Source: Candidatus Baldrarchaeota archaeon (GTDB taxonomy: Archaea; Asgardarchaeota; Baldrarchaeia; Baldrarchaeales; DXJG01). Taken from it: 32,000 nt of DNA. A model generated the notes under the pieces. It was not told the DNA's origin. It ran no database searches and worked only from the letters and a program-made list of their open reading frames with translations. The stretch spans positions 156,572 through 188,571 of the forward strand of contig DXJG01000001.1 in assembly GCA_019056805.1 (NCBI GenBank). The letters are read 5' to 3'. The position numbers were made by a program, and so were the translations under genes. Numbering within the stretch: position 1 is the first letter of the stretch; every line of letters begins with the position of its first letter. This document shows, piece after piece, positions 1 to 32,000 of this stretch.

Positions 1-640
1 TATATGGAGAAAGACTACCATGAGTCGGAAAACCGCGTACTGTGATTTTAATCCAAAGCGCTCCACGCTGCCCTATATCAATGAATGTTAACCCAGTAGG
101 TTCCGCGACAATGCACGCATCAGGCTTTATAATACCACGCATCATAAGCCATCCGGTTCCAAATTTTCCTCCAGTTTCCTCATCCGGAACTAATGTTAAT
201 GTCAATGTTCCATTTAATTCTACTTCGAGTTCAGCAAGGAGTTCCATAACACTAATAATCCCTGCCAATCCACCTTTCATATCAGATGCTCCACGACCTA
301 AAATATAACCATTCTTTACCTCTCCACTAAAAGGTGGAAAATCCCATTTTTCTCGTTCCCCAACTGGAACTACATCCATATGACCATTAAATACTAAGTT
401 TGATTCGTTTCTGTTTTTTCCAATACTGCAAATCAGGTTGATTTTACCTTTTTCAGGTTCATACTGCTTGCAATGTAAACCGTATTTCTCTAAATGATTT
501 CTGATGAATTCAGCTATTTCTGTCATATCACCTGGAGGATTCTCACTTGGTATTTTTATTAAATCACAAGTAAATCTAATAATATTATTTTTGTAAGCAT
601 CTATTTTCTTCCAAACTTCTTCTTTTAACTGCTGAGACAA
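1..640 (-). CDS. M20 family metallopeptidase/deacylase (ArgE/DapE-like), runs off left edge
   Basis: Hand translation of the minus strand (not in the ORF track): TTG start at 640 with GAGGTG SD at 649-654. Motifs LVFNGHMDVVP, GRGASDMKGG, VPDEETGG, IVAEPT and RGFPTHGS; frame open to the window edge. Confidence 0.9.
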   Translation of the reverse strand, partial: MSQQLKEEVWKKIDAYKNNIIRFTCDLIKIPSENPPGDMTEIAEFIRNHLEKYGLHCKQYEPEKGKINLICSIGKNRNESNLVFNGHMDVVPVGEREKWDFPPFSGEVKNGYILGRGASDMKGGLAGIISVMELLAELEVELNGTLTLTLVPDEETGGKFGTGWLMMRGIIKPDACIVAEPTGLTFIDIGQRGALWIKITVRGFPTHGSLSPY

Positions 641-912
641 AGAAAAAACACCTCACATAGAGAATTATAATAGATAGCCTAACTTATGTATTTAAATTGA
701 TTGTTCGCTTAGATGACGGCAACGTTTAATGTTTTGGTACATCGTATCCCTGAAATTAAAATATAGATACGTTAGTTACATGTTAACCTTTAATTTTTGC
801 TTAAAAACGTAATAATATCAAAACTAATTCAACTATCCAGCTTTTCTAATAACAACTTCAATACACAGCAATAATTTGAACAATTAAAATTAAAGTAAAG
901 AAGATTAAGAAA

Positions 913-2358
913 TTATCCTGTATACTTGTAGCGTCCCGTTTTCCTAGCCCATTCAATTGTGTCAGGATCAATTCGTTTCATTTCAGCTGGTTCGATCATA
1001 GATAATAGATCCCAAGCTAAGTCCAACGTATCGTCAAAGGTTCTATTTTCGAACTCACCTTGATTTATGAATCGTCTTTCAAATTCATCTGCAAATTGCA
1101 GGAACTTTCTATCTCTTTCGGTCAGAGCTTCTTCACCTACTACTTCGACAAGCTCACGCAGATCGCATCCTTCACTATAAGCATAATAAAGTTGGTCGCT
1201 AACTTCTCTATGGTCAAATCGTGTAAGTCCTTCACCGATACCTTCTTTCATCAGTCTGGACAGACTTGGACGGGGATCTATAGGGGGATATATACCCTTA
1301 CGGTGAAGTGCTCTATCTAAAATAAGCTGGCCCTCTGTTATATAACCACTAAGGTCTACTACGGGGTGTGTAATATCGTCGTGCGGCATCGTGAGAATAG
1401 GCATCTGGGTGATTGTACCCTTCCTTCCATGAATTCTTCCAGCTCTTTCATATATTGTAGCGAGATCGGTATATAGATACCCAGGGTAACCACGACGTCC
1501 AGGTACTTCTTCTCTCGCTGCTGAAATTTCTCGTAATGCTTCTGCATAATTTGTTATGTCCGTTAATATCACTAATATGTGATAGTCCTGGGTGTATGCT
1601 AAATATTCTGCTGTTGTTAAAGCTATTCGTGGCGTTATAAGCCTCTCTATAGCGGGGTCATTTGCTAAGTTTAAAAACAACACAGTATGTTCCAATGCTC
1701 CTGTTTTCTTGAAGTTTTGATAGAAGTACGTAGCTTCTTCTTGTGTTATACCCATCGCTGCAAATACTATAGCGAATTCTTCCTCCTTTCCCGGTACTGT
1801 CGCCTGTCTTGTTATTTGTGCCGCTATTCTATTGTGTGGCATTCCACTGCCTGAAAATAATGGTAACTTTTGACCCCTGACCAGTGTGTTCATCCCATCT
1901 ATTACCGATATACCTGTTTGTATCGGTTCTCGAGGATATTCTCTTGCATAGGGATTTATAGGTGCCCCGTGAATATCCCAGTAATCCTCCGGTATTGGAG
2001 GTGGCTGGTGATCTAAGGGCCTACCCGAACCGTCAAACACACGGCCTAGCAAATCTGTGGATACTGGTAGTTTTAATGTAGTTCCTGTAAATCTAACAAT
2101 TGTCTTTGAAGTATCTAATCCGTGCGTTCCTTCGAACACCTGAACTACGGCGAAATTTTTAGTAGTCTCTAATACTGTTCCACGGCGTTTTTCCCCATCT
2201 GGAGTTTCTACCTCTACTACTTCCCCATAAGCTACATCCCTTATTTTCTCTATGAAAAGGAGAGGCCCCGCTACTTCTGTTACAGTTTTGTACTCTATTT
2301 TAGTATGTGGATCTTCCATTATTTTGGAAGTTGTAGGATTATGTTCATGTTTTGGCAA
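913..2358 (-). CDS. atpB: A/V-type ATP synthase subunit B
   Basis: Motifs [46 protein letters not shown] and GYITEGQ. Likely start is TTG at 2358 (GAGGTG SD at 2367-2372); ATG at 2319 is an alternative. Confidence 0.96.
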
Positions 2359-2781
2359 AGAGTTTTCACCTCGTAAATGCATAACTCGTTTTAACCAGTT
2401 AATTGTATACATACGACTGTGTGGTGTTTTAGTGTTTTATAGATAAATATGTTTGGTTACCATGAGCATATAACTATACATACCTTAGTGGTCTATTCTT
2501 CGATATTGCGATATTTGTTACACTTTTGACATTATTCGTTTCTTTGACATTTTTCTTTAGGAGATATGATGTCTCTTACCGTGTTTTATATAATTTTAGT
2601 AGTTTCTAGTCTTTGTTTCAAGTATAGATGTTTCAATATCTCTAGTGTATGTTTTATCGTTGTACTCTGCGTGGATTCTTTTAAATGTTCATTATGAGAT
2701 TTTATAAGATTTGCCGTAATGGAAGTTTTTATATAAGCTTTATTGAAATTATTATTAAGCCTTATTTGGGGGCGGTGACTG

Positions 2782-2997
2782 ATGCGATCAAGTTTACCCC
2801 CGTCAGCTTTACAAATCTATAAGGTTTTGAAGAAAAAACACATGGTCACCGCCAAAGATCTTTTACAGGAGGTACCCTATAGCCCTAGAACTGTGCGATA
2901 TGCGGTTAAGATCCTCGTAGAGAGGGGGTTAGTAAAAAGGGTTCCTGTACTAGGAGATACAAGACAGTTTATGTATATACTCGTACTAAATAGATAA
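2782..2997 (+). CDS. Small winged-helix transcriptional regulator (MarR/ArsR-like archaeal HTH)
   Basis: LPPSALQIYKVL...SPRTVRYAVKILVERGLVKR wHTH pattern; GGCGGTGA SD just upstream. Confidence 0.8.
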   Translation: MRSSLPPSALQIYKVLKKKHMVTAKDLLQEVPYSPRTVRYAVKILVERGLVKRVPVLGDTRQFMYILVLNR

Positions 2998-3091
2998 TGT
3001 AGGGATATACAGTTTTTAATGATTTCATACTTTTACCTCTTTCGACATTTTTGTCTAGTCCGATATTGGTTTGCTTATCTAGGTGTTTCAT

Positions 3092-3976
3092 GTGGATAAG
3101 GAAAAAATTAAACATCTAGTTTGGCTATTTATTTCGATCGGTGTATGTATAACCATTTCCCTAGGTTTGACATATATTGCCGTTATTGCTGGTATGGCTG
3201 GCTATTTTACTGTGATACCCATTTTAAACACCGAAAGCATCCTACTAAGGTTTTTAGGAATCATAATTTCAACTTTGATAAGCTTAGGTATTATTTTATT
3301 GCTTTACATGTTTCTTTTAGCTAAGGGTCCATTTGCATTTAAATTTGCCATCTCACTTGGTATTACTCCTATTGTAACTGTTTCTGTAATTTTTTTCGGT
3401 GAAACCTTTTTGTTAATTCTTTTTCCTGCAACAATTAATCCTATATTGTACATTTTAGTCGCATTTGCTTCGTTGTACATTGCTGGATTCTCATCTGTTT
3501 TCATTATCACGGATATGTTATCTGAAAAAGGGAAAAAGAAATTAATGCTTCTTTATGGAAGTATTATGGGAGCATTTATTGGAGTTACCATGCATACTTT
3601 ATCCATTCTTTCTCTGGTTGTTATGATATCGCTATTAGATACTCTCCTTGCCTCCTTAGGATTCTCTGAGAGATTTCTCAATGTCTTAGAAGCTTATCCT
3701 AGGAGAGGAGCTGCTGATTTTTCATACTCTATAGGTAATGTAGATATAGGGTTTGGTGATTTTATTTTCTATTCTTTGCTTCCTGCTCATGCTTATTGGA
3801 AGTTTGGTTTAAATACTATGCTGTTTTCCGTTCTCTTCCTTTTCACTGGAGTTGCTTTAACATATAGGCTCATTTCTATGGGAAAAATCTTACCAGGAAT
3901 TCCTATTCCAATTTCTCTTTCCTTAATCCCTATAATTGTTGCCGTTATACTTTCTGGTGGATTTTTTTATGTTTAA
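3092..3976 (+). CDS. Presenilin/signal-peptide-peptidase-like GxGD intramembrane aspartyl protease
   Basis: About 9 hydrophobic segments; LLD (first Asp), IGFGDFIF (GxGD) and LPGIP (PAL/PGL-like). GTG at 3092 fits the AGGTG SD; the ORF track starts at 3083. Confidence 0.75.
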   Translation: MDKEKIKHLVWLFISIGVCITISLGLTYIAVIAGMAGYFTVIPILNTESILLRFLGIIISTLISLGIILLLYMFLLAKGPFAFKFAISLGITPIVTVSVIFFGETFLLILFPATINPILYILVAFASLYIAGFSSVFIITDMLSEKGKKKLMLLYGSIMGAFIGVTMHTLSILSLVVMISLLDTLLASLGFSERFLNVLEAYPRRGAADFSYSIGNVDIGFGDFIFYSLLPAHAYWKFGLNTMLFSVLFLFTGVALTYRLISMGKILPGIPIPISLSLIPIIVAVILSGGFFYV

Positions 3977-4005
3977 TTTTTAAAATTGCATGTAAGAACT
4001 TAATA

Positions 4006-4707
4006 CTAAAAGGATCTTAGCTTTATTTTTAAATTGTACTGCTCGTTTAGTTTTTCAATTTCTTTAATAATTTTTTCTCTTGAGGGGGGTTTTAACCATT
4101 TTGGAGTGTTCTCTGTAGGTTTAAAGAGTTGTAGTACCCATAGAGGGACTTCCATTTTCGAAAGTAGTTCAGCAATTTTATGAAGATCTTCTACTGCTAT
4201 TATTGGCTCTGCAATCGTGGTTCTAACTTCAAAATCTATTTGCTGGTCTTTTAATATACCTATTGTGGTTCTAACTTTTTGATAAGAGTTAACTCCAGTA
4301 ATATACTGATACTTTTCTGGAGGTGCTTTATAATCGACAGCTACTTCCGCTACTTCAAATCGTAAAATTTTTTCTATTACCTGAGGTTTTGTGCCATTGG
4401 TATCTATTGCTATTTTTTTACCATAGTCTTGAATTATCTTTGCAGCTTCAATTAAATCCTTTTCTTGCAGTGTCGGTTCTCCACCCGTGAATTTTACTAT
4501 TCCAACAGCCCAATTCTTTTCTACCTGTTTTACAAAACTTTCTCTTGTTAAGGGAACTTCTTGAGTAAATTGGGGATAATTTTGACAGTATATACATCGC
4601 ATATTACAATGTGATAGAAAAAAGAGTGTACATGCATCAGTTCTACAATCAATGAGACTTAAGGGAACGTATGAAAAAATTTTAAGTAAAAAGGGAGATT
4701 TTTTCAT
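4006..4707 (-). CDS. nrdG: Anaerobic ribonucleoside-triphosphate reductase activating protein (radical SAM)
   Basis: CNMRCIYCQN (CxxxCxxC), FTGGEPTLQ and DTNG; 3 nt downstream of nrdD. Confidence 0.9.
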   Translation of the reverse strand: MKKSPFLLKIFSYVPLSLIDCRTDACTLFFLSHCNMRCIYCQNYPQFTQEVPLTRESFVKQVEKNWAVGIVKFTGGEPTLQEKDLIEAAKIIQDYGKKIAIDTNGTKPQVIEKILRFEVAEVAVDYKAPPEKYQYITGVNSYQKVRTTIGILKDQQIDFEVRTTIAEPIIAVEDLHKIAELLSKMEVPLWVLQLFKPTENTPKWLKPPSREKIIKEIEKLNEQYNLKIKLRSF

Positions 4708-4710
4708 ATA

Positions 4711-6567
4711 CTACGCCCTAAGATATTTGAGGTTAAGAGGATTTATAATTTCTCCGTCTAGTGTATAGTGTATTCTCCTAATGAACTCTGCTCTTTTACC
4801 CTGGTTCCAGAGATATACCGGTCTATAATAGCCTACGATTCTACTCCATACTTCTAGAGAATTTACATGTCCACATGTTGGACACTTCTCGATAATACCA
4901 TGCCATACACTACCACAATTTCTACACGTTGTTATTGTTGGAGTGATAGTTAGATAAGCAATTTTTGTATTTGTGAGTACGCGGCGGACAAATTTCTTAA
5001 GGGCTTCAACTTCTGGTTTTTCCCAAAGCCATATGTGAGTTACACATCCTCCAGTAAAGTAGGGGTGAAACTCTGCTTCTATTCTTATTTTTTCATGTAA
5101 GGGTATTTCCGCATTATAGGGTACGTGAGTACTATTTGTATAATAGTATGCTCCAGGTTCGCCTTGAATACAAATATTTTCTGCTCCAAATTCTTTAGCA
5201 TCCAACATAGCTAATCGGTAACTTGTGGATTCAGCTGGTGTTTGTTCCAAATTATATAGAGTATTATCTAGCTCTTCAAACTCCTGGAGTTTATCCAGTA
5301 TATGTCTTAGTATTTTCTTTGCCAGTCGTATACCATCTTGCTCATATATTGGTACACCTGCCAAATTCATGAGACACTCATGCATACCTACTATTCCTAT
5401 AGTATTGTAATGATTATCATAAGTTCCTAGATATTCTCTTGTTATAGGCAGATCAAAGAAATTGCTTCTTAATATATCATTAAGGAATTTTCTCTTTGTC
5501 ATTAATTGTTGCCTAGCTATTTCAAGTCTTTCATCTAGTTTTGTGAAGAAATCATCTTCATCTTTTGCTAAGTACCCAAGTCGGGGTAGATTAATCGTTA
5601 CAACTCCTATACTTCCTGTTTCGTCAGGAACTGTCCATATTCCACCTGCATGTCTACATAATTTACCTATGTCCGGAAGTAGGCGACAACACATAGCAAA
5701 TCTGCTGTTAGGATCTATATATCCATTCAGATAGTTTAAGAAGTAAAATGACCCACGTAAGGCTGTTAATTCAAAAATCTCATAAGTTAAATCTATATCT
5801 CCTAGAATCCATTTTCTTTCATTCCAATCAAAATTTTTATCAATTCCTATTGTAGGTATAGGGAATGTAAATGGTCTATGTTTACTATCTCCCTCTTTTA
5901 AAGTATCAATTAATCCATATGTTGTTATCATGGCTTCTTCTATGTAATCACCTAGTGTTCCATGTTCTTTTCCACCTATTATGGCAGGTCTTTCTTGTTT
6001 TTCTCCATTTACACTAAAATTCAAAGTAACATTTACAAAAGGACTTTGAGAACCGAATCTACTGGGGAAATTAAAATTAAAAACAAGTCTCTGAATATTT
6101 TGCTCTACTTCCTTAGGGTTTAATTTATCTACGTGTACAAAGGGAGCTAAATATAGATCAAAGTCTCCAAAGGCTTGTGCTCCTGCCCATTCTTGTTGTG
6201 AGGTACATATAAAGTTTATTATATGATCTACAGCCGATGACATATGTTTTGCGGGAGACGCATAAACGTTTGGAGTTATTAAACCCTTTCTAAAAAGTCT
6301 TTCTAGACTCCATCCAGCACAGTAGGCTATGAAGCGAGCAAAGGGTAAATCATGGATATGTATGTCTCCTCTTACATGTGCTTCTACTTGTTCTCTTGGA
6401 TACCCATTTGATGAAAAAAGAGCATAATTTTTAAGGATTTCTTGCGCAACAAAGCCAAATAGCCCACTGAATGTTTTAAACGTGTTTGCATTTTCTCGAA
6501 CAAGCCAAGTCTTTTCATACAAATATGAATTAACGAGATCTTCTATGTTCATTAACGGTTTTTTCAC
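4711..6567 (-). CDS. nrdD: Class III anaerobic ribonucleoside-triphosphate reductase (no ATP-cone)
   Basis: IHIHDL, YCAGWSL, AMCCRL, GSIGVVTINLPRL, CxxC...CxxC Zn site and the glycyl-radical motif RIVGYY. GTG start at 6567 follows a GGAGG SD. Confidence 0.95.
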   Translation of the reverse strand: MKKPLMNIEDLVNSYLYEKTWLVRENANTFKTFSGLFGFVAQEILKNYALFSSNGYPREQVEAHVRGDIHIHDLPFARFIAYCAGWSLERLFRKGLITPNVYASPAKHMSSAVDHIINFICTSQQEWAGAQAFGDFDLYLAPFVHVDKLNPKEVEQNIQRLVFNFNFPSRFGSQSPFVNVTLNFSVNGEKQERPAIIGGKEHGTLGDYIEEAMITTYGLIDTLKEGDSKHRPFTFPIPTIGIDKNFDWNERKWILGDIDLTYEIFELTALRGSFYFLNYLNGYIDPNSRFAMCCRLLPDIGKLCRHAGGIWTVPDETGSIGVVTINLPRLGYLAKDEDDFFTKLDERLEIARQQLMTKRKFLNDILRSNFFDLPITREYLGTYDNHYNTIGIVGMHECLMNLAGVPIYEQDGIRLAKKILRHILDKLQEFEELDNTLYNLEQTPAESTSYRLAMLDAKEFGAENICIQGEPGAYYYTNSTHVPYNAEIPLHEKIRIEAEFHPYFTGGCVTHIWLWEKPEVEALKKFVRRVLTNTKIAYLTITPTITTCRNCGSVWHGIIEKCPTCGHVNSLEVWSRIVGYYRPVYLWNQGKRAEFIRRIHYTLDGEIINPLNLKYLRA

Positions 6568-6702
6568 AGAACACCCTCCCTTACCGCTCCCTTGTTTTAT
6601 CAAAAAAATTTGATAATATAATACAGTTTTTTAGTTATCTAATAAAAGTAGGGCTTTAAAGCTTTACCCTTCTTAACCCTTCTGCTTTGCATTATTTTTT
6701 TG

Positions 6703-7386
6703 TTACCTATTATTACAATGTGCGTGGCGGCATAACAACATATTCTTTATTTTTTCTTCTAAGTTTTTAAATTTAGATAAGTTTCCATCCCAGTTTTCCA
6801 GTACATCTCCATACGATTCTTCAAAAGTCTTTATAAATTTAGTAATTCTATTTCTCATTTCTTGTGTTGGTGACGATGTAAATGCTGCTATAGTGATCTT
6901 TTTACCTTTTTCAAGTATTATTTCCCCATCCCCATAATCTATTTTTTTAACTCCAGTTCCTGTTTGCGTTATCTCCTTTATTAGTGTTGATATCCCTGTC
7001 AGAGCTCCTGAAACAAGTGTAGGATCAAGTATCATGTTATTTGCCACATAAAAATATATAGGGGTACCATCTTCATAGATTATGTACAAACTTTTAATTT
7101 CAGGTTCATATGCTACCATGGTTGCTTTTTCAGGTTCTTTTGGAGGTGACTCAAGAGTTATAGCGTCTTTTAACATTTTTACCCAAACAATTATCTTTCC
7201 AACTCGTTCCTGCAATTGTTCTTTTAGTTTTTTGTTAACCTTATCGTTTTTAGCTACACCTATAAGAATTTCTGCAGCTTCTAAAGCTGCTTTCGCAGCC
7301 TCCTTGTACCTTTTTTGTTTCTCTAAGTTTTTTGCATCTTTTATTTTTTGCTTTGCTTTTAATAATTCCTTTTCTATGCTCTGCAT
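6703..7386 (-). CDS. MIT-like three-helix domain fused to a longin/roadblock-like domain (Asgard-type)
   Basis: N-terminal AKNLEKQKRYKEAAKAALEAAEIL helical bundle; C-terminal LYIIYEDGTPIY...DPTLVSGALTGISTLIKEI...IDYGDGEIILEKG...FEESY...WDG, typical of Asgard longin-like domains. Confidence 0.65.
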   Translation of the reverse strand: MQSIEKELLKAKQKIKDAKNLEKQKRYKEAAKAALEAAEILIGVAKNDKVNKKLKEQLQERVGKIIVWVKMLKDAITLESPPKEPEKATMVAYEPEIKSLYIIYEDGTPIYFYVANNMILDPTLVSGALTGISTLIKEITQTGTGVKKIDYGDGEIILEKGKKITIAAFTSSPTQEMRNRITKFIKTFEESYGDVLENWDGNLSKFKNLEEKIKNMLLCRHAHCNNR

Positions 7387-7390
7387 CTTC

Positions 7391-7717
7391 CTATCTCTTC
7401 TCCCTTCTTCTATTCTTAAATTTTTTAATTGACTTTTCTAATTTACCTAGTGCCTGCATAAGAGCGTTTTTTACATTCCACGCTTTTGCAGTGGCTTCAA
7501 AAGTTTTACCTGGTATTGAGAGTTGTGTTTGAATAGAATATAAAACACGACTTTCATTTGTTTGATGGAGGGTTTGTACGTTTATCTTAAGATACCGTAT
7601 TTGGCTAAGCAACTTGCCATATTTTTCTGCTTGTTTTGCGAGAAATACATTTATTTCCTCTTTATCTTTTTCTTTAAGTTTTTCGAGACCTGTAACTTGT
7701 ACTACATATTCATACAA
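7391..7717 (-). CDS. Stand-alone HPF/RaiA (Ribosomal_S30AE)-like ribosome hibernation factor
   Basis: beta-alpha-beta-beta-beta-alpha pattern ending LSIPGKTFEATAKAWNVKNALMQALGKLEKSIKKFK, resembling the HPF C-terminal helix; TTG start with AGGTG SD. Confidence 0.65.
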   Translation of the reverse strand: MYEYVVQVTGLEKLKEKDKEEINVFLAKQAEKYGKLLSQIRYLKINVQTLHQTNESRVLYSIQTQLSIPGKTFEATAKAWNVKNALMQALGKLEKSIKKFKNRRREKR

Positions 7718-7773
7718 TTTGATAACACCTAAATACCATATTATTTTTATAGCTCATATTTTTAGTGCTCGAA

Positions 7774-9240
7774 TTAATATGTTAATTGTTGAAACAATGA
7801 AGTGACATTGTACGTAAGAAGGAAAATTAAGATGGTTAATAATATTTGTGACTTCATTCGAGGATCCATGGTTGCTTTACAATTCGCATAAGCTGTGATC
7901 ACTGAAGTCGCTAATAAGGACATTACCATGATTAAGTTATTAAATATAGGACTATACGATTTATTAAAAATAAACATTGTAGAATACGCTATCACAGGGA
8001 TAATTGCTGATATAAAGCCCAACAATGCTGTTAAAGCTATTGTTATTATTCTTGCTTTTAATCTCTGAGTAGCTACTAAAGTTTCTCTTTTCCTAGTAAG
8101 TGTAACTATTTCTCTTAGTTTCGTTGAAATTCCTGATATTTTTTCTCCAGATCTTTTTGAATCTTTTTCTATTATTTGAGCAGCAGTTTTTAAAGAAATT
8201 ATAACATAAGGATGTTTAAAATTAGCTATAAACTTAGCCCATGCAACTTTTAGCGGAGTTAAATTGAAAAACAAATCTTTAACCATAAGAGTCATCTTTC
8301 TGCTTACACTTTTTGAAACAGTTTTAATAGTTTCTGCTATAGCCTTTTCCGGCGAATAATTCAACTCAAGGAACTTACTGTAAGTTTCCAGGAACTCAGC
8401 ACATTCCTCCAATTCATTTATCATAGTCCTTGCCTCTATCTTCATATCCCTTGATAAAGGTAACAATATTTTCTTACTGGGGAATTTTTGTAAAAATATT
8501 TGAACTAGAGGGATTGTAGGAATAAGCCAAGAATATCCCCAGAGGGTATAGGTCATAGTGAGGAGAAAAGGTAAAAAGGTAGAGACAGTTACTATAAGTA
8601 AAATTCTCATTTCTATTTCTCTGGTCATTTTTTCATACTCGTTTTCCATTTCACGAAAATATTCTTCAATATTACTCGTATTTTGTTTCCCAACACTTAA
8701 AATAGCTAATACAGCCGTTTTGAAATCATTAGAAGGTTGAGTTAAAGCATAATCAAATAGCAATTTTTCTGGGGAGTGGCCAAACGACGTTTTCCTTAAA
8801 ATGTCTCTAAATTTTTGAGATACTATGGGGTAGTTTGATTGCGCAATACTCTTTATTGCTTCAAATACGGAATCTGTTGCTTCTAAACTCAATGACAATT
8901 CATAAAATACAAGAGGAGCTAAACTGGCATGTACAATCTTTTCGTTTGTATAAATCGAAGTAACAGAATTCTTAATCGAAAAAAACACAACATAAATTAC
9001 AAAAAAAGAAAATACAGCCGCTAGGTAAGCTCCAATTCTTACCAGAAGTAAAAATGATATTAACCCGAAAAGTAAACTTAGTATAAAAGCTGTACTCAAT
9101 AAAGCTGCAAATGAAATGTTAAAACGTTTTTTTAAATAGTCCGTTAGTTCTTCAGAATTTTTTCCCGCAATTTTTTCCCCAATTGTCAAAAGGAAATCCC
9201 ATTTCTCGATTTTTGTAGCAAGGTATCTAATTATATGCAA
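7774..9240 (-). CDS. Type II secretion F / TadC / ArlJ-like pilus assembly membrane platform protein
   Basis: Two cytoplasmic T2SSF-like domains (YELSLSLEATDSVFEAIKSIA...; FLETYSKFLELNYSPEKAI...), each followed by TM helices. Confidence 0.7.
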   Translation of the reverse strand: MHIIRYLATKIEKWDFLLTIGEKIAGKNSEELTDYLKKRFNISFAALLSTAFILSLLFGLISFLLLVRIGAYLAAVFSFFVIYVVFFSIKNSVTSIYTNEKIVHASLAPLVFYELSLSLEATDSVFEAIKSIAQSNYPIVSQKFRDILRKTSFGHSPEKLLFDYALTQPSNDFKTAVLAILSVGKQNTSNIEEYFREMENEYEKMTREIEMRILLIVTVSTFLPFLLTMTYTLWGYSWLIPTIPLVQIFLQKFPSKKILLPLSRDMKIEARTMINELEECAEFLETYSKFLELNYSPEKAIAETIKTVSKSVSRKMTLMVKDLFFNLTPLKVAWAKFIANFKHPYVIISLKTAAQIIEKDSKRSGEKISGISTKLREIVTLTRKRETLVATQRLKARIITIALTALLGFISAIIPVIAYSTMFIFNKSYSPIFNNLIMVMSLLATSVITAYANCKATMDPRMKSQILLTILIFLLTYNVTSLFQQLTY

Positions 9241-9253
9241 TATTTACTTTCTC

Positions 9254-11251
9254 CTAAATGTTTATAGAGAATTCTAATATTTTCCGTTTACGCACTACTA
9301 TAAAAATCCCTAATAGACAAGGTATACTAATTATCTTCAAAAAATCTTTTAAAAAGGAATAAATATTTCTTGACGGTAAAACTTCGATTTCTATTCTCTT
9401 CAAAGAGGCTCCATAGAAATCCGAGCCGTTGTATTTGAACATAACTACTATTATAGCTGGTTCGGAAGGCATTTTCAATTTTACAATTACTTTTCCATCG
9501 TTGTTTGTTTTCACAGTATTTAATAATGAATCATTAAGATAGACAGACAATTTTTCAAATTTCAACGGCATTCCTTCAATAGTTTGGAGAGTAACTTCAC
9601 AAATTATGATTTCTTCGATTTTTACCCGTCTTGGTATATTTAGGATTAATTCAGTTGGTATCTTCTCAACAATTCTATAAATTACGTAATTTTCTGCATT
9701 TAAAAGATATTGTTCTGGGTTTCCTAAATACGTCACTTTTATTATTAATTGACCGAAAACAGCATTACTTGGAATAATATATGTTATTGTAGCTTTTCCT
9801 AAATCATCTGTAGTGACGTTTCCTATGTATAAGTGATTGGTTATGTCGTAAGCATGTATGACTTTTCCTTGTAGGGGATCGTTTTGTAAAGTTTTAAGTT
9901 GAACGAAAAAAGATATCTGCATACTTCTAGCTACAAGAGTGATGTTATTTTCTTTTTTAACGACAAGATTTGGACGTTCGAAGACTAATATTGGAACTTT
10001 TAGCATAGTTGAATCATAAAATTCATCGCCTGGGAAATTGATCGTGATGAATGAGGGACCTTTAGCTTGAGAGACGTACCACTGTATTGTGGCGCATCCA
10101 TTATCATTTGTGATTGTACTAGTCAGCAAGTTTCCTTGACTATCAAAAACTAACAATTCTCTAAATGGTACAGGATCGTTTTGGTCATCAAGAAGGGTAA
10201 CATTTAATTTTGTTATTTCTCCACTAATTACCGTTACATTACTGAAACAAAAATCGATATACGTAATACCTCTTATCGTAAGCGTAACATTTCTTTCCGC
10301 GTTTTCATACCTTGGACTACCAGCAAAAGAAACTGTATAAACATATTCTCCCGGGTCTGTATAGTTTGGTATATAAATAATAGCTTCAAAAAAACCAGTA
10401 GCATTTGTCCATGCTGAAGAGACGTTTCCTTTTTCATTTTTTACATAAATTGCGGCATTAACCAGAGGATCACCTTTTTCATCTACTAGTTTCCCTGTTA
10501 TTGTTACAGTTTGGTTTCTATAAGCCACTTCGGGTTTTATTTCTAACATTGTTATATTAGTTTTTATTTTTCGAATATTAAGCGCTATAATACATGTACT
10601 TTTTTCGTAATACTGATAGGGACCAGCTTGAATAGTTAGTTCAATTTTTCCTTCAGAAGTTTTTGGCGAAGGTATATATCTTAAAACCGTCTCTCCTTTT
10701 TCGTTAGTAAATTGTTGATCAATTATCTTTTCTCCTTCTATTAACGATACATTTATTGCTTTTACGGGTTCTCCTACATCGTCTGTGACAGTAACATTAA
10801 TAACAACTTCATCTCCTGGAGCCACTGTCTGATCATAAGGGTCTAAAGTCGTATCAGTCACTAAAATAGTTAGGTAGGTTTTTCCCATGACCGTCAAATA
10901 AAACACTTGATACGAAGGACTTAGGTTTTTAGCAAGATTTCCTCGGAAAGTTGCATTTAACACAAGTTGACCTGGAGAATAACTTTTTGGCACAGTCCAT
11001 GATATTTGTGCAATTCCATTGTCATTTGTTACCGCTTCTCCTATGTACATGTTATGAGTTTCATCGTAGAAATATATCGTTTCGTTTACAACTGGTTCTC
11101 CTAAATCATCCTCTAAGGTTGCAGTAAGAGTAAGAGTCTGACCTCTATAGACAATAATTTCCTGACTTTGTGCATTTAGGACATTGAAGGAAAAATAACA
11201 TAAAAGTATCACTAAGATAGCTAACGAGGCGATGATAAATACCCTTTTCAC
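9254..11251 (-). CDS. Secreted, membrane-anchored protein with about six Ig-like (Big) repeats
   Basis: N-terminal signal peptide; ~100-aa repeats of the form TLxDxxGxPxxxxxI...TNxxG; C-terminal TM helix with RKRK tail; several NxT sequons. Confidence 0.8.
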   Translation of the reverse strand: MKRVFIIASLAILVILLCYFSFNVLNAQSQEIIVYRGQTLTLTATLEDDLGEPVVNETIYFYDETHNMYIGEAVTNDNGIAQISWTVPKSYSPGQLVLNATFRGNLAKNLSPSYQVFYLTVMGKTYLTILVTDTTLDPYDQTVAPGDEVVINVTVTDDVGEPVKAINVSLIEGEKIIDQQFTNEKGETVLRYIPSPKTSEGKIELTIQAGPYQYYEKSTCIIALNIRKIKTNITMLEIKPEVAYRNQTVTITGKLVDEKGDPLVNAAIYVKNEKGNVSSAWTNATGFFEAIIYIPNYTDPGEYVYTVSFAGSPRYENAERNVTLTIRGITYIDFCFSNVTVISGEITKLNVTLLDDQNDPVPFRELLVFDSQGNLLTSTITNDNGCATIQWYVSQAKGPSFITINFPGDEFYDSTMLKVPILVFERPNLVVKKENNITLVARSMQISFFVQLKTLQNDPLQGKVIHAYDITNHLYIGNVTTDDLGKATITYIIPSNAVFGQLIIKVTYLGNPEQYLLNAENYVIYRIVEKIPTELILNIPRRVKIEEIIICEVTLQTIEGMPLKFEKLSVYLNDSLLNTVKTNNDGKVIVKLKMPSEPAIIVVMFKYNGSDFYGASLKRIEIEVLPSRNIYSFLKDFLKIISIPCLLGIFIVVRKRKILEFSINI

Positions 11252-11401
11252 TTTTACCCATTTTATCTATGTTTATCTTAGAATTTAAACCCCTTGTCTT
11301 ATATTGTATGGTATCTGTATCTCAGACAGATTTATTTACATGAACCTAAACCTTAATAAGATACTAAATACTTCTAAAAAACGAAATAAGAGGTGTGCAT
11401 C

Positions 11402-11680
11402 TTGAGCGTAATTACTAAGAATATAGTTAAATTACTACGTATGATATCTTTGGTCTTTGTCATTATTTCAATTGCCAGTCTCATTTATATATCGATTAAC
11501 GGGCTTAACCTCTTATCATCTGCAATATTTCTTGTTTTTATCTATCTTTTCGGGATAACACTAGGTACCGCTGGAAAAATTGAAGAAAAAGAAGAAACAA
11601 AACCTAAAATTTTATTAGAATGGAGTGCCGCTTGCCTAGTCGGAGTTATTCTCCTAACATTAGTTATTTTCTTCTCATAA
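11402..11680 (+). CDS. Small hypothetical membrane protein (about 3 TM)
   Basis: Three hydrophobic segments; TTG at 11402 lies 6 nt after a GAGGTG SD (ORF track starts at 11393). Confidence 0.6.
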   Translation: MSVITKNIVKLLRMISLVFVIISIASLIYISINGLNLLSSAIFLVFIYLFGITLGTAGKIEEKEETKPKILLEWSAACLVGVILLTLVIFFS

Positions 11681-11745
11681 CGATTCTAAGAGTAAACTAA
11701 GAGGTGGGTTTAAAAACTCAGCGAAACATTTTTTGAATACAAAAT

Positions 11746-11765
11746 ATATTTCCATAGGGAAATAT
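11746..11765. promoter_or_regulatory. Perfect 8-bp inverted repeat upstream of atpD (possible operator or hairpin)
   Basis: ATATTTCC-atag-GGAAATAT, about 55 nt upstream of the atpD start; AT-rich, so it may be chance. Confidence 0.3.
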
Positions 11766-11819
11766 TCACACACCTAACATAATTGTATAATTAATTTCTA
11801 ATAACCAGGTGGTGATGAA

Positions 11820-12521
11820 ATGTCGACTGAAATCATCCGAGGAGTTCCTCCCACTAGAAACTTAGGGTGTCTAAAACTGGCACCCTAAGCTAGAATGGAA
11901 CTCCTCATCCTTAGAAGGCGAAAAATTCTTGCAGAAAAAGGTAGAGATTTACTTGAAGAAAAAAGGGACGCTTTAATTATGGAATTTCGAGACGTTTTGG
12001 AAAGAACATATAAACTACGGAACGAAGCTAACAAAAGTTTAGAAGAGGCGTTTAAGGAATTATCAGAAGTAAAAATGCTTATGGGACCTTTAATGATCGA
12101 AGAAATTGCGAGTAACATTCCTTCAACATTAGAACTCGAAGTAAAAACGAGGAATATAATGGGAGTCAGAGTACCAATTTTGAGGGTTAAAGAAAAACAA
12201 AACGAAGAACCTGTGCTTTATAGTTTCATCGATACTTCTTCCAAACTTGATACAGCCATTAAAAAATTTAGAAACGCCCTGAGAGCAATCTTAAGACTGG
12301 CGGAAACAGAAGGAGCTGTTAGAAGGTTGGCAGAAGAAATAAAAAAGACAAAAAGAAGAGTTAACGCCTTAAAATACGTAATTATTCCTAAGATAGAAAA
12401 CACGATAAAATATATTGAATTTTACCTTGAGGAAATGGAAAGAGAAGACTTCTTTAGGCTCAAGCGAATTAAGAGTTTATTGGAAAGAAAAGCAGGAGAA
12501 CGTATTAAAGCATCAACTTAA
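11820..12521 (+). CDS. atpD: A/V-type ATP synthase subunit D, interrupted by a 36-nt BHB-type intron (exons 11820-11859 and 11896-12521; 221 aa spliced)
   Basis: AGGTGGTGA SD, then ATG at 11820 gives MSTEIIRGVPPTR; joining across 11860-11895 gives PTRMELLILRRR...LLEEKRDALI...KTKRRVNALKYVIIP...LEEMEREDFFRLK, a typical AtpD. Confidence 0.92.
11860..11895 (+). other. BHB/BHL mRNA intron in atpD (36 nt, in-frame TAA at 11886)
   Basis: Exon stem GAGGAGTTCC(11839-48)/GGAACTCCTC(11897-906); central helix CTAG/CTAG; bulges AA|A and AA|T; intron stem CTTAGGGTGTC/GGCACCCTAAG. Confidence 0.82.
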
Positions 12522-12539
12522 TTTTTTATTATCAAGTAA

Positions 12540-12905
12540 TTATGTGTTTTTTGATGATTTTAGCAGTAAAATTGCCTGTGCTAAGTCTCCGCCAGTTTGT
12601 TCTAAAGCTTTTTTTGCGTCATCAATACTGACTCCTGCTTGAGCAGCAACTAGTTGAATGTCCTCCATAGGTATCTCTAATTTCTCTTCCTTTGTCTCTA
12701 TTGGCCGTTGCTCAGCCTCTCCGAGGACTTGATAAAGATCCTGTCCACTAACTTTCATTAAAGTTACTTGCGGATTCCTAATAATAATTTCATTATCACT
12801 CAGCCTTATTATTACTTCTTTTACTCCAGCAAGTTCCTGTATTTTTATTCCCATTTGCTTCATGAGTTTTTTCATCATTTTTGGGCTCATTCGTCGAGGG
12901 ATCAT
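12540..12905 (-). CDS. nac: Nascent polypeptide-associated complex protein (aNAC)
   Basis: MMKKLMKQMGI...EVIIR...IRNPQV...YQV and a UBA-like tail EDIQLVAAQAGVS...ALEQTGGDLAQAI. Confidence 0.95.
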   Translation of the reverse strand: MIPRRMSPKMMKKLMKQMGIKIQELAGVKEVIIRLSDNEIIIRNPQVTLMKVSGQDLYQVLGEAEQRPIETKEEKLEIPMEDIQLVAAQAGVSIDDAKKALEQTGGDLAQAILLLKSSKNT

Positions 12906-12917
12906 ATTTCGTACCTC

Positions 12918-14135
12918 CTAGCCATACATGTCATTTTCAACTCTGGATGTCTTTTCGTTTTTTCTCTTTAAAACTTTATCAATTGCTTTTAGAAAATCAG
13001 AAAATGTAACTTTGACTCTTCGTTCTCTTATGGCGAAAACTCCAGCTTCAGTACAGATAGCTTTAATATCTGCTCCAGTAGCACCTTCTGTTATTTTTGC
13101 CAATTCCCTTAACTCCACATCACTGGCGAGATTCATCTTCCTTGTGTGTATCTGAAAGATTTCTAATCTACCTTGTTGATTGGGAAGAGGAAACTCTATT
13201 ATTCTATCAAATCTTCCAGGCCTTAACAAAGCTGGATCTAACATATCAGGTCTATTTGTTGCAGCCAAAATTCTAACATCACCTCTGGCGTCAAATCCAT
13301 CTAAGGTACTAAGAAGCTGCATTAATGTTCTTTGTACTTCTTTATCACCACTAGTTGTTACATCGTATCTCTTTGAACCGATTGCATCTATTTCATCTAT
13401 AAATACTATACTTGGCGCTTTTTTCTGTGCTAAGTGAAATATTTCCCTTACTAATCTGGCACCTTCTCCAATGTATTTTTGAACGAGTTCCGACCCTATT
13501 ACCCTTATGAAAGTAGCTTTCGTCTCGTGAGCAACTGCTCTGGCAACTAAAGTTTTACCAGTTCCAGGAGGCCCACAGAAAAGGACCCCTTTCGGCGGGT
13601 CAATTCCAACTTTCTCAAAAAGCTCGGGATGAGTTAGGGGTAACTCCACACACTCCTTAACTTCTCTTAGTTGCTCATGTAATCCTCCAATATCGTTATA
13701 AGTTACAGGCGGTGATTCTTCTACCTCCATTCCCCTTACAAATGGGTCATATGATGGTGGAAGGACTTCAACAACAGCAAAAGTTCTCTGATTTAAAGCA
13801 ACTCTAACTCCAGGATGAATTTTTTCACGTGGCACCATCGGAGATACATGAACCACAAAGTTCGGACCTGTAGAACTTTTAACTATCACTCTACCATCAG
13901 AAAGAATTTCGGTAACCGTTGCGGCAATTAAAGGTGGATACTTTAATCTTTCAATCTCCATTCTTAAAGCATTCAATTCTCTCTCTAAACGCACTTTTTC
14001 TGCGTCCAGTAATTGTTTTTCGGTTTCAAGCATTCTTAATCGTCTTTCTAAATGCTTCGTATAGCTAAGAAGATAGGAAATATCTTCATCGTCAACATAT
14101 ATCCTTTTTTTGGACTCAGTTGAGTTTGGCAACAA
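12918..14135 (-). CDS. pan: Proteasome-activating nucleotidase (AAA+)
   Basis: Coiled coil plus OB domain, Walker A GPPGTGKT, Walker [16 protein letters not shown] and C-terminal HbYX MYG. Confidence 0.97.
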
Positions 14136-14208
14136 TGTCCCTCCGTCGAAGTTATAAGAAGTTCAAGTCCCTATATATTCTTGTCGTGGTTTTGGGGGCG
14201 TCACAAAT

Positions 14209-14721
14209 TTGAGATGTGAAATCTGTGGACGAAAAATCCAAGGCACACCTAAGCATATAATCGTAGAAGGCGCCAAACTAGTTGTATGCAAAATTTGTGC
14301 TAAATTTGGATCAGAAACTCCAGTAGCTACTACGCAAAGCAAAATTTCAACAAAAAGAACACTAAAAATTCCTAAAAAACCGGTTCAAAGAAGGGTAAAA
14401 TACATATCAAAGCCCATAATGTTTGAAGAAGACTACGAACTAGTAGAAAACTTTGGAGAAAAAGTTAAAAAAGCAAGAGAAAAATTAGGATGGAAACAAG
14501 AAGACCTAGCAAGAGAAATTAAAGAAAAAGAATCAATAATAAGTAAAATTGAAACTATGGAAATAACGCCACCACTAAATACAATTAAGAAACTAGAAAA
14601 AGTTCTAAACATAAAACTTACAGTACCAGCATCCAAAATATCCGAAACCCCACCACTATCTACAAAGGAGCCATCTTTAACTCTAGGAGATGCCATAATA
14701 CTTAAAAAGAAGAAAAAATAA
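14209..14721 (+). CDS. mbf1: Archaeal multiprotein bridging factor 1
   Basis: CEICG...VCKICAKFG Zn ribbon, cro-like HTH and the TLGD tail. Confidence 0.93.
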   Translation: MRCEICGRKIQGTPKHIIVEGAKLVVCKICAKFGSETPVATTQSKISTKRTLKIPKKPVQRRVKYISKPIMFEEDYELVENFGEKVKKAREKLGWKQEDLAREIKEKESIISKIETMEITPPLNTIKKLEKVLNIKLTVPASKISETPPLSTKEPSLTLGDAIILKKKKK

Positions 14722-14732
14722 ATGGTGATACA

Positions 14733-15998
14733 ATGAAAGCTTTACTTGTCGAAGTAATTCAGTCCGCCAACGATAGTAGACTGGAAGAATTCAAAGAACT
14801 CGCAAAAGCAGCTGGCTATGAAATAGAAGGAGTCTTACAGCAAATACGAAACTCACCAGATCCAGCCTATTGCTTGGGAAAAGGAAAAGCCGAAGAACTC
14901 GCACAACTGGCAAAAATGCTAAAACCAGACAAAATAATCTTTAACAAAGAATTAAAACCAAATCAAACAATAAATTTAGAGAACTTGACTAAAACAGAAG
15001 TTATCGATAGAATCCAACTTATTCTTGAAATATTCACAAAAAGAGCAGGTACAAAAGAAGCTAAACTTCAAATAGAATTAGCAAAACTAAAGTACCTTCT
15101 TCCCAAACTAAAAATGTATGTCAAATACACGAAAAAGGAAGAATTCCCAGGATTTCACGGCCCAGGATACTACCAAACAGCTAAGTATGAAAGAATGATC
15201 AGAAAAAGAATAGCTAAAATAGAAAGAGAACTTGAAAAAATTAGGTATGAAAGAGAAGAGAGAAGAAAAATTAGACGAGAACTTGGATTTTCACTTGTAG
15301 CTTTAGCCGGATATAGCAATGCAGGAAAATCCACTCTACTAAATAGACTAACGAAATCAAATGTTCCAGCAGATGATAGGCTATTCACTACTCTAGGCAC
15401 ATACACTAGATTTGCATACTTTAATGGCAAAAAAGTTCTTATAAGCGATACAATAGGATTTGTTGAAAATTTACCACATTTGGTCATTGAGGCATTTAAA
15501 TCGACATTAGAAGAAATCACATTAGCCGATTTAATTATACTGGTTGTTGATGCAAGTGAACCATTACATGAGATAGAAAGGAAGATAAAAACAGCTAACG
15601 ACGTCTTGGAGGAGGTTGGTGCGACAGGAAAACCGGTTCTCATGGCTTTAAATAAAATAGATAAAATTTCCTCAGAAGAAATCAAAGAAAAAGTATCAAA
15701 ATTAGAAGGACTTGCGCAGGATATTGTTCCCATCTCGGCGCTATATGGTTATAATCTAGATAAGTTATCTATTAAAGCAGAACAACTTCTACCAAAATAT
15801 GTTAAAATAGAAGCTCACATACCTTTAAAACAAGATGCCGGTCTTTTAATTTCACATATATACAACAGAGGAAATGTTAAACAAGTTGTATATTTTAACG
15901 ATGAAATTAAAATGCAGTTCGAAGTATTACCACATACATCCGAATATTTCAGAAAAATCATAGAAAGAGCTGGTGGAACATTAGAAATCATGCAATGA
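14733..15998 (+). CDS. hflX: GTPase HflX
   Basis: LGKGK, DRIQLILEIF, EAKLQIELA, GYSNAGKS, DTIGF and NKID. Confidence 0.96.
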   Translation: MKALLVEVIQSANDSRLEEFKELAKAAGYEIEGVLQQIRNSPDPAYCLGKGKAEELAQLAKMLKPDKIIFNKELKPNQTINLENLTKTEVIDRIQLILEIFTKRAGTKEAKLQIELAKLKYLLPKLKMYVKYTKKEEFPGFHGPGYYQTAKYERMIRKRIAKIERELEKIRYEREERRKIRRELGFSLVALAGYSNAGKSTLLNRLTKSNVPADDRLFTTLGTYTRFAYFNGKKVLISDTIGFVENLPHLVIEAFKSTLEEITLADLIILVVDASEPLHEIERKIKTANDVLEEVGATGKPVLMALNKIDKISSEEIKEKVSKLEGLAQDIVPISALYGYNLDKLSIKAEQLLPKYVKIEAHIPLKQDAGLLISHIYNRGNVKQVVYFNDEIKMQFEVLPHTSEYFRKIIERAGGTLEIMQ

Positions 15999-16008
15999 AT
16001 TGCCTATT

Positions 16009-16551
16009 TCAGGTTTTTAAAACTTTTTTACCCTTTGCAGAAGGAACTATTCTAATTTTTGCATTCTTAAACTCAAATTTAAATTCTTTTCCTTTCCAAA
16101 GTTCATGAAGGAAAACAGCAAGGGCAGCCACTTCGCTATGCGGTTGATTAGTAATTGAAACGTTCCAATCAGCTAGCTCAAAAATCCATGCTGGAACTTT
16201 TTCTGCTCCGACAACAATAAGTTTATCTTTTTTTGACTTCCTTATTTTCTCTATTACGTTAGGTAGAGGAAGACCGTACATTGTTAAGTGAATAATTTCT
16301 CCACCTTTTGCTCTCCATTCTTCTATGATCTTCCTTGCAGAAACTCCAATTTCTACGTGAAACGAGCCGCCCCAGGTCATTACAACCTTTTCTAAGGATT
16401 TTTTCACGTTTTCATCCTTTTCACCAGCAATGTAAATTCCGTTAGCGCCAAAGGCCCTACTAACCAAACCAACATGAGTGGTAATTCTTCTATCTCTTTC
16501 AATTCGATGACCTAAGCGTAAAACATATATGGTATAAGTTTTATTTCCCAA
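16009..16551 (-). CDS. trm56: tRNA (cytidine56-2'-O)-methyltransferase
   Basis: [39 protein letters not shown] and [14 protein letters not shown]; TTG start at 16551 after a GGAGGT SD. Confidence 0.94.
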
Positions 16552-16738
16552 ATTGAAGCAAACCTCCATACTTTATGTATTATATTGAAATGTTAGTTAC
16601 CAGTTGAGGCTTAGTTGGAAATTCAGTTTTCTATCTTTTTAACATTTAGATACTTTGTTGTGTTAAATGTAAAGATTTATACTGATAATCTCCTTAAGTT
16701 AATTTGAAACATGGAGAGAGAGCGGAGTAGCAATAACG

Positions 16739-17308
16739 ATGAAAAACAACGAAGTGGTGCAATTAATGCATGAAAAAGTGCAAAAACAGTCAAAGAAAAC
16801 TAAGAACGATGTGTTTGTATCAGTGGTCGAAGAACTAGTTGGAGAAGATGCTGTAAACGTAGCTATGGCACTTTCAAAAAGAAAGGAGGCTACAGATGAA
16901 GAAATATCCCAAGAAACAGGTATAAGGCTAAATGACGTGAGAAAAATTCTTTATAAACTTCATAATTTTAATTTGGCTACATATCGTCGAATAAGGGATG
17001 ATAGTACTGGGTGGTTTACATATTTCTGGCAGATAAACAAAGAAAGAGTTTATGATCTCATAAAAAGTAGAAAAAAACTTGTTTTAGAAAAATTAAAAGA
17101 AAGATTGGAATACGAAAAAAGTAAGATGTTCTTTTATTGCCCTAATGATGGGGACGCCAGGCTAACATTCGAAGAAGCTATGGAAAGTTCTTTTAAATGC
17201 CCAAAGTGTGGAAATGTACTTCAACATTTTGATAATTCCGAAATAATAAAAATATTGGAAGAAAAAATTAGAGAACTGGAAGAGGAGATGGACAGTACAT
17301 CTAAGTAA
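16739..17308 (+). CDS. tfe: Transcription factor E (TFE alpha)
   Basis: TDEEISQETGIRLNDVRKILYKL...GWFTYFW winged helix plus CP...CPKCG Zn ribbon. Confidence 0.95.
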   Translation: MKNNEVVQLMHEKVQKQSKKTKNDVFVSVVEELVGEDAVNVAMALSKRKEATDEEISQETGIRLNDVRKILYKLHNFNLATYRRIRDDSTGWFTYFWQINKERVYDLIKSRKKLVLEKLKERLEYEKSKMFFYCPNDGDARLTFEEAMESSFKCPKCGNVLQHFDNSEIIKILEEKIRELEEEMDSTSK

Positions 17309-17330
17309 CGTCGATCATGGAAGTGAAAAA

Positions 17331-18131
17331 ATGCCAATCCACTCAGTAATTTTACTAGAAAAAATTTATGGGCCCAATAAAGAAATTGCAATTAAGGCAT
17401 TTCATCACATAGCAGCAAGCCTAGTAAGGGACTTAAACGTGAAAATAATAGGAATAGAGAAAGATGTTAAGGGATGGATAAAAGTTACTCTAAACGGGGA
17501 GGACGCTGAAGCCGCAAAAAACTATCTAGCTAAGGAATTTTATTCAACAGTTTTAATTAATCAGCTTAAAAATGGAGATATCAGAAAAGGAAAGCTCATA
17601 GATGTGGAAAAATACGGCTACGGTATATACATAGATATTGGTGTTATTTCTCCCCGTCCAAAAGACGCTCTAATACCTCTGTATGTTTTAAGAAAACAAT
17701 TAGCAAATAATCATAAAGTATCTACAAGACAAATAATTAAAAAATACGCTTTTATGGATAACTTACCATTAGAAGTAAAAATAATAGATGTCGACGAACG
17801 ATTTGATACAATTGAAGTAGAATTAAGTGAAAATCAAATAAAAAAATACAAAAAATGGATTAATCAGGGGTTAGATAGAATAATCATCTGCGGAGCCACC
17901 AGACAAATGGTTAGAAAAGCGATAATAAAATCAGGACATTTACAAGACATTCTAAGTATCGAAAGACTAGGACTTTTAGAACACACTGTTGTATGCAAAC
18001 CTGGCACCACAGCACAAGGACTTATAGCAGAAATAGGAAAGTATTTACCAAAAATCCCGATGAAAGCATTTAAACCAAAAGAAATCAAGAAATGGCTAGA
18101 ACAACTAGAAAATATAAACAAAAAATTGTAA
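17331..18131 (+). CDS. DUF2110 family protein (OB/S1-like)
   Basis: GEDAEAAKNYL, YGYGIYIDIG, IERLGLLEHTVVCK...APG-like tail; the usual neighbour of tfe. Confidence 0.8.
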   Translation: MPIHSVILLEKIYGPNKEIAIKAFHHIAASLVRDLNVKIIGIEKDVKGWIKVTLNGEDAEAAKNYLAKEFYSTVLINQLKNGDIRKGKLIDVEKYGYGIYIDIGVISPRPKDALIPLYVLRKQLANNHKVSTRQIIKKYAFMDNLPLEVKIIDVDERFDTIEVELSENQIKKYKKWINQGLDRIIICGATRQMVRKAIIKSGHLQDILSIERLGLLEHTVVCKPGTTAQGLIAEIGKYLPKIPMKAFKPKEIKKWLEQLENINKKL

Positions 18132-18196
18132 AGTTAAAGTACTCAAACTAGCAAAGAATTTTTACAATAAATAAATTGTGGACTTAAAAGTGATAT

Positions 18197-18305
18197 TGGT
18201 GGGCCCGCCGGGATTTGAACCCGGGACTTCCGCCGTGTGAGGGCGGCGTCATAGCCGGGTTACCCAACGGAAGCTTATTTTCTTCCATTTCTAGACCACG
18301 GGCCC
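18197..18305 (-). tRNA. tRNA-Val(CAC) with encoded CCA and a 31-nt D-loop intron
   Basis: GGGCCCG acceptor, CCGCC-CT-CAC-AC-GGCGG anticodon arm, CCGGG-TTCAAAT-CCCGG T arm, A73 then CCA; 78 nt after intron removal. Confidence 0.95.
18260..18290 (-). other. BHB intron at tRNA position 15/16 (31 nt)
   Basis: Helix GTCT/GGGT, bulges AG|A and AA|C, intron stem AATGGAAG/CTTCCGTT; removal restores the D-arm GTCTAG-CCCGGCTA-TGAC. Confidence 0.85.
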
Positions 18306-18349
18306 AAATACATTTCCTACAGTATTTAAGTATAAATTTTTCTATCTAG

Positions 18350-18814
18350 TTACTTCAAGAACTTTTTTAGCTCATAGAGAACAACAGCTGCCACGCCTAT
18401 TGGCCCTATATCCTCAGCAACGTCTAATGAAACGGTTTTTCCAAGATCCATCTCTTTCTTTGATAATCCCGGTTCACTACCGCCGAACACAAACAAAATT
18501 TTTCTCTCTTCCTTTAGTTTATTAGCAATCTTAGTGGGATCATAAGTATCCTTGGCAAATCGTGGTGGAACAAAAACGTAAATTTCATCCGGTTTTAATA
18601 ATTCAATTACATCAGGTAAGTCTGGAAAACAAAGTAGAGACTTTTTTTGTCTATACATAATTTTTTGTGCTTCAGGAATACCGGAAACAGCCGCTGCGCC
18701 TTCAGCTTTAGAAATTATGAGCGATTTTAAACCAAAACCGATTGCAAGTTTAGCCATATCCTTTACCCTTTGAATACTGTGAACGTTGTGTAAAACCACA
18801 AAAAGTTGATCCAT
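18350..18814 (-). CDS. DUF2122 'RecB-family nuclease'/SPOUT-like protein
   Basis: VVLHNVHSIQR...KAEGAAAVSGIPEAQK...FVFGGSEPGLSKKE...IGPIGVAAVVLY; SPOUT-like knot motif. Confidence 0.7.
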   Translation of the reverse strand: MDQLFVVLHNVHSIQRVKDMAKLAIGFGLKSLIISKAEGAAAVSGIPEAQKIMYRQKKSLLCFPDLPDVIELLKPDEIYVFVPPRFAKDTYDPTKIANKLKEERKILFVFGGSEPGLSKKEMDLGKTVSLDVAEDIGPIGVAAVVLYELKKFLK

Positions 18815-18851
18815 TATCGTTCCTCCTCAAATTTGAATTAACAATTACAAA

Positions 18852-19820
18852 TTATTCACTTGATTTTTCTACTAAAAACTTTTTGACTTCACAAGCAATT
18901 ACACGAGCTAGAACAACGGGAACGGCTTCACCTACCTCTTCGTACTGTACAGATCTACCTCCAAAAAATACGTGATCATCTGGAAAACTCATCAAACGAG
19001 CATGCTCCCGCACTGTTAAAAAACGATCTTCGAAAGGGTGAATAAATCTAGAATTGCCTAAAACGGTTGGAGCAACCCTATAGGGATGTAATCTAGTCCA
19101 ATTAGTAAAAATTTTTCCTCTTGCACCTCTATAAAAGATAAGAGACTCCCCCCACCTAAGGGAAGCTATTTTCTTCCTTTTTCGTCTAGGTATGGGATGC
19201 CATTCATGATTAGGTACATCGTGTACACCTTCAGGATCTGGTAAGTCACCGATAGCCTCAATAACTGTAACCTTTTTCTTTACTGGCTTTGGAGAGAGTT
19301 TTATGTTAGAAATAAACAATCTTGAACGCCTAGAAGGATTACCGTATCTTTCAGCTCTTAAAAGATTAAAATATATTTTTGAATACCCTACTCGTTCAAA
19401 CTCTTTTTTTATTGCATCTTTTAAAGGGCCCTCAATAATTTGAGGGACATTTTCCATAACAAATACCTTTGGTCTTAAATCACCAACAAAACGAATAAAA
19501 CTTAATGTAAGTCTCCCAATAGGATCTTTATAAAGCCTATCTAGGGGATTTTCTAGTCTTTTAATATTGGCGGCTGTAAAGGGTTCACAAGGAGGCGAAC
19601 CTATAATAACATCGGGTTCTTTACCGATAAAACCCAAAAAGTCGATAGGATGAATATTTTTTATGTCTTCAACAATTAAAGTTGTATTTGGAAAATTGTA
19701 ACGATACGTTTCAGCTACGGGTGGAAAATTATCTATTGCTCCCACAACTTCGAAGTCCTCATCTACAAAGCCGCGAGAAAAACCACCAGCACCACAAAAC
19801 AGATCATAAACTCTAAACAT
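18852..19820 (-). CDS. C5-cytosine DNA methyltransferase (orphan)
   Basis: DLFCGAGG (motif I), GSPPC (IV), MENV (VI), R-R-F (VIII), LTVREHARLMSFPD and GEAVP. True start is ATG 19820 after a GAGGTGG SD; the ORF-track extension overlaps the tRNA. Confidence 0.92.
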   Translation of the reverse strand: MFRVYDLFCGAGGFSRGFVDEDFEVVGAIDNFPPVAETYRYNFPNTTLIVEDIKNIHPIDFLGFIGKEPDVIIGSPPCEPFTAANIKRLENPLDRLYKDPIGRLTLSFIRFVGDLRPKVFVMENVPQIIEGPLKDAIKKEFERVGYSKIYFNLLRAERYGNPSRRSRLFISNIKLSPKPVKKKVTVIEAIGDLPDPEGVHDVPNHEWHPIPRRKRKKIASLRWGESLIFYRGARGKIFTNWTRLHPYRVAPTVLGNSRFIHPFEDRFLTVREHARLMSFPDDHVFFGGRSVQYEEVGEAVPVVLARVIACEVKKFLVEKSSE

Positions 19821-19891
19821 ATATTCCACCTCAAAATTAGGGTGGCGCCGGGGGTGGGATTTGAACCCACGCGGCACAACGGCCACGGGCT

Positions 19892-19905
19892 ATCCACCCC
19901 TAGGA
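19892..19905 (-). other. BHB intron 3 of tRNA-Ser, canonical position 37/38 (14 nt)
   Basis: Helix CTGC/GTGG, bulges TA|T and AT|A, mini-stem CC/GG. Confidence 0.85.
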
Positions 19906-19913
19906 TAGCAGGC

Positions 19914-19941
19914 TTGAGCCCGCGAAGGAAACTATAGCGGA
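19914..19941 (-). other. BHB intron 2 of tRNA-Ser, position 29/30 (28 nt)
   Basis: Perfect helix GAGC/GCTC, bulges GG|T and AA|G, intron stem CCGC/GCGG. Confidence 0.88.
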
Positions 19942-19956
19942 CCGCTCCCTACCAGG

Positions 19957-19978
19957 TTCCCCGGAGATCTATTATCCT
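19957..19978 (-). other. BHB intron 1 of tRNA-Ser, position 15/16 (22 nt)
   Basis: Helix TCCT/GGGG, bulges AG|A and AA|C, short GGA/TCC intron stem. Confidence 0.83.
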
Positions 19979-20209
19979 CTAGGATACCCCGGCATTCTTT
20001 AATTAGATAAATGTGCGTCTTCCTTATTTATTATTTTCTAAGTTATTAATAGTGATTAATCAAAGAGCATGTTACTATACATAGTGGGTTTTTTAATTTT
20101 TGGAACAATAAGTCAAGTAACGGTTTAATAGAGATTTTGATAAATAGATCATAAATCAAGTAATATTCTTTAAATTTCAATAATATAGATAATTTTGAAA
20201 AGAATTAAA

Positions 20210-20559
20210 GCGGCCGCGGCCCCCTTGGGTGGATACCTTTCCCGATCGCGGTGTTTCAGCCCCCAGTCTCTACTCCGCACCCCCGTGAGCGCCGAACGTC
20301 CGGGGTTAGGTTGCTCCTTCGGGTGGACAGTAACACTCTCCATCTCCCGGGCCTGGCCTGGTTCCCCCGGTAAGGGTCGTAGTACTCCCGCCTAAGCGGG
20401 AGACCCGACCGCCGCCGACCCCACGGGACGGAGTTTCATCGCTGTGAGGCTAAATCCTGCGATCGGGGTTAGGTATCGCCCCTTGGGTTACTGGCCCCGC
20501 CATAAACCGGGTTTGCGGTTACAGGAAACCGGTAACTTCCCGGCCCTACCCGCGGCCGC
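20210..20559 (-). ncRNA. ffs: Archaeal SRP (7S) RNA with a 26-nt insertion/intron in helix 8
   Basis: Terminal helix GCGGCCGCGG/CCGCGGCCGC, Alu-domain CTGTAACC, long helix 5 (GATACCT/AGGTATC, CCCGATCGC/GCGATCGGG, ACTCCGT/GCGGAGT), helix 6 hairpin CTCCCGC/GCGGGAG, helix 8 GCCAGG...AGCAAC. Confidence 0.92.
20318..20343 (-). other. BHB intron in SRP RNA helix 8 (26 nt)
   Basis: Perfect helix CGGG/CCCG, bulges AG|A and AA|G, intron stem TGGA/TCCA; splicing gives CAGG-CCC-GGGA-GGG-AGCA. Confidence 0.87.
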
Positions 20560-20681
20560 ATAAAATAGTATGTTTTAATAGTCTAATTAGCTTTTCGTTC
20601 TAAAGTGTGATAAAATAAAAATTTATTTAGATATATGTGATTGGTATGGTGTTATTTGCGGTTATTTTGGAGGTGCTATGA

Positions 20682-20882
20682 GTGAAAGTCCTTTCCGTTG
20701 AGGAGTTTTTGAATCATGCTAGGAATTTGATAATGGGATCTAAGGTTGTTAGATTTGTAATAAAGAGAAAGAATGGAGAATACATTCTTCGAATATCAAA
20801 CAATAAAAAAACGTTCAGTATTGCTCTTTTGGAGCATAGACATGTCGAAGATATTTCTAGAAAGGTTTTGAAAATGCTATAA
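20682..20882 (+). CDS. 66-aa basic protein resembling SRP9/SRP14 (Alu-domain binding, alpha-beta-beta-beta-alpha)
   Basis: GGAGGTG SD, then GTG; MKVLSVEEFLNHARNL / VRFVIKRK / YILRISNNKKTFSIAL / C-terminal helix; head-to-head with the SRP RNA gene. Similarity judged by eye. Confidence 0.6.
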   Translation: MKVLSVEEFLNHARNLIMGSKVVRFVIKRKNGEYILRISNNKKTFSIALLEHRHVEDISRKVLKML

Positions 20883-21827
20883 TCTCTTAAGTTTTTGTAA
20901 TAGTTCACATGCCTTACATATTTCATGTGGAGTTGGTTCTCCACAAATTTTACATTCTCTTAAGGAAATCTTCTTTCGGAATGCTTGTTTTAAAATAGGC
21001 AAAAGTTTCAAATGGGTATTTAAAATAGTAAATTTTGTCCCGGGTCGTTTTTCTTCCATTTTATTTAGGAAATCCTTGATATCCCCCCTTAAGGCATACT
21101 GGGCATAGGGACATGGATTCGAAAAGAAATCTAATTCTCTAAGATAGGCATAAAAAGTGACTTCATTTTCTGGAACCTCTAATAGTGGTTTTACTCTAGG
21201 AACAAATTTCGGGTGAACAAAGAATTGGGCAGGTTCCAGCCTAGCTAATCTCTCTACATCTCCTCTCAAGAGATTAATGAGAATTGTTTGACTTTCATCA
21301 TCCAAATTATGGGCCATCGCAAGCTTATCGGCATGAACTTCCCTAGCCGCCAAGTTCAATGCTTTTCTTCTCAAAACTCCGCAAAAAGTACATGGAGCGA
21401 GTTTTAAATCGCTATTTAAGGTTTTTTCAACTATTTGATCTAAAGTATAATCGAAAAAATCTTTAAATGAAAACACTACATGTTCAATGGCCAACAATCT
21501 AGAAATTTTTCTAGCAATTTTTAAGCTTCCTTCTCTATAACCCTTTATACCTTCATCAATAGTAATTGCAATTAATTCGGACTTAGGAAATTTTTCTTCT
21601 ATTTTATTAAGAGCATAAAGTAATACTACACTATCCTTTCCACCTGAAACACCGACAGCTATTCGATCGTCTTCTTTAAACATCTTGAACCTTGAAATTG
21701 TACTTTTTATTCGATTTTCAACAGATACTAAAAAACATTTTTTACAAAGTTTTTCACCAGAATACTTTCTGAAGAAAACTGCTGGTTTTTTCTTACACTT
21801 AGTACAAATGGTCTTAATATTATTCAC
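20877..21827 (-). CDS. ttuA: tRNA 2-thiouridine synthetase TtuA/Ncs6 (TIGR00269-like)
   Basis: N- and C-terminal Zn fingers, PP-loop SGGKDS, CTFCGVLRR, HNLDD and CPY. Confidence 0.93.
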   Translation of the reverse strand: MNNIKTICTKCKKKPAVFFRKYSGEKLCKKCFLVSVENRIKSTISRFKMFKEDDRIAVGVSGGKDSVVLLYALNKIEEKFPKSELIAITIDEGIKGYREGSLKIARKISRLLAIEHVVFSFKDFFDYTLDQIVEKTLNSDLKLAPCTFCGVLRRKALNLAAREVHADKLAMAHNLDDESQTILINLLRGDVERLARLEPAQFFVHPKFVPRVKPLLEVPENEVTFYAYLRELDFFSNPCPYAQYALRGDIKDFLNKMEEKRPGTKFTILNTHLKLLPILKQAFRKKISLRECKICGEPTPHEICKACELLQKLKRL

Positions 21828-21841
21828 CTAAATTCATCCAC

Positions 21842-23086
21842 CTAAGGGATTTTAAATCCGACTTTTAAAAATGTGAATACAAAATTCAATATTAATATCA
21901 AAACAGATAACGAAGCTATGGCTATTCGAATCGTTTGCGATGTTTTTTCTGTCTTTCTATGTTTTTTCATCCATTCTCTAATTAGATCATTAATAAGTCG
22001 ATCTCCATCAAAAAAAGGTATGGGTAACATGTTAAAAATTGCAAGACTAAGTGAGAGTAGAAAAGTCCAATTTATAACTTCAAAGAAATAGTATGGTGCC
22101 ATTATTCCTAACATCTTACTAAATATATTTCTAGGAGGGTAATAATTGAATGTATATATGCCTATATAACCTCTAGAAGAATTTACGGGATGTTCTACTG
22201 TTACTAACTCGAGAGTTCCATGACTCGTATTAAATACTAAAGTCTGACCCGGACTTACGTGTATAAGATAATTGTGAAATTCCTCAACACTATGAACTTC
22301 AGTACCATTTATTTCAAATATAATAGTTCCAGGAGTAAAGACAGTAGAACCCGGAGTACCCTCTACAACGTCAGTAATCAAAACACCCATAGGAGCCGCA
22401 TAAAAAGGCAAAATTAAAAACTCAAAATTTATCAATAGAAAAAGAAACAACAAAGCAACAATTAAATTCGCCATAGACCCTGCACCAAAAATCTTAAGTC
22501 TTTTATTCACTGGTTCTCTCTTCATTTTGTTCTCGTCTAATTCCACAAATGCTCCCGGTATCAAAATAGCCAGAAGTACACCGGAACTCTTTACGGGTAT
22601 TTCCTCAGACTCCGCTGCAAGTCCATGAGCAAGTTCATGAGCAGTCACCGATATACCAAGTGCAAAAAACAAATAATACAGAGTTTTTCCCGTTATAGTT
22701 ATACCAGGCAGAACCGGAACCACAGAAGCCGCCGTTGAAGGACTTACAAAAAACCTCACCAAATTAATAAGCAAGAAATAAAAACCATAAAGTAAAGATG
22801 CAAATCCCAAAGGTATACCTATAAGCCATATCTTCCTCCAGAGCCAAGGAGCCTTTTTTGCTACCTTTCGAATGAAATTATTAAATCTTTTTGTTTTCCA
22901 TAAAATGACAAACGGAGAAATCTCTAACCCATACTTTTCCAGATGTAAGTACTGCCCGACAAGTACAATCATGAGCCAAAAAACCAATAAAATCATAAGT
23001 GGTGAAGCCATGGTATATCCCAAAAGGTCAAATAAATTTACACCTAAAAAGTTTATGTTATTTTTAGTCAAAGAATGAGAAGGCAT
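21842..23086 (-). CDS. Site-2 protease (M50) with PDZ domain
   Basis: HELAH, PGAFVE, AGSMAN, PDZ-like segment and NMLPIPFFDG. Confidence 0.92.
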   Translation of the reverse strand: MPSHSLTKNNINFLGVNLFDLLGYTMASPLMILLVFWLMIVLVGQYLHLEKYGLEISPFVILWKTKRFNNFIRKVAKKAPWLWRKIWLIGIPLGFASLLYGFYFLLINLVRFFVSPSTAASVVPVLPGITITGKTLYYLFFALGISVTAHELAHGLAAESEEIPVKSSGVLLAILIPGAFVELDENKMKREPVNKRLKIFGAGSMANLIVALLFLFLLINFEFLILPFYAAPMGVLITDVVEGTPGSTVFTPGTIIFEINGTEVHSVEEFHNYLIHVSPGQTLVFNTSHGTLELVTVEHPVNSSRGYIGIYTFNYYPPRNIFSKMLGIMAPYYFFEVINWTFLLSLSLAIFNMLPIPFFDGDRLINDLIREWMKKHRKTEKTSQTIRIAIASLSVLILILNFVFTFLKVGFKIP

Positions 23087-23158
23087 CAAAAGACTTCGGA
23101 AACCTTTATTCTTTTTTAATTCTTATTTTACTATAGAACACATGGAGTTATAGATTAA

Positions 23159-23878
23159 ATGGCAAAGAAACCAATTAAAATAAGAGATAAGATAAAAGTG
23201 ATTTATACAAAAGAGAGATGGGAACTTCTAAAGAAATTTAGAGATAAAGCTTTGAAAATAATGGAGCTACTGGCAAGAAACAATGTTCAAGCAATAGTTC
23301 ATGGCAGTATTGCAAGGGGGGATGTTACACCTCAAAGCGATATAGACATAGTCATACCACAAACGATATCTCCTTTCCACGTGGAATCGGTGTTACATAG
23401 TGCTGGGTTTGACTTTTATTCTCGGCAAATAGTCCAAGCTACGCCATGGCATTCTATAAAAGCTCACATATACTTAGATGAAAAAACCGTAGTAACGTTT
23501 CCACTTGTCAAACTTAGGGGAAGAGAATGGGAGTTCTATAAGTTTGGCGGATTAGTAACTATAAATGATCTCAAAAAGAACATTAGAGTTCCAGGAGTTG
23601 ACAAACGCTTAATACTTATTGAACCCACGTCACAAGGCCATCTTGAAAGTTCTATTATTGGCAGAGAATCTGAGGTAGCAAAAATTTTAGGAGTAAGCAT
23701 CGACATAGTTGAGGAAAGAATAAATATTTTACTAAGAAGGGACAAAATAGGAAGAACCGGAATATATTTGAAAAGAGAACTATTACCTCACGAAACTTTC
23801 GGTGAAGTTTTGAAGAAAATCGCTGACAGAGATCCCATTGTTCGAAGAAGAATTCTAGAGAATGAAGGAGTGAAATAG
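23159..23878 (+). CDS. Predicted nucleotidyltransferase (archaeal conserved)
   Basis: HGSIARGDV...SDIDI Pol-beta-type motif; RVPGVDKRLILIEPT and R...GRTG tail. Confidence 0.85.
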   Translation: MAKKPIKIRDKIKVIYTKERWELLKKFRDKALKIMELLARNNVQAIVHGSIARGDVTPQSDIDIVIPQTISPFHVESVLHSAGFDFYSRQIVQATPWHSIKAHIYLDEKTVVTFPLVKLRGREWEFYKFGGLVTINDLKKNIRVPGVDKRLILIEPTSQGHLESSIIGRESEVAKILGVSIDIVEERINILLRRDKIGRTGIYLKRELLPHETFGEVLKKIADRDPIVRRRILENEGVK

Positions 23879-23881
23879 TAA

Positions 23882-24967
23882 ATGCGCAAAATAAAGGAAA
23901 CTATAGGCAGATCTCTGGTTGTGGGGAAACTTCCACATGGCTGTGAACTATGTATGGAAGGAGCTAAACTGGTTCTCTTTGTAACAGGTTTATGTCCCAG
24001 AAGATGCTTTTACTGTCCACTTTCGGAAGCAAGACGATGGAAAGATGTAACATTTGCTAACGAACTGGAGGTAAAGAAAAATGAAGATATAATTAGAGAA
24101 GCTAAATTAATGAACGCGCTTGGGGCAGGAATAACCGGAGGAGACCCCCTAGTAAAGCTGGAAAGAGCTATAAAATACATTAAAATACTTAAAGAAACTT
24201 TCGGATCAGATTTTCACATCCATTTATACACTAGCGGAAGAACAGCCACTAAAAAAATCTTACATGAACTTTCAGAGATAGGATTAGATGAAATACGTTT
24301 CCATCCTAGCAAAAACGACTGGAAAAAAATTGAATGGGCAGTTGACACAAACATGGATGTTGGCGCCGAGATTCCTGCAATACCCGGAAAAGTTGATGAA
24401 ATTAAAAAATTCGCTAAATATCTTGACGATATTGGAGCATCTTTTCTCAATTTAAACGAGTTGGAATTTAGTGAGACAAATGCTCAAGAACTTAGAAAAA
24501 GAAATATTAAACCTAAAAGTGGCACGTTGGCAGCAGCTGAGGGAAGCGAGGAAACCGCAATTGAAATTTTAAAATGGGCGGCCAACAATCTAAAAATAAC
24601 GGTACATTATTGCCCATCAAGTCTTAAAGACAGTATTCAACTTAAAAACAGACTTTTAAGAAGAGCAAAAATCGTAGCTAAACCTTATGAAGAAATCACA
24701 GAGGACGGACTGCTTGTTAAGGGGATAATACAACTACCAAATAAAGATCCTAATTATCTAAAACAGTTAAAACTCATTTTAATAAGGCGATACGGAGTTC
24801 CCTCAAAGTTATTGTACGTAGATGAAGAAAAAATGGTAATTGAAACAGCTTGGTACATTGTTGAAGAGTTATCTAAAGAGCTAAAACGTAGATTCAAAGC
24901 CAAAGTTGGCATTGTTGAAGAGTATCCAACAGCTGATAGAATTAGAATATCATATACCCCTCTCTAA
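23882..24967 (+). CDS. Uncharacterised archaeal radical SAM protein
   Basis: TGLCPRRCFYCP, GITGGDP, HIHLYT, DEIRFHP and NLNELEFSE. Confidence 0.9.
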   Translation: MRKIKETIGRSLVVGKLPHGCELCMEGAKLVLFVTGLCPRRCFYCPLSEARRWKDVTFANELEVKKNEDIIREAKLMNALGAGITGGDPLVKLERAIKYIKILKETFGSDFHIHLYTSGRTATKKILHELSEIGLDEIRFHPSKNDWKKIEWAVDTNMDVGAEIPAIPGKVDEIKKFAKYLDDIGASFLNLNELEFSETNAQELRKRNIKPKSGTLAAAEGSEETAIEILKWAANNLKITVHYCPSSLKDSIQLKNRLLRRAKIVAKPYEEITEDGLLVKGIIQLPNKDPNYLKQLKLILIRRYGVPSKLLYVDEEKMVIETAWYIVEELSKELKRRFKAKVGIVEEYPTADRIRISYTPL

Positions 24968-24973
24968 CATTAA

Positions 24974-26077
24974 TTAACCACTGTAACTGTCTGGTAATTT
25001 ATATCTAAGTAAGGCTGCTATTCCACCAAAATTCTCCAACTGCTTGCCAGCTGGAGTGTTTGCTGAAAAAATTACTACTTTTCCCCTTCTCTTTTCTACC
25101 TCTCTCAGTAATTCATCAAGTTTCTTTCTTTCTTCCCTAGACGATTCCCTAAGTTTTTTATCTGTTATTAGTAAGATATCTACTGCTCCAAGAGTTACTG
25201 CTTTTTCTACGTCTTCCATTCCATAAGCTATAGTACCACTTTCCTGGCCTAGCCTCTTCAAAAACTCTTCCATAAGCTTAAGTTCCTCTTCGACACGCAT
25301 TTCCTCAGCAACCTTCGAAATAACTCCTCTACGAAGAACTTCATAAACAGCGTTTTCACCGCCACTACTAGCTGTTTCTATAATTACCTTACCTGAAAGT
25401 TCGGGGGCTTTTGAGACTAAATATTTTAAAAAATGTTCTTTTGTAAATCCGGGGCCAGCTATTACTATTGTTGAAAGATTATCTACTTTTTTCATGTTTT
25501 CATCTATAACCTTAAAGACATCGCTAAAAAACTTCTTTACAGCTTCATCATGATATTTTGAGGCTAAGCGTTTCCCTGGTATGCTTTGAATAACTTGAGC
25601 CACTATTGTAAGATCGTAATCGCTAACTATTGCTACAGTTGCTTCTCCTTCCTCTATAGCTACCACAAGAGCTTTCGGTTTTCTCACCGCTTCCACAGCT
25701 TCCTTTACTCTCCTCAAAACAAAATCAGGCCATTCTTCTTTAATTATCTTAATTTGTGTTCCAACATTAACATTAATAGTATGATAGGATCCAAGGGCAC
25801 CTATATTATCAGGAGCTTCTATAATTATTCCTTTAATCCTTAATCTACTGGTAAATTCGTGAAAGTCGACGTTTTCAACTTTTAAACCCATATAAACAAG
25901 TTTTTTCTCGGCTTTTTTCTTTCTTTTTACTTCTTCACCCCTATCTACTTTTCGGAGAGTTTTTGCATAAACGATATCTCCTGGGACAATAATATTATAA
26001 AGATGCCATAAATCGTCTAAATTTTCTGGAACAAGAGTTAATTCTCCTCTTTTAATATTTTCATGAACAATTCTCAT
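24974..26077 (-). CDS. pelA: Pelota/Dom34 ribosome-rescue factor
   Basis: PENLDDLWHLYNII, FHEFTSRLRIKG, IAGPGFTK and QLENFGGIAALLRY; ATG 26077 is the likely start. Confidence 0.95.
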   Translation of the reverse strand: MRIVHENIKRGELTLVPENLDDLWHLYNIIVPGDIVYAKTLRKVDRGEEVKRKKKAEKKLVYMGLKVENVDFHEFTSRLRIKGIIIEAPDNIGALGSYHTINVNVGTQIKIIKEEWPDFVLRRVKEAVEAVRKPKALVVAIEEGEATVAIVSDYDLTIVAQVIQSIPGKRLASKYHDEAVKKFFSDVFKVIDENMKKVDNLSTIVIAGPGFTKEHFLKYLVSKAPELSGKVIIETASSGGENAVYEVLRRGVISKVAEEMRVEEELKLMEEFLKRLGQESGTIAYGMEDVEKAVTLGAVDILLITDKKLRESSREERKKLDELLREVEKRRGKVVIFSANTPAGKQLENFGGIAALLRYKLPDSYSG

Positions 26078-26179
26078 TGACAACACACTCACATATACAT
26101 CAAATTAAAGTAACAATTTTATCTGCTTAACTTAAAGGCATATAGTAAGATAATTGTTAATAATTGAGGGCTGGATAAC

Positions 26180-26656
26180 GTGAAAATTAGCAAAATTACA
26201 AAGAAACATATACTTAAAAATATATCTATACGTCTAGTTCAAGAAGCGGATTTACAGAGAATCTATGAAATAGAAACAAAAGCCTTTAAAACACCGTATT
26301 CTTTTTTTACTCTTCAAACACTTTTCTGGTTTAACAGAGAGTATTTTTATGTTGCAGAGCTGAAAGAAAAAGTAATCGGATTTATCATCGGAGATTTAAG
26401 AGGGTATTCTCATGGCCATATAGTTTCTATTGCTGTTGATGAACAATACAGAGGAAAAGGTATAGGAAGATGTTTAATAGAAACATTAATTGAAAAATTT
26501 AAGAAAAATGGCATAAAAATTGTAAGGCTAGAGGTTGCAGTTTCAAATATTGTCGCACAATCAATATATAAGAAAATGGGGTTCAAAATAGTTGATTGTA
26601 TCGAAAAATATTATAGTGACGGAGAAGACGCCTTTATTATGGAAAAGCGACTATAA
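26180..26656 (+). CDS. rimI: RimI/Ard1-type N-terminal acetyltransferase (GNAT)
   Basis: GHIVSIAV...YRGKGIG, LEVAVSN and YYSDGEDA. Confidence 0.88.
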   Translation: MKISKITKKHILKNISIRLVQEADLQRIYEIETKAFKTPYSFFTLQTLFWFNREYFYVAELKEKVIGFIIGDLRGYSHGHIVSIAVDEQYRGKGIGRCLIETLIEKFKKNGIKIVRLEVAVSNIVAQSIYKKMGFKIVDCIEKYYSDGEDAFIMEKRL

Positions 26657-26757
26657 AATTGTTTGCCACAAACCTCTTCTAGCTTACTTAAATATGCGAT
26701 ATTTTTAAGGGAAGTAACTATTTAGTTACATTTAGAGAGGTTGCAAGAGGAAAAACA

Positions 26758-29133
26758 ATGAGAATCAAATTCTGGCTTTTGGATATAGCATATACCGTTG
26801 AAAAAGGAAAACCATACGTTGAACTCTGGGGACTCGACGATAAAGGAAACCGTATACTAATAATAGACAATATTTTCCGACCATATTTTTACGCAGTTCC
26901 ACGAAAAGGCGTCAATGTAGACCAATTAATTCATCAAATCAAAAGATTGTCTAATCCAAAATCACCAATTCTTAAAATCGAAAAAGTTGAAAGAAAATTC
27001 TTTGGCAAACCCTTGACTGTTTTACGTATTATGTGCAGTAATCCAAAAAGAGTACCTGAATATCGAGACGCAATCCTGAAAATACGTGATATAGAGTCAT
27101 ATTTAGAGGCAGATATTCGATACTCGGTTCGATATTTGATTGACAACCAGCTGATACCCTGCGGATGGCATCTAATAGAAGTTGAAGAAATTTCTAATGA
27201 TAAAAAATATCAAATAGACAAAATATACAAAGCTAAAAAGCCTCCAATTCCTACCGGAGAAACCACTTTCCCAGAGTTACGAACAATGGCATTCGACATA
27301 GAGTGTTATAATCCTAGAGGTGTACCAATACCTGATAGAGACCCTGTCATTATAATATCAGTTGTTACAAATAATGGGATTAAGAAACAATTTTTAGCCG
27401 ATGATCATAAAGATAAGAAACTAATTGAAGAATTTGTAAGTTTCATTAAGGATTTTGACCCAGATATAATTGTAGGATATAATTCTAATCGCTTTGATTG
27501 GCCTTATTTGGTGGAAAGAGCAGGAAGACTCGGTGTGAAACTTGATATTGGGAGGAATAGAGGGGAACCTCATACTTCCGTTTATGGGCATATTTCGATT
27601 GCTGGAAGGGCAAATGTAGATTTGTTAGATTACGCTGAGGAGTTATATGAAGTAAAAGTAAAAACTTTGGAAAACATCGCAGAATACCTAGGTATTATGA
27701 AAGTGGAGAAAAGAACAACTATAAATAAAATGAAAATTGCCGAATATTGGGATGACGAAGAAAAACGTAAAAAACTATTAAAATATGCTATGGAGGACGC
27801 AGAAAGTACTCTTGGGATAGCTGAGGAAGCTTTACCTTTTACTATGCAATTATCTTCTGTTGTAGGATTACCATTAGATCAAGTTTTAGCTGCAGCAGTA
27901 GGATTTAGAGTTGAATGGCATTTAATGAGACACGCTTATCTTGACGGAGAACTGGCACCTAACCGCGTTGAGCGAAGACATGTACCATATAAAGGCGGTC
28001 TAGTTTTAAAACCAAAAATGGGGATTCATGAAAACGTTATAGTTTATGACTTCAGCGCGCTCTATCCGAATCTCATGATAAGATATAATATTTCTCCTGA
28101 TACCTATGTTCCACCCGAGGAAGAGGTTCCATCAGACAAGGTCTATATTGCTCCTGAAGTTAACCACAGATTTTTGAAAGAACCTCCAGGTCTATATAAA
28201 CGAGCACTTACAAAGCTTTTAGAAGCCAGAGAAGAGATTAGACAAAAAATGAAGCAACTCGATCCAAGAAGTTTAGAATATAAAATGCTTGACAACCGCC
28301 AAAGAGCAATAAAGGTCATTGCAAACGCAACTTATGGATATGCAGGATGGATTGGGGCTAGATGGTACATTAAACCCGTAGCAGAAGCAACAACTGCCTG
28401 GGGAAGAGAAACCATAAAGAGAACAATCGAAATCGCTAAGAAACTGGGATTAACAGTTATATACGGAGATACTGACAGTGTTTTTCTAAAATACGATCCA
28501 GAGAAAATTAAAGAATTCGAGAGAATAGTTGAAAAAGAGTTAGGCTTAGACATCAAGCCGGACAAAATATATGAACGAGTTTTCTTTACTGAGGCTAAAA
28601 AACGATACGCCGGTCTTTTAAAAGACGGTAGGATAGATGCTGTAGGTTTAGAAGTTGTTAGAGGAGATTGGAGCGAAATAGCTAGAGAAGTTCAAGAAAA
28701 AGTTATAGAAATAGTTTTAAAAGAAAAGTCTCCTGAAAAAGCCGCTAACTACGTAAGAGATGTGATTAAACAACTAAAAGAGAGGAAAGTTCCATACGAA
28801 CAACTCATTATATGGAAAACATTAACTAGAAAACTTGAAGAGTATAAGGTTGAAGCAGCACATATTACTGCTGCTAAAAAGCTTTTAGAGGCTGGAGGAA
28901 CACTAGAGGTCGGAGATAAAATAGGATATGTTATAGTTAAGGGTGAAGGCAAACTAGCAGACAAAGCTGTACCGTATAGTATGACAAACTACGACAATAT
29001 AGACATAGAATATTACATAAACAAACAAATTATCCCAGCAGCTCTTAGAATACTTGAAGGATTTGGATATGATGAAAAACAACTAAAAACTGGAGAAAGA
29101 CAAGTATCACTTTTCGATTTCATGAAAAAATAA
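26758..29133 (+). CDS. polB: Family B DNA polymerase (PolB3-type), no intein
   Basis: ExoI FDIE, ExoII GYNSNRFD, DFSALYP, KVIANATYGY, YGDTDS and C-terminal PIP box QVSLFDFM. Confidence 0.97.
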   Translation: MRIKFWLLDIAYTVEKGKPYVELWGLDDKGNRILIIDNIFRPYFYAVPRKGVNVDQLIHQIKRLSNPKSPILKIEKVERKFFGKPLTVLRIMCSNPKRVPEYRDAILKIRDIESYLEADIRYSVRYLIDNQLIPCGWHLIEVEEISNDKKYQIDKIYKAKKPPIPTGETTFPELRTMAFDIECYNPRGVPIPDRDPVIIISVVTNNGIKKQFLADDHKDKKLIEEFVSFIKDFDPDIIVGYNSNRFDWPYLVERAGRLGVKLDIGRNRGEPHTSVYGHISIAGRANVDLLDYAEELYEVKVKTLENIAEYLGIMKVEKRTTINKMKIAEYWDDEEKRKKLLKYAMEDAESTLGIAEEALPFTMQLSSVVGLPLDQVLAAAVGFRVEWHLMRHAYLDGELAPNRVERRHVPYKGGLVLKPKMGIHENVIVYDFSALYPNLMIRYNISPDTYVPPEEEVPSDKVYIAPEVNHRFLKEPPGLYKRALTKLLEAREEIRQKMKQLDPRSLEYKMLDNRQRAIKVIANATYGYAGWIGARWYIKPVAEATTAWGRETIKRTIEIAKKLGLTVIYGDTDSVFLKYDPEKIKEFERIVEKELGLDIKPDKIYERVFFTEAKKRYAGLLKDGRIDAVGLEVVRGDWSEIAREVQEKVIEIVLKEKSPEKAANYVRDVIKQLKERKVPYEQLIIWKTLTRKLEEYKVEAAHITAAKKLLEAGGTLEVGDKIGYVIVKGEGKLADKAVPYSMTNYDNIDIEYYINKQIIPAALRILEGFGYDEKQLKTGERQVSLFDFMKK

Positions 29134-29152
29134 GTTGCAGGAGCACCAGAAA

Positions 29153-30412
29153 ATGTCATACGAGAAAGAAAAATTTAACAGGTTTACAGAAGACATAAAG
29201 AAAGCTATCGAAACTCTAAAAGAGAACTCTGATCGAGAAACTTTTCTCATTTATCATGATGATGCTGATGGTATAACTTCAGCTGCAATTCTCAAGGAAA
29301 GTTTGAAGAAAACAGGTATAGAAGCTAGAATGATTTGTCTGGAAAAACTGTATCCTCAGATTGTTCAAGATATTCACGCAAAAGAGGATATAATAATCTT
29401 CTACGTAGATATCGCGGCTGCACACGCTGAATTCCTATCAGAGATAAATAAAGGTCGTAATCTAACAATTATATTAGATCATCATGACGCAACCCTCTCT
29501 AAAGACCCTCTCATATACAATTTGGATCCTGAACTTTACGGATTTAGTGGTGAGAGGGATGCATCAGGAGCTACTACCACATATATTTTTGCGAAAAATC
29601 TAGATAAATCAATCACAAATTTAGCTCATTTGGCAATAGTTGGAAGTGCCGAAATACCGGGTAACTTAGTAGGTTTAAATAGAATTCCACTTGAGGATGC
29701 TATCAAACATGGAAAAGTAACAGTCTCAAAAAGAGGAGACAAAGAACTATATTCAATAAAACTTGGCAAAAGAACATATTCTCACACAGACCTATCAAAG
29801 AAATTAACTATACTTGGATCTGTTGGATACTATAGAAACGGTCCAGAGCTTGCAATAAAAGCGTGCATTCAGGGATTGACTCCTGAAATTTTAAGTAAAA
29901 TTAAGGAATTGGAAGATGAGCGGAAACAGATAAATAAAAAACTTTTAAGTAAATTAAGGGTTAGAGGTCTTAGAGAAGTAGGTGAAATACAATATTTTCA
30001 TGCTGGGGACGAGTTTAGGGGCATGGGAGTTAAGGTAATTGGAACATTTTGTTCTTATCTAAGCTATCAAAACTGGATAAATCAAAATAAATATCTTGTA
30101 GGATTCATGAATATGCAACCACAGATACCGGGATACGGAGAACTAAGAGGAAATTTTGTAAAAGTATCTGTTAGAGTTCCTTCACTCCTAAAACAAAAAA
30201 TTGAAAAAAGAGAAGCCCCTCCAGTAAATGAAATATTAGTGGTATCTTGTAGAAAACTTGCAGGATTTGCTGATGGTCATACTGTTGCTGCTTCTGGAAT
30301 TATACCAAAGGGTACAGAACAAAAACTCTTAGAAGAGATGAATAAAGAAATAAAAAGAAGGAAAGGTATAAATAAAAAGGGGACACTCGACTCTTTCTTT
30401 TGTCATACATAA
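29153..30412 (+). CDS. DHH family phosphoesterase (RecJ/GAN/Cdc45-like) with DHHA1 domain
   Basis: HDDADG, ILDHH, DASGA, FADGHTVAASG and C-terminal KGTLDSFF. Confidence 0.85.
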   Translation: MSYEKEKFNRFTEDIKKAIETLKENSDRETFLIYHDDADGITSAAILKESLKKTGIEARMICLEKLYPQIVQDIHAKEDIIIFYVDIAAAHAEFLSEINKGRNLTIILDHHDATLSKDPLIYNLDPELYGFSGERDASGATTTYIFAKNLDKSITNLAHLAIVGSAEIPGNLVGLNRIPLEDAIKHGKVTVSKRGDKELYSIKLGKRTYSHTDLSKKLTILGSVGYYRNGPELAIKACIQGLTPEILSKIKELEDERKQINKKLLSKLRVRGLREVGEIQYFHAGDEFRGMGVKVIGTFCSYLSYQNWINQNKYLVGFMNMQPQIPGYGELRGNFVKVSVRVPSLLKQKIEKREAPPVNEILVVSCRKLAGFADGHTVAASGIIPKGTEQKLLEEMNKEIKRRKGINKKGTLDSFFCHT

Positions 30413-30419
30413 CCTAATT

Positions 30420-31622
30420 TTAACTTATTTCTTCAAACGTAAGAACAGAAAGATTTACTGGGCATTTTGTTACATCTCTCTCAACTGCGCCAATAATATA
30501 TTCAGCACCCTTTTCACTTGCAACATCCACAAGTCTCTGAGTAATGACCCCATCAAAAACTACGGCTTTTACCTTGTCTAGTTTTTGAAGAGTTTCTGCT
30601 AGTTCACCTACAGGAACTTTCTTTACAACCTCAAAGTTACTTCCATATATCACTGCTTTGCCTTTGCCACGTACTTCTTCTATACCCTTCAATAGTAGCT
30701 CAGGAATCACTACCTTCACAGTTTCCTTAATAGCTCTTTGTTCTTCAACCTTTACTTTAATAGAGTGAGGTTTTCTTATTTCTTCCTTTCGTTTTTCAAC
30801 TGCAAATTGTTCTACAGGGAGTTTACTTCTCAAAGCTTTGACTATTTCTTTCCTTGTTAACTCTTCTACCTCTCTGCCCGGAGGAGCTCTTGCAATATAA
30901 TCTACGTCAGCTACTTGAAGAAGCTCTTTAAGTATAAGTTCACCACCTCGATCTCCATCAACAAAAGCTATGACGTTCTTTTTACGGCTCAGTTCAATAA
31001 TCGTTTTAGGAATGTTAGTACCTTCCACAGCTATAACGTTTCTAAAACCATGTTTAAGAAGATTGATAACATCAGCCCTTCCCTCGACTACTATGATGGT
31101 ATCCGCATCATCAATATTTGGTCCAGCTGGAAGTCCCTCAGGACCGTACCTAATAAGTTCACCAGTTCTTACAGCCCTCATAACATGCTCTGTAATCTCT
31201 TGGCTCTCAGGAACCACTTCTTCCTCCCATTTCCTTAAAATTTCCACAGCCCTATCTATAATTTTCTTCCTCTTTTCCTCACGTACATCCTCTATCTTTT
31301 CGAGAACAATTCTAGCTGTACAAGGTCCAACTCTGTCTACAGTTTCAAGTGTAGCAGCTAAAATAGCTGTCTCAACTCTATCGAGACTAGAAGGAACTAT
31401 AATAGTCCCTGTTGATTTTCCACCTCTAGTTTCTAAATTAACCTTAATTCTTCCTATCCTACCAGTCTTTTGTAGTTCTCTCAAGTCAAGTTCTTCACCT
31501 AATAATCCTTCTGTCTGACCAAATATTGCTCCAACAACATCAGATTTTTCCACAACACCATCTATCTCAATTCTTGCCTTAATGACATATTTCATCGTGT
31601 CATATTCGCTTTTTCCTACCAA
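30420..31622 (-). CDS. dnaG: Archaeal DnaG (exosome-associated TOPRIM protein)
   Basis: GVVEKSDVVGAIFGQTEGLLG, LQKTGRIGRI, VEGRADV and DGDRGG; TTG start at 31622 after a GGAGGTG SD. Confidence 0.96.
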   Translation of the reverse strand: MVGKSEYDTMKYVIKARIEIDGVVEKSDVVGAIFGQTEGLLGEELDLRELQKTGRIGRIKVNLETRGGKSTGTIIVPSSLDRVETAILAATLETVDRVGPCTARIVLEKIEDVREEKRKKIIDRAVEILRKWEEEVVPESQEITEHVMRAVRTGELIRYGPEGLPAGPNIDDADTIIVVEGRADVINLLKHGFRNVIAVEGTNIPKTIIELSRKKNVIAFVDGDRGGELILKELLQVADVDYIARAPPGREVEELTRKEIVKALRSKLPVEQFAVEKRKEEIRKPHSIKVKVEEQRAIKETVKVVIPELLLKGIEEVRGKGKAVIYGSNFEVVKKVPVGELAETLQKLDKVKAVVFDGVITQRLVDVASEKGAEYIIGAVERDVTKCPVNLSVLTFEEIS

Positions 31623-32000
31623 TATTAACACCTCCAAACACTAAATTTCTTTTGTTTAGTCTTAGAAGAGTTTTTCTAATTCCTTCAATGCAGGACACTT
31701 GTCCTGCTAGGACATGTCTGAATTCATTTCTCATTCCGTATATGGGGATAATTCCTTCTTTTTCGAGAAGAGATGAAAGAGTTTTAGCTATTTTTTCTCC
31801 CTTTTTATCAAAATCCGTAAGAATAAGGACTCTTCTATACCTGTGCAACTTATCAACTAATATGTTTAAACTTTGTTGAGATATCCTAATTATTTTTCCT
31901 TCTATTCCGAAACTACGAAGAACTTCCTCATCCTTTTTTCCTTCAACTAAGATCGGGATTCCTTCAGTTGCTAGTTCCCTGATTTTCTCAAGAACTCTCT
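31600..32000 (-). CDS. Small TOPRIM-domain protein (RNase M5-like), starts beyond right edge
   Basis: Hand extension to the window edge: IPILVEGKKDEEVL...VLILTDFDKKGE; overlaps the dnaG start. Confidence 0.85.
   Translation of the reverse strand, partial: RVLEKIRELATEGIPILVEGKKDEEVLRSFGIEGKIIRISQQSLNILVDKLHRYRRVLILTDFDKKGEKIAKTLSSLLEKEGIIPIYGMRNEFRHVLAGQVSCIEGIRKTLLRLNKRNLVFGGVNIGRKKRI

What the first reader, a model, noticed from the sequence alone, without database searches (positions are those of the whole stretch)
11820..11906. Cryptic BHB-type intron inside a protein-coding gene (atpD mRNA)
Seen in sequence: a strong SD (AGGTGGTGA) and ATG 11820 give MSTEIIRGVPPTR, followed by 36 extra nt with an in-frame TAA, then MELLILRRR. 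The pre-mRNA folds into an archaeal splicing-endonuclease substrate: a 10-bp perfect exon stem (11839-48/11897-906), a 4-bp central helix CTAG/CTAG, 3-nt bulges AAA (11858-60) and AAT (11894-96, opposite a 5-nt loop, i.e. relaxed BHL), and an 11-bp intron hairpin. Cutting after the 2nd nt of each bulge removes exactly 11860-11895 and gives ACT-AGA-ATG-GAA, the conserved AtpD motif PTRMEL, in frame. Established: archaeal mRNA introns of this type are rare, cbf5 of Crenarchaeota being the well-documented case. Inference: an essential ATP-synthase stalk subunit needs tRNA-type splicing for expression. An ATG straddles the 3' splice site, so gene callers report an intact 208-aa gene and such introns would be systematically missed.
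Basis: partly seen in the sequence, partly recalled or inferred. Interest (0 to 1): 0.93.

Follow-up and report, generated by a model that had tools for sequence, protein, structure and literature searches.

The report
tRNA-type intron splitting archaeal atpD
The gene for the central-stalk subunit D of the ATP synthase in this Asgard archaeon is interrupted, 13 codons in, by a 36-base stop-containing hairpin. The hairpin has the shape of a tRNA-type (bulge-helix-bulge) intron, so the mRNA very probably has to be cut and rejoined before the full protein can be made, which is rare for archaeal protein genes and invisible to gene callers.

Summary
A Shine-Dalgarno site and ATG 11820 open 13 codons (MSTEIIRGVPPTR). 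Then come 36 nt with an in-frame TAA, then MELLIL... of AtpD.

- **Restored motif.** Removing 11860-11895 restores the near-universal PTRMEL motif.
- **Fold.** The RNA folds exactly as described (-39.4 kcal/mol, z -7).
- **Distribution.** The insert occurs in seven distinct haplotypes from one Baldrarchaeia-type (Asgard) genus. It is absent from 117 distinct atpD genes of other archaea.
- **Conservation of the motif.** The 10-bp exon helix, the 4-bp central helix and both bulges never vary. The inner hairpin shows compensatory changes.
- **Selection.** Exon 1 changes only synonymously at codons 4-13, while the insert changes freely.
- **Machinery.** The genome encodes a two-subunit (alpha-beta)2-type splicing endonuclease with the specificity-loop lysine, plus RtcB. 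Its tRNA genes are heavily interrupted, and pyrG carries a strict BHB insert.

Best reading (about 0.8): an EndA/RtcB-spliced pre-mRNA intron with a relaxed 3' site. It is a new member of the cbf5 kind, in a new gene and a new phylum.

No RNA data could be found, so splicing itself is inferred. The scan had noted similar inserts before, in this genome (pyrG and others) and in another Asgard genome (rfcS).

The parts
11807..11815 (+). Shine-Dalgarno-like AGGTGGTGA serving ATG 11820
   Evidence: Read. GGTG-type sites at the same distance are kept in all carrier haplotypes and upstream of intronless relatives' true N-termini. No such site precedes ATG 11895.
11820..11859 (+). Exon 1: 13 codons MSTEIIRGVPPTR plus the A of the split ATG codon
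   Evidence: It is homologous to the N-terminus of all other archaeal AtpD. Codons 4-13 show only synonymous variation in 7 haplotypes.
11839..11848 (+). Outer (exon-exon) helix h, 5' strand GAGGAGUUCC
   Evidence: It is a perfect 10-bp complement of 11897-11906 and invariant in 7 haplotypes. The homologous positions pair at a median of 5 and a maximum of 8 of 10 in 117 intronless genes.
11849..11853 (+). Five unpaired exon nucleotides opposite the 3' bulge (the relaxed, BHL-like side)
   Evidence: Fold. Third-codon positions 11849 and 11852 vary synonymously.
11854..11857 (+). Central 4-bp helix H, 5' strand CUAG (exon)
   Evidence: invariant.
11858..11860 (+). 5' splice-site bulge AAA; predicted cut between 11859 and 11860
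   Evidence: It is a 3-nt bulge in the MFE and in the RNAalifold consensus. The cut rule (between the 2nd and 3rd bulge nucleotide) is as stated for cbf5 in PMC2738675.
11860..11895 (+). Predicted intron, 36 nt, single copy in the genome
   Evidence: Its removal restores PTRMEL. blastn finds only itself in the genome. Its in-frame 'codons' change amino acid in 6 of 7 variable positions.
11861..11889 (+). Intron hairpin h': 11-bp stem 11861-71/11879-89, 7-nt loop
   Evidence: Compensatory changes occur at pairs 11867-83, 11868-82 and 11871-79.
11886..11888 (+). In-frame TAA inside the insert
   Evidence: It is kept in all 7 haplotypes.
11890..11893 (+). Central helix H, 3' strand CUAG (intron)
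   Evidence: invariant.
11894..11896 (+). 3' splice-site bulge AAU; predicted cut between 11895 and 11896
   Evidence: The same AAU 3' bulge is seen at the pyrG and the C17 22-nt inserts of this genome.
11897..11906 (+). Outer helix h, 3' strand GGAACUCCUC (exon 2)
11896..12521 (+). Exon 2 of atpD up to and including the stop codon. The publicly called gene is ORF 11895-12521 (208 aa).
   Evidence: Pfam ATP-synt_D at 9.2e-66. The 208-aa form is on record in NCBI, JGI, ENA and Logan.

Best explanation
The 36 nt at 11860-11895 are an archaeal bulge-helix-bulge-type intron in the atpD pre-mRNA.

**Structure.** The transcript folds so that exon 1 (11839-48) pairs with exon 2 (11897-906). A 4-bp helix, CUAG/CUAG, is flanked by a canonical 3-nt bulge (AAA, 5' site). 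On the other side is a 3-nt stretch (AAU, 3' site) that lies in a 5x3 internal loop. An 11-bp intron hairpin closes the motif.

**Mechanism (inferred).** The two-subunit splicing endonuclease of this genome has a catalytic alpha with the specificity-loop lysine and a His-less beta. It cuts after the second nucleotide of each bulge. RtcB then joins the exons, giving ...CCC ACU AGA AUG GAA... and a 221-residue AtpD with the universal PTRMEL N-terminus.

**What is shown and what is inferred.** Shown here are the structure, its conservation and covariation, selection on exon 1, restriction to one genus, and the presence of the enzymes. Cleavage and ligation in the cell are inferred.

In the unspliced RNA the ATG at 11895 is buried in the motif and has no SD. 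Splicing is therefore probably obligatory for a full-length subunit D.
For: 2. **Distribution.** All 117 distinct intronless atpD genes (from roughly 180 further atpD loci fetched across Archaea) read ...PTRMEL... without a break. Only one genus carries the insert, at the same place.
3. **Covariation.** In seven distinct haplotypes 98.9% of cells are paired and the covariation score exceeds 500 of 500 shuffles. Three pairs show compensatory changes; slid controls pair at 31-50%. RNAalifold finds the same structure. H, both bulges and the outer helix are invariant.
4. **Selection.** Exon 1 codons 4-13 have 5 variable codons, all synonymous. The insert has 6 of 7 variable codons with amino-acid changes. 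The start codon (ATG or GTG) and the SD are kept.
5. **Exon helix.** It is 10/10 in carriers, against a median of 5 and a maximum of 8 in 117 intronless genes.
6. **EndA alpha.** Best hit is the A. pernix catalytic subunit 3P1Z_B (1.5e-44), with the catalytic His kept and a Lys aligned to APE K44. K44 is essential for broad specificity (PMC3488258).
7. **EndA beta and RtcB.** The beta paralogue lacks the His. RtcB scores 3.7e-183. Asgard (alpha-beta)2 EndA with the L1 loop is reported in PMC5829648.
8. **Same genome.** pyrG is split by a 32-nt strict BHB insert that restores KIDPYLNVDPG, with the junction inside a codon. glyA is split. ARAGORN detects only 18 tRNA genes, 12 of them with introns, in a genome 91% complete.
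9. **Single, needed gene.** There is one atpD copy, and the A and B subunit genes are present.
Against: - No RNA evidence exists: no junction read, no circular intron, no cleavage assay.
- The 3' site is not a canonical 3-nt bulge. It sits in a 5x3 internal loop, and in three haplotypes the MFE pairs the U of AAU with a G.
- A stop at 11886-88 followed 6 nt later by ATG 11895 would also allow termination-reinitiation.
- The AGA...AGA direct repeat would also allow codon-matched ribosome hopping.
- The outer and central helices never vary, so they give no covariation. Part of that invariance could be coding constraint.
- My genome-wide test (strict BHB plus ORF fusion against shifted cuts) showed no enrichment.
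Confidence: 0.8

Rival explanations
1. A tolerated insertion. The 36 nt are not removed. Ribosomes translate a 22-residue peptide from ATG 11820, stop at TAA 11886 and reinitiate at ATG 11895, or start there independently. This would give a 208-residue AtpD lacking the 13 N-terminal residues.
For: The stop and the restart codon are 6 nt apart. The 208-aa ORF covers the whole Pfam ATP-synt_D model (profile 1-196). Public gene calls use this form.
Against: Exon 1 codons 4-13, its start codon and its SD are kept under purifying selection across seven haplotypes, while the insert is free to change. PTR just before MEL is near-universal in the other atpD loci fetched. ATG 11895 has no SD and is buried in a -39 kcal/mol structure. 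This reading does not explain the invariant BHB core or the exon helix that only carriers have.
Confidence: 0.1
2. Programmed translational bypassing, as in phage T4 gene 60 or the yeast mitochondrial byp elements. The peptidyl-tRNA-Arg takes off at AGA 11856-58, the ribosome slides over 36 nt with the hairpin, lands on AGA 11892-94 and resumes at ATG.
For: The take-off and landing codons are identical and lie within a 6-nt direct repeat, CTAGAA. A stable hairpin sits in the gap, and the product is the same PTRMEL. Selection on exon 1 is equally well explained.
Against: No stop or rare codon follows the take-off codon (AAC). The conserved 10-bp helix between 11839-48 and 11897-906 would be melted by a ribosome sitting at 11856, so bypassing gives it no role. 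Yet it is invariant and specific to carriers. The direct repeat follows from H being the palindrome CUAG and both bulges starting with AA. The pyrG insert of the same genome splits a codon and has no matched codons, so hopping cannot repair it, whereas the BHB rule does. From my own knowledge, no bypassing is known in Archaea.
Confidence: 0.04
3. An artefact or a decaying gene: an assembly error, a transposon or MITE footprint, or an atpD pseudogene.
For: Terminal inverted repeats and a 6-bp direct repeat resemble a footprint.
Against: The insert stands in contigs of at least six metagenome samples and in three runs of two studies. It is single-copy in the genome. atpD is itself single-copy, intact and conserved, with 13 synonymous and 2 conservative changes in the first 30 codons of exon 2.
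Confidence: 0.02

Closest known systems
cbf5 pre-mRNA intron of Crenarchaeota (Desulfurococcales, Sulfolobales; Watanabe 2002, Yoshinari 2006, Yokobori 2009 = PMC2738675)
   Same: Both are short introns in a protein-coding gene, bounded by a BHB-like and often relaxed motif. Cuts are predicted between the 2nd and 3rd bulge nucleotide. Both depend on a hetero-oligomeric (alpha-beta)2 EndA with broad specificity. Both show patchy, lineage-restricted presence.
   Different: The gene differs (atpD, the central stalk of the A-type ATP synthase), and so does the phylum (Asgard, a Baldrarchaeia-type genus). This intron lies 13 codons from the start and is in frame with its own stop. A start codon is recreated across the 3' junction, so the gene looks intact. 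cbf5 splicing is shown by cDNA and in vitro cleavage; here nothing is shown at the RNA level.
Non-canonical (relaxed hBH / HBh' / BHL) tRNA introns of Thermoproteota and Asgard archaea
   Same: Both have the same motif geometry and the same predicted enzymes. Asgard tRNA genes are reported to be heavily interrupted (bioRxiv 10.64898/2026.10.13.758758). ARAGORN finds only 18 tRNA genes here, 12 with introns.
   Different: The host RNA here is an mRNA. The exon helix is built from codons, not from a tRNA stem, and includes a His-to-Pro replacement in GVHPTR that supplies a base pair.
Other BHB-shaped inserts in protein genes noted by this scan (pyrG and others in this genome; rfcS in another Asgard genome)
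   Same: They have the same geometry and size class. The AAU 3' bulge is shared with pyrG and with the 22-nt insert on C17.
   Different: The atpD motif has a much longer exon helix (10 bp against 4) and a relaxed 3' site. The pyrG insert is a strict hBHBh'.
Translational bypass elements (T4 gene 60; Magnusiomyces mitochondrial byps)
   Same: Both are stop-containing inserts of similar length, with a hairpin and matched flanking codons.
   Different: There is no stop directly after the take-off codon. The conserved exon-exon helix is incompatible with a translating ribosome. Sister inserts in the genome lack matched codons.

Membership tests
Archaeal BHB (EndA-dependent) intron | 4-bp central helix flanked by two 3-nt bulges on opposite strands | tested here: inconclusive
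   The helix CUAG/CUAG and the 5' bulge AAA are canonical. The 3' AAU faces 5 unpaired nucleotides, giving a 5x3 internal loop, that is a relaxed BHL-like form. Relaxed forms are accepted substrates of (alpha-beta)2 EndA carrying the specificity loop (PMC5829648).
Archaeal BHB (EndA-dependent) intron | Flanking helices h (exon) and h' (intron) | tested here: met
   A 10-bp exon helix and an 11-bp intron hairpin.
Archaeal BHB (EndA-dependent) intron | Cutting after the 2nd nucleotide of each bulge restores the functional sequence | tested here: met
   Removing 11860-11895 gives PTRMEL in frame, identical to the near-universal motif in the intronless genes.
Archaeal BHB (EndA-dependent) intron | Structure conserved with covariation among homologous introns | tested here: met
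   Seven haplotypes, 98.9% paired, 3 compensatory pairs, covariation score above 500 of 500 shuffles. The covariation lies only in h'; h and H never vary.
Archaeal BHB (EndA-dependent) intron | Host encodes a splicing endonuclease able to cut relaxed motifs, and the RtcB ligase | tested here: met
   Two EndA paralogues. Alpha keeps the catalytic His and has a Lys aligned to APE K44. Beta lacks the His. RtcB is present.
Archaeal BHB (EndA-dependent) intron | Excision and exon ligation observed in RNA | not testable with these tools
   No RNA run was listed for this stretch.
cbf5-type pre-mRNA intron (strict sense) | Located in cbf5 at the catalytic Asp codon, in Crenarchaeota | tested here: not met
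   The host gene is atpD (Pfam ATP-synt_D). The organism is an Asgard archaeon by the titles of same-genus MAGs. It works like the cbf5 intron but is not a member of that orthologous intron.
Translational bypass element | Matched take-off and landing codons, with a stop or hungry codon right after take-off | tested here: not met
   AGA/AGA match, but the next codon is AAC and the stop lies 9 codons further on.
MITE / transposon footprint | Multiple related copies in the genome | tested here: not met
   Only the self-hit was found. One 16-nt partial hit on C10 has no hairpin context.
Group I / group II intron | Ribozyme core of hundreds of nucleotides | tested here: not met
   The insert is 36 nt, and Rfam found no match in the region.

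The most novel reading that the evidence does not exclude
This Asgard genus does not have a single odd intron. It runs routine EndA/RtcB splicing of micro-introns in several housekeeping mRNAs: atpD and pyrG confirmed as BHB-shaped here, glyA confirmed split, and others only noted by the scan. Exon codons, even an amino-acid replacement (His to Pro in GVHPTR), have co-evolved to build the splice-site helix. Because the alternative start codon is buried in the unspliced fold, expression of the ATP synthase stalk would be gated by the tRNA-splicing machinery. That would be protein-based mRNA splicing as a regular layer of gene expression in the closest archaeal relatives of eukaryotes.
Probability: 0.5. 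Interest if true: 0.88.

Novelty: new member of a known kind. Interest (0 to 1): 0.76.

Why it matters
For two decades cbf5 of Crenarchaeota has been the well-documented case of an EndA-spliced intron in an archaeal protein gene. Four searches of the held paper library found no report of such introns in Asgard protein genes.

An obligatory tRNA-type splice in the mRNA of an ATP-synthase core subunit would have three consequences.
- It would show that protein-enzyme mRNA splicing is a working part of gene expression in the archaeal lineage nearest to eukaryotes.
- It would give a compact, conserved substrate (68-86 nt) for testing the specificity of Asgard EndA.
- It would expose an annotation blind spot. 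All public gene calls record a truncated 208-residue protein, because an ATG is recreated across the 3' splice site.

It also offers a clean example of exon sequence evolving to serve a splice-site structure.

Tried and rejected
**RNA evidence.** The look-up of sequencing runs with kind any and kind rna listed no RNA holder. This is no evidence either way.

**DNA reads.** Read laying on DNA contigs of X1-X3 showed only that the insert is in DNA, with no joined form. X4 laid nothing.

**Genome-wide census.** I scanned for strict hBHBh' geometry and asked whether the canonical cut fuses open frames more often than cuts shifted by 1 or 2 nt. The tests were run with and without a codon-usage filter and with several helix thresholds. 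There was no enrichment, for example 120 against 135 and 120. Noise from gene-gene junctions and antisense frames swamps the few true cases. The known pyrG insert was nevertheless recovered. The test says nothing for or against the number of introns.

**Relaxed scan of the window.** No second convincing case was found in the 32 kb.

**Mobile-element idea.** The 36-mer is single-copy, and the 16-nt partial hit on C10 is chance.

**Stops flagged inside atpD matches of four other Asgard genomes.** These are just the natural stop codons. No other interruption was found in the 157 atpD loci checked.

**Bacterial-type promoter and terminator scan.** Uninformative.

Full report
**The observation**

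Window 11807-11815 is AGGTGGTGA. ATG 11820 opens MSTEIIRGVPPTR. The frame then runs through 36 nt that read NLGCLKLAP*AR, with TAA at 11886-88, and continues with MELLILRRR. The ORF from ATG 11895 to 12521 (208 aa) matches Pfam ATP-synt_D at 9.2e-66.

The repeat finder gives a perfect 10-bp inverted repeat at 11839-48/11897-906 and a perfect 9-bp one at 11861-69/11881-89.

- a 10-bp outer helix,
- five unpaired nucleotides,
- the CUAG/CUAG helix,
- a 3-nt bulge AAA,
- an 11-bp hairpin,
- a 3-nt AAU opposite the five unpaired nucleotides.

The fold has -39.4 kcal/mol, carries 89% of the ensemble, and scores z -6.98 with none of 200 shuffles as stable.

I scanned the whole 1.9-Mb genome on both strands for this geometry with outer and inner helices of at least 7 bp. 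That gave 380 hits, and this is the only one built without a G-U pair.

**What the insert interrupts**

I fetched atpD from 40 related genomes, from the species-representative genome collection and from JGI metagenomes. I then read the DNA upstream of the MEL codon.

All 117 distinct genes without the insert read ...(G)(V/I)xPTRMEL... without a break. They range from Asgard relatives at 57-67% identity to methanogens and DPANN. The 13 upstream codons are therefore the true and conserved N-terminus of subunit D. The insert sits exactly between PTR and MEL.

Carriers are confined to one genus, to which G000, G001 and G003 belong. Same-genus MAGs are titled Candidatus Baldrarchaeota Yap30.bin4.67 and, inconsistently, Odinarchaeota AUK032. 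The same-order genome, Baldrarchaeum yapensis, lacks the insert. None of the 157 loci checked has any other interruption.

**Not an artefact, not a repeat, not a pseudogene**

- The insert is present in contigs from at least six metagenome samples, and in Logan contigs of three runs from two studies, without any joined form.
- blastn finds the 36-mer only once in the genome. The one 16-nt partial hit has no hairpin.
- atpD is single-copy, and the A and B subunit genes are present.

**Comparative evidence for an RNA structure**

With the window there are seven distinct haplotypes (alignment A2). The covariation score and the number of extra pair types exceed all 500 shuffles.

Three pairs of the inner hairpin show compensatory double changes:
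- 11867-83: G-C, A-U, G-U
- 11868-82: U-A, G-C
- 11871-79: C-G, G-C, U-A, G-U

RNAalifold predicts the same consensus on its own.

The central helix, both bulges, the lower six pairs of the hairpin and the whole outer helix never vary. That is silent as to covariation. It is still striking, because the hairpin top and loop of the same 36 nt carry up to six substitutions between strains whose AtpD is 98% identical.

**Evidence that exon 1 is translated and the insert is not**

| Region | Variable codons | With amino-acid change |
|---|---|---|
| Exon 1, codons 4-13 | 5 | 0 (all synonymous) |
| Exon 1, codons 2-3 | 2 | 2 (these also vary across Archaea) |
| Insert, read in frame (12 codons) | 7 | 6 |
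| Exon 2, first 30 codons | 15 | 2 (conservative) |

The start codon is ATG, or GTG in one haplotype, and a GGTG-type SD is kept. Two of the synonymous sites (11849, 11852) lie in the unpaired five nucleotides, so helix constraint cannot explain them. The TAA is kept throughout. This rules out read-through and makes a dead upstream exon very unlikely.

**The exon helix is specific to carriers**

At the homologous ten positions, the 117 intronless genes pair at a median of 5 and a maximum of 8 of 10. The nearest Asgard relatives pair at 3-6. All carriers pair at 10 of 10 with Watson-Crick pairs.

Carriers read GVPPTR where their relatives read GVHPTR or GIHPTR. The CC of that Pro codon pairs with the GG of AUGGAA, closing the helix next to the 3' site. 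That an amino-acid replacement served the RNA structure is my inference.

**The machinery**

- The genome has two tRNA_int_endo paralogues.
- The 184-aa one matches the catalytic alpha subunit of Aeropyrum pernix EndA best (3P1Z_B, 1.5e-44). It keeps the GIDHAPF histidine and aligns Lys39 with APE Lys44 in the Crenarchaea-specific loop. That lysine is reported as essential for broad substrate specificity (PMC3488258).
- The 178-aa one has Val where M. jannaschii EndA has the catalytic His, as expected of a structural beta subunit.
- This is the (alpha-beta)2 type with the L1 loop reported for Asgard archaea, the type that cleaves relaxed hBH/HBh'/BHL motifs (PMC5829648).
- RtcB is present.
- ARAGORN finds only 18 tRNA genes, 12 with introns, in a genome estimated 91% complete. 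This fits the reported heavy interruption of Asgard tRNA genes (bioRxiv 10.64898/2026.10.13.758758).

**Sister cases in the same genome**

Leads from earlier notes of this scan were tested in part.
- **pyrG.** It is split between Pfam positions 40 and 42. My scan finds there a 32-nt strict hBHBh' insert at C9 155012-155043 on the minus strand, with CCCC/GGGG and bulges UAA and AAU. Its canonical removal fuses 43+508 codons and restores KIDPYLNVDPG, with the junction inside a codon.
- **glyA.** It is split into two frames with an extra in-frame stop.
- **A 22-nt insert on C17.** At 158950-158971 on the minus strand, with bulges ACA and AAU.

The shared AAU 3' bulge, and the fact that pyrG cannot be repaired by codon-matched hopping, favour one common splicing mechanism.

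**Mechanism and rivals**

The most likely reading (about 0.8) is EndA cleavage at 11859/60 and 11895/96, followed by RtcB ligation. This gives a 221-residue AtpD. The 5' site is canonical and the 3' site relaxed, as is frequent in cbf5 introns (PMC2738675).

| Rival | Confidence | Why it is possible | Main argument against |
|---|---|---|---|
| Termination-reinitiation at ATG 11895, giving a truncated protein | about 0.1 | Physically possible | Explains neither selection on exon 1 nor the conserved motif |
| Ribosome hopping from AGA to AGA | about 0.04 | Gives the same protein | A ribosome would melt the conserved exon helix; no stop follows the take-off codon; the direct repeat CTAGAA follows simply from H being a palindrome and both bulges starting with AA |
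| Artefact, footprint or pseudogene | about 0.02 | Repeats resemble a footprint | Refuted by the DNA-level data above |

**What is not shown**

No RNA run holding this stretch was listed, so excision, ligation and their efficiency are inferred.

My statistical census of the genome failed to separate true introns from noise. The number of mRNA introns in this organism therefore remains open.

**Novelty**

The kind of element is known, namely BHB-type introns in archaeal pre-mRNA. The well-documented case is cbf5 of Crenarchaeota. The library searches found no report for Asgard protein genes or for atpD. Public gene calls all record the 208-aa form, so the intron is hidden in current annotation.

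I class it as a new member of a known kind. Interest is high because of the lineage, the host gene and the clean comparative signal. The score is tempered by the lack of RNA evidence.

Noticed in passing
G000 contig C9, 155012-155043 (minus strand); outside the window: pyrG is split by a 32-nt strict hBHBh' insert (CCCC/GGGG, bulges UAA and AAU, 11-bp hairpin). Canonical removal fuses 43+508 codons and restores KIDPYLNVDPG, with the junction inside a codon.
   Followed up: partly
G000 contig C6, 43039-44102 (minus strand); 113 kb upstream of the window: glyA (SHMT) matches Pfam in two pieces (profile 49-285 with an in-frame TAA, and 286-399) separated by about 29 nt. A GC-rich hairpin sits at the junction.
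   Followed up: partly
G000 contig C17, 158950-158971 (minus strand): A 22-nt insert (CGCG/CGCG, bulges ACA and AAU) lies between MKKIKVIIMGAAGRD and FHNFNVHF. Its removal opens a 449-codon frame.
   Followed up: no
whole genome G000: ARAGORN with introns allowed finds only 18 tRNA genes, 12 of them interrupted, in a genome estimated 91% complete. Most tRNA genes are presumably too fragmented by introns to be recognised.
   Followed up: no
window 19843-19993 (minus strand; C6 176414-176564): ARAGORN calls an odd 'tRNA-Asp (atc)' with a 53-nt intron at position 33. Rfam's tRNA model does not reach threshold there. It may be a multi-intron tRNA gene.
   Followed up: no
window 20213-20556 (minus strand): Archaeal SRP RNA (Rfam RF01857, 168.5 bits), lying near tRNA-Val at 18197-18274.
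   Followed up: no
window 1258-1914 (minus strand) and C6 21948-22619: The two ATP-synt_ab genes (A and B subunits) lie far apart, and atpD stands alone behind a 95-aa membrane-protein ORF (11393-11680). The A-type ATPase genes are thus scattered rather than in one operon.
   Followed up: no
window 11847-11849 and homologous codon in relatives: Carriers read GVPPTR where intronless Asgard relatives read GVHPTR or GIHPTR. The Pro codon supplies the C that pairs with G11897 at the top of the exon helix.
   Followed up: partly
window 7774-11251 (minus strand): A 665-aa protein made of Ig-like and carboxypeptidase-regulatory-like repeats lies next to a 488-aa polytopic protein with a weak T2SSF match. 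This may be a surface-filament or adhesion module.
   Followed up: no
L040 (JAGGSW010000147.1): A MAG titled Candidatus Odinarchaeota (AUK032) belongs, by the kinship used in the genome search, to the same genus as a MAG titled Baldrarchaeota. It carries the same atpD intron, so the public label looks outdated.
   Followed up: no

Follow-up and report, generated by a model that had tools for sequence, protein, structure and literature searches.

Six short inserts in two tRNA genes, the SRP RNA gene and atpD

The DNA analyzed here, a stretch of 32,000 nucleotides referred to below as the window, belongs to the draft MAG of a Baldrarchaeia archaeon (91% complete, 3.6% contaminated). The organism is an Asgard archaeon, in agreement with an earlier note on this DNA that had placed it among the relatives of the eukaryotic host lineage. 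A segment of 8.5 kb within the window holds six BHB (tRNA-type) inserts of 14-36 nt, which are distributed over two tRNA genes, the SRP RNA gene and atpD, encoding subunit D of the V-type ATPase. The features are:

11820-11859, forward strand: atpD exon 1, 13 codons (MSTEIIRGVPPTR) and the first base of codon 14
11839-11848, forward strand: 5' strand of a 10-bp exon-exon helix; its pairing with 11897-11906 closes off the splice motif of atpD
11860-11895, forward strand: predicted atpD intron, 36 nt, helix CTAG/CTAG, 5' bulge AAA, 3' bulge AAT
11896-12521, forward strand: atpD exon 2, matching Pfam ATP-synt_D over profile positions 1-196 (E 9e-66)
18305..18197, reverse strand: tRNA-Val(CAC) gene with CCA, exons 18305..18291 and 18259..18197
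18290..18260, reverse strand: predicted tRNA-Val(CAC) intron, 31 nt, in the D-loop between positions 15/16
19993..19843, reverse strand: tRNA-Ser(GCU) gene with three predicted introns
19978..19957, reverse strand: predicted tRNA-Ser intron 1, 22 nt, position 15/16
19941..19914, reverse strand: predicted tRNA-Ser intron 2, 28 nt, position 29/30, central helix GAGC/GCTC
19905..19892, reverse strand: predicted tRNA-Ser intron 3, 14 nt, canonical position 37/38, ending in AT
20556..20213, reverse strand: SRP RNA gene (Rfam Archaea_SRP, 168.5 bits)
20343..20318, reverse strand: predicted intron of the SRP RNA, 26 nt, at the helix-8 tip

If G-U pairs are admitted, a central helix of 4 bp is present in all six inserts, together with 3-nt bulges and an inner hairpin (h'). 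The bulges lie on opposite strands in every case, and a cut past the second base of each yields conserved mature sequences. By a scan combined with inspection by hand, the central helices were found to be free of G-U pairs in atpD, the SRP RNA (CGGG/CCCG) and tRNA-Ser 29/30, and to include them in tRNA-Ser 37/38 (CTGC/GTGG), tRNA-Ser 15/16 (TCCT/GGGG) and tRNA-Val (GTCT/GGGT). At the 3' end, five of the inserts have AA and the sixth has AT; four start with A. The positions, lengths and terminal bases given in the earlier note all held when the coordinates were checked; the span it reported runs from 11839, where the exon-exon helix of atpD starts, to 20343, where the SRP intron starts. Only tRNA-Ser 29/30 (7 bp) and 37/38 (the anticodon stem) have an outer helix (h) that stacks directly; this helix is 0-1 bp long in tRNA-Val, tRNA-Ser 15/16 and the SRP RNA, and is set off by 5 nt in atpD. 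Hence, relaxed BHB forms make up four of the six (atpD, tRNA-Val, tRNA-Ser 15/16 and SRP), and their cleavage would depend on an enzyme predicted to be permissive.

We consider it very probable that the six inserts are genuine archaeal BHB introns that are spliced out of four products. The precursor RNA would fold into a 4-bp helix with a 3-nt bulge on either side, each bulge would be cut past its second base by a heteromeric (alpha-beta)2 endonuclease, and RtcB would ligate the exons, with the intron probably leaving as a circle. We infer that cleavage and ligation do take place, and constitutively so. The motif by itself is a poor guide: in a genome-wide scan, bare BHB motifs were as numerous as in a mirrored-geometry control at every score below ~30, such that the bare motif cannot be used to count introns, and adding an ORF-joining test to the scan left an excess of only ~5-10 candidates over the control. 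Further, when the tRNA introns and the SRP insert are folded locally, their minimum-energy structures do not improve on those of shuffled sequences, which counts against splicing. Because the bare motif is equally common in the control, the case rests on the sequence restored by excision and on the comparison with relatives: removal of the inserts restores an RNA or protein known from intron-free homologs, namely tRNA-Val, tRNA-Ser, SRP helix 8 and AtpD. Three GC-rich islands in the window (1961-2071, 13552-13620 and 24111-24173) were also considered as hidden introns and rejected as conserved coding segments.

The atpD insert

The gene atpD is present in a single copy in the genome. Its first exon is preceded by a conserved ribosome-binding site, GGTGGTGA, while the insert comprises an 11-bp hairpin and an in-frame TAA. 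The minimum-energy fold of the region is the splice motif itself (-39.4 kcal/mol, z -8.3, 0.93 of the ensemble), with the 3' cut site lying inside a 5x3 internal loop, so that its bulge is one side of that loop and not a clean one. The 10-bp exon-exon helix is retained in two genomes of the same genus (G001 and G003), where the stems of the insert are identical and its loop is variable; by-eye comparison indicates that the matching stretches are non-complementary in G004, a member of the intron-free sister genus.

The insert is missing from all 27 compared genomes outside the genus, in each of which a segment of the form x(8-12)-[PAT]TR is fused directly to MEL. Splicing would join 11859 to 11896 and give ...PTR-MELL..., the same N-terminus as in these 27 relatives; the spliced AtpD would carry the N-terminal peptides MSTEIIRGVPPTRMELL. 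The peptide of the mini-exon is conserved in two same-genus genomes, with four synonymous and no non-synonymous changes in codons 4-13; as judged from sequence comparison, the mini-exon is under purifying selection. "Stops inside" flags on the atpD matches of four genomes (G039, G014, G019 and G028) proved to have no internal interruption behind them and add no further introns: the first three align unbroken, and the G028 locus was likewise aligned.

The unspliced gene also has an in-frame ATG at codon 14, made of the last base of the insert and TG, from which a truncated AtpD could in principle be translated in the absence of splicing. One could thus envisage that the atpD and SRP inserts are retained, with the 13 codons of atpD acting as a uORF and SRP helix 8 carrying a lineage-specific extension. 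Exon 2 alone does cover the Pfam ATP-synt_D domain in full. Yet the internal ATG lacks a ribosome-binding site, whereas a strong one precedes exon 1, and the mini-exon peptide with its PTR changes only synonymously and matches the fused N-terminus of every other relative compared. Given the additional evidence from helix 8 presented below, we regard retention as very unlikely.

A second possibility, for atpD only, is that translating ribosomes skip over the 36 nt in the manner of phage T4 gene 60, taking off and landing at the repeated CTAGAA found at both junctions, between which lie a stable hairpin and an in-frame stop. The repeat, however, is an automatic outcome of the palindromic CTAG helix and the AA of the bulges, and the take-off codon is not directly followed by a stop codon. 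Moreover, the same geometry occurs in the non-translated RNAs of the window and in genes that lack the repeat, such as pyrG. Bypassing is therefore an extremely improbable explanation; under the splicing interpretation, excision would be required for full-length subunit D, composed of the 13-codon exon 1 and the remainder.

The tRNA and SRP RNA inserts

Excision of the D-loop insert converts the tRNA-Val(CAC) gene into a canonical 78-nt cloverleaf as identified by ARAGORN, which on the unspliced gene gives a false 5' half. In two related genomes (G001 and G002) the hairpin of this insert has a wholly different sequence with its complementarity retained, while one tRNA-Val gene of G004 has the predicted spliced D-loop, uninterrupted. 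The tRNA-Ser(GCU) gene was not detected by ARAGORN or Rfam on the genomic sequence, and the unspliced gene taken by itself was miscalled as tRNA-Asp; removal of its three inserts gives a perfect 87-nt tRNA. The 15/16 insert of tRNA-Ser is present in G000, G001 and G002 and absent from G004, the sequence of which equals the predicted spliced product. At 29/30, G004 has an intron in the same position with an unrelated sequence. Most tRNA genes across the genome are interrupted, and splicing would be required for both tRNA-Val(CAC) and tRNA-Ser(GCU).

In the SRP RNA, the match to the Archaea_SRP model has 28 inserted positions against two in the consensus at the helix-8 loop. The insert combines bulges AGA and AAG with a UGGA/UCCA hairpin, and its excision, which would join 20344 to 20317, leaves CCC-GGGA-GGG, identical to helix 8 of the intron-free G004 and G008. 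Splicing would hence be required for a GNRA-capped helix 8 in the SRP54-binding region. Of 400 Asgard genomes, 13, from four genera, have an insert at the identical site. The hairpins of these inserts are unrelated in sequence; nevertheless, all 13 possess the inner hairpin and the 5' bulge AGA, and 12 have the full 4-bp central helix. Such preservation of splice geometry in place of sequence argues against a retained extension, as does the GNRA loop, conserved in relatives, which helix 8 would lose with the insert in place. No RNA run was listed for a 9-kb stretch of this DNA. One metatranscriptome (X15) had 6% of the SRP words, and its contigs, being 85-92% identical, derive from a relative. 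A short metatranscriptome contig passes from the equivalent of 20317 straight into a helix 8 with a GGAA loop, and represents either the relative's intron-free gene or its mature RNA, so that it has no bearing on splicing in the present organism.

Taken together, the excision products and the relatives support the proposal of the earlier note that BHB-type introns extend across three RNA classes, i.e., tRNA, SRP RNA and mRNA. Splicing is favored because excision restores the sequences that define function, and because structure is kept where sequence differs.

Interrupted protein genes across the genome

Similar inserts were verified elsewhere in the genome in pyrG, pcm, porG, fbp, infB, rpoN and glyA, while the junction peptide alone points to another in a cpgS-like gene. 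This amounts to at least eight further interrupted housekeeping protein genes, or at least nine protein genes with atpD, both being lower bounds and not a full census. The prospect of additional non-tRNA BHB introns beyond the window is thus borne out, and what the window shows in concentrated form extends across the genome. The Pfam profiles continue over the junction in pyrG (positions 1-40, then 42-265), pcm (3-59, then 61-208), porG (1-32, then 33-173) and fbp (1-229, then 231-342), and exon 2 of rpoN begins at profile position 7 of 58. The cbf5 gene is uninterrupted in this genome.

Nine of the 10 verified mRNA introns lie within approximately the first 80 codons. This placement, and the dependence of essential single-copy genes from several pathways on one enzyme pair, might be taken to favor a regulatory role of the kind raised in the earlier note as a single post-transcriptional control point, with EndA and RtcB forming a shared checkpoint on tRNA supply, SRP assembly and ATP-synthase assembly. 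Against this, the host genes share no theme beyond housekeeping, and a neutral spread of introns under a permissive endonuclease predicts the same pattern. We accordingly consider a checkpoint unlikely; constitutive splicing accounts for all the observations.

The splicing enzymes

The genome has two EndA loci, coding for a 184-aa protein of the catalytic type and a 178-aa paralog, both with N- and C-terminal EndA domains, along with RtcB (608 bits). The 184-aa, alpha-like protein recovers the catalytic subunit of A. pernix (3P1Z_B) with E 1.5e-44 and can also be aligned to its catalytic counterparts from S. tokodaii and P. aerophilum; the His-bearing motif is kept and free of gaps. It also displays a crenarchaeal-type loop with Lys that aligns gap-free to that of A. 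pernix (IRKPKAPSF versus VEKPRGADF). The 178-aa paralog has a Val in the place of the catalytic His of M. jannaschii EndA. Judging from these sequence features, the pair fits the broad-specificity (alpha-beta)2 architecture, the type known to cut relaxed motifs. The broad-specificity endonuclease postulated in the earlier note is hence a credible prediction: instead of a lone homomeric EndA, there is a catalytic EndA with a crenarchaeal-type loop, a His-less paralog and RtcB. The presence of these enzymes, the agreement of the atpD fold with the motif and the like inserts elsewhere in the genome further favor splicing.

Distribution among relatives and origin

The inserts in atpD and the SRP RNA are common to three species of the genus, and those in the tRNAs to the two for which the tRNA loci were recovered. 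The draft state of the MAG raises the concern that the inserts are assembly artefacts, or else mobile hairpin elements that have turned their host genes into pseudogenes. Both the atpD insert and the SRP insert recur, with only 0-1 differences, in DNA contigs from an independent study; this disfavors an artefact, as does the sharing of the inserts within the genus. Inactivation would imply that more than 10 essential single-copy genes are dead, and both exons are under purifying selection. Either form of this explanation has only a minute probability.

The atpD, SRP and tRNA-Ser 15/16 introns are present in this genus and absent from its sister genus. This distribution fits a recent gain, as far as the sequences indicate, the alternative being loss elsewhere. 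The earlier note had envisioned gain by reverse ligation followed by reverse transcription or recombination, a route that receives no backing: a Pfam query for RVT_1 reverse transcriptases returned none in this 91%-complete genome, and blastn-short searches with 15 introns showed no significant similarity elsewhere in the genome, those of the window included, nor any resemblance of one intron to another. A 16-nt match of the atpD intron on contig C10 turned out to be ordinary coding sequence and not an intron copy. Similarly, no general route of arrival was found in a preprint of 2026 on the tRNA introns of Asgard archaea (bioRxiv 10.64898/2026.10.13.758758).

Comparison with known systems

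One of the closest precedents is the pre-mRNA intron of cbf5 in Crenarchaeota such as Aeropyrum and Sulfolobus (Watanabe 2002; Yokobori 2009, PMC2738675), which was counted as the sole coding-region case as of 2020 (PMC7714728). Both situations involve a short BHB intron within the coding sequence, a hetero-oligomeric endonuclease in the host and an excision that restores the frame. They differ in that many genes (atpD, pyrG, pcm, porG, fbp, infB, rpoN and glyA) are affected here, as opposed to one, and in the phylum, which is Asgard. The mRNA of Haloferax HVO_1309 has a BHB intron in its 5' UTR (PMC7714728) and is similarly a substrate of the splicing endonuclease, as we propose here; there, an untranslated leader is cut by a homodimeric enzyme, whereas here codons are interrupted.

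Multiple and non-canonical tRNA introns are known from Thermoproteales and from the Asgard Atabeyarchaeia and Freyarchaeia (Sugahara 2008; PMC11291895; bioRxiv 10.64898/2026.10.13.758758). They resemble those of the window in their positions (15/16 in the D-loop, 29/30 and 37/38), in occurring several per gene, in being missed by standard finders and in accompanying an (alpha-beta)2-type EndA. Those of Thermoproteales form sequence families, in contrast to the ones here and in other Asgard. Thus, the tRNA part is not new in kind, and Baldrarchaeia joins the intron-rich Asgard lineages. The SRP RNA gene of Thermoproteus is circularly permuted (Plagens 2015, PMC4731332). Its RNA matures through a BHB motif with the help of the splicing endonuclease and RtcB, which parallels the maturation predicted here; in the present case the gene is collinear and has a simple intron located in the helix-8 tip, and a circular mature RNA is not implied.

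Eukaryotic HAC1/XBP1 is a single regulated, stress-dependent target that is spliced by Ire1 together with a tRNA ligase or RtcB. It likewise illustrates protein-only, spliceosome-free mRNA splicing with paired stem-loop cut sites and a tRNA-type ligase. The nuclease is Ire1, and the resemblance is one of analogy and not of homologous introns.

Implications

The published archaeal record comprises one coding-region BHB intron (cbf5) and one in a 5' UTR, and, for SRP RNA, only the permuted Thermoproteus gene. In one Asgard genome, the same machinery appears, from the sequence evidence, to serve at least nine protein genes and the SRP RNA. On balance, we lean towards the view that EndA/RtcB splicing in Baldrarchaeia, and probably also among the other Asgard lineages rich in introns, is routine for at least a dozen housekeeping protein genes and the SRP RNA, with recently gained introns concentrated towards the 5' end. 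This would constitute a second, spliceosome-independent route to interrupted protein genes in the closest archaeal relatives of eukaryotes.

If splicing does occur as proposed, archaeal gene prediction would need an intron step, such genes being currently called as truncated, split or oddly inserted. The "simple BHB intron" hypothesized as the precursor of permuted SRP genes would exist, and the spliceosome-free entry of introns into protein genes would become open to study in relatives of the eukaryotic ancestor.

Predicted introns in the window

Reading of the sequence, with coordinates checked by script, places six short inserts in the window, their excision being taken at the standard bulge-helix-bulge (BHB) cut sites, i.e. 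on the 3' side of each bulge's second base.

Predicted BHB introns of the window (sites in tRNA numbering where applicable)
11860-11895, + strand, 36 nt: intron in atpD
18290..18260, - strand, 31 nt: intron in tRNA-Val(CAC) at 15/16
19978..19957, - strand, 22 nt: intron in tRNA-Ser(GCU) at 15/16
19941..19914, - strand, 28 nt: intron in tRNA-Ser(GCU) at 29/30
19905..19892, - strand, 14 nt: intron in tRNA-Ser(GCU) at 37/38
20343..20318, - strand, 26 nt: intron in SRP RNA

These agree exactly with the earlier note's description of six such introns across tRNA, SRP RNA and mRNA: they span 14-36 nt, end in AA in five cases and in AT in the sixth, and begin with A in four. The motif is relaxed in four of the six, with a weak or displaced outer helix. 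The inserts in atpD and SRP RNA are not assembly errors, since both also appear in DNA contigs from an independent study. We consider it highly probable that all six are real BHB introns, their splicing being predicted from sequence. Elsewhere in the window, the intergenic stretch 2771-2858 contains a GC-rich 13-bp inverted repeat (GGGGGCGGTGAC...GTCACCGCC) around ~60 nt in this AT-rich genome, with no match to any Rfam family.

Predicted introns in the tRNA genes

On the unprocessed window, ARAGORN recovered a single tRNA with a wrong 5' half, and Rfam gave, besides the SRP RNA, one barely significant tRNA; the unspliced tRNA-Ser gene was miscalled by ARAGORN as tRNA-Asp. Spliced in silico, tRNA-Val (78 nt) and tRNA-Ser (87 nt) both form perfect cloverleaves with the same program. 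Comparisons with relatives point in the same direction. In two genomes of the genus (G001 and G002) the hairpin of the tRNA-Val intron has a wholly different sequence with its complementarity kept. The sister genus, represented by Baldrarchaeum yapensis (G004), has a tRNA-Ser gene free of the 15/16 intron whose sequence is exactly the predicted spliced product, and a tRNA-Val gene with the uninterrupted D-loop predicted for the spliced form; its tRNA-Ser introns at 29/30 and 37/38 are unrelated in sequence to those of the window. The local folds of the tRNA introns are no better than those of shuffled sequences. This tRNA part of the finding is ordinary for Asgard archaea.

We also observed 15/16 introns in other tRNA genes, one in another genome of the genus (L155, at G003 C3:1286-1395) and one elsewhere in the genome under study (G000 C13:42249), which start with AAATGG or AAATC and end with GTTGG.GAA. 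Their ends resemble those of the tRNA-Val intron, a likeness that may reflect constraint at the D-loop site rather than copying.

A predicted intron in the SRP RNA

The Rfam match to the SRP RNA has 28 inserted positions at the helix-8 loop vs 2 in the consensus. Splicing would restore a helix 8 of the form CCC-GGGA-GGG, flanked by the conserved CAGG and AGCA motifs, which is letter-for-letter that of the intron-free sister genus and of another relative (G008). Among 400 Asgard genomes, a pattern search that gave no hits in the control showed this exact site to be occupied in 13, belonging to four genera. The complete Freyarchaeia genome CP147778 has its helix-8 intron there. The distribution over four genera may reflect either a single ancient gain followed by many losses or repeated insertion into a half-motif already present in the exon (CGGG plus AG). 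The central helix retains its full 4 bp, by G-C or G-U pairs, in 12 of the 13 inserts and 3 bp in the remaining one; the 5' bulge reads AGA in all of them, and each has an inner hairpin, the hairpin sequences being unrelated. The central helix, bulge and hairpin are visible in the local fold, which is no better than shuffles.

The SRP RNA of a further genome (G027; L061, about positions 200-235) has, in the 5' side of helix 8, 31 inserted nt that end in AA and enclose a CTAGGCC/GGCTAG hairpin; they resemble a BHB intron, which would mark a second such site in SRP RNA. Several Asgard SRP RNAs (L044-L049, L052, L055 and L058) exceed the Rfam model by 15-33 nt at its first hairpin loop (consensus UaGG) or immediately behind it; because these extra nucleotides are widespread, a lineage expansion is more likely than an intron.

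A predicted intron in atpD

The predicted spliced atpD product reads MSTEIIRGVPPTR-MELLILRRR, and in all 27 relatives outside the genus a segment of the form x(8-12)-[PAT]TR is fused directly to MEL. Both other genus members with the gene have the intron, with identical stems and bulges and a variable loop. Codons 4-13 of the mini-exon show four synonymous and no non-synonymous changes, and the ribosome-binding site is conserved within the genus. The 10-bp exon-exon helix is likewise kept in the genus, the same stretches being non-complementary, as judged by eye, in the sister genus. The minimum-energy fold of the region is the splice motif itself (-39.4 kcal/mol, 0.93 of the ensemble, z -8.3).

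In archaea atpD usually closes the ATPase operon. Here it (11820-12521, + strand) does not, being ~9 kb from, and on the opposite strand to, the gene at 913-2412 (- strand), which we take to be atpB from a subunit-B-like conserved peptide motif.

Splicing enzymes and origin of the introns

The genome encodes the RNA ligase RtcB and two paralogues of the splicing endonuclease subunit EndA, each with an N-terminal and a C-terminal EndA domain. One of them has the catalytic subunit of the A. pernix heterotetramer as its nearest match (E 1.5e-44), the two aligning gap-free over the crenarchaeal loop and the His motif; the other has Val where the catalytic His stands. A broad-specificity endonuclease, as proposed earlier, is predicted from this architecture, for which cleavage of relaxed motifs and of cbf5 mRNA has been reported (PMC5829648, PMC4731332).

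The accompanying proposal of active gain, for example by reverse ligation followed by reverse transcription or recombination, is not borne out: a search of the 91%-complete genome for an RVT_1 reverse transcriptase gave no match, and none of 15 introns compared resembles any other place in it. Nor does the analysis lend support to the single post-transcriptional control point suggested in the earlier note. A general route of arrival was likewise not found for Asgard tRNA introns (2026 preprint, bioRxiv 10.64898/2026.10.13.758758). As a separate observation, CTAG occurs 10 times in the 15 introns, against 1.1-1.5 expected, and forms the end of the 5' exon at three splice sites of the window (tRNA-Val, tRNA-Ser 15/16 and atpD).

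Further predicted mRNA introns across the genome

In the whole genome, a Baldrarchaeia (Asgard) MAG of 1.92 Mb and 35.5% G+C, just 29 tRNA genes are recovered by the Rfam tRNA model, ~6 of them of standard length. Further mRNA introns were sought by pairing a BHB scan with a test for joined ORFs, with Pfam continuity across the junction as confirmation for several.

Protein genes with predicted BHB introns beyond the window
pyrG: Pfam profile positions 1-40 then 42-265, continuous across the junction
pcm: profile positions 3-59 then 61-208, continuous
porG: profile positions 1-32 then 33-173, continuous
fbp: profile positions 1-229 then 231-342, continuous
rpoN: second exon from profile position 7
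infB: canonical junction peptide
glyA: two introns, canonical junction peptides

Predicted non-tRNA BHB introns are not confined to the window, and the absence of further ones, named in the earlier note as grounds for refutation, does not hold. A cpgS-like gene may join them, its junction peptide looking canonical; its first exon has no Pfam match. cbf5, the previously known archaeal mRNA intron host, is uninterrupted in this genome. The fbp insert (L166:955-987; G000 C17:208556-208585) is 30 nt long, in frame and stop-free, with a strong BHB fold. The Pfam profile is free of insertions at this position, and gene callers would render the insert as 10 additional residues.

Nine of the ten verified mRNA introns (contigs C6, C9, C10 and C17; loci L160-L167) lie within the first ~80 codons: atpD at codon 13, rpoN 6, cpgS-like 15, pyrG 41, infB ~40, porG ~32-56, pcm ~60 and glyA ~45 and ~75. 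Only that of fbp (~230) is internal.

Previously, cbf5 was the only mRNA reported to have a BHB intron, to which the 5' UTR of Haloferax HVO_1309 was added (2020 paper, PMC7714728); for SRP RNA only the permuted gene of Thermoproteus had been described, with a simple-intron ancestor postulated there (PMC4731332), and Asgard papers report tRNA introns alone. Relative to these known cases, the predicted atpD intron, the SRP intron and the scale of the mRNA introns are new, within a kind of intron already known.

Follow-up and report, generated by a model that had tools for sequence, protein, structure and literature searches.

A putative BHB intron in helix 8 of a Baldrarchaeial SRP RNA gene, with inserts at the same position in two archaeal phyla

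Results

The SRP RNA gene of the window

Within SRP RNA, a universal and essential molecule, no functional part is better conserved than helix 8. In the window (the whole stretch of 32,000 nt from Candidatus Baldrarchaeota archaeon that was analysed), the SRP RNA gene occupies positions 20213-20556 of the minus strand, where it sits alone in a 720-nt AT-rich spacer. The 344-nt precursor matches the Rfam model RF01857 with 168.5 bits (E 1e-39; cut-off 96.5 bits) over the full model, positions 1-317, and the genome also encodes SRP19 (PF01922, 89.7 bits) and SRP54 (PF02978, 102.2 bits). The alignment to RF01857 contains a 28-nt insertion, against 2 nt in the model, at the apical loop of helix 8, and as encoded the gene has an interrupted helix-8 loop. 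From its sequence, an A/T-rich element upstream of the gene can be proposed as its promoter, and a T-rich tract on the other side is plausibly an archaeal terminator. A scan for bacterial-type promoters and terminators was set aside, the SRP RNA gene being archaeal. The features of the locus, all on the minus strand, are as follows (here and below, a slash within a motif marks the predicted cut).

20213-20556, minus strand: SRP RNA gene (precursor, 344 nt); RF01857 match, colinear with model positions 1-317
20344-20556, minus strand: 5' exon, 213 nt, with the Alu domain, the 5' strand of helix 5, helix 6 and the 5' strand of helix 8; 3' end ...CAGGCCCGGGAG
20213-20317, minus strand: 3' exon, 105 nt, first bases GGAGCAACCUAACC, with the 3' strand of helix 8, the 3' strand of helix 5 and helix 1
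20318-20343, minus strand: predicted BHB intron, 26 nt, made of A, UGGA, an 11-nt loop, UCCA, CCCG and AA; seen as a covariance-model insertion, as the sole large indel against the related genome G004, and in the fold
20346-20349, minus strand: exon half of the 4-bp central BHB helix, CGGG; pair probabilities 0.77-0.95
20343-20345, minus strand: 5' bulge A-G/A, predicted cut 20344/20343; AG/A in 18 of 19 inserts, AG/G in 1
20320-20323, minus strand: intron half of the central helix, CCCG, pairing with exon CGGG
20317-20319, minus strand: 3' bulge A-A/G, predicted cut 20318/20317; AA/G in 14, AU/G in 4 and AC/G in 1 of 19 inserts
20324-20342, minus strand: inner stem-loop of the intron, UGGA, 11-nt loop, UCCA; the stem covaries across lineages
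20573-20584, minus strand: A/T-rich, TATA-like element GACUAUUAAAA, some 20-28 nt upstream of where the model match begins; putative promoter, by sequence reading
20197-20210, minus strand: T-rich tract CUUUAAUUCUUUUC directly 3' of the gene; putative terminator, by sequence reading
Predicted spliced junction: CCCGGGAG/GGAGCAAC, with the genus-specific flank AACCAGGCC

A 26-nt insert with BHB geometry

Read along the minus strand, helix 8 runs from CAGG through CCC (20351-20349), GGG (20348-20346), A20345 and G20344 to the first predicted cut, enters the insert with A20343, UGGA (20342-20339), the apical loop GAGUGUUACUG (20338-20328), UCCA (20327-20324), CCCG (20323-20320), A20319 and A20318, and resumes after the second predicted cut with G20317 and GAGCAAC. 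Exon CGGG (20349-20346) pairs with CCCG (20323-20320) in a central helix of 4 bp, UGGA (20342-20339) pairs with UCCA (20327-20324) in an inner stem, and the bulges AGA and AAG lie on opposite strands, 4 bp apart. The BHB appeared when the full 344-nt precursor was folded, at 37 as well as at 70 °C, its pairs having probabilities of 0.77-1.0, and a local fold agreed. A preliminary description of this DNA had reported a BHB intron within helix 8; its coordinates and shape match our direct reading, the Rfam insertion falls at the same place and the precursor fold concurs.

The same description called the BHB canonical, which is accurate for the perfect 4-bp helix and the AGA and AAG bulges but not for the whole structure. 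The 3' bulge measures only 2 nt (AA) in the MFE fold, because G20317 pairs with C20350, and it has 3 nt only in the canonical register. As for the flanking helices, the inner one has 4 bp here (2-10 bp in the other inserts considered below), and the outer one is weak, with just 2 Watson-Crick pairs (CC with GG) followed by the non-canonical SRP54 loop. As modelled, then, the BHB at helix 8 of this SRP RNA is slightly relaxed rather than textbook. A cut 2 bases past the central helix on each strand, which is the symmetric enzyme rule, nevertheless gives the same product in either bulge register.

The predicted product and an insert-free relative

Joining G20344 to G20317 gives CAGG-CCC-GGGA-GGG-AGCA, and the spliced sequence folds into a stem of 3 bp capped by a GGGA tetraloop, with a symmetric loop flanking it. 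The helix-8 features of RF01857, namely the symmetric loop of CAGG and AGCA, the 3-bp stem and the tetraloop, are present only after removal of 20318-20343, and in the mature RNA the CGGG of 20349-20346 supplies the C of the closing pair and then three bases at the start of the loop. Genome G004, which belongs to the same order but another family, has an insert-free SRP RNA whose helix 8 is identical to the predicted product across a stretch of more than 30 nt. A four-way alignment shows no large indel other than the 26-nt block, on either side of which 14 bases are invariant. That excision would regenerate the conserved helix-8 motif, as previously proposed, is borne out by identity with a sequence that occurs in a relative.

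The preliminary description had also suggested comparing model scores with and without the 26 nt. Using an nhmmer profile built from 11 insert-free SRP RNAs as a proxy for Infernal rescoring, we saw the score rise from 144.5 bits to 161.6 bits when exactly the insert was removed, the best value in a comparison of nine deletions of 26 nt with offsets of 3-12 nt, so that the improvement peaks at the predicted boundaries. The related suggestion that covariance-model annotation might mis-score or miss the gene was correct in its first part, the gene being scored lower, but not in its second, since its 168.5 bits exceed the cut-off of 96.5 and it is not missed.

These observations bear on the main alternative, in which the 26 nt are a retained expansion segment that forms an extended, kinked apical stem on helix 8 and is never spliced. 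The insert does form a stable hairpin stacked on helix 8, as such a segment would. With the insert retained, however, CGGG would stay sequestered by it and neither the tetraloop nor its closing pair could form, and the boundaries of the insert reproduce the sequence of the insert-free relative exactly.

Conservation of the insert within the genus

The two other genus members in which an SRP RNA was matched also have inserts at this position, of 24 and 26 nt, and the insert in one same-genus genome is the same as in the record 'Candidatus Baldrarchaeota archaeon Yap30.bin4.67'. Across the genus, 14-15 of the 15 motif-building insert bases are identical, compared with 3-7 of the 11 bases in the apical loop and 92-94% identity in the exons. 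Since the motif-building bases stay identical while the apical loop varies, they are the only insert bases under constraint within the genus. Fixation of the insert in the genus is what a retained segment would also predict, but an apical loop that evolves much faster than the exons around it speaks against one.

A metagenome scan recovered 6 further contigs with the genus-specific flanks, all 6 of which carry the insert, and a gap-0 form (spliced or insert-free) with these flanks was not found among them. Elsewhere in the genome, for instance in tRNA genes, other copies of the insert were limited to chance 10-12-mers. As the genome is metagenome-assembled and consists of 18 contigs, we considered whether the insert could be an assembly artefact or its BHB shape a chance resemblance. 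The insert sequence also occurs in contigs from independent runs and studies, and together with the 6 additional metagenome contigs and the orthologous inserts in two other species of the genus this makes an artefact or a coincidence exceedingly improbable; the shuffling controls described below point the same way.

Unrelated inserts at the same position in two phyla

A pattern scan over one genome per GTDB species, combined with two 150-genome Rfam surveys, brought to light 19 distinct inserts, between 15 and 60 nt long, that sit at exactly this helix-8 nucleotide position in two archaeal phyla. Close variants within a genus apart, these inserts are otherwise unrelated in sequence. By record label, the Asgard hosts are Jordarchaeia, Freyarchaeia, Baldrarchaeia and 'Promethearchaeota' H2M bins, and the Asgard survey placed inserts at this site in four families (f1, f8, f18 and f20). 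The second phylum is represented by genomes labelled Bathyarchaeota or Bathyarchaeia, and its sample gave three more cases (60, 15 and 15 nt); the phylum samples share no genome, so that these hosts belong to a phylum other than that of the window.

In all 19 inserts we found the arrangement AG/N, a flush inner stem, a 4-nt complement of exon CGGG, and A-N/G. The first pair of the inner stem is U-A, G-C, A-U or C-G and is formed in 18 of the 19, and the second is formed in all 19 with five pair types. Each position of the central helix is paired in 18-19 of the 19 inserts, C-to-U changes preserving G-U pairs; elsewhere the intron half reads CCCG, CUCG, CUUG, CCUG, ACCG or CCGG, and nearly all of these variants pair with exon CGGG. 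Covariation in the central helix can only be one-sided, because the exon half of the motif is invariant. The comparison of related genomes proposed in the preliminary description thus returned the result expected of an intron, with the BHB geometry kept while the insert sequence changes.

We then applied a strict BHB test, requiring at least 3 of 4 bp in the central helix and a flush inner stem of at least 3 bp, to the first 15 inserts. It was passed by 14 of them, whereas shuffled inserts averaged 0.15 passes and never exceeded 2 of 15; in the lone failure a single A-C mismatch takes the place of the first inner pair, with 7 pairs behind it. A generic scanner with strict BHB settings run over whole SRP genes was dropped after returning dozens of hits per gene; SRP RNA is GC-rich and highly paired, which makes such a scanner useless without a comparative anchor.

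The comparison across lineages also bears on the retained expansion segment. Length (15-60 nt) and sequence are free, and only the BHB geometry and the bases at the cut sites are kept, which is the signature of an endonuclease substrate and not of a functional extension. The single metatranscriptome that the run searches matched, X20, contained about 2 of 33 sampled gene words and showed no joint, as retention would predict, and its contigs over helix 8 come from other organisms. The X20 contigs over 20275-20317 belong to another organism, as they are less than 95% identical and run into an uninterrupted helix 8 with a GGAA loop, and those of a relative of about 91% identity stop at 20355/20357, before the insert. 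On the structural and comparative evidence, we consider a retained segment unlikely, and the 26 nt are very probably a BHB intron that is spliced from the SRP RNA, as the sequence comparisons suggest.

Some inserts deserve separate mention. The 60-nt insert of the other phylum (L068; G253:C53:19770-20156) starts with AUGGA and ends with UCCACCCGAA, and these ends are those of the Baldrarchaeial 26-mer. The shared ends could reflect chance convergence of a 4-bp stem, shared origin or transfer. The 15-nt mini-inserts (L069 and L070, in G272 and G240) have a 2-bp inner stem and a tetraloop and are near the lower size limit of BHB introns. In one Asgard genome, a 31-nt insert (L029; G027:C1:41419-41762) lies at a second site, CAG/G, on the 5' strand of helix 8 between CAG and GCCC of the SRP54-binding loop; its central helix pairs GGCC with GGCU (4 bp), its bulges are AG/U and AA/G, and its flush inner stem pairs CAGCU with GGCUG.

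Splicing enzymes and the proposed processing

The genome encodes two EndA paralogues of 184 and 178 amino acids that are 31% identical and each contain PF01974 and PF02778. The 184-residue protein has the motif DHAPFLVHV, and its 178-residue paralogue has DVAKYLVGI, without the conserved histidines. This contrast makes the pair fit a catalytic and a structural subunit of the (alpha-beta)2 type, in which, judging from the motifs, the 184-residue protein would be catalytic and the 178-residue one structural. The two EndA genes lie in the regions C9:197884-198129 and C9:13779-14039, and RtcB is also encoded (C9:161691-162998; 608.5 bits). Earlier work describes (alpha-beta)2 EndA as accepting relaxed, non-canonical BHBs (PMC5829648; PMC4731332).

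We propose that the SRP RNA is transcribed as a 344-nt precursor in which the tip of helix 8 is interrupted by the 26-nt BHB intron. Exon CGGG would pair with the 3'-terminal CCCG of the intron, setting the A-G/A and A-A/G bulges 4 bp apart, and EndA would cut at the two bulges, between 20344 and 20343 and between 20318 and 20317. RtcB would join the exons and probably circularise the 26-mer, and the product, CAGG-CCC-GGGA-GGG-AGCA, would be the normal helix-8 tip that SRP19 and SRP54 need. We infer that cleavage and ligation occur in vivo and that only the spliced RNA works.

A variant of this scheme stops at cleavage, leaving an SRP RNA of two base-paired pieces (213 and 105 nt). Helices 1, 5 and 8 would hold such pieces together, and fragmented stable RNAs exist in other systems. 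Nonetheless, the genome encodes RtcB, which joins exactly the ends that EndA makes, and the contact with SRP19 needs a closed tetraloop. Thermoproteus, moreover, ligates the same helix-8 tip, and there the open version served as the defective control in binding assays (PMC4731332). On these grounds we regard cleavage without ligation as very unlikely and retain full splicing as the preferred reading.

Relation to known BHB substrates

BHB introns are established in tRNA, rRNA and cbf5 mRNA. The helix-8 insert resembles the archaeal pre-tRNA introns at non-canonical positions, which are handled by (alpha-beta)2 or epsilon2 EndA, in its 4-bp helix, its opposite bulges, the cut after the second bulge base and its short size, and differs from them in having SRP RNA as host. 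With the BHBs of rRNA and cbf5 mRNA it would share the status of a non-tRNA substrate of the same endonuclease and ligase. BHBs in rRNA mostly excise whole rRNAs from the operon, or are introns with homing-endonuclease ORFs; the Baldrarchaeial intron, unlike them, is tiny and non-coding and lies in another host gene.

Among known systems, Thermoproteus tenax and T. uzoniensis come nearest: their SRP RNA is circularly permuted, and its leader and trailer form a BHB where helix 8 has its tip (Plagens et al. 2015, eLife, PMC4731332). The recombinant heterotetrameric tRNA splicing endonuclease cuts this BHB and the ends are joined into a circle; ligation by RtcB was proposed, which restores the helix-8 loop needed for binding of SRP19 and SRP54 (PMC4731332). 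The Baldrarchaeial gene likewise has its BHB at the helix-8 tip of SRP RNA. In contrast to the permuted gene with its circular product, however, it is colinear (Rfam positions 1-317), has a short internal intron and is predicted to yield a linear product; the colinear RF01857 match over 1-317 rules out a permuted SRP RNA of the Thermoproteus type. A search for permuted genes of this type among the Thermoproteota genomes without a full match returned only weak fragments.

The same study predicted that the permuted gene of Thermoproteus descends from an internal-intron form (Plagens et al. 2015, PMC4731332), and the Baldrarchaeial gene can be read as that simple-intron form. The statement in the preliminary description that no internal intron was known in a non-permuted SRP RNA held up in our literature search, in that the open-access papers and preprints searched report none. 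SRP RNA is, in this sense, a new host for a known class of intron, recurrent at one site in two phyla, and the recurrence extends to at least four Asgard families and to Thermoproteota labelled Bathyarchaeia, with a second site in one Asgard genome.

A wider reading, which we slightly favour, is that the helix-8 tip is a recurrent BHB landing site across Archaea, where CCC-GGGA-GGG supplies half of a BHB, that the simple-intron form is the precursor of the Thermoproteus arrangement and that co-translational protein targeting in these lineages depends on the tRNA-splicing machinery. If splicing is obligatory, protein targeting in these organisms would be tied to the tRNA-splicing enzymes. The known archaeal hosts of BHBs would extend beyond tRNA, rRNA and one mRNA, and the gene would represent the intermediate through which, in the view of Plagens et al., the permuted SRP RNA of Thermoproteus arose. 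Because a single position holds unrelated introns in two phyla, the site is a good test case for BHB intron gain, either by repeated insertion at a half-motif site or by ancient inheritance with fast turnover. For annotation, the insert lowers model scores by about 15 bits, and 'mature' SRP RNAs annotated in these lineages would be 15-60 nt too long.

Interrupted tRNA genes

ARAGORN found only 11 uninterrupted tRNA genes in this genome, which is 91% complete, and most full-length Rfam tRNA matches span 92-191 nt compared with about 75 expected. Few uninterrupted calls and long Rfam spans together imply that most of the detected tRNA genes are interrupted and under-annotated by standard tools. 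Heavy interruption of tRNA genes and a two-subunit EndA have been described for Jordi-/Freyrarchaeaceae in a preprint that is silent on SRP RNA (bioRxiv 10.64898/2026.10.13.758758).

Some 220 nt downstream from the SRP RNA gene there is a tRNA gene of 148 nt (19846-19993, minus strand; full-length Rfam tRNA match, 29.1 bits). It has inserts of 25 nt in the D-loop (2 in the model) and 57 nt in the anticodon loop (7 in the model), and is probably a two-intron tRNA; the intron mode of ARAGORN names it tRNA-Asp (atc), a doubtful assignment. Further along, a tRNA-Val (cac) call at 18197-18274 (30.1 bits), within 18197-18305 of the window on the minus strand, has a mismatched acceptor stem, and a match to the tmRNA model pairs GGGCCCG at 18305-18299 with CGGGCCC near 18205, with CCA encoded. 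Given the mismatched acceptor and the alternative pairing, the gene at 18197-18305 may be about 108 nt long with an insert near its 5' end. Finally, the longest ORF call at 18852-19886 (minus strand), with 344 aa and a GTG start, runs into the 3' part of the adjoining tRNA gene, and its true start is probably further downstream.
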